From Gracilinanus agilis (taxonomy: Eukaryota): 64,000 nt of DNA. The position numbers were made by a program, and so were the translations under genes. Of this stretch, positions 1-64,000 are shown in pieces (positions within the stretch are counted from its first letter, which is position 1; every line of letters starts with the position of its first letter). The stretch covers positions 90,411,423 through 90,475,422 of the forward strand of contig NC_058132.1 of NCBI RefSeq assembly GCF_016433145.1, given 5' to 3'. The notes beneath the pieces are model-generated. The model ran no database searches. It was not told the origin of the DNA and saw nothing but the letters and a program-made list of their open reading frames with translations.

Positions 1-334
1 TTCAAAACTTGAGTCATTTAGTGTTTCTTATTGCACCTTTCAAAGCTGGCCACTTGGGCAGAAAAATAAATCTTTATGACTACAAGCTCTTCCTTGTCTG
101 AACCTCTGATCTGGGGCCTGGATTAGATTGCCCATGGAGGACAAATTTATTAACTACATATACTTGCTGGTTAATGGTAAAGTGATAGCCTATAAATCTG
201 TAAGCTTAAAAAAGGATGGTCCGGAGCTGGTGTGAGCTGCTATAGCTACTGTAGCACTTCATGTATCACCTGAAATAACCATCAAGTATATGCCAGTTTG
301 AGTCACCTAAATCTTAAAAATAATCTAGAATGAT

Positions 335-1250
335 GATAGCTAGCTTTGCATAGTGTTTTAAGGTTTGCAAAGCACATTACAAATATTATCTCATTTAATC
401 TTGAAAAACACCTGAGAAGAAAGTACCATTATTAAATTCGTTTTATATTTGAGAAAGCTGAAGCAGGAATAGTTTATTTATTTTTTTGTTAAAATTTTTT
501 TTAATTTTTACTTTGAATATTTTCCCATATTTACATGTTTCATGTTCTTTCCCTCTCCCCAAACCCCTCTAACCACCTTAGCTGATGCACAATTCCACTG
601 GGTTTTACATGTATCATTGATCAAGACCTAATTCCATATTATCGATAGTTGGACTAGAGTTATCATTTAGTGTCTTCATCCCCAATAATATCCCCAACAG
701 CCCATGTGTTCAAGCAGTTGTTTTTCCTCTCTGTTTCTTCTCCCACAGTTCTTCCTCTGAATGTGGCTAGTTTTCTTTCTCATAAGTCCCTCTGCCTTGC
801 TCTGGATTCTTGTATTGCTGCTAGTAGAGAAGTTCATTATATTCGATTATACCACAGTATATCAGTCTCTGTGTACAATGTTCTTATGGCTCTGCTTCTT
901 TCACTCTGCATCAGTTCCTGGAGGTCTTTCCAGTTCACATGGAATTCCTCCAGTTCTTTATTCCTTTGAGCACAATAGTATTCCATCACCAACAGATACC
1001 ACAATTTGTTTAGCCATTCCCCAATTGAAGGGCATTCTCTCATTTTCCATTTTTTTTTTTGCCACCACAAAGAACACAGCTATAAATATTTTTGTACAAG
1101 TCTTTTTCCTTATTATCTCTTTGGGGTATAAACCAAGCAGTGCTATGGCTGGATCAAAAGGCAGATAGTTGAAGCAGGAATAGTTTAAATGCCTACCTAA
1201 GATCACAAAGCTAGTAAGTGCCTCAAATTTGAACTCAAATCTTACCGGAA
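335..1250 (-). mobile_element. MIR/CORE-SINE, split by an L1 insertion
   Basis: Antisense MIR core (ttatctcatttaatc...attttatatttgagaaagctgaagca | aatgcctacctaagatcacaaagctagtaagt...tttgaactc) resumes on the far side of the L1. Confidence 0.7.
477..1169 (-). mobile_element. 5'-truncated L1 (ORF2 C-terminus + 3'UTR + poly-A) with 18-bp TSD
   Basis: Minus-strand ORFs 837-1070 and 958-1206 give L1 ORF2 C-terminal peptides (FDPAIALLGLYPKE, CPSIGEWLNKLWY); T-rich tail at ~477-505; TSD tgaagcaggaatagttta at 459-476 and 1170-1187. Confidence 0.95.
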
Positions 1251-1949
1251 TTTAGGTCCAGTCCTCTACACATCAAGCCATCTCAATCTAAAAATGTCAG
1301 TGTCAATCTATACCATTCACAAAGAGCAAAAATCCCACCTAATCTTTTTCTTTGAGACTCCTTCCTTAGCTTTAAACAAAAACAAAAAGTCTTTCAACCT
1401 TATTGCCATTTTCTTGCCTTTTTTGACATAAAATATGTTGGCTGTCTGAGTAAATCATTTACAGACTGTAAAGAAACTCTTCCAGACAGAAAAGGAAGAA
1501 GTCCTTAAAACTAACCACCAGAACAGGTTCCTGGATGTTTTACCAGATTTTGCTACTAAATCCCACATCAGAATTCATAGATGTTTGCCATTCTCTTCCT
1601 AATTCCTTATTTTTAACAGTCTTAACAAACCTTATTGGCAAACCATTTTCTGATTTATCCAGGATAGTGAAGTGGAACCTAAATAGAAGATGGGGAGAGA
1701 TTCAGGGAACTATGGAGAGGAAATGTGGCATATTATAGAGACTACTGGTTACAAAATTTGAAGACCAAGTTGAAATCCCACCTCTGAAAATTACTCTGAA
1801 ACACTAAATTAAGAGCCTCACAGATTAGACAGAGTAGAGACAAGAATGAAAAGAGATATGCTGCCTCTCAGAGGGATCATTCTCATGCTCAAGAAGAAAT
1901 ATAAAAATTGTCAACAATGCTATGGAAGAAACTCTTATTTAATTATGGT

Positions 1950-2066
1950 TTGAACTAGCCTATCAACTCCTTAAGAGCAGGGACTATCTTTTGACTTCTT
2001 TGAATCCCTATCACCACAGCGTCTGGCATATATTAGGTGTTTAATAAATGTTTATTGACTGAATGA
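1950..2066 (+). mobile_element. L2 3' end fragment
   Basis: actccttaagagcagggactat...ggcatatattaggtgtttaataaatgttttattgactgaatga is the typical L2 3' terminus. Confidence 0.7.
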
Positions 2067-2583
2067 CAAATAGTGTCCAGATGCCCCAATTCTATATGAA
2101 TAAGCAACCGAGTTGAGCTAATGCTGCTTCTCTTTTCTCTAGGTGTCATCCTTTTCCAGTAGAGCATATGAAGAGCATATAAAGAAAACTTCCTGACTAT
2201 CTTGCCACCCAGGTGTTACCTCTGCACTGCATACCTCTTCACTGGCCTAACTTTCAAATTTGACTTTGATATCAATACAGCACCTGGATCAACCAGCACT
2301 ACCTGGATCAACCCTGGTGTCAGAAGCTAGAAGGTTTTCTATAGTTAAACACTAGATAGATGGACATGGCTTAGTTTTACATTTGAATACTCCTCAACTG
2401 GTCACCAGACTGACAACTGTATGTAGAATTTATCCTAAGATCCTTTACTACCAGGTCCTAGAAAGATATTCCTTTCTACACCCAGAGGTACATATACACA
2501 CAAAACACACGCATAGCTGGCTTAAACTTTGGACCTTTCTCACCTACTCTGCATGGAGTACTGCCATCCCCAGCCACTAGGTC

Positions 2584-3693
2584 ATGACATCCAACCACAC
2601 AACATCCCAATTGCCAGCCTTTCTCCTGCTTGGGATACCCTGGAGAGAAGATATCCACAAGTGGCTCTCTATTCCCTTCTTCTTCCTCTACCTTGCAGCT
2701 GCTCTAGGCAATGGTGCCATACTGGTGGCAGTGGCCCGGAATCCATCACTCCGTGAACCCATGCATTGTTTCCTCTCCATGCTTGCTGTCACTGACCTGG
2801 CATTATCAGGCACCACACTACCTACCACATTAGGCTTGTTGTGGTTTGGCATCAGCCAGGTGGCCTTTGATGTTTGCTTGACCCAAATGTTTTTCATCCA
2901 TGTTGCCTCAGTGGCAGAGTCATCAGTGCTCCTTGCCATGGCAGTAGACCGATGGGCTGCCATTGCCTGTCCACTGCGGTATTCTGCTCTCTTAACTCAC
3001 CGAGTGGTTGCAAAGGTAGGACTGGCTGTGTTGGTCCGTTCAGCTCTCACTTTGCTACCCCTGCCATTCTTGCTACTCAGGTTGACTTATAATGAACAAC
3101 GGAGGCTTACCCACTCTTTCTGCTTCCATCCAGATATCATGAAGCTGGCACGTAATGAAACTGAAGTCAATGTTCACTATGGTCTCTTTGTTATCTTGTC
3201 TACAGCTGGTATTGACTCAGTCCTCATTATTCTCTCCTATATGCCTATAGCAAAAGTAATTCTGGGCTTAGGGTCATGGGAAGAAAGAGTGCGAGCTGCA
3301 AGGACCTGTGTGAGTCATGTGGCGGCTGTCCTAGTGTTTTTTGTGCCCATGATTGGACTTTCAGTCATGCATCGTTTTGGGAGTCATGGTCCACTGCCAC
3401 TGGCCTTGGTAGCCTACACCTACCTCCTGGTGCCACCTGCTCTCAACCCTGTCATCTATAGTATCAAGTTTCAGTGCATCTGGAAGACTCTGCTCAGGCT
3501 CTGCTTCTACCAGCCTGGAGCCCCAAGGTGGGCAGCATCTCCACCTCCCACCCACACTGGACATAAATCTCTCTCAATTACATGCTCCCAGAGATACTCT
3601 GTTCAGATAATGCAAATGGAGTCCTCACAATTGGAGAATTCCCAGTCTGATGAAGGAGGAATCGGACTAGTCTTTGGGGATGATCAAGTATGA
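2584..3693 (+). CDS. Class I olfactory receptor, OR51-like, 369 aa, with extended C-terminus
   Basis: Intact ORF with OR motifs: N-terminal NHT sequon, FLLLGIP, GN, LREPMHCFLSML, ESSVLLAMAVDRWAAIACPLRY, SY, RAARTCVSH, HRFG, PPALNPVIYS. Intact-but-decaying pseudogene not excluded. Confidence 0.9.
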   Translation: MTSNHTTSQLPAFLLLGIPWREDIHKWLSIPFFFLYLAAALGNGAILVAVARNPSLREPMHCFLSMLAVTDLALSGTTLPTTLGLLWFGISQVAFDVCLTQMFFIHVASVAESSVLLAMAVDRWAAIACPLRYSALLTHRVVAKVGLAVLVRSALTLLPLPFLLLRLTYNEQRRLTHSFCFHPDIMKLARNETEVNVHYGLFVILSTAGIDSVLIILSYMPIAKVILGLGSWEERVRAARTCVSHVAAVLVFFVPMIGLSVMHRFGSHGPLPLALVAYTYLLVPPALNPVIYSIKFQCIWKTLLRLCFYQPGAPRWAASPPPTHTGHKSLSITCSQRYSVQIMQMESSQLENSQSDEGGIGLVFGDDQV

Positions 3694-3909
3694 TGAAGGC
3701 ATATGTGACATAGAATGAAGATTAACAAATAAGAAAAAAAAATGCAATCAATTCCAACTCTAAAGAAAGTGGTCCCAAGCTATCAAACCAAATCCTGGGG
3801 GATTTGGTAGATGATAATAAAAGATGGAATGAGTGGAGTACCTAGAGTTAGATTTGCTCAATAGGGCTGGAATGGTTTGCTGCAGTAGATAAGTTTAAAA
3901 ACAAAAATG

Positions 3910-4165
3910 ACTGGAGTATAGTAGTAAGCAGTAAGTAGTAAGAATGCCAGATTTGGAAACAGAAGTAGTGGCTTTTTTTATTTACTGGCATTTTTAAGAT
4001 TATTTGTAATCACTTTACCTCTTAGGCCTCCAGTTTCTTCATCTGTTAAGTGGGAATTAATTAAATCTATTCTGTACATTTTTAAAGGCTACTCCAAAAA
4101 ACAAGTAAGATAACATATGTGAAAACACTGAAAACTGTAGAGCTCTAGGAAAACATGAGAAATTA
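3910..4165 (+). mobile_element. MIR SINE (degenerate)
   Basis: Core aatcactttacctcttaggcctccagtttcttcatctgttaagtggg and tail gtaagataacatatgtgaaaacact. Confidence 0.6.
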
Positions 4166-5220
4166 TAGAAACAGAGCCTTGAAGGGAAGACCAGTTGTTT
4201 GCCTATGATTTCTCTTTCTGCATCAGGATTCCTGATGGAAAATCCCTGGATGCTGCTAATCCCTATGGCTTACCCACAAGCATTAAGAAGTTCAATGTTT
4301 CTGACCCATTAGTCCATCAGTTTACTGGTTCAAAGTTTTAATAAGTCCAAATTTCAAAGCTCTATTATATTCTGAGACCTATCTACACTTCAGCCTCTGC
4401 CACCATTGCCTCTACATGTAGCCTCTGCCCTCCTTCCACTTACCTGAGCTATCATAAGAATTTACAGGATTTATTACAGCAGAAAACTCCCATAAAATAA
4501 TATCGAACACACAAGAAATTACAGTCTAAATGTTATCTGGCCTGTGATATCACAACCTGGCATGAAACCTTCAAGTTCTAAGCTATCACCAGTAGAATTT
4601 AAATCCCCTGAAGGCAAAGGATACATTGGTTTGTCTTATCTACAGAACAATGATAATGGAGAGCTGAGAAGAAAGCCATTGTGGCCCAGGATGATGGACA
4701 CACTGGTGAGAAAGTTGCCCTCCAGCTTTTGATTCCAGTCTCATCCTGTTCTGCTCAGTATGGGAAGAAGAGACAGAGGGAGAGATCTGGACTTCTTTCT
4801 CCTTAGTCTGTTAGCCAAGAGTAGCCTTTGCTTCCATTTTGCTGTTGTTGTCATTGTTAGTTTGCTTTTTTAACTTCCTGATTGTACTCCTTTGTACTCA
4901 CCTCTTTTCATGAGTTCAAAAAGAGAAAAGTTGGAAAACTGCCTAAATCCTTCTCTGGTATGATTCATGATGATAATAGAGTGGGATTGGGGTGGAGGTT
5001 TTTGCCCTGTTAAAGAGATGTGAGCTACTGTTCCTTTGTAGCACAACTTGAGGAGTAGAGAGGTGGATACAAGGCATTCATTTGGATTCTCATAAGTAGA
5101 AGAGTATATTGTATTTATCCCATTAAACCATATGGTCTAGACTGGGTTTTGTGGACTTCCAAGATAATCCATAAATAGATTTCATGGGAATAATGAATTT
5201 CTCCTCCCCCAATTTTTTTT

Positions 5221-5414
5221 AAACTCTTACCTTCTGTCTTGGAGTCAATACTGAGTATTGGCTCCAAGGCAGAAGAGTGGTAAGGGTAGGCAATGGGGGT
5301 CAAGTGACATGCCCAGGGTCACACAGCTGGGAAGTGTCTGAGGCCAGATTTGAACCTAGGACCTCCCGTCTCTAGGCCTGGCTCTCTATCCACTGAGCTA
5401 CCCAGCTGCCCCCT
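5221..5414 (-). mobile_element. SINE1_Mdo-type CORE-SINE with 16-bp TSD
   Basis: Antisense ggggcagctgggtagctcagtggatagagagccaggcctagagacgggaggtcctaggttcaaatctggcc...; TSD tcccccaatttttttt at 5205-5220 and 5415-5430. Confidence 0.92.
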
Positions 5415-5431
5415 TCCCCCAATTTTTTTTG

Positions 5432-5575
5432 AAAACTGTATTTTAAAATAATTAGTTTCTTTTGTCACCTTGTGTATTTTATTTCAGTAATTTAGAATAT
5501 TATTTTGAGAAAAGGTCTCTAGGTTTCATTAGATTCTCTAAGGAGCCTATGACACAAACATGGTAAAGAACTCCT
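5432..5575 (+). mobile_element. Ancient hAT-Charlie DNA transposon relic (3' end)
   Basis: aactgtattttaaaataattagtttc...tattattttgagaaaaggtctctaggtttcattagattctctaaggagcctatgacacaaacatggtaaagaactcct; related copies at ~11265-11430, 15500-15715, 20340-20570, 48900-49070 and 57355-57510. Confidence 0.6.
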
Positions 5576-6838
5576 ATCTAAGACTAACATAAGCTCTGAA
5601 AGGAAATATTAAACCTCAGACAGAAAGAAAGGTAGAAAATAGGCCTGCATATTCCTCAAAGAACTACTCTTAGTTGGAAGGATTTCTAGCATCCAAGCCT
5701 AGTTCCCCATCAGACCTCTCCAGTAAGGTAATACTTGTATTACTATTAACTGGGACCATTATTCATTCTACTTGTGAGAGTTCAGGAACATGTTATCCAT
5801 AGACTTCTTTACTCTTATATTTGGGAAGTCCTTACGTACCTTACGCAAATTGCCTGGGAGACACATAACCTTCTCAGGCGTGTAACGGGATTGCTTATAG
5901 GGAATTCATATTATCAAAAGCAAGCCCACTCAAGTAATACAATATTCCCATACTGGGTTGAACCCAGGAAGAAGTTTCCTAAGTACCAAATGATCACAAC
6001 TCTAGAAAAATTTCTTTTTCAGGAAGGTTCCATTGGAACAAAAGGTATAGATAAATATGAAGAATATCTTTCATATATCTATGTTGAAAGTTTCTAGAGA
6101 AATTCCATTCAGCAAGGGTATCTATCAGATCAGAAGGCCTGAAGATAATGCCTCTGTGGTTGTGTCTGAGTGAAGGCTTTGAGGATAGGAATTTTGTGTC
6201 TTCTATTTCTTGACTCTCACATATTCTGGAAGAGAGGAGGAGTTGGGGAGAGGAAGGGAAGGGGAAGCTCAGGAAAGATTATTTGCATGGTGAATTCATT
6301 TCAGGAATAAATCCTTTTTTTCTGGTGTCCACAGGGCTAGGAACAAGTGACCATATAGGTGATAAAATATGAAACATATGGGGAAAATCCTCTGGCTCCC
6401 ATGTTTCTTTGCCTGACAATCAATGATGCCTGATATCTTCCCCTTTAAATCTTTACTTCCATGGGTTAATATCTTTGTCCTCTTTGCCCTCCTTAGTTAT
6501 AAAATGAATCTCTTGGGGAGGGCCCACACACAAAGGCTTTAGTTTCCCACCCTATTCCCTCAAAGAATCGAGGAGTTAAACATTAAAAACAAAAAAAAAA
6601 CAAAAAACAAACAAAAATACTCTAGAACTCTGCAAGAGAATGGCTATGTGACCTAGAAAAAAAAGTTAGGGCTATTTTAGATAAGCATTGTGGACATAAA
6701 AATTTGTTAGAATATGGCCATTTTCATCTATGATAATATTCTGTTTGGTTTCCCTTCTTTAAGGCTATCTCTGCTACAACCTATCCTTCATGTAGCTGCT
6801 CAAGCGATTTTCATCAGTCTTTGTCTCTCTATCTTGTC

Positions 6839-6977
6839 NNNNNNNNNNNNNNNNNNNNNNNNNNNNNNNNNNNNNNNNNNNNNNNNNNNNNNNNNNNNNN
6901 NNNNNNNNNNNNNNNNNNNNNNNNNNNNNNNNNNNNNNNNNNNNNNNNNNNNNNNNNNNNNNNNNNNNNNNNNNNNN
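6839..6977. other. Assembly gap (139 N)
   Basis: Run of N. Confidence 1.
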
Positions 6978-7052
6978 CTCAGGTTACACATGCCTGAAAT
7001 GCATTCTCTTCTTCCCTTTGTCTTTATTTTCCTTTTAGAATCACTTCATTGC

Positions 7053-7255
7053 AGGTCAGCTAGGTGCCTCAATGAATTAAAAGCCAGGCCTAGAGATGGA
7101 AGGTCCTGGGTTCAAATGTGATCTCAGACACTTCCTAGATGTATGATCCTGGGCACATCACTTAACCCCCATTGCCTAGCCCTTACTATTCTTCTGATTT
7201 TGAACCAATACATAATATGGATTCTAAGATGGAAGGTAAAGATTTTTTTTAAAAG
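7053..7255 (+). mobile_element. SINE1_Mdo-type SINE
   Basis: cagctaggtgcctcaatga...ggttcaaatgtgatctcagacacttcc...ccttactattcttctg...ggaaggtaaag; A/B-box head, CORE and characteristic tail. Confidence 0.85.
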
Positions 7256-7259
7256 AATC

Positions 7260-7715
7260 AGTTCAGTGATTACATTCATGAAGCCTTTTATTGCCTACCC
7301 AGATGGATGCTAGGGCTCTCCCTTTTGTTTTAAAACCCTTAATTTCTGTGTCTTGGCTCCTTGGTGGAAGAATGGTAAGGGTGGGCAACGGAGGTCAAGT
7401 GACTTGCCCAGGGTCACACAGCTGGGAAGTGTCTGAGGTCAGATCTGAACCTAGGACTTCTGTCTCTAGGCCTGACTCTCAATCCACTGAACTACCCAGC
7501 TGTCCCCATAGGGCTCTCCCTTCTAAACCTAAAATCTGTAGTATTGTGATTTACATTCTTTATATTCTCATATGTATGTATGTATGTATGTTGTCTTCTC
7601 CTCCTGTAAAATGTAACCTCTAAGAGTAATAATTGTTTCAATTTTCTCAGTATCCCCAGGATTTAGTACAGTGTCTAACACACAGTAAATGATTACAAAT
7701 TCTGCTTGCTTGCTT
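7260..7715 (+). mobile_element. L2 3' fragment, interrupted by a SINE
   Basis: L2 3' terminus ...tgtaacctctaagag...gtatccccaggatttagtacagtgtctaacacacagtaaatgattacaaattctgcttgcttg. Confidence 0.6.
7325..7508 (-). mobile_element. SINE1_Mdo-type SINE (short-tail variant) with 14-bp TSD
   Basis: TSD tagggctctccctt at 7311-7324 and 7509-7522; the same short tail occurs at ~30480 and ~42478. Confidence 0.9.
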
Positions 7716-8139
7716 TATTCAGCCACGGAAAACATCAAACTTCTCTAAGGCACTACATTGGGATGAATCAGAAACTACTGGAGAGTACAGTGTAGACAGT
7801 AGTAAGGCTGATTACATAGCAATATGATTGATAAAATGAATAAAAATTCTAGTCAAAGGTTCTATCCCTAGGTTGCCTTCTCTGCTCTTCTTTATCTTTT
7901 CTTTTTCTCTTCCCCTCTCCCTCCCGTATGCTAATAGTCTACTCCTTCTTCCTCTCTTCCTCTCCCTTGGTTTATTTTCCTTCCTGATATTTCTTTTTCA
8001 CTTTCTTCCCCAGCTCTCACTAAAGCCATTGTCTCCAATCATTCCCTTCAGAGAACTCATCATTCCCATCACACTTAGGCGCCACCTGACTAATCTACAT
8101 AAAGGGTGCCATTAGGAAGATAATGTCTCCTCTAAGGTC

Positions 8140-8325
8140 CCAACACTCTCAGAGACTCCCAGGCCAGAATGCTCTAACCTCAAGGGGCCTGGGAGCTTCA
8201 GTTAGGATTTCCTAGGCAGAGATATAAGGGATGAGCAGAGCTAACCCTTAACTGAAAACAAGACTGGGTGAGACTAGGCTGGTCAGAAGCATTGGACCAT
8301 TATGTAAAAGCTGAGGTTAGTGACT
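8140..8325 (+). promoter_or_regulatory. Candidate promoter/first non-coding exon of the OR at 11732
   Basis: O/E(EBF)-like cctcaagggg (8178-8187), TATA-like tataa (8223-8227), 17-mer accattatgtaaaagct (8296-8312, TAATGG on the minus strand), donor-like gag|gttagt; homologous to 15060-15270. Confidence 0.5.
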
Positions 8326-8653
8326 TTGTTCACAAATTTCCCTGGTTCTTTATTTTCCAGTTTGGTGGAGTTAGATAACTGACATGAATGGAAAATCCTC
8401 ATATTTCACTGGCTTTTTCTAGCACTTCCTATCCTTGCCTAGAGTTATTTATAAATAGAATCTATATCAGATCTGATGTTTCCTTCATCCTCTTGCCTCT
8501 GTTCTTCAAAGAGATTCAGAGGAAAGATAATATGCAGAATATGGGAATTGGTTAAACCAGAGGGTCTAGATAATTGACATCTAATATTGAGTGAACTAGA
8601 AAAATGACTGCCTTCTTAAATTCTAGAGACTGTCCATCAAAACAGATGTCCAA

Positions 8654-8856
8654 GGGGGCGCTAGTGGCTCAATGGATTGCTAGCCAGGCCTAGAGACGGG
8701 AGATCCAAGGTTCAAATCTGGCCTCAGACACTTCTTAGCTGTGTGATCCTGGGCAAGTCATTTAACCCCCATTGCCTAGCCCTTACTGCTATTCTATATT
8801 AGAACCAATACACACTATTGATTCTAAGAGGGAGGGTAAGGGTTTAAAAAAAAAAA
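8654..8856 (+). mobile_element. SINE1_Mdo-type SINE
   Basis: ggggcgctagtggctcaatgg...ggttcaaatctggcctcagacac...gtaagggtttaaaaaaaaaaa; imperfect TSD aacagat(gt)ccaag. Confidence 0.88.
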
Positions 8857-9744
8857 GAACAGATCCAAGAATTGAAGATGGTGTTTCTAATAAGAGATAC
8901 CCTTCACTGAAAGAATAGGAAATAAAACAGTTGACTGAGGTGTGCAGAAAAGAAAGAAAATAAAATGACTCTTCAGAGCTTCTTTCAGACTAATCACTTT
9001 AATATTATCTTCAAATCACAAACCATCTCAGTCTTCTCAGACCTCATCTTAAAATCATAATGCTTTAGTTGAAGATTCTTAACCTTTTTCAGGTGTGCAT
9101 CACAATCCCCTTTCACTTTTCTTATGGAATCTATGGACTCCATCTGAGAATGTTTTCAAATGCAGAACATGAGATACACAAGATTGCAAAGCATACAAAA
9201 TATGTTGCAACACAGTCCTCAAAGGATCTTAACAACAACAAAGTTTATAGTCACCAGGTTAAAAACCCATTACAAACCATCAAAACTTTGAGTTAATTAC
9301 CAACATTCTCATTTTACTAGGAGGGAAATTGGTTCTCAACTCTAATTCCAGGGTACCACACAATTTCCTAAAAACCTGGAATCCCCCACTACCAATAAGG
9401 ATTATTGTTCAATTTTCCAGTCACAATCTCTTCAGGAAGAAGACAACTTTTGGTAAAAGTCATTGTGTGCATATGTATCCTGGAGAGGGTAATAATTGAG
9501 TCTAATGCTTTTCTTCCAGGTGCTTAGTCTTTCTCAGAAAGAAAAAAAAATGATGTAAGATGTTATGACTGGATAATTTGTCAGAGACCATGTAGTTCAA
9601 TTTTTTTCTCACAGATGAGGAAATTGAGGAATGATTCAGTGGTTCAAAGGGTGGCTTTAAAGTTTAATCACACTGATAGTTCTAATTATTTCCTCTCTCG
9701 ATCTATAAATTGATACCCCTGAATATTTGTTTTCCATGTTCCAT

Positions 9745-10810
9745 GATTGCCACGTGTAGCTCTAGTGAGGATCTCCCTTCTTAAATCTCATTCCTTTTCT
9801 TTCAAGGTTCCTAGGGATTCAATTACAATATCTATGGAAGACACCCAGATATACTCCATGGATCTAAACTCCAGGTCTGCCTTACTACCTATCTATTATA
9901 CATCCCCACCACTTGGTGACATACTCAAACTAAACATGTTTAAAACATTATCTTTTCCTCCAAATGCTCTAACATCCTAATACCCCAATTTCTGTTAAGG
10001 ATATGACCATTATTCCAGATACCCAAGTTCCAGAACTAGGAACCCTAACTTTTCTCCTCTCTTTCTCCCCATCTCTAATATCCAATAAGATGTTGAATCT
10101 TGCTGATTCTACCTCTTTAATATCTCTTGCATTTCCCTGTTCTTTCTACTCATAACACAACCTCCTTACTTCCTGCTCCCATCACTCTCATCTAAAGTAC
10201 TCAATGAAATACTAGCCTCTTAATCGATCTCCCTTCTCCTTGTCTTTTCCCATTCTATTAAATATACCTGCAAATTGATATAATTAAAGTTCATCTGAAT
10301 ATGTTACTCCCCTCCTCAAGAAGCTTTAGTGTTTCCCTAATGCATCTAAGATAAAATACAAATTTCTTTGTTATATTTTAATCCTTTCAGAATCCATCTC
10401 CAGCCCCTCTCCAAGTCTGATTACACAATATTTCCCAGCACCTTTTCTGTGCTCCAGTTAAATGGATATACAGGTTGTTCTTCACATAGGAAAATACTAC
10501 TATTTCACTGTTATTGCAGACTATCGCTTATGCCTAGAATACTCTTCTCCTGTCTCTACCTCCAGAAACCTGTAGTTTATTTCAAAGCTCTATTCAAGTG
10601 GATCTCTTCCAATAGGTCTTTCCTGATAGTTCCAGATTTTGTACCTCTCACTCCCACATCACTTTGTATATGTTTGTTATATTTTCACTCAATTTTATTC
10701 ATTTTATCTTCTCATTGGAATGTAAGTTTCTTATTTTTTACTTCATATCCATAGCAACACTTAGCATGGAGCCTGGCATGTAATAAGCATTTAGTAAATG
10801 CTAATTCATT
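9745..10810 (+). mobile_element. L2 LINE fragment (ORF2 end + 3' tail), degenerate
   Basis: L2 landmarks ctcaaactaaacatgtttaaaac, aagatgttgaatcttgctgattctacctc and terminal gcctggcatgtaataagcatttagtaaatgct. Confidence 0.7.
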
Positions 10811-11731
10811 GAGGAAAAGTCAGTCTCTTCCCATCTTAGCTCCCTTCTGGGGACTATCCCTTCCCATTTCTTCCAATTATATGTACCTGACTCTCACTTC
10901 TCTAAGCCGCCTTCTCTTTGCTCCCCTTGTCTTTCTTTCCTTCTCTCTGAGATTGACTTTGTCCCAGAGAATTGGGAGAACTATAAAGAAACAAGTCTTG
11001 TGTGGCTTGAGGGTACAGAACAGAGAAAAATGATGAGAATCCTTCAAATTGTCTATTTCTTATGGATACAAAATATTGGGTAATGGTTTCTTAAACAACT
11101 CTTGCAACTCCACCCTAAAACTCCACTCTCTGCTGCTTGCAGTGCCAAAGAGGTGAGACAAGAGACTTCAGCCTCTGTTCCTTTTATTCTCTGTCCTATG
11201 TCTATTGTACTCACATCTATCAATTTTAAGAAATATTTGTAACATCTTGGTGGTATGCAAAAAAGAAAAGAAAAATTACACTATTATTCTCATTAACTTC
11301 TAACTGAAATTTAGTATTTTCTTTAATTATTTTAAAAGCATTATTGTGAGAAGTCCATAGGCTTCATCAGACTGACAAAGGAGTCCATGACCCACACACA
11401 CACACACAAAAAGGTTAAGAATCTCAGATTTCAAATTAATCCAAATTAATTTTGAATCTTTTAAAAATAATTTATATTGTAGGAAACCTGTCAAGGAAAA
11501 GAAATCTACATAATAGCTGCAAAATGTATGACAAAGGATGGCCACTGATGGTTCTTAGACCACCTCCTTCTAAGTCAATGGGAAACCAAATTTTAGTATC
11601 TGAGATTTGAAAAAAGTGTCTACAGTTTCTTACATTCTTGATAAATATTTATAGACATTGCTCCTGCTTTGTTTGAAACTATATGTAAAGTCTGAGGTGG
11701 TCTCACCTCTTAAGAGACTTTTTCTCTTTCA

Positions 11732-12697
11732 ATGATGTCTTTTCCCAAATCCCATGACAACAGTTCCTTCTTCCAACCATCAGCTTTCCTGCTAATTGGC
11801 ATCCCAGGCATGGAAGCTGTACATGGATGGATCTCCATCCCCTTCTGTTCCATGTATACTCTGGCTCTCACAGGCAACTGCCTGATCCTGCTAGCTGTGA
11901 AAAGAACTCCCAGCCTGCACCAGCCCATGTATTACTTCCTGTCCATGTTGTCCCTCACTGACTTGGGACTCACTTTGTGCACACTTCCCACCACCCTGGC
12001 TGTGCTCTGGTTTGACTATCGCCGCATAGCCTTTGATGCCTGCTTGACCCAGATGTTTTTCCTCCATTCTTTCTCTGTTGTGGAATCCTCAGTGCTGCTA
12101 GCCATGTCCTTTGACCGTTTTGTGGCCATCTCCAACCCACTGCGCTATGCCTCTGTCCTTACCAACAGTGTCATTGGCAGGATCGGAATGGCTATTGTGA
12201 CCCGTGCCACTGTTTCTCTCTTCCCTGTGCCTTTCCTGCTGAAGCGGCTAAACTTCTGCCCTGGGAAAGTCCGTCTTTCCCACTCATTTTGCTTTCATGC
12301 CGACATGATGAAGAGGGCCTGTGCTGATATCACTGTCAACATCCTATATGGGCTCTACGTAGTGCTGTCCACTGCAGTTGTGGATTCCTTACTAATTGCC
12401 CTTTCCTATGGACTCATATTACATACGGTAATGGGTTTAGCTTCTCCAAGAGAACGGGTTCGGGCCCTCAACACATGTGTTTCCCATATTTTAGCGGTTC
12501 TGGTCTTCTATATCCCAGTCATTGGAGTGTCCATTATCCACCGCTTTGGTAGACACGCACCTCCCATCGTGCATGCCCTTGTTGCCTATGTCTACTTGGT
12601 AGTGCCCCCTGTGCTCAATCCTATCATCTACAGTGTCAAGTCTAAGCACATCCGGGAGGCACTACTCAAGCTGCTAAGGAAGAAGGGACAAGGTTGA
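11732..12697 (+). CDS. Class I olfactory receptor, OR51 family (paralog A), 321 aa
   Basis: Intact ORF with canonical motifs: NSS sequon, FLLIGIPG, LHQPMYYFLSML, MSFDRFVAISNPLRY, three ECL2 cysteines, RALNTCVSH, HRFG, PPVLNPIIYSVK. Confidence 0.97.
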   Translation: MMSFPKSHDNSSFFQPSAFLLIGIPGMEAVHGWISIPFCSMYTLALTGNCLILLAVKRTPSLHQPMYYFLSMLSLTDLGLTLCTLPTTLAVLWFDYRRIAFDACLTQMFFLHSFSVVESSVLLAMSFDRFVAISNPLRYASVLTNSVIGRIGMAIVTRATVSLFPVPFLLKRLNFCPGKVRLSHSFCFHADMMKRACADITVNILYGLYVVLSTAVVDSLLIALSYGLILHTVMGLASPRERVRALNTCVSHILAVLVFYIPVIGVSIIHRFGRHAPPIVHALVAYVYLVVPPVLNPIIYSVKSKHIREALLKLLRKKGQG

Positions 12698-12783
12698 TTT
12701 TTTTCCAAGGGAATAGTTCTAGGATCCCAGGAAATTAACAGGGTGGAACTGTGAATACAACCAGAACCATGGAAAGAGTAACC

Positions 12784-12789
12784 GTGTGC

Positions 12790-12837
<48 letters not shown>
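12784..12837. repeat. (GT)n microsatellite
   Basis: gtgtgcgtgcgtgtgt..., about 27 units, in the 3' flank of paralog A. Confidence 0.98.
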
Positions 12838-12839
<2 letters not shown>

Positions 12840-12964
12840 ACATGCAGAGTCTTTAGTACATAAAGATAGAAGGCAAGAGATATCATATTTTAAAGTTAAG
12901 ATAGTTGCCATTCTCATGAAAGTCCAGTGATTTAAATTAGATCACTTTTTTAAGTCCCTTCCAA

Positions 12965-14105
12965 GAGTAATAAAGTACTGAATTTGGAGTCAGGAAGACT
13001 CAGATAAGTTTCTTGGGCTCTCCCAGCCTCTCGGTGTCTTTGCTAAGAATGGAGTTAATAATAACAACTAACTTACAGGATCAAAAAAATGTATATGGAA
13101 AAAGTACTTTGTAAACCTTAAAACACTATGTAGAAGACAGCTAACTGGATACTATCCTTTTATGCTAGCCTGAGAAGTGGACAACGGTATATATCCAATA
13201 AATGTCTTAGAGAATATTGAGTACCACATGAAATGCATCCCTATAAGCATTAAGGGGAAAGACAGTACAATATTGTGGGAATAAAATTAGACTTGAAAGC
13301 AGAAGATTTTCAAAGGCTAAAGAAACTCCATAAGCTCAGGTCTTTAATCTACTACTTCCTACATCTATGACCTTAGGTAGGGCCCTTAGCTTCCTTGATC
13401 TCAGTTTCTTCATCTAAAAAGTATACCTTATACTTAATAACATAGATATTAAGAGCAAATCATACTACATTCAGAAAATTCCCTAGGTTTTAATTTTTCC
13501 CATTTTTAAGACTATTGCTAGATTCAAATGAGATGAATCTATGTGGTATGCTTTGTAACCATGAGTTTATAAGTATTAATTTATTATTCTGAGTAATTAA
13601 ATGACCAGCATGACCTCACCAACTCCTGAGACTTTTCAAGGAATGTCAACATGCCACTAACTTTGTTTCTAAGACCTACTACATAAAAATATCTTCTTTT
13701 GTACTCTCCCTGCCCTGCCACCAGTGGACAATTATCCCTTCAACATGTGCTGGACCTCTTCCTTACGTCTGAGCTGCAGTGAGGTGAGGTTTGGCAGGAT
13801 TTATTTGCAAGAAGAAAGTAATTTCATAACTTAGATGCAAATGACAAGAAATAAGAGAACTAAAATTTACATGGCCAATGGAAACAGTACCTGGTGTTAA
13901 ACATATTATTTCTAAACATTCTTAAGGGACTCAATGGTGTGTCAGGAAGAACAACGAACTTGAAGTCACAGATCTCGGGTTGAAAATACAGCTTTCTCAC
14001 TACTATGCCATTTGGAAAAGTCACTAAACCCCTCTGAGTCTCAATTTCCTCATGTGTAAAATGAGATAATTGAAGGACCTTTAAAGTACTTTCTAGCTCT
14101 AAATC
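12965..14105 (+). mobile_element. Cluster of three degenerate MIR SINEs (~12965-13130, 13255-13570, 13930-14105)
   Basis: tRNA-like heads (tttggagtcaggaagac, agacttgaaagcagaaga, acttgaagtcacagatc) followed by CORE (tcagtttcttcatctaaaaa, tctcaatttcctcatgtgtaaaatgag). Confidence 0.6.
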
Positions 14106-15059
14106 TATGAGTCTACACTAAATAAAATATAAGCTACTTTAGGGCAGAGACTCTTAGTTGTATCTTCATGAACCCAAATGCCTAGCATTATGCTTTTCAC
14201 ATAGTAGATATTTAATAAATACATAATGCGATGAATTGAATTGGATTGCATATTATTAAGTTCCAGGCCTGGTATCCTTAGGGTATCTTCCAAATTCCAC
14301 TTACAAATCACAAAAATGTTACACATTTCCAACATTATATAATGGGATACCTAGCCAAAATTGGCATACTACTCTCCTAAAGATTTTTCTCTAGTTCCCT
14401 TCTGTTTTTCCTAGTCTATTTGGTAGATTTAAGATCACTCCTTCAAAACCCTATCAAAAAAACACTTCAATATAGTCTGTACCCAGGAAATAGGGATGCC
14501 ACCCAACTTGTCATCTCCAATCTATGCCCATTTCTTCTTCTCGAGAAAAGATCTACTGGAGCACAAGGCACAAATTAATACCAAGAACATCTCTGGCCCA
14601 CATCCCCTGAAAATTCCTAAAGAAACTCTATTCAATAAAAGAGTGTCCGTCAAGCCAAGGGACTCTGAGATTAATGCCTTTGTGACGATGAAAGATCAAA
14701 GGTCCTGAAGGTAGGTCTCATATGCTGTCTGTATTACCTCTCAACCCACCCCATGGCAGAGAGGAAGGATATATCTCCAAGGACCTCAGAAAAGACTGAT
14801 TATTTGGTTGATCCATTTATCTGTGTTTCAAAACTTCTATCTTTTTTTCCCCTGGAATCACCAAGGCTGTTGGCAAATGACCACATAAATGGTGAGATAA
14901 ATTAATTTAAAAAGCATTTATTAAGTGCTTAATATTTGCAAATCACTATACTAAGTACTGGGAATACAAATGGAACAGTCTTTTAATAATTTTCTCACTC
15001 CAGAACCCTCCTCAATTCCCTTCCCACTTCAATTCAGTAGACAACACATCCTCTGAGGT

Positions 15060-15270
15060 CTTGCCACCCTTGAAGAATCTCATCCCAGAGCTGTAATCCC
15101 TAGGGTTCTGGAGGCTCCATCTAGGCTTTTCCAAGCAGAGTTATAAATGATAGGCAGAGTAGGGCTACTGCCTAAATGCACGGCTGGATTAGACTGATCA
15201 GAAGCTTTCAACCATTATGTAAAAGCTAAAGGTGGTGAAGTGCTGCACAAATCTCATTAGGTAGGTCTTA
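15060..15270 (+). promoter_or_regulatory. Candidate promoter/first non-coding exon of the OR at 22681
   Basis: O/E site tccctagggt (15097-15106), TATA tataaa (15142-15147), identical 17-mer accattatgtaaaagct (15211-15227), donor-like tag|gtaggt near 15260; homologous to 8140-8325. Confidence 0.5.
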
Positions 15271-16546
15271 ATTTTCCCAGAATTTAGGGTTAAATAACTG
15301 ACATTGATAGAAAATACCCTAATTTTACTGGATCTACTTAGTTTTTACTATCTTGTTTAGTACCCTCTCTAACTGGAACTGCTCATAAACAATGAATCTG
15401 TATCAGATTTAATATTTTGCTCATTCTTTTAGCACTGTACTTTGTGAAGGCATTTGTGAGAAAGAGAATATGTAGAAAATAGGAACTTGATAAATTCTAG
15501 GGTTTTATCAGGGGCCCTTTTTTTTCATCTCAGGGACTCTGGGTAAACCTATGAAATACTTGATTGTTTTTAAATGAATAAAATACAAAAGATAAAAAAG
15601 AAAATCCATTTTATTGAAATGAAAATTTATTTTTCCTATTCAAGTTTATAAACCTCCTGACATTCATATCCAGAACACTAGGGGGTCATTATGTCTCAGA
15701 TTAAGAATCCTTTATTTAGACAAACAAAGTTTAGTATAATCAAAAATGGGCTACAGTTGGCTGCCTTCATATAGTCTACAGACTGTCCATCAGAATGACT
15801 GTCCTGGAATATGAGACCATGTTTCTGGTAAGAGATATCTCTTAAGACATCAGGTATTAAGTGCTTGAGATAACTAGAGGGAGGAGGGAGAGAAAGTGAA
15901 CAATATTCCTCTCAGAATTCCTTCAAGGCCAAACACTTTGGAATTAACTAAAATCTATACTAGCCACTATGGTCTTCTTCATCTTTATCTTGGCATCACA
16001 GAACATTAGAGTTCAACAAGGTTGCTCCAGAAGTTGTACAAATTGGAAGATCAGGGAACTTTCCACATTACCTTATTGTCTCCTAAAAACTGAAATAATT
16101 TCTTCTAAACCCATGTGAGTTGTTTTGTTGCTGTTAATTAATTAATTTTACTAATTACATGTAATAACAAATTCCATGTGAGTTGTTAAGCTTCCACATC
16201 ATAGATTCTTCAGGAAGAAAGCAATGTTGGTGAGGATACAAGTATATAAGTATGTTTTGGAGGAGGAAAACATAATCAATGAATCCTCTGCTTCAAGGTA
16301 CCACAACTCCCAAAAAGAATGATTGCTAGAATTTTAGGTTATTAGAAGTAGAATATGCAATAGGGATCTAGTCCAATTTATTCACTTTATGGGTAAAGAA
16401 ATAGAGAACCAAAAAGTTGAAATAAATAAATTGTCCAATCTCACTGATTTAATAATAAATAGAATAACTTCATATTTCAAACATAGGGAAAGTTCTTTAT
16501 GGTTTCCATACCATTTGGCAAGTTCTCCTTGGATTCTGATTTTCTT

Positions 16547-16778
16547 TTTTTTTTTAAATAATTTTTTATTTTTAGAAAAATTTTCCATGGTTACATAAGT
16601 CATGTTTTTACTTTCCCCTTCACCCTCTCAACCCCCCGCCCCCCTCCACTGTAGCCAATTCACATTTCCACTGGTTTTATTATGTGTGGTCAGTCAAGAC
16701 TTATTTACACATTATTGATAGTTACATGGGTGTGGTCTTTTCAGGTCTACATCCCCAATCATGTCCTCATCAACCCAA
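16547..16778 (-). mobile_element. Short L1 3'UTR insertion with ~11-bp TSD
   Basis: Reverse complement matches the L1 3' end at ~40130-40345; TSD ctg(a/g)ttttctt at 16536-16546 and 16779-16789. Confidence 0.85.
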
Positions 16779-16829
16779 CTGGTTTTCTTCAATCTATGAC
16801 TATCATGCTCAGCTGCTTTAAAAAATAAC

Positions 16830-18155
16830 TACTGATTAATCCTGATTTTTTCCCCTAAAGCTTCATTAATTCAGCCAACCTTTCTATTCAAATAAATCCA
16901 GAATCCACATATCTACCTTTCTTCTCTCTCCTGAACTACAGTTCCATATACCTAACTACCTTTTGAATATTTCCATCTCAATATGTTAGGCCTCTTAAAG
17001 TCAAAATGACTCAGAGCACATTATCTTTCCTTCTTAACCAATTAAGTCTCCAAACTTCCTGGAAAGGATACTACTATTCTTTTAATTATCTAGCAATCAT
17101 CTTCAATACATACCTCTGCCACATCCCTACATATCTAATCAGTTTTTGAATCCTTTATATTCAACCCCCTCAACACCTCTTGCATCTGTTATCTCATCTT
17201 TACTCACATCACAACTACACTAATTTAGGCCTTTATTCTTTCATGAACAATGTTAACAGCTTCATATCTACTCTCTGTGAATCTATACTCTCTTCTCTTC
17301 ATTCAGGTTTCAAAATAAATGTCTAATTGATCCTCCCAATGAAGAGGTCAACTGTGCCATTCCTATGGCAGTTTTACTAGCTCTTGTTTGCACCAGGGAC
17401 AAAAATATAAACTTCTCTGATATTGGAAGCCTTTTATAATGTGATTATAGATTATTATCCTTTCAGGCATATAACAAATTACTTCCCACAACTCATGATT
17501 TTGAGTATTTTCTGACTGTCTCTCATGTCTGGAATGTTCTTCTTCCCCATATTCACTTCTTGACTTGCCCATCTTCCTTTAAGTTTTGGCTAAAATTCCA
17601 CCTCCTGCAGAAAGTCTTTTCCATTTTCACTTTATGCTAATGCCTTTCCTCTGTTGATTATCTTCAATGGATCCAGGATGTAGCTTGTTTACATGTAGTT
17701 GTTTGCATATTGTCACTTCCATTAGACTGTGAATTCCTCAAGAGCAGAGACTGTCTATTGCCTTTCTTTGTAAGTTCAATGCCTGGAACATAGTAGGTGT
17801 TAGTAAATGTTTTTTGGATGGTTGGCTTACTACCTCTCTCATTCTATGTTCCAGCAAAGCTGTCCTACATGCTGTTCCCAAAAGAAGAAATTCAGTCTTC
17901 TTCCTCTTTACCTTTCTATAAGTTATTCTCCACTTCTAGAATATTCTCCATCTTAATCTCTCCTCCTTAGATTCCCCTGCACTCTTCAAAGCTGTACTCC
18001 ACTATCATCTCTTTCAAGACGTCTCTGATCCTACAAGACTCCTTGTCCCATGTCTCTTTGACTTATTTTGTATATATTCAAGGTAAAGAATTAGATTTCA
18101 CTTTTTCCTTTATATCCATAGCACTTAGTATAGCTGTTGGCTCGTTGTAAGTACT
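16830..18155 (+). mobile_element. Two L2 fragments
   Basis: L2 landmarks and 3' ends (attagactgtgaattcctcaagagcaga...gcctggaacatagtaggtgttagtaaatg; gcacttagtatagctgttggc). Confidence 0.65.
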
Positions 18156-18159
18156 TTTA

Positions 18160-19515
18160 AAAAATAACATTTTATTTTCCCCAATTACATGTAAAACAAT
18201 TAAAATATTCTTTTTATGAATTTTGAGCCCCAAATTTCCATGAAATATAATCTAGATTTTACATGCAAACATGTAAAACATCTTTCCATTTTAGACCATT
18301 TTGTGGAAGGAAACCTGAACAACAACAAAAAACAAAAACAAGCAAAAACAAAATGAAGAAACAATGTAGAATGCTTTGATTTGGTTTCACACCCTATAAG
18401 TACTTTCTCTGGAGGCAGATAGCATTTTTCATCAAGCATCTTTTAGGATTGTTTTGGATCATTGCATTGCTGAGAATAGCTAAGTCATTCAGAGTTGTTC
18501 ATTGTTCAAAATTTCTTTTATTATGTACAAAGTTATCCCTCATTCTGCTCACTTCACTCTGCATTAGTTTGTGTAAGACCTTCCAGGTTCTTCTGAAATT
18601 ACTCTGTTTATCATTTCTTATAGAACAATAATATTCCATTGTAATCACATAACACAACTTGTTCAGCCAATCCCCAGTTGATGGGCATGGCCTCACTTTC
18701 CAATTCTTTGCCATTACAAAAAGAACTGCTAAAAACATTTATGTACAAATAGATCCTTTCACTTTTTTTCATTATCTCTTTGGTATACAGATCTAGTAGT
18801 GATATTATTGGATCAAAGTGTATGCACAGTTTTATAGCCTTTTTGACTTAGTTACAAATTGATCTCTAGAAGAGTCAAATAAGTTCACAACCTCGCTAAT
18901 GACATTTGTGTCTCAATTTTACCAGTTCCCCTCTCACATTTATCTTTTTCCTTTTCTGAGAATCTGATAGATATGAGATCATACCTCAGAGCTTTTTTAA
19001 TTTGCATTTTGCCAGTCAATAGTTATTTAGAACATTTTCATATGACTATAGATATATTTTTTTGATTATTACATCTAAAAACTGCTTGTTCAAATCTTTT
19101 GACCTTTTATCAGTTAGGGAATGACTTGTTTTCATTTTCTATGTATTTGAGAAATTTATTACAAAAACTGTATTAGAGCTCTTTATTAAAAATCTTTGTT
19201 AGAAAACATTATATTTCCTAGTTATGATTACTTTATATTTTCCTCTCTCATATCTCCCTCAATTATCCTACTATATCACTCTTTTTACCCTGTCCATCCT
19301 TAAAAGTGTTTTGCTTCTGACCACAACCTTTCCCAATCTGTACTTCCTTCTAACACTCTTCTAACACTTATTCCCTTCTCTTCCTACTTTCCTCTAGGGT
19401 AAGAGATTTCTATACCCACTGAGTGTATATGTTATTCCCTCTCTGAGTCAATTCTGATGGTAGTAAGGTTCAAATGCTTCCCTTTCTATCTCCCCCATCT
19501 TCCCTTCCACTTGAA
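18160..19515 (-). mobile_element. Old L1-derived element with inter-ORF spacer fused to the ORF2 3' end (HAL1-like / ORF2-deleted)
   Basis: ORF 18499-18738 is the L1 ORF2 C-terminus (FVMAKNWK...GDWLNKL); 19200-19515 is homologous to the inter-ORF spacer of the L1 at 35100-35520. Confidence 0.75.
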
Positions 19516-21269
19516 GCTCTATGCATTTGACCTATGTCTTCATTCATGGCTCCTCTTTTTGAAAGAAAGAAAAGGGTAAGGAGAAGAGCTGGATAACCTC
19601 CCCATATACTTTGTCACTCACTGTAATCACTAATATCAACTCCCATCTACCTCACTTGCTAATGATTATTCTGGAAAAGTTTGGGTTGGAGAAATGTTTG
19701 AAACTGTGGGGCTAGGGAAAAATTTGAATCATACAAAAGTTTGGATTCCAAGGCCGAATCTGAATCAGGATTAAGACTTGTATATATTTGAATCCACTTC
19801 TAAATTCAGAATTTGTGATTGGGAAAAAAAGAAATGAAATGATAAAATCTCCCTTCTCTGGGGAAGAGTCTTGACTTAAACTATAATGGGGCAAAGTCCT
19901 AGGTTTAAATCTGGGGGGAAATCATTATACACACTTGGAGAGCTATTGATAAGAAAAAGGGGAGGGATAACATGGATTGATGGGGAAAAGAGAATAGCGT
20001 ATTTGCAAGGAATTGCCTGGTCAAAGGCAAAAATGTAAGAATGAAAATATATGAAAGCTAGGGTCCAGAAAGTTATGGATGTAAAGTCCCTGTTGATAGA
20101 ACTGTGTCATTTTAATTCTCTATATCCTAATAACTACACAAATGTATAATAGGGCATATCTGTTAAATGTTGTAAAAGAGGCAAAAGGGAAGGCTGGAGA
20201 AGCAGAAAAGGAACAAAATATTGTAGGACTTAAAATACCATTGGGGATAACTGAAGGTTTCTGCGATAATATCAGATAATATAATATCTATAAGATTAAC
20301 CTGGGAGCATTTGCAGGATGGGCAGCATGAGGCGAACTGAAACTTTTTTGTGTGTGCCATGGGCTCCATTTATGTCATTGGTAGTGCAATGAAACATGCA
20401 GATCTTTCTCAGAGGAATGTTTTTAATGAATTGAAGGAAATGCAAATTTCATTGAGCAGTAAATGAAAATAAATATTTTTTTCTCATTCAGATTCACAGA
20501 TGTTCTTGAAATCTTTCCATGAACTTCTTGGGGTTCTAGGTACCCCAACTTAAAAGCCCTTGGATTAGAAGACTGATAGTGAAGGTGACTTTTTATTGGT
20601 CCAGGAAAGAGGTAGTAAAGGCCTGAACTGGAGTAATGGTGATAGGCAAAGAGAAAGAAGAGAAAGGATGTGAAGAACAATGTAGAAATGGAATTGACAG
20701 ATGGATAAAGTACATATTTCAATGACTTCATGAGTCTCTGTTCTCTGGAATATCACTGTTAAAAGGTCAGAGAAACACACGATGAGGGACGGTGGGGGAA
20801 GGATAAGAGAAAAGCAAGACAATTTAACTGAATTTCATAAACATTGCTAATGTCAACTTTATTTAGACACTGCTCTTAAAGTTGGTTGACCTCTTTCCAC
20901 CTATGGTTTTTCCCCCTAATAAGATCAACTAAACACTACAAATGGAAGAAGATTGAGCTTCTTTTTGCTCCTCTTATCCTGGAGCTTCAGAGGTCCTCTT
21001 TCTGGAAGACCCAAATCAAGATGTCATTCTTGAGAAGGACCAACTTACATCCCTGAGATTAGGTCTGTTAGGTACAGCTCCATATGACTAGTAGAAGACC
21101 CTGGTTTTGGAAGGGTCTCCAGACAGTTTTGAGTTAACCCATGGTTTGTCTCCCTAATCACCTCTCACCTGAAACATTTCAATCTCCTTCTAAGTAATAT
21201 TCCTGATTCAAGTCTCTTCTATTAAAACCCAGCTTCCTCTCAGCTGCTGACTAGATTTTCCCAAAATGT

Positions 21270-21610
21270 AAGAATTACAATCATAATATCTATCACTTAT
21301 ATTGAGCTTTAAGGTATGCAAGGTATTATATACATATATGTGTGCTTATATTACATAACATTATATAGTGTATCCATACCATCTTGTATATCATATCATA
21401 TCATATTATTTTATAGCATATTATTTTATATATTTATTATTAGGTATTGCCACAATCCTGACAGGTAAACACTATTATTATCCTCATTTTGTAGATGATG
21501 AAATAGGCACAGAGAGGGTAAGTGATTTGGTCAAGGGTCACACAGTAAGTATCTGAGGCAATAACTGAACTTATTCGAGTCCTTTGAGACTCCAGGTTCA
21601 GCACTCTAAA
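21270..21610 (-). mobile_element. MIR SINE with internal low-complexity expansion
   Basis: attattatcctcattttgtagatgatgaaataggcacagagagggtaagtgatttggtcaagggtcacacagtaagt. Confidence 0.75.
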
Positions 21611-21639
21611 CTTCTTAAACATCAAAGAGAGATGACCAT

Positions 21640-22320
21640 GTCAGTTGCCTACTCAGTAAACTCCAATAACTTTTATTACTTCCATAATCAAATATACATT
21701 TTGTTTAAAGCTATCTGCTTGGCATTTAAAGCTCTTCATAATCAGTCTGCTATCTACCTTTAAAGACATCTTATATTAATATTTATGTCTCCTCAGGTTA
21801 TTGTAAGGATCAAATGAGAAAATAATTAAGTGCTTAGGACAGTGCCTGGCACATACTGAGCAGTATCTAAATGTAGCTATTTTTATTATTATCCCATTTC
21901 ATACATTCTACAATGGAGCTATACAAGTCTATTTGTTTTTTCTTATATAAAACTATATCTTGTGAAATCATTTTTTCCTTGGGTTCTCTCTGAAACCTGA
22001 AATGCTTTCTCTCTCTTTGTTTCTAGCTCTTAGAATCATTGGATTTCTTCAAGACTCACTTCAAATGTCAACTTTTGCAGAAGGTCTTTCTTTATCTCAA
22101 AATTATTAAAGCCTTTCCTTCCAAGATGACCTTTCATCTACAAATATATCCTATATGTACATACTGTTGTAGAATTTGTTTCCCCCATTAGAATGTATTC
22201 TTCTTGGAGGCAGGAACTGGTTTTGCTTTTGCACGACTGTGCATTCGTGGACCCATTTTGTTTATCAATATCATAATGCATGACACATAGTATTTAATAA
22301 ATATTTGTTTCCTGCCATCA
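21640..22320 (+). mobile_element. L2 fragment interrupted by a MIR tail
   Basis: L2 3' end ccccattagaatgtattcttcttggaggcaggaactgg...cacatagtatttaataaatatttg. Confidence 0.6.
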
Positions 22321-22680
22321 TCCTTATAGGATTGAGATGGGACCCAAGCCCTCAAAACTTCCTTGGATGATCTTCCAGGCACCTCTCACTGTACAATTTA
22401 TTGAAAACCATTTTGGATATTTTTTAAAATTCTATACTAGAACAGTTGTTAAGGAAATTAATTCAACATAATAAGTTCAAGATGTATAATACAGGAAGGT
22501 TGTTGACCAGGGTGAGTAGGCCACTTCTTAAAACCCAAATTTTGGTATCTTGGTCCTGAGGAACATGTCTAAAGTTGCTTCTGAATTCCTGATAAAAAAT
22601 TATAGACAATAATCCTGTCTTCTGTCTGAATCCGTGTATACAATAGGAGGTGGTCTCATCTTTTGAGAAACTATCTTTCA

Positions 22681-23646
22681 ATGATGTCCCTTCCCCAATT
22701 CCATGATAACAGTTCCTTCTTCCAACCATCTGTTTTCCTGCTGATTGGCATTCCAGGTTTGGAAGCTATGCACAGATGGATCTCGATCCCCTTTTCCTCT
22801 ATGTATACTCTGGCTCTCACAGGCAACTGCCTGATCCTGCTAGCTGTGAAAAGAACTCCCAGCCTGCACCAGCCCATGTATTACTTCCTGTCCATGTTGT
22901 CCCTCACTGACTTGGGACTCACTTTGTGCACACTTCCCACCACCCTGGCTGTGCTCTGGTTTGACTATCGCCGCATAGCCTTTGATGCCTGCTTGACCCA
23001 GATGTTTTTCCTCCATTCTTTCTCTGTTGTGGAATCCTCAGTGCTGCTAGCCATGTCCTTTGACCGTTTTGTGGCCATCTCCAACCCGCTGCGCTATGCC
23101 TCTGTCCTTACCAACAGTGTCATTGGCAGGATCGGAATGGCTATTGTGACCCGTGCCACTGTTTCTCTCTTCCCTGTGCCTTTCCTGCTGAAGCGGCTGA
23201 ACTTCTGCCCTGGAAAAGTCTATCTTTCCCACTCATTTTGCTTTCATGCCGACATGATGAAGAGGGCCTGTGCTGATATCACTGTCAACATCCTATATGG
23301 GCTCTATGTAGTGCTGTCCACTGCATTTGTGGATTCCTTACTAATTGCCATCTCCTATGGACTCATCCTTCACACAGTAATGGGATTAGCATCTCCTCAA
23401 GAACGGATCCGGGCTCTCAACACGTGTGTCTCCCATATTCTAGCTGTTCTAGTCTTTTATATCCCTGGTGTGGGAGTGTCCATTATCCACCGCTTTGGTA
23501 GACATGCACCCCCAATTGTGCATGCTGTTGTTGCCTATGTCTATTTGATTGTGCCCCCTGTGCTCAATCCTATCATCTACAGTGTCAAATCCAAGCACAT
23601 TCGAGAGGCACTGATCAAGATGTTAAAGAAGAAGGATCAGAGTTGA
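22681..23646 (+). CDS. Class I olfactory receptor, OR51 family (paralog B), 321 aa
   Basis: Intact ORF colinear with 11732-12697 (offset 10949); first ATG is at 22681, while the ORF-track start 22663 is a TTG. Confidence 0.97.
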   Translation: MMSLPQFHDNSSFFQPSVFLLIGIPGLEAMHRWISIPFSSMYTLALTGNCLILLAVKRTPSLHQPMYYFLSMLSLTDLGLTLCTLPTTLAVLWFDYRRIAFDACLTQMFFLHSFSVVESSVLLAMSFDRFVAISNPLRYASVLTNSVIGRIGMAIVTRATVSLFPVPFLLKRLNFCPGKVYLSHSFCFHADMMKRACADITVNILYGLYVVLSTAFVDSLLIAISYGLILHTVMGLASPQERIRALNTCVSHILAVLVFYIPGVGVSIIHRFGRHAPPIVHAVVAYVYLIVPPVLNPIIYSVKSKHIREALIKMLKKKDQS

Positions 23647-25503
23647 TTTTCCCTGAGAATAGTCACAATATTCCAGGGACCTACTGTTGGGGGAGAAGGA
23701 TATGAAGTGTCAGCACGATGTATAGAGTAACTCTTTTGTACAACCTTCAAGAGCCTTGAAGAGAGAACAATGGAAGAAGGAGAGAAGGGGTCACAAATCT
23801 GAGAACTGAGTCATAATCCCTATCCTGAAGGAATGTCCCCCTCCAGTTGGTTGGAATAGATGATCATTCAGTCTTTTCTAACTCTAAATCTATGATGCTA
23901 TGATCTCACTGTTATAGAGGAGTCAAATAAATGATTCAAGTGATTCAACATTGAATAATGTGGCTCCATTATTATGAGGAATAGATAAACTATGGTTCAT
24001 TGGGTAGAACTACGGATTCAAAGGAGAAGATCTAGCCTGAGGTCTTGAATTTGCCACTTTCTTTTTTAGCTTTATGACTTTAGATAGGCCACCAAATCTC
24101 CTTTAGCCCCAGTTTTGACATCAGTAGTACTGAGTTAATAATACACATAGTCAAAATAGATCATACCAGTCTTGTCCTCTACCTCATTCACCTAAAAAAT
24201 ATTCCAGTTTGTCATATTTTCTCTACTTTTCTCACAAGGTTTTTATTGGTATCAAATAAGGTAGTGTATATGATGTGCTTTAGATCAATATAGAGTTTAT
24301 AAATATATGCTAATATAATTGATTTTATTAACTAAATGATCAACATAGGGCTTACTATCAATTAAGGAAAGTTGTCTCAATCTAATCATTCTGCTCAATC
24401 TGACACTTCTGCCCTTTCACCTGATTCCCATTAAAAAATCCATCCCTTTGAATCTTGTGTGATGGGAATCTCTCAGTGCTCAATCAAGTCTGGGTCTGAT
24501 ATGGGACTTCTGAAATCTGTATGTGTTAAGTATTTGTATTTATATCAGTGTAACTAGTTTAGATTGTAGTCCCATAGGATACCTAACAAGGTATATATTC
24601 AGAACAACATCTCATCTTTTTAAATACTTAACATTTCATGTGACAAATGAGACATTAATATAAATGAAGGAAGTAGTTATAGCAATGACAATTTAAGCAG
24701 TCTGGTACTTTCAAAAAGAGTGGACATAGAATTAGAGGGCAAGGTCTCAAGTTTTTGATCACCACTTCAGGGCAATCTTGAGCAACCTATTTAGTAACTA
24801 TGAATTTTGATTATATCATATGTAAGAGGGATTTATGTCAGCTGCATAGAGTTACTGGGAAGATCACATGAGCATGAAAGTGAGAAGACTTTAATTTCCA
24901 AATCCTATGATATTGTAAAGATATAATTGTGATAAACAGTGGTATAGAAGAGAGTAATGATTTTGATTTGTTGACTAATTTTTACTTGACCTTGTTTATT
25001 TCCAGGCCTGTATTTCAATACAGGCAACATTACAACTCATTATTTGGATAACATTTATTATAACTCATTTTGTCACATATTGTTTAATTACATTTTTATT
25101 ACTTAGAAAACTGTTAAAGATTTCAGTGTTGATAAAATAAACCCTGTTTATTTATTTGAACTCTGTTTATAAAGGCTTATATTTTTTCCTACTTTTACAT
25201 ACTCCCATACTCACCAGTTCAAATGACTAAAGAGTTTTTTAATTGTGTATCCCTTAAAAATTTTAATATGCTTGATAATTTTGGTATTTAATGCATTCAT
25301 TATAATATAATTATGAGTAGTCCATTCAGTAGATCAAATTATACCTCAGCATCTCAAAAATCTCTCAATATGCTGGCAGTGTTACAATGCAATATTTTAA
25401 CATCTGGTGCTTACCATGAAATAACTGGACTATGTAGCTATTATCCCTCATTTTCATTATGTGATTGACTGCTTCTGATCATATATTTACCATTGTTTTA
25501 TGG

Positions 25504-26551
25504 TGTAATGCAGGGTTTGCAGCAAAAGCTTTTTGCTTTTGCAAATTCAATTATAACAGCCCTGGCAATTAGAAGTTTTAGAATGTTTACAAAAAACAGT
25601 TGGAGCCTGAGACTATAAATAGTCCTGAAGTTCCAACTGAGAGGCTTTTGTTGTTTGGGTCTTGGCTCTTGCTTTTTGGCTTCTGCTTTGGCCTGTGCTT
25701 ATTGTCTTTGGGACATTTGGACCTAGTCTGATTTCTCTGGACCTCTCCCTGATCTCTCCATTTACATCCCTACTATTTCCCTGAATTTCCCCATTGGGCC
25801 CTGGGAGGAAGGGTGGTTTTGGTGGTTGGACACTGTGGGTTTAGCTTCTGTGGGCAAATAGGACATCCTAAATCAAGCCACCCCCTATTTAGTGATCTGA
25901 TAAATATTTTACTTCAGGGCAGTGAAACTTTCCTGACTGGGAGAGCAGGCCACTCTCAGTCTGACTCCCTTCTCTGTGACCCTTCCCGCAACACCAGCTT
26001 TCTCCCTAGCAGCAGTTGCAAAATCCTGAAACCCTCTCTCCCTCAACTCGTCCCTGCCATCATTAAATCCCCTTTGTTACCTATACAAAAGCCTCTGTTG
26101 AATTATTGTATTGAATATTAAGGCAAAGGGTGAAGTGGGAAGAAATTACTTTCCTTTTATTTCTTGAGGAAAACCTAGGCATCCATCTTGGACAGGAAGT
26201 ACCCAGACATTCAATTTCACTGGCAGGGAGGAGCCTTCTTTGACTCCTCCCTCAAAGGACTTTAGAAATTAACAAGAGAAACCCTTTCCCTGCCTGAAGA
26301 ACTCAGCCTTATTTCCTCCCATTACCCTCTGTCTCTAACCTCACTGACTAGCCTGTTTGACCAGCCCTTCCTATATACTCCCATTCATTCCCTTACCTTC
26401 CTATATACAACCCATTCATCCCTTCATTACTTGCCTAACCCCTTTACTCCTCCCTATACAAGATTGCCTATTCATTCCCTTAACTCAGCCATCGCCCTTT
26501 ATCCCTTTTATCCCTCCTCTTATCAACATTTTGCCTTACTTCTTTATAACA
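25504..26551 (+). mobile_element. Solo LTR (~1.05 kb, ERV1-like) with 4-bp TSD
   Basis: Begins tgtaat, ends ataaca; TSD atgg at 25500-25503 and 26552-26555; tataaata at 25614-25621. Confidence 0.75.
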
Positions 26552-27089
26552 ATGGTAATTTGAGGGTACATGTAGATGCAGAAAACCTTTGACAAAGTAT
26601 AACATTTATTTTTTGCTTTAAAAAAGCCTATGAAACCTAAGCATAAAATAATCTATTTCTTAATTTTTAAAAAGCTATCAAAACCACAATCTATCATTAT
26701 ATGCAATGGAAAACATTGGAGGCTTTATCTAAATATAGATGATTTAAAAAGAATGCTCCCTTTTCTGCAGTGTTTTTTTTATTATGCAAGGAAAATACTT
26801 GAGAAAATAAATAGCTTCAGTCAAGTAGGACACAAAAACTCAGTAAAATTAATTGGATTATTATATAGCATTGAAAAAACCTTACACTACCCATGTGTAC
26901 CTTAGTGTTACTAAACCACAGGTTTCAATAAGTAAGAATGATTATTTATTGCCCCAAATTTTATCATGTCTAGTAACATTTTCTGAGTTCTTTTAGGTGG
27001 ACACCTTTATTACAACAAGAATGACCAGGATATATAGTGGTGGTCTTTAAGTTTACAGGTTTTTGCTTGCTTTTAAAAACAAAATCACA

Positions 27090-28817
27090 ATGACAGTCCT
27101 ACCTAAATTAATTTACTTATTCAGTGCCATACCAATCAAACTACCAAAAGAACTACTATCAAACTAGAAAAAATAATAATGAAATTCATATGGAAGAACA
27201 AAAGGTCAAAAATATCAAGGGAACTGATAAAAAAGACAATGTGATGGATGGTGACCTAGCAGTACCAGATCTTAACCTGTACTATAAAGTAGTAAGCATC
27301 AAAACATTCTGATTCAGGTTAAGAAATAGAAAGGTAGATCAAATGGGATAGACTAGGGGTAAATGACCTCAGCAACCTAATGTTTGACAAATCCAAAGAT
27401 CCCAGCTTTTGGGATAAGAACTCACTACTCAACAAAAACTTGTGGGATAATTGGAAAAAAGAATGACAAAAATTAGGTTTAGATCAATATCTCACACCCT
27501 ATACCAAGATAAGGTAAAGATGGACTTATGATTTAAACATAAAGAGTGATATTATAAGTAAATTAGGTAAATGTACACTAGTTGACCTGTCAGATCTATA
27601 GAGAAGGGAAGAATTTAAGACCAACCTAGAGATAGAGAATATTATAAGATATAAAATGAATAATTTTGATTATATTAAATTAAAAAGATTTTGTACAAAC
27701 AAAACCAATGTGACCAAGATTAGAATGGAAGCAACAAACTGGGGGGGGGGGCAATTATAACAAATTTCTTGATAAAGTCTCATTTCTCAAATATATAAAG
27801 AACGGAATCAAATTTATAAGAATACAAGTCATTCCCCAATTGATAAATGGCCAAAGGTTATGAATAGGCAGTTTTCAGATGAAGAAATCAAAGCTATCAA
27901 TAATCACATTTAAAAAGTTCTAAATCCCTCTTGATCAAAGAAATGCAAATTAAAACAATTCTGAGGCACCACCTTATACCTAGCAGACTGGTCAATATGA
28001 CAGTAAAGGAAAATAATAAATGTTGGAGGGGATGCGGCAAAATTGGGACACTAATGTATTGCTGGTGGAGTAGTGAATTGATCCAACCATTCATAAAGGC
28101 AATTTGGAATTATGCCCAAAGGGCTTTAAAAGAATGCATAGCTTTTGATCCAGCAATAGCACTACTAGGTCTGTATCCCAAAAAGATTTTTTTTAAGTGG
28201 GAGAGGGCCTATGTGTACCAAAAATATTTATAGCTGCATTTTTTGTGGTGGCAAAGAGTTGAAAACTAAATGGATGTCCATCAATTGGGGAATGGCTGAA
28301 CAAATTGTGGTATATGGTGATGGAATACTATTGTGCTGTAAAGAATGATGAATTCAGAAAGAACTGGAAAGACCTACTTGAAATGATGCAGAGTAAAATA
28401 AGCAAAATTAGGAAATCATTATACACAGTAACAAATATTGTGGGACAATCAAATATGATAGACTTTGCTACTAACAGCAATACAAAGATCCAGGACAATC
28501 TGGGACTTATGAAAAAGAATGCTATCTACCTCCAGAGAAAAAACTGTTGGAGTAGAAATGCATATGAAAATATATGATTTGTCAATTGTTTATTTGGATA
28601 TGTGATTTGGGGTTTTGGTTTCATAAGATTATTCTCTTATAAAAATGAATAATATGGAAATAGGTTTTGAATGATAATATATGTATAACCCAGTGAAACT
28701 GCTTGCCAGCTCCAGGAGTGGGGAGAGAAGAGGGGAGGAAGACAACACAAATCATGTAACTTTGGCAGACGTGTAAATAGTTACTAGTATAAAATAAAGA
28801 TGGCATTAAAAAATGAA
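27090..28817 (+). mobile_element. 5'-truncated L1 (ORF2 3' third + 3'UTR) with 16-bp TSD
   Basis: ORF2 peptides (CWRGCGKIGTLMYCWW, FDPAIALLGLYPK); TSD taaaaaca(a/g)aatcaca at 27074-27089 and 28818-28833. Confidence 0.92.
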
Positions 28818-29264
28818 TAAAAACAGAATCACAGAATTTCTATCTCAGTTTTAGAGTTAGAAGGGACTTTAGATATAATCTAATCCAACTCACACCTAAG
28901 CAAGAATCTTCCCCACAATGTTCCCATCAAGTAGTTATCTAGCATTTGCTTGATGAGCTTCAATGGAGGAACCTACTTTCTCTCAAAACACCATATTCCA
29001 CTTTTCGCTAGCTTTAATTGCTAGCAAATGTTTATTCATATCAAGGAGAGTTTCTCTGCAACTTTCTGGTTCTTCACTCTAGGGCCAAGAAGAATAAATC
29101 TAAACCATCTTCTTCATAAGTCATCCAATTACTTTAAATTATCTGCTATTATTATGTTTGCCCGAAGTCATCTCTGAACATCAGGTAGTCATCAGTCCTT
29201 TCCATACAAATCTCCTTCATACTTCTGGCTATTTCTGGATTTTCTCCTACCAATTTCTTTTGAG

Positions 29265-30156
29265 TGTAATGAATAAGTGGGTCAACAGGGGCCTTGAGCT
29301 GGTATCAGGCTAGCAGGAGGATAGTGCTGGTTGTTAGGATGGAGTGAGCAACCTCAGTTGGGCTTGAAACTTGTTATGAAAGTACAAGCATCCAAACCCT
29401 GAGAACTGAGTGCCCAGTGAAACCTCACTGCCACCCACAAGGCTCCTTCAAGATGTCAGGCAGCCAGCCCCACCCTGCTGTGGAAACAGCCTCCTATTGC
29501 TTAATGGCAAACTGGCAAGAAGTGGATGTATAGCTTCCTGCCCCTCAGCAATGGAGCTTGTGCCAGCCCTAACAGCTCAGAATCCTTGCCTGTTGCCTGT
29601 CCTCCTAGCCTTAGCTGGTAGGGAAATAACCATAGGATGCACTGGTTAAGGCTATGGGGCTTATTGGTAACAAGGCAATGGTAAGAGGGTTAGGAAATGC
29701 TAAAATCTGTCCTTGAGGTTTATCTGGCTAAAGCTGGTAGAGTTCATGGAAAGTCTAGGCTGACCGAGGGCAGCCCTCTGCCAGAGTGAAGCAGTCTCTG
29801 GTTAGGAAATTGAGGTGATCTATTAGCTAATCTTGTAGATGATGATAATTAATATTGAGGGACTTTAGAAGATTTGGTCCTAATATCCTAGTTCCCACGT
29901 TCTCACTCCCACCACTCTCTTCCAATCCCACCACCCTTTTCTCCCACCTCCCAGGCCCAGGGGAAGGGTAGATGAGTGGTCAGGACAAAGTCAGGTCAGG
30001 GAAGAACCCAGCTCTGGGTTTCCAGGGCTTTTTATACTCTCAGCTCAATTGCCAGTTGGTAAATGTCCAGGGCTCATGCCCTCTTCAACATTCCATCCAG
30101 GACAAGTGACAGGTTTGCCCTAAGCCAACATGGCAGTGCTAAAATCCTATATTACA
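29265..30156 (-). mobile_element. Solo LTR (892 bp, ERV1-like) with 4-bp TSD
   Basis: Perfect 6-bp terminal inverted repeats tgtaat...attaca; TSD tgag at 29261-29264 and 30157-30160; minus-strand TATAAAAA at 30029-30036 gives the orientation (less certain). Confidence 0.8.
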
Positions 30157-30469
30157 TGAGTCACATCATCAACCTTCAGAACCAAAGAAATTACTTTATA
30201 ATCATAAAATCTAATTCTTCATAATTAGCTGTTCAGTTGTTCTCTCTCTTTCTTTCTCTGTGTTGTAAGATTCTTTTCAGTCTATTCATATACATTTTTC
30301 CCTTTCTTTTCTCTTTGCAATTCTTCCCCTTCTTAAAAAGACTTGAAAAGTACCATGGCATAGAAGATAAATGACTGAATTTCACATCAGGAGGCCTTAT
30401 TAAAGTATTTGGTGCAGTCATTGACTAATAATTTAAATTCGTAGGAACTGAGTTTATTTGTTTGTTTGT

Positions 30470-30562
30470 TTTTTGAATTTTTAAACCCTTAACTTCTGTG
30501 TATTGGCTCATAGGTGGAAGAGTGGTAAGAGTGGGCAATGGGGGTCAAGTGACTTGCCCAGT
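30470..30562 (-). mobile_element. Truncated SINE1_Mdo-type SINE
   Basis: ttttaaacccttaacttctgtgtattggctcataggtggaagagtggtaagagtgggcaatgggggtcaagtgacttgccca. Confidence 0.8.
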
Positions 30563-33500
30563 GGAATTAAGTTTATATCCATATAAAATGTAGATAATGA
30601 TACCAGTACTCCAATCTTCACAGTGCTATTGTGAGGAAAAGGTTTTGCAAACTTTTGCTATGTAAATCTGATTTGTTATTGTTTCCAGAGCCATTTCATT
30701 CTCCTGAAAACATGGAAGCTAGAAAAGTATTCTTCCAATCTGTTTACCTTCTCCTCTAACAGAGAAGATACTGAGTTAATACATAGTTATTACTTAAACT
30801 AGCAGCAACACAAACATGAGATTCTCTACATTTCACTGCAAAATTCTACTTATTGTTCATGCTTGCTTCTGTATTCTCTTATCAACGTGGAGACTGAGGA
30901 GCAGAGCAATTTTTGCCAGCAGGAAAGAGGTTCTGAAGGATGGTGGAATGCCATCCACAAAAAAGGAATCCTGAGAACCTTTGAACTCTGAGGGAAGGAA
31001 AAAGATCTGAGTGCAGATGCATACTAGTAGGGAACCAATAACAACTGAAAAGCTATCCCTAACTGAACATAATCACATTCAGTTGGAACTTTAGTAGAAT
31101 CATTGTCTCACTTAAAGAGGAATCTACAGGGATAGAATTTCACTTTTTCTTTGACTTGACCTGCCTTACTATGCCTGGGAACTGGTGAATTTATCCATTT
31201 TCTTTACTTCTCCCTCCTCACCTGCCTCATAGTCACCTGGCACACCTTAGGAGTCTTCTGTTCTCCTTGATCCTAGTTTGTTTTCTATATGTACTTTTTT
31301 AGTATTTTTTCTCCAGATAAACTAATTTTTATTTCATTCCAAGCAAGTTTTTGATATAAAAGAGTCTATCACCTGGGGAAAGGAAGAGAAAAACAACTGA
31401 GAAGCTGTGAGGCTAATAGCCCTACACTTAACCATGAGCTTATATTAAGCTCTATGATGACATAAAAAAGGGCTTCATTGGATTGATATGATTTTTCCTG
31501 TTAGTAGGTCTTATGGTGATATGTCTGTTTCCTTTGGCTGTTCTTCTTACAGGTTGCTTATGCTCTGGAGTACCAAATAAGACCTTTCCTATATCTATCA
31601 GATCTTTTCTCATGATCTCATAAACAGCAATGTTCAGCTGCCCTTTACTGACTTAGAGAATTTTTCCTAAAGCCTCATGCAAATGTAAAGTGTAACTCAA
31701 ACTCTTTCCATGCATTGCCTTTCATATCTTCCTAGGAAAGGTTAAGAATGTGGCTGGGCAAGTAGAAGAGACACTGACCTTGTTCCTCTTGAATTAATAT
31801 TACTTCTATTCCTTTACCAACCCATTCATCAACATGGAAGAAACTGAAAGGTTCGGAATTGGAAAAGAGTCCTTCTAAATTTTTTTTTAATTTTGATGAA
31901 CAGAAATCTATTTTATTTCTTTCTATCTCCCACTAAGGAAGGGAAGAATCTTGTAACAAATATTCCCAGACAAATTTCCAATTGGTCATGCCCCAAAAGA
32001 AAAGTTATATGACAATCTGGCTCATAATCTATGATATGATTGTAATGATTTGGCATATGTGTTGGGAATAGGGAACTAACTTAGGGAGTTTATGCTGGAG
32101 CTCACTTTGGAATTTTTATGAATTTTCAGGGCATGTAAGTCAATGAGTAAGTAAGTATACTTTGAGAGGAAGAAATAATCTTCTTATTAGTCACTGTACA
32201 TCGAGTTGGTGACTATATGGAACTTTAAAATGGAGTGACTCAAACCCAGTTGCCCTCTTCTTTTCCTGCTTGAAGAAAATGGCAAGAGTATTATAGCCTT
32301 CCCAATGAGGGGCATGGGGTAGCATGGTACTTTTTACTACTGTTGAAATAATACTGGTTATGATCCACATATCAACTAGAACTTAGATTCAGCTAGATGC
32401 TATTACTTTTCATTAACATATATGATTGAAAAGTGATCCTGAGATAAGTGTGCCCAGCCTTGAAGATAGTTTTGCTTATATGAGTTGTGAATCAGCAAGG
32501 TCTCAAATAAAAGCACAAGTTCTAGACTCGGCTTGTTTTGCAAATATATAGAGTCAAAGTAAGTTATTTGAATAGAAGAGGGCCAAGACAAAAAAATGCT
32601 TCTTTAGCAGTCCTAGTAAATGATTTATGTTTTAATGGCTTTAAGTTTTCCACCAATATACAATAATAAGTAATAAAGTACAGAATCCTCTTTTGTTTCT
32701 TCATCAATGAGCACTAGTAAAATCCTTTTGTGCTAAACATATCTTTGTGTAAATGAAATAAGTAGCTGTCCCATATCTGATTTAAATTATACTTTGAGAA
32801 TATTTCTACTTCATCATTTGGTGGACCCAAGATATTAACCAAAAGCTAGTCTTTAAGTAAATTTCCTCCACATTTCTGGGAATATGATACAATTAGACAA
32901 AGAGTAAGAAAAAAAAGAATCTGATTTCCTCTCCTAGATAAATAGGTTCCCTTAAGATTGAATGTAGGGGACTTCCTGGTTAAGATGGTGGCAGAGTAAA
33001 AAGCAGCTGCTTAACCTCTCCTAACTGAAACATATAGGACTCTTCAAGAAGACATAAAAACAAATCCAGAGGAACGAAGGGACCCCACAACAGGGCGCAG
33101 AATTGGAGGTACATGGAATCGGGGCATTTCCATGCTATAAAGAGGTGAAACAGCTCGCACTAAAACACGAGCTGAACAATCCCCTCCCCCACCCCACCGC
33201 ACCTACAGTGCCAAAGCCAGCACACAAAAGTTAGAGCAAGTTTGAGGCACACATTAAGTCCTTGGCAGCGACCTGGGGTCACCAGAGCCTGCTCCTGAGA
33301 GCAGCAAGACTTAAGACCCCAAGAGGCTAAAGAACTCACGGACTTTGAACACAGACCCTGAGTGCAGGCACAAGTGCAGGTGCAGAAGCAAACACAGACA
33401 TGGATCCTGAGTGCAGGTGAGGACTCGGATCCTGAGCACAGGCACGGACCTTGAGTGGGGACCCAGTGCAGAGGGGTGCCCAACTGTGGAAGCAGCACCC

Positions 33501-33654
33501 TGAGACTGTTAAAGGAGCCTTGGGCAGAAGAACAAGCAAGGGGACCATCAGGAGGCTTGACCCTGAGAACAACTAGACCTGAGACCTCAGGAGCCTAAAG
33601 AGCACAGACAGATTCTGAGTGTGAGGATAAACCTGAGAGGGCACAGGGCTAACA

Positions 33655-34782
33655 ATGGCAAGCCAGAGACAAGAACCCCAAAAGAGAAAGATCATCAAGA
33701 AGAAATCTATAACACTCAACAACTTTTACACAGATAAAATCCAGACAACAGAGCAAACAGCAGAGGAGAACAAACAAGTAATCATATCCAAATTTTCCCA
33801 AAAGAATGAAAACTGGCCAAAAGCTATTGAAGAGTTCAAATCTGAAATGATGAGAAAGATGGAAGAGATTTGGTGAGAGAAGTGGGAAATAGCTCAAAAG
33901 GAAATTAACAGGTTAGAAGACAGAAACTCCCAATTGTAGAAAGATGCCCAAAAATCAAACAAAATGGTAAACAAATTAGAAACCAAAATCTGGCAAGAAA
34001 ATAACAGTTTGAAAGGCAGAATTTCACAATTGGAAAGTGAGGCAAGTAAATTGAAGACCAGAAATGACCAGATTGAAAAGGAAAACCAAAAGATTATAGC
34101 CGAAAACAAGTCCCTAAAGGCTAGAATTGAGCAATTAGAAGCTAATGATCTCTCAAGACAGCAAGAACAAATAAAACAAAGTCAAAAGACTGATAAAATG
34201 AAAGGAAACATGAAATATCTCAATGAGAAAGTGACAGACCAAGAAAACAGGTCTAGAAGAGACAATCTAAGAATCACTGGTCTTCCTGAAAAAGCAGAAA
34301 TTAATAGAAATTTGGACTCCATACTAAAAGAAATTATTCAGCAAAATTGCCCTGAAGTTCTACAACAAGAGGGCAAATAGACATTGAAAAGATCCATAGA
34401 TCACCCTCTACACTAGATCCAGAAAAGACAACCCCCAGGAATATAATAGCCAAATTCAAGAGCTTCGAAGTAAAAAAATTTACAAGAAGCCATAAAGAGA
34501 CAATTCAGATTTCAAGGAGCACAAATCAGGATCACACAGGATCTTGCAGCCTCCATGCTAAAAGACCGCAAGGCTTAGAATATGATATTCAGAAAGGCAA
34601 GAGAACTGGGTCTACAACCAAGGATTACCTACCCATCAAAACTAACTATATACTTTTAGGGGAAAATTTGGGCATTCAACAAAATAGAAGATTTCCAAGT
34701 ATTTGCACAGAAAAGACCAGGACTAAATGGAAAGTTTGATATCTAACCACAAAAATCAAGAGAAACATGAAAAGGTAAATAA
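33655..34782 (+). pseudogene. L1 ORF1p, disrupted
   Basis: MASQRQEPQK..., coiled-coil heptads and ENRSRRDNLRITGLPE motif; in-frame stops (e.g. tga 33874-33876) and frameshifts. Confidence 0.92.
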
Positions 34783-35484
34783 GAAACAGAGGGGAAAGAA
34801 AGAAAACTCGTATTTTTAAAATTTGCCTCTTTAAGGGCTTCAATATGATCTAATTATTTGTATTCCTATGTGGAGAAATGTTATGTATAATTCTCTGTAA
34901 GGAACTCTATTCACTATTATAGTATTCACTATTATAGTAATTAGAAGAATTTTTCATAGGGAGAGGTTGGAATACTAAATGGTCTAAGATGATATGGGGG
35001 TGGGAAAGAAGGGGGTGAATAGTAGAGGACACCAAGAGAAACTTGAATGAATAAGAAAAATAAGATATTCTATTACACACAAAGAGGGCATGGGAAGGGG
35101 AAGGGATGAATACTATTATGAGAAGGAGAGGAAGAGAGCATTAAGAGGTAATATTTAAACCTTACTCTCAGTGTAATTAACCCTGAGAGGGAAGACTAGC
35201 TTTATCCATTGGGATATAAAACTCTATCTAAACCTACTGAGAAAGTCAGAAGGGATAAACCAAAGGGAGCAAGGGAGTGGGGGAGGGAGGTCAAAAAAGG
35301 GAGGGGAGAAGAAAAGGGAGGGAATTGATTAGGCCTTAAAAATAAAAAGAGGGGAATAATAAGGGAGGGGGTAGAAAGGGAAGTAAATCAAGGGAGGGGA
35401 CAAGGGTTACTGGCATAAAGCAAATCACTGGTTTAAAAGGAAATGGTGTAGGAAGAAGGGGTAGAACTAGGAGAGGATACCAAA

Positions 35485-38400
35485 ATGTTGGCAAATACAC
35501 AACTAATATTTATAACTCTGAATGTGAATGGGATGAACTCGCTCAAAAAACAGAAGCAAATAGCAGAGTGGATTAGAAACCAAAAATCCTACCACATGTT
35601 GTCTACAAGAAACACATATGAGGAGAGTGGACATATATAGGGTTAAGGTAAAGGGCTTAAGCAAAATCCTTTGGGCCTCAAATGAGAAAAAGAAGGAAGG
35701 AGTGGCAATTATGATTTCTGACAAAACCAAAGTCAAAATAGATATGATTTAAAAAGACAGGGAAGGTCATTACATCCTGATTAAAGGCAGTATAGACAAT
35801 GAGGAAATAAAATTGCTCAATATGTATGCACCAAATGGCATAGCAACAAGATTTATAAAGGAGAAACTGGCAGATCTCAAGAAGGAAATAGATAATAAAA
35901 CCATACTAGTGGGAGAGCTAAATATTCCTCTTTCAGATCTAGATAAATCAAACCAAAAAATAAATAAGAAAGAACTCAGAGAGATGAATGAAGTCCTAGA
36001 GAAATTAGATTTAATAGATATGTGGAGAAAAATAAATAGGGGCAAAAAGGAATACAACTTCTTTTCAGCTGCACATGGCACATTCACAAAGATTGACCAT
36101 ATAATAGGGCATAGAAACATTGCAAACAAATGCAAAAGAGCAGAAATAATAAATGTAACCTTCTCAGATCATAATGCAATAAAAATAATAATTAGTAAAG
36201 GCACCTGGACAGGAAAATCAAAAACTAATTGGAAATTAAATAATATGATTCTCCAAAATCAGCTAGTCAAAGAAGAAATCATAGAAACAATCAACAATTT
36301 CATTGAAGAGAATGACAATGATAAGACATCCTACCAAACTCTTTGGGATGCAGCTAAGTCAGTACTCAGGGGAAATTTATATCCTTGAGTGCATATATTA
36401 ACAAATTAAGGGGAGCAGAGATTAATGAATTGGGCATGCAACTTAAAAAATTAGAAAGAGAACAAATTAAAATCCCCAGATGAAAACTAAATTAGAAATA
36501 CTAAAAATCAAGGGAGAAATTAATAAACTCGAAAGTAAAAGAACTATTGAATTAATAAATAAGACTAGAAGCTGGTATTTTGAAAAAACAGATAAAATAG
36601 ACAAAGTACTGGTCAATCTAATAAAAAAATGAAAGAAGAAAACTAAATTGACAGTATCAAAGATGAAAAGGGAGACCTCACCTCTAATGAAGAGGAAATT
36701 AAGGCAATCATTAAAAACTATTTTGCCCAATTATATTGCAATAAATATAGTAATCTAGGAGATATGGATGAATATTTACAAAAATACAAATTGCCTAGAT
36801 TAACAGCAGAAGAAGTATAATACCTAAATAATCCCATATCAGAAAAAGAAATTGAACAAGCCATCAAAGAACTCCCTAAGAAAAAATCGCCAGGGCCTGA
36901 TACATTCACAAGTGAATTCTATCAGACATTCAAAGAGCAATTAATCCCAATACTATACAAATTATTTGATATAATAAGCAAAGAAGGAGTCCTACCAAAT
37001 TCCTTTTATGACACAAATATGGTACTGATTCCAAAGCCAGGGAGATCAAAAACAGAGAAAGAAAACTACAGACCAATCTCCCTAATGAACATAGATGCAA
37101 AAATCTTAAATAGAATACTAGGAAAGAGACTCCTGCAAGTGATCAAGAGGATCATCCACCATGAACAGGGGGGATTTATACCAGGAATGCAAGGATGGTT
37201 CAACATTAGCAAAACCATCCACATAATTAACCATATCAACAATCTAACAAACAAAAATCACATGAATAATTATACATGCTGAAAAAGCCTTTGACAAAAT
37301 ACAGCACCGATTCCTATTGAAAACCCTGGAAAGTATAGGAATAGAAGGACCTTTCCTAAAAATAATATACAGTATATACCTAAAAACCATCAACAAGCAT
37401 CATATGCAATGGGGATAAATTAGAAGCCTTTCCAATAAGATCAGGAGTGAAACAAGGATGCCCATTATCACCTCTATTATTTAACACTGTACTAGAAACA
37501 CTAGCAGAAGCAATTAGAGAAGAAAAAGAAATTGAAGCATCAAAATAGGCAATGAGGAGACTAAGCTATCACTCTTTACAGATGATATGATGGTCTACTT
37601 AAAAAATCCTAGAGAATCAACTAAGAAGCTTGTAGAAATAATCAACAACTTTAGCAAAGTTGCAGGATACGAAATAAATGCACATAAATCATCAGCATTT
37701 CTATATATTTCCAAAACATCACAGCAGCAAGAGGTAGAAAGAGAAACACCATTTAAAATCACCCAAGACAATATAAAATACTTGGGAATCTATCTACCAA
37801 AACAAACACATGAATTATACGAAAACAACTACAAAACACTTTCCAAACAATTAAAACTAGATCTAAACAATTTGAAAAACATTGATTGCTCATGGGTAAG
37901 ATGAGCTAACATAATAAAAATGACCATTCTACCCAAATTAATTTACCTATTTAGTGCCATACCTATCAAGCTACCAAAAAACTTTTTTACTGAATTAGGA
38001 AAAGCTATAACAAAGTTCATTTGGAATAACAAAAGATCAAGAATATCAAGGGAAATAATGAAAAAAATGTGAAGGAAGGGGGCCTAGCAGTACCAGATAT
38101 TAAACTATACTATAAAGCAGCAGTCATCAAAACGGTATGATACTGGCTAAGAGACAGAAGGGAGGATCAGTGGAATAAACTTGGGGTAAGTGACATCAGC
38201 AAGACAGTGTATGATAAGTCCAAAGAGCCCAACTTTTGGGACATGAATCCACTATTTGACAAAAACTGCTGGGAAATTTGGAAAACAATATGGAAGAGAT
38301 TAGGTTTAGATCAACATCTCACACCCTACACCAAGATAAATTCAGAATGGATGAATGACTTGAATATAAAGGAATATAAAGAGGGAAACTATAAATAAGT

Positions 38401-39276
38401 CAAGTGAACATAGAATAGTTTACTTTTCAGATCTCTGGGAAAGGAAAGCTTAAAACCAAGCAAGAGTTAGAGAAAATTACAAACTGTAAAATAAATAATT
38501 TTGATTATATCAAACTAAAAAGCTTTTGTACAAACACAATGTAGTCAAAATCAGAAGGGAAATAACAAATTGGGAAAAAATCTTTATAACAAAAAACTCT
38601 GACAGGGGTCTAATTACTCAAATATACAAGGAGTTAAATCAATTGTATAAAAAATAAAGCCATTCCCCAATTGATAAATGGGCAAGAGACATGAATAGAC
38701 AATTTTCAGATAGAGAAATCAAAAGTATCAATAAGCACATGAAAAAGTGTTCTAAATCTCTAATAATTAGAGAAATGCAAATCAAAACAACTCTGAGGTA
38801 TCACCTCACACCTAGCAGATTGGCTAAAATGAAAGAAGGGGAGAGTAATGAATGCTGGGGGGGATGTTGCAAAACTGGGACATTAATGCATTGCTGGTGG
38901 AGTTGTGAACTGATCATTCTGGCTGGCAATTTGGAACTATGCTCAAAGGGCTATAAAAGAATTCCTGCCCTTTGGTCCAGCCATACCATTGTTGAGTTTG
39001 TACCCCAAAGAGATCATAGATAAACAGACTTGTATGAAAATATTTATAGTCATGCTTTTTGTGGTGGTAAAAAACTGGAAAATGAGGGTATGTCCTTCAA
39101 TTGGGGAATGGCTGAACAAACTGTGGTATATGCTGGTGATGGAATACTATTGTGCTCAAAGGAATAATAAACTGGAGGAATTCCACGTTAACTGGAAAGA
39201 CCTCCAGGAACTGATGCAGAGTGAAAGGAGCAGAGCCAAAAGAACATTGTACTCAGAGACTGATAAACTGTGGTAA
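35485..39276 (+). pseudogene. L1 ORF2p (endonuclease/reverse transcriptase), disrupted
   Basis: ITLNVNG start, YAPN, SDH (EN); [27 protein letters not shown] (RT); Cys-rich C-terminus; broken into many short ORFs. Confidence 0.95.
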
Positions 39277-39637
39277 AATCGAATGTAATGGACTTCTGTA
39301 CTAGGAGCAATGCAATGACCCAGGACAATTCTGAGGGACTTATGGAAAAGAACACTACCCACATTCAGAGGAAGAACTACAGAAGTAGAAACAAAAGAAA
39401 AACAACTGCTTGAACACATGGGTTGAGCCGGACATGATTGGGGATGTAGACTTGAAACTACCACACCAATGCAACTGACAACAATTTGGAAATAAGTCTT
39501 GATCAATGGCACATCTTAAAACCAGGGGAAATATGCATCAGCCAAGGGGGTGAAGGGGAAAGTAAGAGCATGAATTATGTAACCATATTAACTTTTCTAA
39601 AAAATAAATATTAATAAATGTTTAAAAAAAAAGATTG

Positions 39638-40353
39638 TTGGAATTATGTCCAAAGAGCGATAAAAGAATGCCTGCCCTTTGATTCAGCCTTACCATTGCT
39701 GGGATTGTACCCCAAAGAGATCATAGATAAACAGACTTGCACAAAAATATTTATAGCTGCACTCTTTGTGGTGGCAAAAAACTGGAAAGCAAGGGTATGC
39801 CCTTCAATTGGGGAATGGCTGAACAAATTGTGGTATATGTTGGTGATGGAATACTATTGTGCTCAAAGGAATAATAAACTGGAGGAATTCCATGTGAACT
39901 GGAATGACCTCCAGGAATTGATGCAGAGTGAAAGGAGCAGAGCCAGAAGAACATTGTACACAGAGACTGATATATTGTGGTAAAATCGAATGTAATGTAC
40001 GTCTGTACTAGCAGCAATGCAATGACCCAGGACAATTCTGAGGGATTTATGGAAAGGAACACTACCCACATTCAGAGGAAGAACAACAGGAGTAGAAACA
40101 CAGAAGAAAAACAACTGCTTGGACACTTGGGTGGATGAGGACATGATTGGGGATGTAGACCTGAAAAGACCACACCCGTGTAACTATCAATAATGTGTAA
40201 ATAAGTCTTGACTGACTACACATAATAAAACCAGTGGAAATGCGAATTAGCTACAGTGGAGAGGGGCGGGGGGTTCAGGGGGTGAAAGGGGGCGTAAAAA
40301 CATGACTTACGTAACCATGGAAAATTTTTCTAAAAATAAAAAATTATATATTC
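39638..40353 (+). mobile_element. Second, 5'-truncated L1 inserted into the poly-A tail of the full-length L1
   Basis: ORF 39618-39983 repeats the ORF2 C-terminus; TSD aaaaaaaagattg at 39625-39637 and 40354-40366. Confidence 0.93.
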
Positions 40354-40372
40354 AAAAAAAAGATTGAATGTA

Positions 40373-40565
40373 GGGGCATTTAGATAACTCAGTGGAAAGA
40401 AAGCCTGGCCTAGTCAAGAGGTTCTGGTTTCAAATTTGACTTCAGACACTTCTTGTTGTGTGACCCAGGGCAAATCACTTCACTCCAAATATCTAGACCT
40501 TATTTCACTTGTGCCTTGAAACCAGTACTTAGTATTGATTCTAAAATAGAAAGGAGTAAGAAAAA
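40373..40565 (+). mobile_element. SINE1_Mdo-type SINE with 13-bp degenerate TSD
   Basis: ggggcatttagataactcagtgga...ttcaaatttgacttcagacac...; TSD aagattgaatgta (40360-40372) and aagatggaatcta (40566-40578). Confidence 0.85.
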
Positions 40566-40659
40566 AAGATGGAATCTAGTTTTGAGTGTGTGCACAGATA
40601 CAAAGCAAATATGCATTTTATTGGAAACAGAGAAGGTGCAATATTCCCACCTTCTTTAG

Positions 40660-40890
40660 ACCCTAAAGAAGCATTTGTTAAGCAGTACCATGTGCCAGGG
40701 ACTGTTCTAGAAATTTTATAAATATGATGTCATTTGATCGTCATAACAGTCCTACAAGGTAGGAGTTGTGTTAGCCTCCTTTTGCAATCGAGGAAACTGA
40801 GATAGAGGTTAAATAACTGGTTCAAGGTTAGATAGCTGGTAAGTGTCTGAGTTTGCATCTGAACTTAGGACTTCCTGACTCCAGTTCAGT
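40660..40890 (-). mobile_element. MIR/MAR-type SINE
   Basis: cctttttgcaatcgaggaaactgagatagaggttaaataactggttcaaggttagatagctggtaagtgtctgag. Confidence 0.7.
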
Positions 40891-42469
40891 GTTCTGTCAT
40901 CCCCAGTCTTCCAGGTGGGCAACGTGAGTCATACTAGACTACTCATTATTCCTTACCCATCACATCCAATCCATTGCTAGAACTGTGGAGTTGAGCTTTT
41001 AAACATCTCTTAAATATGTCCCCTTCCTTCTCTTCTCTGATACTTTTGCTACTCTGGTGCAGACCCTTATAACTTCCCAAATCAGTTATGGTAATAGTGT
41101 GTCTGCCTCTTAGGAGAAACCCACATACTAATTATCAGGTAGTATACTGTTTGAAAAGCTTTTTTATGGCATTCAAACTGGTTTTCAAAAATAAAAATAA
41201 GGAACTATGGAATGGTCACCAGTTTTTTTCAAAGGAAAGATTAAGTTTATAGACATTAGCCATTTTGAAGGACCCTGGTCTATGTCCTAAAGGTCATTGT
41301 AACTAGAGCAAAAATAATTCTTAGTAGAGAAAAAATATCTTTCTACCAAATCTCTATGTAAAAGAACCACTACCACTCCAAGAATGTTACTGACCATATG
41401 ACTGAGGCAAAGGTAGTTGGTTTTCTAAAAGAATTATTAAAATAATGTATACAAAAGCATTATTGCAGAGATTTACCTAAAATCAAAGACTTTAAATCAA
41501 GTTAGATATTGTAAACAGAGAATCTCCACAGGCACAAGGACAGTGAATCTATGCCTAACACCTATTTAGAAGTCCATTGAAGCCACATCTGGTGGATACT
41601 CCAAATTTCAAAGAGCAATGTCTAGCAGATTAGTGTACAATAGAACAATATCCAGGGGTACTTCATACAAAGGAGATAAAAGCCAGCAGCAGCAGCATTA
41701 TACTATCATAAGAAAACATCATGAGACCTAGAGAGTTGAGGTAATTATTTGCCTTAACATATGCACCGTGGTCATATAGGTTCCCTATAAATGTGTCTCT
41801 CTAAGAACGTTCCTGGCGTATGTCAATTCATTACAATATTGTTGCATGTGTTTGGTAGATTATGCCCCAGGTTTGTGATGAATATGCTATCATTATTTTT
41901 ATTATTGAATTCTTTCAAGTGATTTTGCTTTGAATTTAGTTTGTCCTCTGAGTGATTATTAAAAGTAAATACCTTTGAGGGTATTTTGAGGGTAATACCT
42001 TGTCCCATTGTTAGATCTCATGAGCTATAGTTTTAGTGACTGCAAACCCATAAGTACCCTGAACATGAAACAACCACCTTTAGGGGACCTACCATTATTT
42101 AGGAGTGTGCTTCCAGGTACTACACAAATAATTGTTGATTGTAACTGTCAAAAGGGAAAAGATGCCAAGTAGGTGAATTATTAACCATTTTGCACTGCTT
42201 TCTCTTCATTTTTCTTCCTATGGAGAGACTTTTGATGTCATTCTTCACCTTTTTTTTCAAGTAGGAAGAAATGACCCCCTATTTTTGTATTCAATAAGCT
42301 GCCAAATCCTCGGATTCTACTGTTCCTTTTCTCTGTATATCTCTCCTTTCTTGTTTCTTTCTCTTTCTTATCATCAATTTTCTTTCTTATGACCACCTAT
42401 TGCCTTCTTTCTTGAATCATAGGAACATGCTGAGTTCTGTACCTTATTTAGGAATGTCACTGATATATT

Positions 42470-42652
42470 TTTTTTTAAACCCTTGTACTTCGGTGTATTG
42501 TCTCATAGGTGGAAGATTGGTAAGGGTGGGCAATGGGGGTCAAGTGACTTGCCCAGGGTCACACAGCTGGGAAGTGGATGAGGCCGGGTTTGAACCTAGG
42601 ACCTCCTGTCTCTAGGCCTGACTCTCACTCCACTGAGCTACCCAGCTGCCCC
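42470..42652 (-). mobile_element. SINE1_Mdo-type SINE (short-tail variant) with ~12-bp TSD
   Basis: Near-consensus sequence; TSD tcactgatatat at 42457-42468 and 42653-42664. Confidence 0.92.
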
Positions 42653-42667
42653 TCACTGATATATATT

Positions 42668-43030
42668 TTGAAATTTATTTACTTTTTTGTTACACTAAAA
42701 TACCCAGGTAACTTCCTCCTACTCTTGCCCACTCCTACTAGGGAAGGTATCTTTTGATGAAAAGATATATGTATATGTAAAACTATGTCTTACTTATTTT
42801 TATTTCTCAGTTCTTTTTTTGGAAGTAGACATACACAACTCATTCTTCAAACAATATTTCTGTTGCTATATATATTCTCTTGGTTCTGCTTATTTCATTC
42901 TTCATATTCTCATATAGATCTTTTTGTTTTTAAAAAACTAATCTGCTTGTCATTTCTTACAGTGCAGTGGTATTCCATCACAATCATATACTATAACTTG
43001 CTTAGTAATTCACTCAATTGACAAATTCAC
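42668..43030 (-). mobile_element. Old L1 3' end fragment
   Basis: gtggtattccatcacaatcatatactataacttgcttag is the antisense of the L1 ORF2 end/3'UTR. Confidence 0.65.
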
Positions 43031-43049
43031 TGATAAATTGAAGAACAGT

Positions 43050-43472
43050 GGGGTAGCTAGGTGACTTAGAACAGGGGTCAGCAACCTTTTTGGCTATGAG
43101 AGCCATAAATGCCACATATTTTAAAATGTAATTTCATGAGAGCCGTACAGTGCTCACAGTGCCGCTCCTGTAACAGTGCCTGAAAAAAAATGGACTTTAT
43201 GGCTCCTGTAGAAAGAGCCATATCTGGCCCTCAAAAGAGCCAGATATGGCTTGAGAGCCATACGTTGCCAACCCCTGACTTCGAGGATGGAGAACCAAGC
43301 CTCCAAAGAGGAGGTCCTGGGTTCAAATTTGACTTTAGATACTTCCTGGCTGTGTGACCCTGGGAAAATTACTTAACTCCAGTTGCCTATCCCTTACCAC
43401 ACTTCTGCCTTGAAATCAATACTTAGCATTGATTATGAGAAGGAAGGTAAGTGGTTTTGTTTTTTTTTTAAA
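43050..43472 (+). mobile_element. SINE1_Mdo-type SINE, split by a hAT MITE
   Basis: Head ggggtagctaggtg at 43050; body resumes gatggagaaccaagcct...ggttcaaatttg at ~43286. Confidence 0.85.
43072..43277. mobile_element. hAT-superfamily MITE (206 bp)
   Basis: TIRs caggggtcagcaac / gttgccaacccctg (12/14); 8-bp TSD acttagaa / acttcgag. Confidence 0.92.
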
Positions 43473-43812
43473 CTGAAGAGTGGTCAAGGAATCTAGGATG
43501 ATGAAGGACCTTGAATTCATTTCACATCAAAATCAAGTGAGTAATCTGGGGATGTTTTGACCTAAAGAAGAAAACACTAACAAGAATCACAATAAATGAC
43601 TTTGCACATTTAAGGAACTCTCACTTGAGAGAAACCTTAGATTTCTTTTATTTAGCTCTAAAGGGAATAACCAAGAGCAATGGAGAAAGATATGTGACAA
43701 TGGTCTTCCAGAACTTACTTTTTCATTTTAATTATTTGCAGACATGGTCACATGTTTCCCCCAATGTTTAATAAAAATTCAGTTAAACAAGGAAAATTAA
43801 TATATCCTAAGA

Positions 43813-44016
43813 CAGTGATGAGCAAACTACAGCCTGTGGGCCAGATGTGGCCCCCTAAAATGTTCTATCCAGCCAGGCAACATTATTCCTAATCTGACGA
43901 ATACAATGAGTAAGAAACAATACAATGAAACTTCCAAAGAGTTGCCTTAGAAACAGGTTGACAGATGAGCATTTCCTTTCCTTTGGCCCCCTCTTTAAAA
44001 AGTTTGCCCATCACTG
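43813..44016. mobile_element. hAT-superfamily MITE (204 bp), second family
   Basis: TIRs cagtgatgagcaaact / agtttgcccatcactg (15/16); 8-bp TSD tcctaaga / ccctaaga. Confidence 0.93.
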
Positions 44017-44094
44017 CCCTAAGAACAGAGACCATCCTTTTCTTATGTTCATGTGCCTGTAGATGTTGTCTTAGTAATGATTCAAAGGTTTAGA

Positions 44095-45730
44095 GATCAG
44101 TCAATCATTCATTGAGTATTTATTAAATATCTACTTTTTTGCTAAGTGGGTAGCTAAGTGGCACAATGGATAGAGTGCTGGGCCTGAAGTCAGGAAGATT
44201 CATAAAACAGAGGAAATCAATCTTCCACATTTATTCAGCACTATGTACCAGACTTGATGCTAAGTTCTGAGGATACAATGAAAAAATATTTTTTTCCTGT
44301 GTTCCTGTGTTCAAGGAGATTACAATCTAATGAGGGAAATTGTATTTACATATATGGGTACATATAAGATATATACAAAGTAGATTCAAGGCAGCATTAA
44401 AGAAGAAGATTCCAGAAGTTAGTGGTATTGGGAAAGGACTCTTAGAGAAGTTCATACTTTGGTTGAATCTTGAAAGAAGCTATGGATTCTAACAGGCAGA
44501 GTAGGGAAGGAAAAATTCCAGGAATGGAAATGAACGATATAAAGAAATATAACAATATAAAGAAAGAAATGAACAGTATAAAGGTATGGAAAGAAGAGAA
44601 AGCATTCTGTGTGAGGAACAGCACCTAGGGACAATATATCTGGAGGGTGGATTACAGAAAGTAGAGTAATGTATAAGAAAATTTGAATACTAGAAAGGTG
44701 CAAGGTGGTAAAGAGCTTTAAATGCCACACAGAAGTAATCTTAGAGGTAATAGGAATCCAGTGGAATTTACTGAGTGGAAGGAAGGGTAGCATTGACATT
44801 GTCAAGGCTGGTGTTTTGGGGAAATCATTATGTTGACTGTGGAAGGGACAGATTGGAGTAATGAGAGACCTGAATCAGGGAAGCATATTAGGAATACTTT
44901 AATGGTCCAGGAGAAAAGTGATTAAAGCTTAGAACTAGGGTGACTTTTATGCAAGAGGAGAGAAAGAAATGTATGCAAGATATTGTAGAGATAGAGATGA
45001 CTAAGAGGTATACAAAATAAATTCAAAGTAATTGAGGTTAAAGGGAAGCAATAGCAGTTAGAAAAGATTTAGGAAAGGATTCTTGTATAAAATAGTTTTT
45101 GAGCTGATCTTTGGAGGAAACAAAGGATTCTATGAAGTGGAGATGAAGGCATGCAAAATATGAATGGGGAACAGCCAATAAAAAGACATGGAGACAGGAC
45201 AAATAATATCCTGTATGAAGAATAGCAAGCAAGCTCATTTGGCTATACTGGAGGGTGAAGGGGAGTTCTTATTGTCCCCACAACTAGATTGTAATTCGTT
45301 AGATAGAGCAGTGACTGGCTTTTGCCTTTCTTTGAGGTCACAGTGCTTTCTTTACCCAGTGCTTGTGACACACTGGATGCTTAATAAATGCTTATTGACT
45401 AAATGATTAATTATGAAAAATAAGAAAAGACAAGCTGGAACCAGGTTTTTTAATATCTTTAAATGTACATTAGAAGAATTTATAATTTATTCTAGAGGTA
45501 ACAAAAAGCCAGTAGAGTTCATTGAGCAGGAAAGTAGGATGGACAGAATTGAGTGTTGGGAAAATCACTTTGACATCCAAGTGAAGGATGGATTAGAGAA
45601 GATAGCTTCTTCAGTCAGGGAGATTACCAAGGAGGCAATCGCAATAATCTAGGGAAGGAAATATATGAATGATATTATGGAGGTAGATATCAACAATATT
45701 TAGCAACTAGCTGAACATGTGATGTTAGGG
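44095..45730 (-). mobile_element. L2 fragments with embedded SINE/L2 pieces
   Basis: Antisense L2 3' end tcaatcattcattgagtatttattaaat and L2 ORF2 landmarks (aagagctttaaatgccacacagaag). Confidence 0.65.
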
Positions 45731-46604
45731 AGAATGAGAAAAAGATTGAGGTCTGTGCTTGGAGCTAGAACAACATAAAAGCTTCATGTAATAAAGGAAA
45801 TGAGAAATTGTCTAGAAATCAAAAAATTCAAGTTCTGCTCTTAATTCTTTCTTTGACTTCCTCTGTGACTTAGGGCAAGTTAATTCACCTTAAAGGGCAT
45901 TAAGTTCCTCCATCATAAAGGGGTAATAACAATCTTAATCTTCATTGGCTTACAGGACTCGTGAAACAAGAAAAATGAAAAAAAATTCTTAGGAATAAAT
46001 CTCATAACCTAAAAGTGAAAGAATTTATCAGTTACGATTTTTCCATCTGGGTCTCTTGGGGCTTGTTTTGTATAATTATTCCCCAGGCAGTAAACTAGTC
46101 TAGTAGAACTTAGTGGCCCTGGGGGAGGGACTAAAAGAGAGATATTACAAATACCTCATGACCTTCAATCAGTCAGTGTGAATGATATGTTTATGCCATT
46201 TTTTTCCTCGTGAGCAAGCTCTCTATACTTAGCTATAGGCTCTAGGTAAGGTCTGTGGGGAGTATGGGAGGTAGCAAGGGTGATCAATTGAAACTTATGT
46301 AATCAGATTTTTTGATTGTTTACAAACATGAATATCAAAGTTCTCTAAGATAATATCAAGGGTTGACATGGTAAGGAAAACCATTTTAGTAAGGTTATCA
46401 ACTCATTGAGAAGATTAGAAGATAGTCTTGGAGGTGTGTTGATGACAAGAGTAGAGACACTGTGGCACAAGGAGTAGCAGCTACAGATAGCCCAAAAGAG
46501 GAAAGACTACTCTGGAACTATAGTGGGGACCAAAGAGAATAGCTATCCTCCTCCTAGTCTGGTGAATATGAGATGCCATCTAATGTAGAACATTGCAAGA
46601 CTGG

Positions 46605-46815
46605 GTGGATCAGAGAATAGTGTTGGAGTTGGAGAGAGAAAGATCTAAGTTTGACTCCTGCCTCAGCCTCTTACTAGCTCTATGATGCTGGGTAGGTCAC
46701 TTAAACCCTCTTAGTCTCAGTTTCCTCACCTGTAACTCTCTTAGAGTTGTTGGAATCAAATGAAATAGCTTGTCAAGTACTTCCCAAACCATATAGTACT
46801 ATATAAATGTAAGCT
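46605..46815 (+). mobile_element. MIR SINE
   Basis: gtcacttaaaccctcttagtctcagtttcctcacctgtaa core with head and tail. Confidence 0.7.
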
Positions 46816-47161
46816 ATTCCAAGAGAAATGTAATCCTTTTGAAGGGTCAGCTTTTAGTTTCAGTGGAGGAAGAAGGAATGTTGATTGTGAAGTTCAATGT
46901 TTCAGGGCAATTTGTTCACAATATAACAAGGATTCTAAGGAACATCTATCTGTCTACCCACCTGGGTCGTTATGACCAAGCGATCTGTAAGCTTTAACAT
47001 ACTATAACAATGTAAGTTACTCCAGTTATTATTATCATTATTGCATAAGATATAAGGTCTGTAAGAATGAAATTTTAATGTTAAAAATGTAGCTATTCTA
47101 ATGAGGATAAAAAGGAGACCTTATAAAAAGAGATTGAGGTAAATGTACCAGGACATTATTA

Positions 47162-47217
47162 ATAAATTTAGCTTTCTAAAAGATATATGCATATATATTT
47201 TAGAAAGCTAAATTTAT
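47162..47217. repeat. 56-bp near-perfect palindrome followed by (TA)n
   Basis: ataaatttagctttctaaaa-gatatatgcatatata-ttttagaaagctaaatttat; 27 of 28 pairs complementary. Confidence 0.97.
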
Positions 47218-47299
47218 ATATATATATATACATATATTTATTTATTTATATTTGTATGAATTATGATAGAAACAAGATCAAGAGAAGGATGAATTCAAA

Positions 47300-49490
47300 T
47301 GAATGATCTGGTCCTGGGACAAATACTATCAGAACCAGGTTGACCCCATAATAAATTTAAGAAATCAGTTAAACTTAAAGACAACAAAGCAAGAGAAATC
47401 AAAGTAGGATAAGACTATTGCTTGGTATAGATGAGGTGAAAATAATGGCCAAAGACAGAACTACTTACAGTTAATGAGCTTCTTCTTTACAGGACAAGAA
47501 GAATTAACTCTGAACTGGGAAGAATATATGAAAAAATGAGGAAATGAAAGACTGAAAACTAAGATAAGTGAGATGATAGTAAGAGAGGTAGTACAAGCCT
47601 TCAAATAATTCAAGTCACCAGATCCAATGCACAGCAATGAATAGCTAATGTATCACTGTCAGGAATTTTTTTTAATTACTGAGAAAAGCAGATGTGGCAA
47701 AGGATCTTAGGAAACAAAATATATCCAAATTTCAAGAAAGGGGAAAAGGTTTCTACAAACTATAGAAAATCAATATTGAATGTGCTCCAGATGCAATTCT
47801 TTTTCGTTGTTCAATCTCTTCAGTTATGTTTGACTCTGTAACTCCATTTGGGATTTTCTTGGCAAAGATAATGTAATGGTTTGCCAATTCTTTCTCCAGC
47901 TTATTTTACAGATGAGGAAACTGAGGAAACAAGGTTAAGTGACTTGCCTAGGGTCATCCAACTAATATCTGAGGCCATATCTGAACGCGGATCTTCCTGA
48001 CTCCAGGTCAGCTCAATTCTAGAGTATATTATGAGAGAGATTATTTATGAATATTTGAAATCAAACTTGCCAGTTAAAGCTAGCATACTTTCATTAAGAA
48101 TAGATCATTTCGGACTAGTCTAATTTTTTTTAGCCAGGATTAATAATAACTCTTCTCACTTGGATTTCAGAAAATCAGTTAACAAATTGATATACTATAC
48201 TTGAGGATAAAATGGGAATATGTTGTAAATGGTAATTAGTTGAATGCATTTGAAAATGAAAGAATTATCAGACATCAAGAGCATCTGTGAATGACTTGAT
48301 ATCAAATTTGAGGCAGGTTTTTAATGGAATGTGTAATATATGTGTTCTTGGCTCTATGCTGTTTGATATTTTTATCAGTGACAAATGCATATGTATATTT
48401 GTATATAAACACATACACACCTTCATATGTGTATATATGCATGTGTGGTGCATATATCATACCTACCTTGCAATTTGCAAAAAATAAAGAAAGGAAAAAA
48501 AGTTAACATGTTAGTTGACAGTCCAAGAAAGGCCTCAGCAAGTTAAACTGAGTGGCTTGATCCAATAAGATAAAGTTTGACAGGAATACAAGTAACATCC
48601 TTCAAATGGGTTTCAAAAATGAACTTCATGATTAAGATGTAAGAGATATTATTTGTTGAAAAACAGTCATTTGGGGGGATAAAATCTCAGGATGATATGG
48701 AAACTTCAGAATCAGTTCACAGTTTGAAACAGCAGTCAAATAATCTAACAACATTGCAGATTGAATTAAGAAATGATTTCCAAAACAAAGTAATTTATAG
48801 ATGTACTATGTTCTGCCATGATCAAACCATTTCTAGAATACTATATTCAGTCTTGAGTGCATCATGCTAGAAAAGACATTGGCAAGATGAAAAGCATCTA
48901 GATCAAAGGTTCTTAACCTGGGGTCCATGGACATCAAAAGAAGGAATCTATGGATAGATTTCAAAAGATCCATGAATTTGGAACTCTAAACTTTCTGATG
49001 CCTATATTTGAAATAGTCTTCTTCCTTTGTAATCCTGTGTTTCTAACTTATACACTTAAAACACATACAATTTGAGAATCCTAAATCTTGAAGATATTGA
49101 CCAGGGAATGGATTGGAGACTATGATATATAGGTTGAAGGATCTGGTGATAATTAGACTGAAGAATGGATGATGGTGGCATGATAATGTTCATCAATTAG
49201 TTGAAGAGCTGTCTGTGGAAACGGGACTAAACTTATTCTGTCTCCAGATGTAATAACTAGAAGTAGTTAGGAGTTATAATTGACTTTAGAAAATATTGTC
49301 TAAAAATTAGTTTTTTTTCCAAAAGTGAAATAAGTTGCCCTGGGAGGTAGTATATTTTGCTCTACTGGGGCTCTTCAAAGCAAAGGCTCTGTGGTTAATG
49401 GTGAGATATTATAGATAAGAGTCTTGTTCATGAATGGACTGAACTAGATGATTCATCTTAAGTCCCTTCCAGCTCCAAGATTTTGTGAGT
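47300..49490 (+). mobile_element. CR1/L3 LINE relic (RT region and 3' end), interrupted by MAR1 and Charlie pieces
   Basis: cacttggatttcagaaa, gtgttcttggctctatgctgtttgatatttttatcagtgac and 3' gaactagatgattcatcttaagtcccttccagctccaagatt are typical of L3/CR1. Confidence 0.65.
47800..48010 (-). mobile_element. MAR1-type SINE (CORE + RTE-derived tail)
   Basis: gttgttcaatc...ccatttgggattttcttggcaaagata...tttctccagcttattttacagatgaggaaactgagg. Confidence 0.8.
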
Positions 49491-50630
49491 CAGAGAATGT
49501 CAGAGATTGTAAGGGAAATTAAAACTAAATAGGAAGAGTACAACAAAGGTTATTAATCTGAGGTCATGAATTTTTAAAAATGATTTCTATACTTTAATAT
49601 GGAAACAGAAAGAAGACAAACACCAGAGAAGAAAGAATAAGAGGCAGAGGGGAACAGAGATAAAATTGAGGGAACAGAAAACTAGAGAGATGTCTCTTCC
49701 ATCTCTTCCTAGGGACTATGCCCAAACCACAGTTTCTTGCCATGCTTCACCTGACACTCTTTGTGAAAAATTTTGAGCTTCAAGTGGGACTGAAAAGGGC
49801 CACATTAGAGCCCATAGGCAATAAAAGGGAAGATCCTTCAGCTGAGGGAGGAAGGAGCAAAATTAGTTTTGTCTTCTTTTGTCTCAAGTGACCTGTTGAA
49901 GTTATTAGATAATTTGTCATTGACAAAAAGGAATGAGAAAAAAAATGGAAGCCAAGACACAGGAGAGAATTCTTCACAATACCCCCCAAAATCAGAGGTT
50001 CTAAAGATTCTTTCCTAGTCATACTAATATCTCAGATCCTCTATCTTGATCCTCAGATCAGGCAGGGGTAATTTCAGAGAAAAAAAATTCCAGGTCCAGT
50101 TTATTGATGTTGAAGGAATCTAGGAGCACGTTATTACAATCAGCAAAGACATCAAGATATGGAAATCCAAATAGTTAGGAAGTTAATCAAAGAAAAAGAT
50201 TTGTGAATGCTTTTGGTAAGAAGTCTGTGTGGAGGTAGCTCAGATAAATTAGATTGGATCTCTTCTATCATATTTTTCATCTATAACATTATACTGCAAC
50301 TCCAAGTAATCTTCAAATCATCTTGTTGAAATAGTTACAGAGATGTCACCTACTCCTTTACCCCTTTTGGTAGAAAAACAATTATTGCATGCAAGACATT
50401 GTGCTAAATACTGGGGATAGAAACACAAATAAGCCAGAAAGAACCTACTCTCAAGGAGTTTATATTCTAGTGAAGGAAGACATCACATACAGGAATGTTA
50501 GACATGAGAAATTAGAGGAAGAAGTGTGGCAATGTGACAAATGAGGAGAAAGAGATGGAACTTGGAATTCATCAAGGTAAGAATGAGGTGAAACATAATT
50601 AGAGTACTTTCTTAGTTAATGCCCGTCTTC

Positions 50631-50834
50631 TTTTTTTTTAAAACCCTTACCTTCCATCTTGGAGTCAATATTGTGTATTGGCTCCAAGGCAGAATAGTGG
50701 TAAGGACTAGGCAATGGGGGTTAAGTGACTTGCCCAGGGTCACACAGCTGGGAAGTGTCTGAGGCCAGATTTGAACCTAGGACCTCCCATTTCTAGGCCT
50801 AGTTCTCAATCCACTGAGCTACCCAGTTTCCCCC
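50631..50834 (-). mobile_element. SINE1_Mdo-type SINE
   Basis: Near-consensus antisense copy aaacccttaccttccatcttggagtcaata...ccactgagctacccag. Confidence 0.92.
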
Positions 50835-51424
50835 GAGTCCTTTCTAAAATGGAATTTCTGAGTAGAGACCACCAGCGAGAGGAGAGTCTTATAAATATTT
50901 CCTAGGATGGCAATATAGAAGGCAAGGAGAGGTTGCACTCCAGTCCCTTTGGAAACATGGTGGTAGAGGTGAAGGCGGAGTATCTCTGACTTCTGTTCTA
51001 AAAAATCCTCAGGGGTATTGAATCCAATGCTTTTCCTTCCTTTGTTTAATTCAAGAGTTTGAAAAAATGAAGTGCTTACATTGTTCAAATCCCTATAGTA
51101 GTCTCTGAGAATATAAAGATAAATAAAATATGACCCCTGACTTTTGCAGCACTCATACAAATAATGGCAATACAAACTGACAATGATAGGTCCTTGAAAG
51201 GAGTACAAACCAAAGGCTATTTGAATTCTAAGAAGGAAGGAAAAGATCGTTTCAGGGAAACTTTCACAGAGGAGACAACATTGGGCTAAATTTGGAAGAC
51301 TGCATATAATTTGTATATGTTACTATAAGTAAAAGTCATTGTTAATATATTATTATTATTGTGAGCAGCATTCTCTATATGAATGTTTCCTTTAAAAATC
51401 CATTGTTTTATGGAAGTTTTTTCC

Positions 51425-51625
51425 ACCCTCTCTAGAATGCTCCTTTTTATAAAGGTCTTCATTAGAATGTTCATTTTATTTTTTAAAATATGTATTGTCA
51501 CTTGGAATACTTCTTTATGAGAATGTGCTCCTTCTTAGAATGCTCTTTGTTAGAAAGTTCTATTTTAGAAGGTTGATATTTAGACTCTTCCTTCTTGGAA
51601 TGTTTTGTTAGAATTTTCTTTAGTG
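51425..51625. repeat. Degenerate ~15-bp tandem repeat (consensus ~ttcttagaatgttc)
   Basis: About ten copies of (t/c)tagaatg-like cores. Confidence 0.6.
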
Positions 51626-52639
51626 TAGACTTTGATAGTCCTTTTCCCAATCCCCAGTCTTTTCAGATGGATTTTTTCCCTCTCCTTGTGTTTCTAGGAG
51701 GAGAGAAAGCCTAAAACCAGACCACAGGGTGTGTGTATTTAGTCAAAGATATGAAAAGTTAGGTATCCAGATGACATACAAACTCCAAAATGCCTTTCCA
51801 AGGACAAATCATTCCCCATCTCATTTCTAATTCAATGTACCCTTTTTTTTAATGTCTCCTGAAATTTCCCAGCTCCATTAGAATGAAAGTATCTCTACTC
51901 AGTCATACTATGAAAATATTAAACTGAGTCTCAGAGAGCAGGAAATGTGCTTTAAGCAAATAAAAGACCTTTAAGATAAATAGTCCCTTAGGAAAACTCC
52001 TTGTAGCTGAGAGTACAGACATCAAAAGTCTAATCTTTCCATAGCTAGTGACTCATTATAACGCTACCAACACCCACAAATTGACTTATTATTTTAGATA
52101 TATTTAACCAGTACAGTGTGAGTGTTTTTGGACAAGTCATTTAATCACACTGGGCCTCAATTGGGCCATCAATTAAATGAGGAATGATACCCGATCCTTG
52201 CTTGATTTACTCCTCAGGGACCATGAGGAGTAAATGTCTAAAGTTGTTTTAACTTAGAATTCTGATAAACTAAATGGAAAAGCACTTTGGACAGATGATA
52301 TGCCAATAGAAGTATGAGGCACTTGTGGAAAGAGCTATGGTTGTAAAGTCATAGGACTTCCATCTTCAGTACTAGTACCTGTATGACCCTAGAAAAGTCA
52401 CCTTAGCTCTCTAGGTCTCAGTTAATTATCTCTAAAAGAAATTAATTGTGCTACATGGCTTCTTAGATCCTTTCTACATTTAAATTTTGTAGTATCTTTA
52501 TTTCCTTGTATGTAATATGTGGGGAATATACTAAATGATATCTAAGAACTTAACATTTTAAAATCCTAGATCTATGAAATATCTCTAATTGTTATTTTTA
52601 GGTTCTCCTGGTTTCTTTCTATTCAAAGGGACAAAGACC

Positions 52640-53587
52640 ATGTATGCCATGTCTACCCACAACCACACTCACTCTGGTGTGCTGACCTTCCTCCTTCCCA
52701 GCCTCCCAGGGCCAGGGGGCTCAGGATTCCTCACCATCCTTGGTTTGACCTATAGCACCACCCTTCTGGGAAATGGTCTGATCCTCCTCACCATCTGTGC
52801 TAACACCTACCTGCACCAACCTCAGTTCTTGCTACTGGCTCTGTTGGCCACTACAGACCTTGGTCTGGCCCTTTCTATGCTGCCCACCATTCTGGATGCT
52901 CTGTGGTTCCCAGCCCCTATTATCTCTAGGGATGTATGCCTCCTCCAAATGTGCTGCCTTTATGCCATCTCCACCGGGCAGTCCTCCGTGCTGCTGGCCA
53001 TGGCCTTGGACCGTTGGCTAGCTGTGTGTCACCCTCTCTACTATGTGGCCTTCCTTACCCCCAACCGCCTTGCCTGGACCAGCCTGGCTTTCATTCTCCG
53101 GGCCACCATCCCTCTGTTGCCCACACCCTTGCTGATACCATCCTGCAATGCTCATAATCTCTCCCTCCCTTTCTGCTTCCCAACAGAAGTGCTGAAGCTA
53201 TCCTGTGGAGGACTAGGGTGGACCTATCCAGTTGTGACTATGCTTACTACAGCCACTATGGATATAGTCCTCATTACCATCTCCTATAGTCTGGTCCTCC
53301 GGGAAGTGATGCAGAGGATATCTCCTGCTGGGCAGCACAAAGCCCTGAGAACATGCACTGCCCACCTCTGTGCCCTCCTTGTTTTTTATGGACCTCTTTT
53401 TGCTTCAGTCCTATTCCCTGACTCACTTCCAGGAAGCTTTGCCTCTCTTGGTCTTCTTGCATCCCCTGCCCTCCATCCCCTTGTCTATGGGATACAATCT
53501 CACCGGCTCCGGCGTGGCCTGCTTGGTGTCCTTGGTTGCCCCTCGACTTCAAGGATTGCTCCCAACCTAAAGAGGCCACGTCCCTAA
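52640..53587 (+). CDS. Highly divergent class I-type olfactory receptor (315 aa from ATG 52640; 312 aa from ATG 52649)
   Basis: Uninterrupted ORF with NHT sequon, GN, LHQP, TM2 D, TM3 C, SSVLLAMALDRWLAVCHPLYY, three ECL2 cysteines, SY, KALRTCTAHL, FYGP, PALHPLVYG; the ORF-track start 52589 is a TTG. Confidence 0.85.
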   Translation: MYAMSTHNHTHSGVLTFLLPSLPGPGGSGFLTILGLTYSTTLLGNGLILLTICANTYLHQPQFLLLALLATTDLGLALSMLPTILDALWFPAPIISRDVCLLQMCCLYAISTGQSSVLLAMALDRWLAVCHPLYYVAFLTPNRLAWTSLAFILRATIPLLPTPLLIPSCNAHNLSLPFCFPTEVLKLSCGGLGWTYPVVTMLTTATMDIVLITISYSLVLREVMQRISPAGQHKALRTCTAHLCALLVFYGPLFASVLFPDSLPGSFASLGLLASPALHPLVYGIQSHRLRRGLLGVLGCPSTSRIAPNLKRPRP

Positions 53588-54289
53588 GATACAGACTTTC
53601 CAAAGTGAACCAGAACTCAGGTTATTATTGGAGGCTGGAGCTCCTCATTCCCTCCAATTCCATGTTTCTTGCTGATCCCAGTCACTCAGACATCTAGGAA
53701 CAGGCATTCAAAGACATGCAGCAGGATGGACGGAGGTTAGATACCAATATTAAGTTCTTTAGGGAGAGAGCAATATTATTCATTCTTGTGTGAGTGAAGA
53801 GGTGATGGAATCCTGTTTTTAAGGGACTAGAATAAAATAAACCCCCTGGATTATGCTCCTCATCTCTTCATGCCCAGGTACAGGGGAAGAGTTGTATCAA
53901 CCAGTACTGCCCAGGAGTGAGACTGAGATGAGGGTTTATCACATCTTCCTTTCCAATGCAGATTCAATCTGGCAGGAAAGGAAATCCATCTAATGGGATT
54001 TGATGGGCAAAAGGAAGAACTCAAGAAGGCTCTAAGAATGATTTTGGCAAATATTCCAAAGATTGGCACTGATTTTTCTAAAATATTCTACCCATTAGGC
54101 TTCAAGGGCTAGACAATGGGTATCTTACAGAGATCAGAAAGTGATTCTGAAGAAAATCAGTCATCCTGACTTGAAAGAAAAATATGATACTCATTAGAGG
54201 GAAGAGGAGTTAAGTGCAATCAAGAAACAATTTAGCTCACCAGATGGTGATCCTGTATTAAGTACCTACTATGGTCTGGAGGTAGGTGG

Positions 54290-54532
54290 GGTGAAAGCTA
54301 AATGGCACAGTAGATACCATGCTAGGCCTGAAGTCAGGAAGACTCATCTTTCTGTGTTCAAATTTGGCCTCGGACACTTGATAGCTGTGTGATCCTGGGC
54401 AAGTCGTTTAACACTGCCTCAGTTTCCTCATTTGTCAAATTAGCTGGAGAAGGAAATAGCAAACTGTTCCAGTATCTTTGCCAAGAGATACCGTAATGGG
54501 GTCACAAAGTCAGACACAATTGAACAGCAATG
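54290..54532 (+). mobile_element. MAR1-type SINE
   Basis: aggcctgaagtcaggaagactcatc...gctggagaaggaaatagcaaactgttccagtatctttgccaag...cagacacaattgaacagcaa. Confidence 0.85.
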
Positions 54533-54534
54533 AC

Positions 54535-57190
54535 AATGCTCCAGGAACTTGCTAAGTGCTGGAAAGAAAACGAAAGGAGAAAAAAAGTAGCCCCTGGTCC
54601 CAGGTGCTCACATTCTGATGGAGGAGAAAACAGGCAAACTACAATGTACAAACAAGAACCATATAGAGAAAATCTCATAGAAGGGACAGACTAACATGAA
54701 AGGGGACTCAGAAAGGCTTCTTGTAGAAGTCTCTAAATTGAACTGAGTCATTAGCCAAGATCTGAAGGAAACTAAGAAAGCTAGAAAATGGAGATGAGGA
54801 TGGAGAGAGTTCCAGGCATGAGGAACTGAGAGTGAAAATTCTTTTCTGGAGATGGAATGTCATAGACAAAGCAATACAAAGAGGTCAGTCTTGCTGAATC
54901 AGTGTGGGGATGAGAAAGATGTAAGAAGACTATAAAGCAAAGAGGGAGCCAAGGTATGAAGGACTATCAAAGCTGAACAGGGTTTTACATTTATTTGGGA
55001 GGAAATCGTGAACCCCTAAAGTAGAGAATGCAGGGGAGATGTGATCTGATAGAAGCATTAGGATTCCTAATTGTGGGACCCTATTGTGTTTGCTATGGCA
55101 GTTTTGTGAGGGAATAAAAACTGCCCTCCTCAGCCCTATCCCCAGGGATATCACAGGAAATGGACCAATCCCAGGTCAATCTATACCCAGAACATTCTGG
55201 TCTTAAAACTAAGCAAATACTCCACATTCTTGTATTCACGGAAACAGCTCCTTAAGATCCACCTACTTTAGGAAGCCTTTCCAGGTCCATGGCTGGGATG
55301 TTTTTCCTCTATTTTAAGCCATGACTTCATGAACCTCCATGCTCTGAATAGATACTGAATTCTCCTCTCTCTGTAAAACGAGGATCTGTTTTTCATGACC
55401 TACTTATTTGTTGTTCATTGATGTAGGTCAGGATCTTGTTAGAACTGGAGAGGAACTAGTTAACTCCTTACATTCTCACAAGACCAGCTGGTATTGTTGT
55501 GAGCACGAAGACTTAGTGTATTCCTAGAGAAATTTGGCTTCACTTTGCTCTCAGATGGATTATCTGGGGCCAGCTATCATTATCATCATCAACAACCAGC
55601 TTTTATAAAAATGCCTATTATATGCCAGGCACTCTGTCAAGCACTGGAGATGTAAAGGTATAAACTGTCAGAGACCTTGAGGAGCTCACATTCTAATTGG
55701 GGAGACAATATGCAAACAAATATGTATACATATGATATGAATAGAATGAATGGGAAACAATTAGAGAGAAAAGGCTCTAGCAGTGGGGAGGGGGGAACCA
55801 TTAAAGGCTTTCTGAATAAATCTCAAGCATTTCTGAGTGAAGAGGATGTAAAATTTGTCCGAGATCTTGCAGAGAGCTCCCAAGTTCCCAAAAAACCTCT
55901 ATTTCGATTGCTTTTAACCTCTTTCCCACTGACTTTTTATCTTCTTAAAATTCTTTTGAACTACTTTTGAAATGTCTTAGGTCAAGAAGTATTGAATATA
56001 TATACATACATGCACATATATGTGTTGTGTATGTGTGTGGTGATTTTTAAAAAAAATTACTTGTTTTTTTCTTACCAAGAATCATCCCAAATAAGAAGAA
56101 TATAAACTAGATGATCATTTATTTAACTATGTTTTTTTCTTTTGAACTTTTTTCAATTAATTTAAACCTTTTTTTTCTTTCTCCCACTTCCCTATCACTG
56201 AAAAAAAAATAGAAAAAGAAAGTCATGTTACAAATCCTGGTCCGTCCATTCATTATGCATTCCAGTATTTCCTTAGCCTATTTTAAACTCAAAGCTTTCA
56301 CGAATCCATTGTCTGTTTTTTATGTATACTTATGTCCCAGGCTCTATGTCAAGATCTCTGCATCTGGATCAGTCAGGAGTCCATGAGATTAGTGTGTCAA
56401 ACTAAGCGCCTTAGAAGCAGAGTGTGTATATCTGTGACAGTCTGGAGAAGAGGTCCCTGCGGGGAGGCAGTGTGTCAGATTGGGGTCCCTGGAGGCAGCG
56501 TCTTTGTGAAAGTCAATTCAATGTAAGCTAATTCAAATCAGTGCACACTTATGAAACTTTTTCTATGTCCTGAAAAAATATAATACGTTCAAAAGGAAGA
56601 AAAAATGTGTCAGCAGAGTCCCTGCTCCTATCATGTTTCTAGTCTAGAAAGAGGAGAAGCTACAAACACAGATAGACAGTATATATAATAACACAGAAGT
56701 ACACTGGAGATGTGTCCAGTGAAGTTTTATGTGAAGCCTAAAAAGGAAGTTTATTTCTGACTGAGGAAGGATCAGGTTAGGCTTGTTGGCAGTTAGCATT
56801 TCAGATGGGCTTTAAGGAGGCATACAGCTACAAAGGCATGAGAACTGAAAAGGAGACTCACTGTGATAAGCAATTATTAAGTGCCTACAGTATACTAGTG
56901 CTGAGACCTAGGGAGGAAAAAGACAAAATCAAAACATTCCAAGCATGGGAAATGGCATAAGTAAAGGCATGAGATGGCAGAGTGTCAGCTCTGCTGACAT
57001 AAGCACAATAATCCCAGTTGGGTAAGAATGTCGAATTAATACATCAGAATAATAAGAGATAGGCCTAATGAGTTGAGATAGCACTAAATTGTGAAACAAC
57101 TTGAATACTAGGTTAGTCTATTTAGCCAATGTTAGGTATTTAATAGGGAGCCATTCAAACTTCATTAACAGATTAGTGAATTGGAATCAT
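54535..57190 (-). mobile_element. Patchwork of antisense L2 fragments plus a short old L1 3' end (~56040-56330)
   Basis: Repeated L2 landmarks (gccctcaaggagctcacattcta-like, ataagcaattattaagtgcctacagtatactagtgctg). Confidence 0.55.
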
Positions 57191-58604
57191 CTGAGGACAG
57201 GACAAGGTCTGTGTCTTTAAGTCAAATGGTAGACTACAGGACAGAATCTCTGTGTTTTTATGTCAGATTGAGAGTCCTTTGCTATATAGTGCCTAATTTA
57301 ATCCAATAAATATTTGTTATTTGCCTACCATGTGCAAGGTAGCCTGAGCCTGTGTTACGGTTTTATAAAAAAATGATAATTATATTTCAATATAATTGAT
57401 TTCATTCATATTCTTATGTATTTTATTTCATGCATTTAAAACATTATTCTAAGAAGAAATTCATTGACTTCCACAGATTGTCAAAGGGGTTCAGGACTCA
57501 AAACACTTAGAACTAGTAGTAAGCACTTTCTAGTTGAATTCCTTGCACACAAAGTGACAAGAATAGCTACTGGGTATCTTGATCAAGAAGCACTTGTTTA
57601 GGAACAGTGAGAGGAGACAATAAAAGGAAGAAAGTCACTATCACAAAATCTTTAAAGTTGGGAAAGATCTCAAAGACATAAAACTCAAGCTGGAATTGCA
57701 ATCCAAAAACCCAGGATCCAATACCCCAATGAGCAGTTAGCCAATCTCTGCTTGAAACTCTTCAATAATGGGAAATTCACTCTTCAATGAGGCAGTCAAT
57801 CCCATTTGGGGGTATGGTAATTATTAGAAAGCATATTCTTATGTTAAACTAAAATATGTTTTTTCTAAAATTTTCACCCATTTTTCTTACTTCTACCTCC
57901 TGGGACCAAACAAATGAAATTAAACTCTTCTTCAACATTGCCTAATTTCAAATGCTTCATAATAATATGTGTGAACCAAGTAAAGTGTTCCCATCTCTAG
58001 GCTTCAGGTCAACCAGGCTTTTATGACATAGTCTTTAGCCTAATCATACTTTTAGTGTTTTCCAATGTGGCAATACTCTCTTAATATCGTACCCAGAATT
58101 GAACATAAACATTTTCTGACATTTCTTCCCTCATTCTTGTTGTTCTAACTATATAAATCTAGTTTTCGTTAGACCCAACTCCCTTCCTTTCTCTAACTCA
58201 TTACAACTTAACCCCTGTACCCCACATGCTCTCTTCATGATATTCCCTCTGGACCTTGAGTACATAGTCTAGAGAAATAGTGGCCAAAACATACTTTACT
58301 TATATGCAGACTTTTTTCCTAGAAACTGGAATTCAGAAGGAAGCTGTCATAGCCTGTATAGAGACTTCCATAATGCATCACTATCCTTGGTAATGCATTG
58401 ATCCCATGGGCCCTAGATCAACCCAATTATCCTGTCAACTGTATGCTTGTAAAGTTGGAAGTCGTTGCCTTCCAAGATGAAGTAATGCATTATGTAACAG
58501 AACCACCCTAGGGTATTACTGACCACATAGTTTCATCACATATTAGTTCCTTCTCAGAAATTACCCATTGGGTTTGGATTGGATTTGGTCAGAGTGTTCT
58601 TTCT

Positions 58605-60180
58605 TTTTTAAAAAATTACATTTTCCCCATTTGTATATAGACATGATTTTAATAGTCATTTTATGACATTTTGCAATCCATGTTCTTTCTTTAACTCTCT
58701 CCTTTAACTCTTCCCCTCCCCAAGACAGCAAGTAATGTCATACAGGTAATACATGTGCATTTCAATGCATATTTCCATATTTGTCATATGGCTTATATAA
58801 GAAAAAACTCTTAAAGGAAATAAAGTGGAAAATGATTTTCTTAAATCTGCATTCAGACTCTATTAGTTGCTTCTATGGTAATGGATTGCATCTTTCATTA
58901 TTAATCTTTTGGAGTTGTCTAGGATCCTTGATGACAACATTATTTTAGTTAATTCTATTACTAACAGTCACAGAGGTTAAAACAAAGAACTCAAATGACT
59001 GAATTGGCTATGAATTGGTCTTGCTTAGTTCCTAGAACCTGGAGGACTACATTTTTAAAAAGTCAATAAAATTATAAGAATCAGAGATGAACTTTTAAAG
59101 ATAGATAAAGATTGAATTAACTATGAATTGGGTTTACTTCTTTTCCGAGGACTGAGTTTAAAGAAAAAAAAACACCTTCAATTATATCTCAATCACTCAA
59201 ACACCTGGGATTCGACTACAACTAATACATCTTTCCCAAGCATCTCTGACTTTCTTTCCTAAGTTTCAGTGAACTCTTGTGATCACATTATTATTCACCT
59301 CTGTCCTAAAACTAGATAGGAATTCCACTTTCTATAGATCAGTGAAAATTACCAGTATCACATTGCTGGTATCTTTTCCCAAAACTATAGTCATCCCAGG
59401 CCATGGCTTTGTTTGATGGTTTTGATTATATGCTCTCTTTCCCTGAGAAAACTTGTTATTATAACTACTACTCTGGGAGTTCTGATTATTTTTCAAGTTG
59501 ACACTGATAATAGTTAAATCATTCATAGTCAATCATCATACATTATTGCTGTTTCCATGATTCTGGACATTTTGTGTCACTTCATAGATGTCTTTCCAAG
59601 TTATTTTGTGGTTATCATATTTATCATTTTTATAGTACAATAGTATTTTAACATAATCATATACGACAACTTGTTCAGCCATTCCCCAGTTAATAGATAT
59701 CCCTCCTGTTTCCAATTCTTTGCCACCACAAAAAGAGCTATTGTAAATATTTTTGTGCAAGTAGAGTCTTTCCTCCATATTTGATCTTCCCCCTGTCTTT
59801 GATATAGACATAGTAGGTATATTTGCTGGGTCAAAGCATATTCCCAGTTTTAAGGCCCTTTGGGCATGTTTACAAATTGCTCTCCAAGACAGTTATATCA
59901 GTTCACAGCTCCACTAACAGTGTATCAGTCCATTTTTGCCATATTAGCCAATTTGTTGATAGGCATGAGGTGGTTATCTCAGAGTTGTTTTAATTTGCAT
60001 TTTTCTCATCAATAATGATTTGAAGGATTTTTTATCTGACTAAAGACAATTTTATCTTCTTCATCTGAGCATTGTCTGTTCATATCCTTTGACCATTTGT
60101 AAATTGGGGGATGCTTTGTATTCTTATAAATTTGACTCCGTTCTCTATATTCTTAAGAAATGAGATTCTTGTCAGATATA
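58605..60180 (-). mobile_element. Old 5'-truncated L1 (ORF2 C-terminus + 3'UTR), interrupted at ~58937-59498
   Basis: ORF 59601-59834 (KIFTIALFVVAKNWKQ...GEWLNKL); homology resumes across the insert. Confidence 0.8.
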
Positions 60181-60186
60181 CTTTCA

Positions 60187-62629
60187 GTGAATTTTGGTAG
60201 AAGTCTGGATCCAGCATGAGGGAATCTTGCATCTGATATTGTCAAACAGCCACTTCCTCAAACCCCAAAATAAGTTCAAGTCCCCTTTCTTAGTGCAGAA
60301 TCTCATCAAACCCACTGGGATTGATTGGTCTCCTTGACCTTGTGCTCCTAGGCTTGTGCAAGTTAACTTTGTGCTCCTTGGTACTATGCAGTGGATGATC
60401 CCTCCTCCTGGAATCAGACACAATCAATTATCAAAGTCTGTCAGAGACCAAGGATCAAAACTTAGAGACCAAGGATCGAAACCTAAAAACCATGGAGACC
60501 ATAGAAACGAAACTTAGTGAAGGATTTCCCAAGAAACGAAACTTATGTTAGGAATAGAAACTTATCCAGCTTCATCCGGGATAGGCGTGGCGAGACCAAC
60601 GGCCCGAGACCACTGGAAAATTCCTTACCCCAGTCCTAGAAGCATATAAACCCACTCCCTGCACTCAATAAACGAGCCTTGTCACAATTAAGACTGATTT
60701 GTCTTTATTGCGCCTCGGTCTCCCTTCTCTCCCCCTATGGTTCTTCCAGGTGGCTGACTCACGGGTCTCTCACGGTTGTATCCGGCTGGATCCGGATAAA
60801 AGTCCCATAATATTGAACAATCAATGGCAGGTTTCCATAATATAAAGCTTTTGGGAATGCATTGACATTAGGGGTAATGGACATTTTAAAGTTATCCTAG
60901 AGCTAAACTAAAAAAGCATTAATATTGGTAACATGTGCTTTGAGTACAAAAAAATGAGAGAAAAAAGAAAACTCAAATACTCTATTGCACATTCAAGGAA
61001 AAACAATAATAATTTTTCAAAAATCTAAATATATAGTTCATATTCCATGAAAAAGGGATCCATGAAAAGGGGCTCAAAATAAAGGTTTCTCACCTAAAAA
61101 TGAGAACCATTTCCTTTTTAACTTGGCCATGATCCACAATGTGAGTTTACATGATTTTCACCAAGTAACAGCTTTATAAAAACAGTAGTACAGCAGCTAA
61201 TGCACATTCAAAGAAGTACCAAAATCATAAGAACACGTCAACTTCTCCAAAGATTACTAATACAGGTTTTGTCCAGCTAGTTTATGGACTTTTATAATGA
61301 GATTTTCTCCAGTTCAGGCATAAGACAGTACAAATAAAGACAGTGCAACAGAATATATAGCTAATAGCCAAAACACAGTAACAGAAAGTGACATATTGTA
61401 ACAGAATATTATAGATTAAATTAATATATAAACTTAAAAACAAAATTAAATCTTAAAACAATCAGCAAATATAATAAGCATGACAGGATACAAGCACTTA
61501 GTGTTAATAGAAGGTTTTACATGGGAGCAATCAATCCCAGAGTCCTTTTCTCCGATTCTAATAGCTGCGTTACAGAGACTTCTTCACTATTTGGAGGGGA
61601 ACAAAGTGAAACAGTTAGCATCAATAAGACAATGGAGTCTAAAAAGGCTTAAAATTCACCTCCAGACTCTTGGAGGTTCCTTCTCCTCCCCAGAATCATC
61701 ATCCATCTAGATTCCTTTGGTCACACTTCTGGGGTTCCCCATAGAGGGGTGGATTTCCACATTGAGCACAGTGTGGACAAATCCCATATTAGATGTGTTG
61801 CAGAGACTGGGCATGCTTAGATAGTAAGGGGGATGAATCTCCCTTCTAAATCTTGAGATCACTCAAGCTAACAGCAAGGACAAATGCACCCAGGAACAGT
61901 AGTAAGAAAAGATATCCTAAAACTTTGAGCTGTGCGAGTTCGGTAATGCTCTCCTGGAAAGGGAGATATTTGAGAGAGGCAAGAAACTGGGCTATGCTTG
62001 CAATTCTACGTCCTGTCTGTAGGTGATGCTAGCCTAGTATGTACTGGCTAGGAGTAAAACCTCACATGGCTAGTAGATGGAGACACGTCCCAATCAGCCT
62101 TTGAATGAAGGATGGGGTGAAAAGCCCTTAGCCCAAGACTAAATTTAGGAGGGGAAACAAGAAAAGGCAAAACAAAACACAGTCTTGAAGGTAAAAAAAA
62201 ATTCAGGAGTTAGCTAAGAGGTTTGGAAGTGTTACCTTCCTTCCCCTCCCCAACAGACGTAAAAACACCAAGGATCTGCTTGCTTCCACTATCATGTAGT
62301 CAGGGATTTAAGAAGGTGGAAGGGTCCCCTCAGTTAAAAGCTTTTAGGAAGCTAATTGTTGCCTAAGAGAAACACCCAGGCTTCCAAAACAGCAGCAAGC
62401 ACTCAGCTGTTAATAATGTAATGGAAATTTATACTTTACCCTCCACGCAGAAAACTGCTCACACTGGCCCCCAGCCAATGTGCTCAGAAGAAGTGGCAGT
62501 GTCTGATCAAATGTGGGAGGTAGAGGCAGGTGAGAAATGTGGTTTTCTCAAAATAATCTACTCCCTATCTTTACTCTAAGACTCTTTTAAAAGAATCAAG
62601 GATTCTATCCCTTTGTGGCTCACCTACAA
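60187..62629 (-). mobile_element. Partial ERV1-like internal region (non-coding, degenerate)
   Basis: Abuts an LTR via a PBS-like ttgtaggtgagccac; minus-strand remnant AAIRIGEKDSGIDCSHVKP (~61512-61568) resembles the gamma-type integrase C-terminal (W)IHxSHVK motif. Confidence 0.5.
60439..60798 (+). mobile_element. Young solo LTR (360 bp) with 6-bp TSD, ERVK/betaretrovirus-like
   Basis: tgtc...gata termini; TSD aaagtc at 60433-60438 and 60799-60804; U3 direct repeats, TATAAA 60645-60650, AATAAA 60667-60672; CpGs retained. Confidence 0.88.
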
Positions 62630-62920
62630 TGTTAAATTTAAATTAATATCCAATAACTCAAGTATTATATTTTATAAGATTTATTAGTAATCACTTGAAG
62701 TAGAAGAAATACAAGAACACAAGTAAAAGCCTGAGTAAAGCCATGTGAGTAAAATTCTCCTACCTGGCACTCACTCAACTGCCACAGCCGCCTTCCTGGG
62801 AACAGAGAGAGAGAGCAGAACTACACAAAACTTATATCTTCCCTACATTAGTACATTAGCATAAATATGCAAATGGGATGCTGGGAAAGAGAGTCCTGGG
62901 GAGCAAATTCTAATTATATA
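62630..62920 (-). mobile_element. 5' LTR of the partial ERV (~290 bp)
   Basis: Minus strand: t(a)tataattagaatttgc...gatataag...ctctctctct...aataaa...tttaaca. Confidence 0.7.
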
Positions 62921-63179
62921 CTTTCAATCAGATTAATTTCTCTACTTCTGCAATAGACACTAATACCAGGTGCTCTCATGATTCAAATATAATTCTCTTT
63001 TCTTTTTTCTCCCTTCATTACTTCTGTCTATGTATTTTTAAAAAGGTCTGGATATTTTTTTTGGAATTTTATTTAAAAGAAGAAGTGTATATACAAATAT
63101 CAAGAATAAATTTGCAGAACATTAAAGGTGCATAAAAATTAAATTACCTAGAACTGACTCGAAGGTCAGAGAGAGAAAC

Positions 63180-63655
63180 TCATTTGATTCTCATGCTCAT
63201 CCTGAGAGATAGGTGCTTTTATCATCCCTATTTATCAGTTGATGAAGCAGAAACTGGGAGAGATGAATCAGGATCACACATCCAGGAAGTGTTTGAGATC
63301 AGGATCACACATCCAGGAAGTGTTTGAGAAAGTAGGATTCGAACTTAAGTTTTCCTGATTCCAGATGTGTGTGGGACAAAATCTAAGAGTGAAAAGACTG
63401 GAGAGTGGAAAGATTCTATGGTAATCTCAAATGGTTTTTGCAGTAGGTGGGTAATAATGAGAGATTTAATTATATATAGTGACTAGGATTATGGGATCAT
63501 AGTTATACATGGGAAGAGACCTCAAAGGCTATTTGCTTTAATCCATTTTAAAGAAGAAGAAATTGAAGCTTAGGAAGCTTAAGTGATCTGCCTATGATCA
63601 CACAGATACTAAGTGTCAGAGATTGGATTTGATCTCAAGACCTCTGAGCCAGAGT
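63180..63655 (-). mobile_element. Two MIR/MAR-type SINE fragments; the first has a perfect 31-bp tandem duplication
   Basis: CORE antisense motifs (ttttatcatccctatttatcagttgatgaagcagaaactg; gaagaagaaattgaagcttaggaagcttaagtgatctgcc). Confidence 0.6.
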
Positions 63656-64000
63656 TTTCGTGAGAACAGAGAAAGGAGAATGTATGCAAAGGGATGTTGA
63701 AAAAGTTTGAATGATAAAACTTGAAAACTGAATAAATATGAAGGGAACTGTCAAAAGAGCGTTAACAACAGTTGACATTTATAAAGCAGGCTTAGAAATG
63801 TAAATATGAAAAATGATAAAGGCTGGTATAAATATATAAATTAGTATTTTAATTAAAGCCATGTTGATAGATAAAATCATTAGACCACGCGCTTGTAAGC
63901 ATTCAAAACTGCCGCCTCCATACTGTCTCCTGTTTCCTGGAAGCGCCTACTCGCCAAAGAGAGAGACCACTCCCTCCTAACCCACGAGATTTAAGCGCTC

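What the first reader, a model, noticed from the sequence alone, without database searches (positions are those of the whole stretch)
52640..53587. Intact but radically remodelled class I odorant receptor: extracellular face rebuilt, signalling face preserved
Seen, by alignment to paralog A: four separate in-frame deletions (2 aa before TM1, 3 aa at TM4/ECL2, 2 aa at ECL2/TM5, 7 aa in ECL3) are all extracellular, while every intracellular and TM interval has identical length; there is no frameshift or stop. All four extracellular Cys, MAxDRxxAxCxPL, SY, KALxTC and FY are kept. The HRFG motif is gone, the ECL2 CxH(Q) motif is CFPT, TM3 FxH is CLY, PMY is PQF and ESS is QSS. Established: in OR51E2 the HRFG Arg (R262, 6x59) anchors the ligand carboxylate and is a class I hallmark. 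Inference: four frame-preserving deletions with no disruption argue for purifying selection, so this may be a class I-derived receptor for a non-carboxylate ligand or with a non-olfactory role. It stands alone, 29 kb from the nearest OR in the window. I do not recognise an ortholog.
Basis: partly seen in the sequence, partly recalled or inferred. Interest (0 to 1): 0.8.

Follow-up and report, generated by a model that had tools for sequence, protein, structure and literature searches.

The report
Marsupial-only remodelled class I odorant receptor
This is an intact smell-receptor-type gene whose outer, ligand-binding half was rebuilt before the living marsupials diverged and has been kept by selection in all 12 marsupials found, so it is a working receptor, but its ligand and tissue are unknown.

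Summary
Window 52640-53587 (+) is an open 315-aa class I odorant-receptor ORF. The conserved start is 52649, giving 312 aa.

It is not a lucky open pseudogene. Gap-free 312-aa orthologs occur in 12 marsupial species of five orders. All share the deletions, and flanking DNA is colinear in the three species I could compare. Pairwise dN/dS is 0.25-0.40 (pN<pS, P 1e-8 to 6e-11). There are no CDS indels where about 20 are expected from the flanks. No protein outside marsupials is a close full-length relative: about 40% identity at most, in an exhaustive search.

In trees the clade sits in, or next to, family OR51. Its stem is 2.3-3.0 changes per site and its crown only about 0.1-0.2, which means a burst of change followed by a freeze.

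The OR-specific activation core is kept: R3.50-H6.40-Y5.58, R4.52-D5.50, S3.40 and FY6.47-48. The carboxylate anchor R6.59 is deleted and ECL3 is cut to about 6 aa.

Most likely this is a Gs/Golf-coupled chemoreceptor for a non-carboxylate ligand. RNA-run evidence hints at expression in commonly sampled tissues, but the tissues are unidentified. Public annotation names it only automatically ("OR51M1-like", "OR51L1-like").

The parts
52649..53587 (+). Coding sequence from the conserved start (312 aa plus stop). It is a single coding exon encoding a seven-helix odorant-receptor-type GPCR.
   Evidence: The identical 312-aa product is annotated for the window's own species (P0250). Orthologs all start at this Met. 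AlphaFold2 gives pLDDT 87.8 and pTM 0.86 with seven helices plus H8. The top Foldseek hits are consOR51, OR52c and OR51E2 at TM 0.81-0.82.
52640..52648 (+). Lineage-specific in-frame upstream ATG (adds M-Y-A). It was created by a 9-bp deletion relative to Sarcophilus and Dromiciops and is probably not the functional start.
   Evidence: Three-species flank alignment. The 315-aa form is not in the protein collection, but the 312-aa form is.
52590..52601 (+). T-rich tract and AG splice acceptor. The exon would begin at 52602, making 52602-52648 the 5' UTR part of the coding exon.
   Evidence: Read directly from the sequence. The tract, an AG (shifted by 1 nt in Sarcophilus) and the downstream 45 nt are conserved in Sarcophilus and Dromiciops. 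Splicing itself was not observed.
52718..52723 (+). Junction of deletion 1 (2 aa, N-terminus/TM1 boundary, between G27 and S28).
   Evidence: A1 alignment; the gap is shared by all orthologs.
53141..53146 (+). Junction of deletion 2 (3 aa, TM4/ECL2, between S168 and C169).
   Evidence: The R3.50-to-Y5.58 spacing is 91 here against 96-97 in 229 of 243 other ORs.
53210..53215 (+). Junction of deletion 3 (2 aa, ECL2/TM5, between G191 and L192).
53414..53419 (+). Junction of deletion 4 (7 aa, ECL3, between F259 and P260). It removes the HRFG motif, including the carboxylate-anchoring R6.59, and leaves an ECL3 of about 6 residues (259-264).
   Evidence: The role of R262(6.59) is taken from 10.1101/2022.12.20.520951.
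53474..53488 (+). HPLVY in place of NPxxY (N7.49H), invariant in all 12 species.
   Evidence: N occupies this column in 96% of 83 other ORs.
53534..53584 (+). C-terminal tail after helix 8 (GCPST.R.AP..K.P). It is about 10 aa longer than in canonical class I relatives, and the G-C and several other positions are conserved.
   Evidence: A1 alignment. Only 2 of 17 columns are invariant, so constraint here is weak (omega 0.4-0.65).

Best explanation
This is a functional, single-copy odorant-receptor-type GPCR of class I, OR51-affiliated, and apparently restricted to marsupials.

Before the crown marsupial radiation its lineage changed very fast. The outer, ligand-binding half was rebuilt by four in-frame deletions: ECL3 was cut to about 6 residues, the carboxylate anchor R6.59 was lost, and H3.33 became Y, L4.60 became T and the ECL2 lid H-Q became P-T. 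Since then the new form has been held by purifying selection on both its outer and inner halves.

It keeps the residues that OR51E2 uses to turn ligand binding into Gs activation. These are the class I-specific R4.52-D5.50 pair, S3.40, the F6.47-Y6.48 pivot, and the R3.50-H6.40-Y5.58 network. It also keeps the N-terminal glycosylation sequon and both extracellular disulfides. It therefore most likely still signals through Golf/Gs to cAMP.

The ligand is probably a small molecule that is not anchored as a carboxylate in the canonical class I way, and its specificity has probably been stable across marsupials.

Shown: the gene is intact, orthologous, under selection and of the expected fold; the residue replacements are real; and there was a rate burst on the stem. 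Inferred: G-protein coupling and ligand class. Unknown: tissue.

The confidence of 0.6 is for the whole statement. I would put about 0.95 on 'functional, selected, marsupial-wide, class I-derived' and about 0.6 on 'non-carboxylate ligand with retained Gs/Golf coupling'.
For: Orthology:
- 12 species carry it: two didelphids, Dromiciops, a bilby, three dasyurids and five diprotodonts. All proteins are 312 aa (wallaby 328), gap-free against each other, and 80-97% identical. 176 of 312 columns are invariant.
- The gene tree matches the species tree.
- Flanks are colinear across the window, Sarcophilus and Dromiciops.
- No other gene is called within 10 kb in any of 8 species.

Selection:
- NG86 omega is 0.25-0.32 and ML omega 0.34-0.40.
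- Fisher tests of pN<pS give P 1e-8 to 6e-11.
- The CDS is 85-93% identical with 0 indels. The flanks are 65-79% identical with 0.0216 indel events per bp, so about 20 are expected and P(0) is 1.5e-9.
- Omega is 0.25-0.34 for the outer half and 0.24-0.30 for the inner half.

Isolation and burst:
- An exhaustive phmmer search of 1.84e9 representatives finds only the marsupial cluster as a close full-length relative. All other full-length hits are about 40% identical or less; 42-48% occurs only on short partial proteins.
- The stem is 2.26-2.95 changes per site against a crown of about 0.1-0.2. The OR51I2 neighbour shows about 0.3 over the whole marsupial-eutherian path.

Core kept: N45, D73, S115, D124-R125, R154, D208, Y216, H242, F249-Y250, P280 and Y283 are invariant in all 12. 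Their roles are described in 10.1101/2022.12.20.520951.

Pocket equivalents Y108, L159, T162, P181, T182 and S256 are invariant in the clade.

The structure model is confident, including the short ECL3.
Against: - No ligand, coupling or expression data exist for this gene.
- N7.49H, E3.39Q and PMY-to-PQF alter near-universal OR residues in the core. They could change coupling, trafficking or basal activity.
- 29% of human class I ORs also lack R6.59, so loss of the Arg alone does not prove a new ligand class.
- Crown-group constraint is ordinary for an OR. It is weaker than that of the OR51I2-like neighbour, which is 90-94% identical across the same species against 84-87% here.
- DNA for dN/dS was available for only three species.
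- Placement inside OR51 is not secure. An AU test does not reject a position just outside the sampled OR51s (p 0.29).
- Pocket mapping rests on sequence alignment in loops that carry indels.
Confidence: 0.6

Rival explanations
1. Same receptor, but its main job is outside the nose. It would be an 'ectopic' chemosensor in an internal tissue, as OR51E2/Olfr78 is in prostate, kidney and carotid body, sensing an endogenous or dietary metabolite. This rival is about site of action and is compatible with the molecular mechanism above.
For: -: 17 runs labelled RNA(?) from 10 studies of a close relative hold the gene. Shares reach 0.25, where that species' DNA runs hold 0.27 (full cover at that divergence). 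Ten of the runs are small transcriptome assemblies of 56-336 M letters.
- the canonical OR51I2-like neighbour is held only by 6 large runs from 3 studies.
- The gene is single-copy, in strict 1:1 orthology and isolated, with no gene within 10 kb in 8 species.
- From my own knowledge, not tested here: conserved single-copy ORs are over-represented among ectopically expressed ORs.
Against: - The run types are guessed ('RNA?') and the tissues and species are coded.
- The relative's DNA runs were not listed for the control, so the control's sensitivity is unknown.
- The read-laying run was lost to a filter, so neither coverage shape nor splicing was seen.
- No Logan-derived copy of any of the ortholog proteins is on record.
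- Testis and deep libraries transcribe many ORs without function.
Confidence: 0.3
2. A receptor that no longer needs a ligand. The 7-aa ECL3 deletion ties the outer ends of TM6 and TM7 together, and with N7.49H and E3.39Q this locks a constitutively active (or permanently silent) state. The protein would then be used for basal cAMP tone, axon targeting or as a partner or chaperone.
For: - In OR51E2, inward movement of ECL3/TM6 alone is sufficient for activation, as in the constitutively active Q181D mutant (10.1101/2022.12.20.520951).
- Here ECL3 is about 6 residues and is modelled with confidence, pLDDT 84-87. That paper reports low confidence for ECL3 in human ORs.
- The core polar network is altered at 3.39 and 7.49 in all species.
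Against: - The outer TM halves and pocket-equivalent residues are as constrained as the inner halves (omega 0.16-0.28 for the outer TM halves; invariant Y108, L159, T162, P181, T182 and S256). This is what a conserved binding site predicts.
- Both disulfides and the glycosylation sequon are kept.
- No activity data exist.
Confidence: 0.08
3. Origin rival: this is not a marsupial invention. It would be the highly diverged ortholog of a known therian class I gene at the same position beside OR51I2, or an old amniote lineage lost elsewhere.
For: - The gene sits directly after an OR51I-like trio in the class I cluster.
- The OR51 polytomy includes frog, reptile and bird sequences, so the stem may be old.
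- The AU test allows a position outside the sampled OR51s.
Against: - No eutherian, monotreme, sauropsid or amphibian protein exceeds about 40% identity over full length in an exhaustive search.
- Pseudogenes and synteny beyond the window could not be examined with these tools.
Confidence: 0.3
4. A pseudogene that happens to remain open.
For: None beyond the loss of several canonical OR motifs.
Against: - It is intact and gap-free in 12 species.
- About 20 indels per pair are expected at the flank rate and none is seen (P 1.5e-9).
- Substitutions alone at flank-like divergence (25%) leave the frame open with P 0.009.
- pN is significantly below pS.
Confidence: 0.005

Closest known systems
Human OR51E2 and consensus OR51 (solved class I odorant receptors, PDB 8f76 and 8uxv)
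   Same: - Same fold: Foldseek TM 0.81-0.82.
- Best sequence matches among solved structures, at E 1e-53 and 1.4e-41.
- Same class I-specific R4.52-D5.50 pair, S3.40, FY6.47-48 and R3.50-H6.40-Y5.58 network.
- Same ECL2 disulfides, and TM and intracellular segments of the same length.
   Different: - Only 31-36% identical.
- R6.59 (HRFG) is deleted and ECL3 is 7 aa shorter.
- ECL2 is 5 aa shorter in total. The lid residues H180 and Q181 become P and T.
- H3.33 becomes Y and L4.60 becomes T.
- E3.39 becomes Q, N7.49 becomes H, and PMY becomes PQF.
- The C-tail is longer.
OR51I2-like genes in the same window (11732-12697 and 22663-23646)
   Same: Same cluster, same strand and same single-exon layout. 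Both are OR51-affiliated.
   Different: - The neighbours are canonical and have eutherian orthologs at 80-85% identity. The focal gene has none above about 40%.
- The focal stem branch is 2.3-3.0 changes per site, against about 0.3 for the whole therian OR51I2 path.
OR37 subfamily of mammalian class II ORs (recalled from memory, not tested here)
   Same: A small OR group defined by a length change in ECL3, and unusually conserved by purifying selection across species.
   Different: OR37 has a 6-aa insertion in ECL3, is class II, and is present across mammals. This gene has a 7-aa deletion, is class I, is a single gene, and is found only in marsupials.

Membership tests
Vertebrate odorant receptors (Pfam 7tm_4, PF13853) | Profile match above the curated cut-off over the seven-helix domain | tested here: met
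   175.6 bits against a cut-off of 27, covering residues 36-294.
Class I odorant receptors | Closer to class I than to class II in sequence and in a tree | tested here: met
   consOR51, OR52c and OR51E2 score E 1e-53 to 1e-41, against 1e-27 or weaker for class II consensus ORs. With a class II outgroup the gene falls inside class I.
Class I odorant receptors | Intramembrane R4.52-D5.50 ion pair (88% and 82% of human class I ORs, about 0% of class II; 10.1101/2022.12.20.520951) | tested here: met
   R154 and D208 are invariant in all 12 orthologs.
Class I odorant receptors | Arg at 6.59 (carboxylate anchor, 71% of human class I ORs) | tested here: not met
   The HRFG segment is deleted in all 12. 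The didelphid TM6-ECL3-TM7 stretch, residues 252-280, has no basic residue; Dromiciops has a Lys in ECL3.
Class I odorant receptors | Aliphatic residues at 4.57 and 4.60 (more than 80% of class I ORs) | tested here: inconclusive
   4.57 is L159, so that position is met. 4.60 is T162, so that position is not met. Both are invariant. The mapping is by sequence alignment only.
OR family 51 (nomenclature rule recalled from memory: at least 40% identity within a family) | At least 40% amino-acid identity to family members | tested here: not met
   The best full-length identities are 35-38% and one 300-aa partial protein reaches 40%. Values of 42-48% occur only on short partial proteins.
OR family 51 | Phylogenetic nesting within OR51 | tested here: inconclusive
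   The maximum-likelihood trees put the clade inside OR51 plus kin, with support 100/99 and 100/100 for the enclosing clade. The AU test does not reject a position just outside the sampled OR51s (p 0.29). The stem is very long.
Signalling-competent OR (OR51E2 activation model) | R3.50-H6.40-Y5.58 network and the FYGx pivot | tested here: met
   R125, H242, Y216 and F249-Y250-G-P are invariant. Their roles are described in the paper.
Class A GPCR core motifs | NPxxY in TM7 | tested here: not met
   HPLVY in all 12 species. N is present in 96% of 83 other ORs.
Ectopically expressed ORs (OR51E2-like physiology) | mRNA in a defined non-olfactory tissue | tested here: inconclusive
   Many RNA-labelled runs of a relative hold the gene and fewer hold a canonical neighbour.
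Functional gene (not a pseudogene) | Open frame conserved among orthologs, with dN/dS below 1 | tested here: met

The most novel reading that the evidence does not exclude
A marsupial-specific receptor family born from a class I odorant receptor and re-tooled for a new job. It would have a new ligand class, an altered TM7/TM3 polar core (HPxxY, Q3.39), and its main expression outside the olfactory epithelium. That would make it a lineage-restricted internal or reproductive chemosensor rather than a smell receptor.
Probability: 0.25. Interest if true: 0.72.

Novelty: new variant of a known kind. Interest (0 to 1): 0.5.

Why it matters
Solved class I odorant receptors, and in the OR51E2 authors' reading most of the class, work through a carboxylate anchor at 6.59 and a mobile ECL3. 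Here evolution has removed both while keeping the OR-specific transduction core, and then preserved the result in every marsupial order sampled.

That makes it a ready test of two questions. First, can an OR be activated without the ECL3/R6.59 mechanism? Second, what can the class I scaffold bind when rebuilt?

It is also a clean case of a rate burst followed by a freeze, which is the pattern expected for a change of function, in a gene family usually described as evolving by birth and death.

If it is expressed outside the nose, it would be a marsupial-only signalling receptor of unknown physiology. Public annotation currently hides it under similarity-based names ('OR51M1-like', 'OR51L1-like').

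Tried and rejected
- **DNA of orthologs.** Only Sarcophilus and Dromiciops could be fetched. The other six assemblies were too large, so codon analysis is pairwise on three species and no branch or site models were run.
- **Literature.** No paper in the library mentions these proteins by accession or describes a marsupial-specific divergent class I OR. That library lacks most subscription journals, so this is not proof of absence.
- **Other genes in the 29-kb gap and downstream.** I looked for OR relics, globins and RNAs. I found only L1 debris, no further OR-like segment and no Rfam family.
- **ESM Atlas look-alikes.** These returned only generic OR clusters.
- **Earlier scan notes.** Nothing on this gene.
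- **Pseudogene reading.** Rejected on the indel, stop-codon and dN/dS evidence.
- **Location inside an intron of a larger gene.** This could have explained RNA coverage, but no overlapping gene is called in 8 species.
- **Naming the OR at 2584.** I ran no further search on this, because it would not change the verdict.
Full report
**What is there**

Window 52640-53587 (+) is an uninterrupted ORF of 315 codons. It matches the odorant-receptor profile 7tm_4 at E 2.5e-51. Among solved structures it is closest in sequence to the class I receptors consOR51 (E 1e-53), OR52c and OR51E2. Class II consensus receptors follow far behind.

- 2 aa at the N-terminus/TM1 boundary
- 3 aa at TM4/ECL2
- 2 aa at ECL2/TM5
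- 7 aa in ECL3

No gap falls in any helix or intracellular loop. All listed motif retentions and losses are present.

Two things were missed. The TM7 NPxxY motif reads HPLVY, and the C-terminal tail is about 10 residues longer than in relatives.

The first ATG (52640) is a local accident. The window lacks 9 bp that Sarcophilus and Dromiciops have just upstream, and the conserved start is 52649. That gives the 312-aa product annotated for this genome and for every ortholog.

A T-rich tract and an AG at 52590-52601 form a splice acceptor. The 45 nt between it and the start are conserved in the three species compared, which is the usual OR layout of upstream non-coding exon(s) plus one coding exon. 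Splicing itself was not observed.

**Is it more than a lucky open frame?**

Yes. A word-indexed search of 5.8 billion proteins found eight clusters at 83-97% identity, all marsupial. Cluster look-up raised this to 12 species:
- the window's own species
- *Monodelphis domestica*
- *Dromiciops gliroides*
- *Macrotis lagotis*
- *Sarcophilus harrisii*, *Antechinus flavipes* and *Sminthopsis crassicaudata*
- *Vombatus ursinus* and *Phascolarctos cinereus*
- *Trichosurus vulpecula*, *Petaurus breviceps* and *Notamacropus eugenii*

All proteins are 312 aa; the wallaby has 16 extra C-terminal residues. All align without a single internal gap and all carry the four deletions. Pairwise identity is at least 80.4%, and 176 of 312 columns are invariant.

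The gene tree within the clade reproduces the accepted marsupial species tree. The flanking 8-10 kb is colinear between the window, Sarcophilus and Dromiciops at 65-79% identity. In eight species no other gene is called within 10 kb. This is one-to-one positional orthology.

DNA was obtainable for three species:

| Measure | Result |
|---|---|
| Pairwise dN/dS, NG86 | 0.25-0.32 |
| Pairwise dN/dS, ML | 0.34-0.40 |
| Fisher test, pN < pS | P 1e-8 to 6e-11 |
| Identity, CDS vs flanks | 85-93% vs 65-79% |
| Indel events in flanks | 0.0216 per aligned bp |
| Indels in the 939-bp CDS | 0 seen, about 20 expected per pair, P 1.5e-9 |

Substitutions alone at flank-like divergence would leave the frame open in under 1% of simulations.

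Constraint acts on both halves of the protein. Omega is 0.25-0.34 for the extracellular loops plus outer TM halves, and 0.24-0.30 for the inner half.

This constraint is ordinary for an OR, not exceptional. The OR51I2-like neighbour is 90-94% identical across the same species and 80-85% identical to eutherian OR51I2.

**Where it comes from**

An exhaustive HMMER scan of 1.84 billion cluster representatives finds the marsupial cluster and then nothing above about 40% identity over the full length. The nearest named proteins are a mix of OR51 members (51E1-, 51G2-, 51L1-, 51Q1- and 51B2-like) and OR52 members, from frog to human.

Two mixture-model ML trees place the clade (support 100/100) inside the OR51 assemblage (100/99 and 100/100). 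Its stem is 2.26 or 2.95 changes per site, and its crown only about 0.1-0.2 deep. On the same tree the whole marsupial-to-eutherian path of OR51I2 is about 0.3.

At its own crown rate the stem would need more time than vertebrates have existed. This uses my recollection of about 80 My for the marsupial crown and about 160 My for the therian split. The lineage therefore passed through a rate burst, several-fold to about 30-fold depending on when the stem began, and then froze.

An AU test does not reject a position just outside the sampled OR51s (p 0.29). 'In or beside OR51' is the honest placement. By the usual 40% rule (recalled from memory) it would not qualify as an OR51 member.

Pseudogene relics and synteny outside marsupials could not be searched with these tools. 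Whether the gene arose in the marsupial stem or is an old lineage lost elsewhere stays open.

**What was changed and what was kept**

Among 60 alignment columns that are at least 75% conserved in 83 other ORs, the clade keeps 46 and has fixed a different residue at 14. The 14 are G21S, M62Q, Y63F, F65L, F105C, E114Q (3.39), Y126W, V127L, I129V, H176L, I219V, S241A, Y271G and N279H (7.49).

I mapped the OR51E2 propionate site through the HMMER alignment (residue roles from 10.1101/2022.12.20.520951):

| OR51E2 residue | Equivalent here |
|---|---|
| H104 (3.33) | Y108 |
| F155 (4.57) | L159 |
| L158 (4.60) | T162 |
| H180 | P181 |
| Q181 | T182 |
| G198 (5.39) | P/L/A/T197 |
| I202 (5.43) | M/I/L201 |
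| S258 (6.55) | S256 |
| R262 (6.59) | deleted |

Except for the two TM5 positions, these replacements are invariant in all 12 species. TM5 is the most variable helix, with 9 of 32 columns invariant.

The following are kept without exception:
- N1.50, D2.50 and D3.49-R3.50
- the class I-specific R4.52-D5.50 pair, and S3.40
- Y5.58 and H6.40
- F6.47-Y6.48-G-P
- P7.50 and Y7.53
- the NxT sequon and the four extracellular cysteines

AlphaFold2 with a 92-sequence alignment gives a confident seven-helix model (pLDDT 87.8, pTM 0.86). ECL3 is only about 6 residues and is itself modelled at pLDDT 84-87. The nearest solved folds are consOR51, OR52c and OR51E2 (TM 0.81-0.82).

The shortened TM6-TM7 spacing is rare.

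**How it most likely works**

In OR51E2 the agonist carboxylate grips R6.59. That pulls ECL3 and the outer end of TM6 inward, and TM6 pivots on FYGx to open the Gs site. The active state is stabilised by the OR-specific R3.50-H6.40-Y5.58 contact.

This receptor has the pivot, the connector and the coupling network, but it lacks the grip and most of the loop. I therefore read it as a still-signalling Golf/Gs-coupled receptor whose binding site has been rebuilt for a ligand that is not held as a carboxylate in the canonical way. The invariance of the new pocket residues implies a stable specificity across marsupials.

The TM7 change may be tolerable because Y7.53 mutation had only a modest effect in OR51E2. 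This is inference.

A minority alternative is that the short ECL3 fixes TM6 in one state, making the protein constitutively active or ligand-independent. The equal constraint on the outer half argues against that but does not exclude it.

**Expression**

This is the weakest part of the evidence. Seventeen runs labelled RNA(?) from ten studies of a close relative hold the gene. Their shares reach 0.25 of sampled words, where that species' DNA runs hold 0.27. Ten of these runs are small transcriptome assemblies.

The same search with the OR51I2-like neighbour returns only six large runs from three studies. This suggests a genuine mRNA in commonly sampled tissues, and it is the only lead toward a non-olfactory role.

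There are several limits. Library types are guessed and tissues are hidden. The control's sensitivity is uncertain.

**Known or new**

The gene is annotated in public genomes, but only by automatic similarity names ('olfactory receptor 51M1-like', '51L1-like'). I found no paper that mentions these proteins or such a lineage, within the limits of the library. The scan's earlier notes hold nothing on it.

I class it as a new variant of a known kind. It is an odorant-receptor-family GPCR with a conserved, atypical architecture and a lineage-restricted distribution.

**Surroundings**

The window holds three canonical class I genes upstream: 2584-3693, and the OR51I2-like pair at 11732-12697 and 22663-23646. 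A degraded L1 lies at about 33.9-40 kb. There are no further OR-like segments, Pfam-recognisable genes or Rfam RNAs.

A shared contig length of 683,521,856 bp links the window's own protein to a *Gracilinanus agilis* record. The window is therefore probably from that species.

Noticed in passing
window 2584-3693 (+): A class I OR ORF of 369 aa, about 50 residues longer at the C-terminus than its relatives. It groups with the OR51I2-like pair in both trees on a long branch.
   Followed up: no
window 11732-12697 and 22663-23646 (+): A tandem OR51I2-like pair, 93% identical as proteins. They are very conserved: 90-94% identity to Australidelphian orthologs and 80-85% to eutherian OR51I2. I did not test that.
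   Followed up: partly
window about 33964-40000 (+): A degraded L1 element with pieces of an ORF1-like coiled coil, an endonuclease and a reverse transcriptase. It has a strong A-rich skew and accounts for part of the 29-kb gap between ORs.
   Followed up: partly
window 52631-52648; L001 and L003 about 9975-10000: A 9-bp deletion in the window's lineage creates an extra in-frame ATG at 52640. All three species also have an out-of-frame ATG 5 nt before the conserved start.
   Followed up: partly
residue 239 of the focal protein (window 53354-53356): The OR motif KAxxTC reads KALRTC in the two didelphids and KALRTF in all ten Australidelphians. This is a clean lineage split.
   Followed up: no
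P0008 (Notamacropus eugenii ortholog): It has a 16-aa C-terminal extension (328 aa) compared with the 312 aa of all other orthologs.
   Followed up: no
whole window: The contig length of 683,521,856 bp is shared by the window's own protein record and a Gracilinanus agilis protein, which suggests the source species. The window also contains 139 N, which I left untouched.
   Followed up: no
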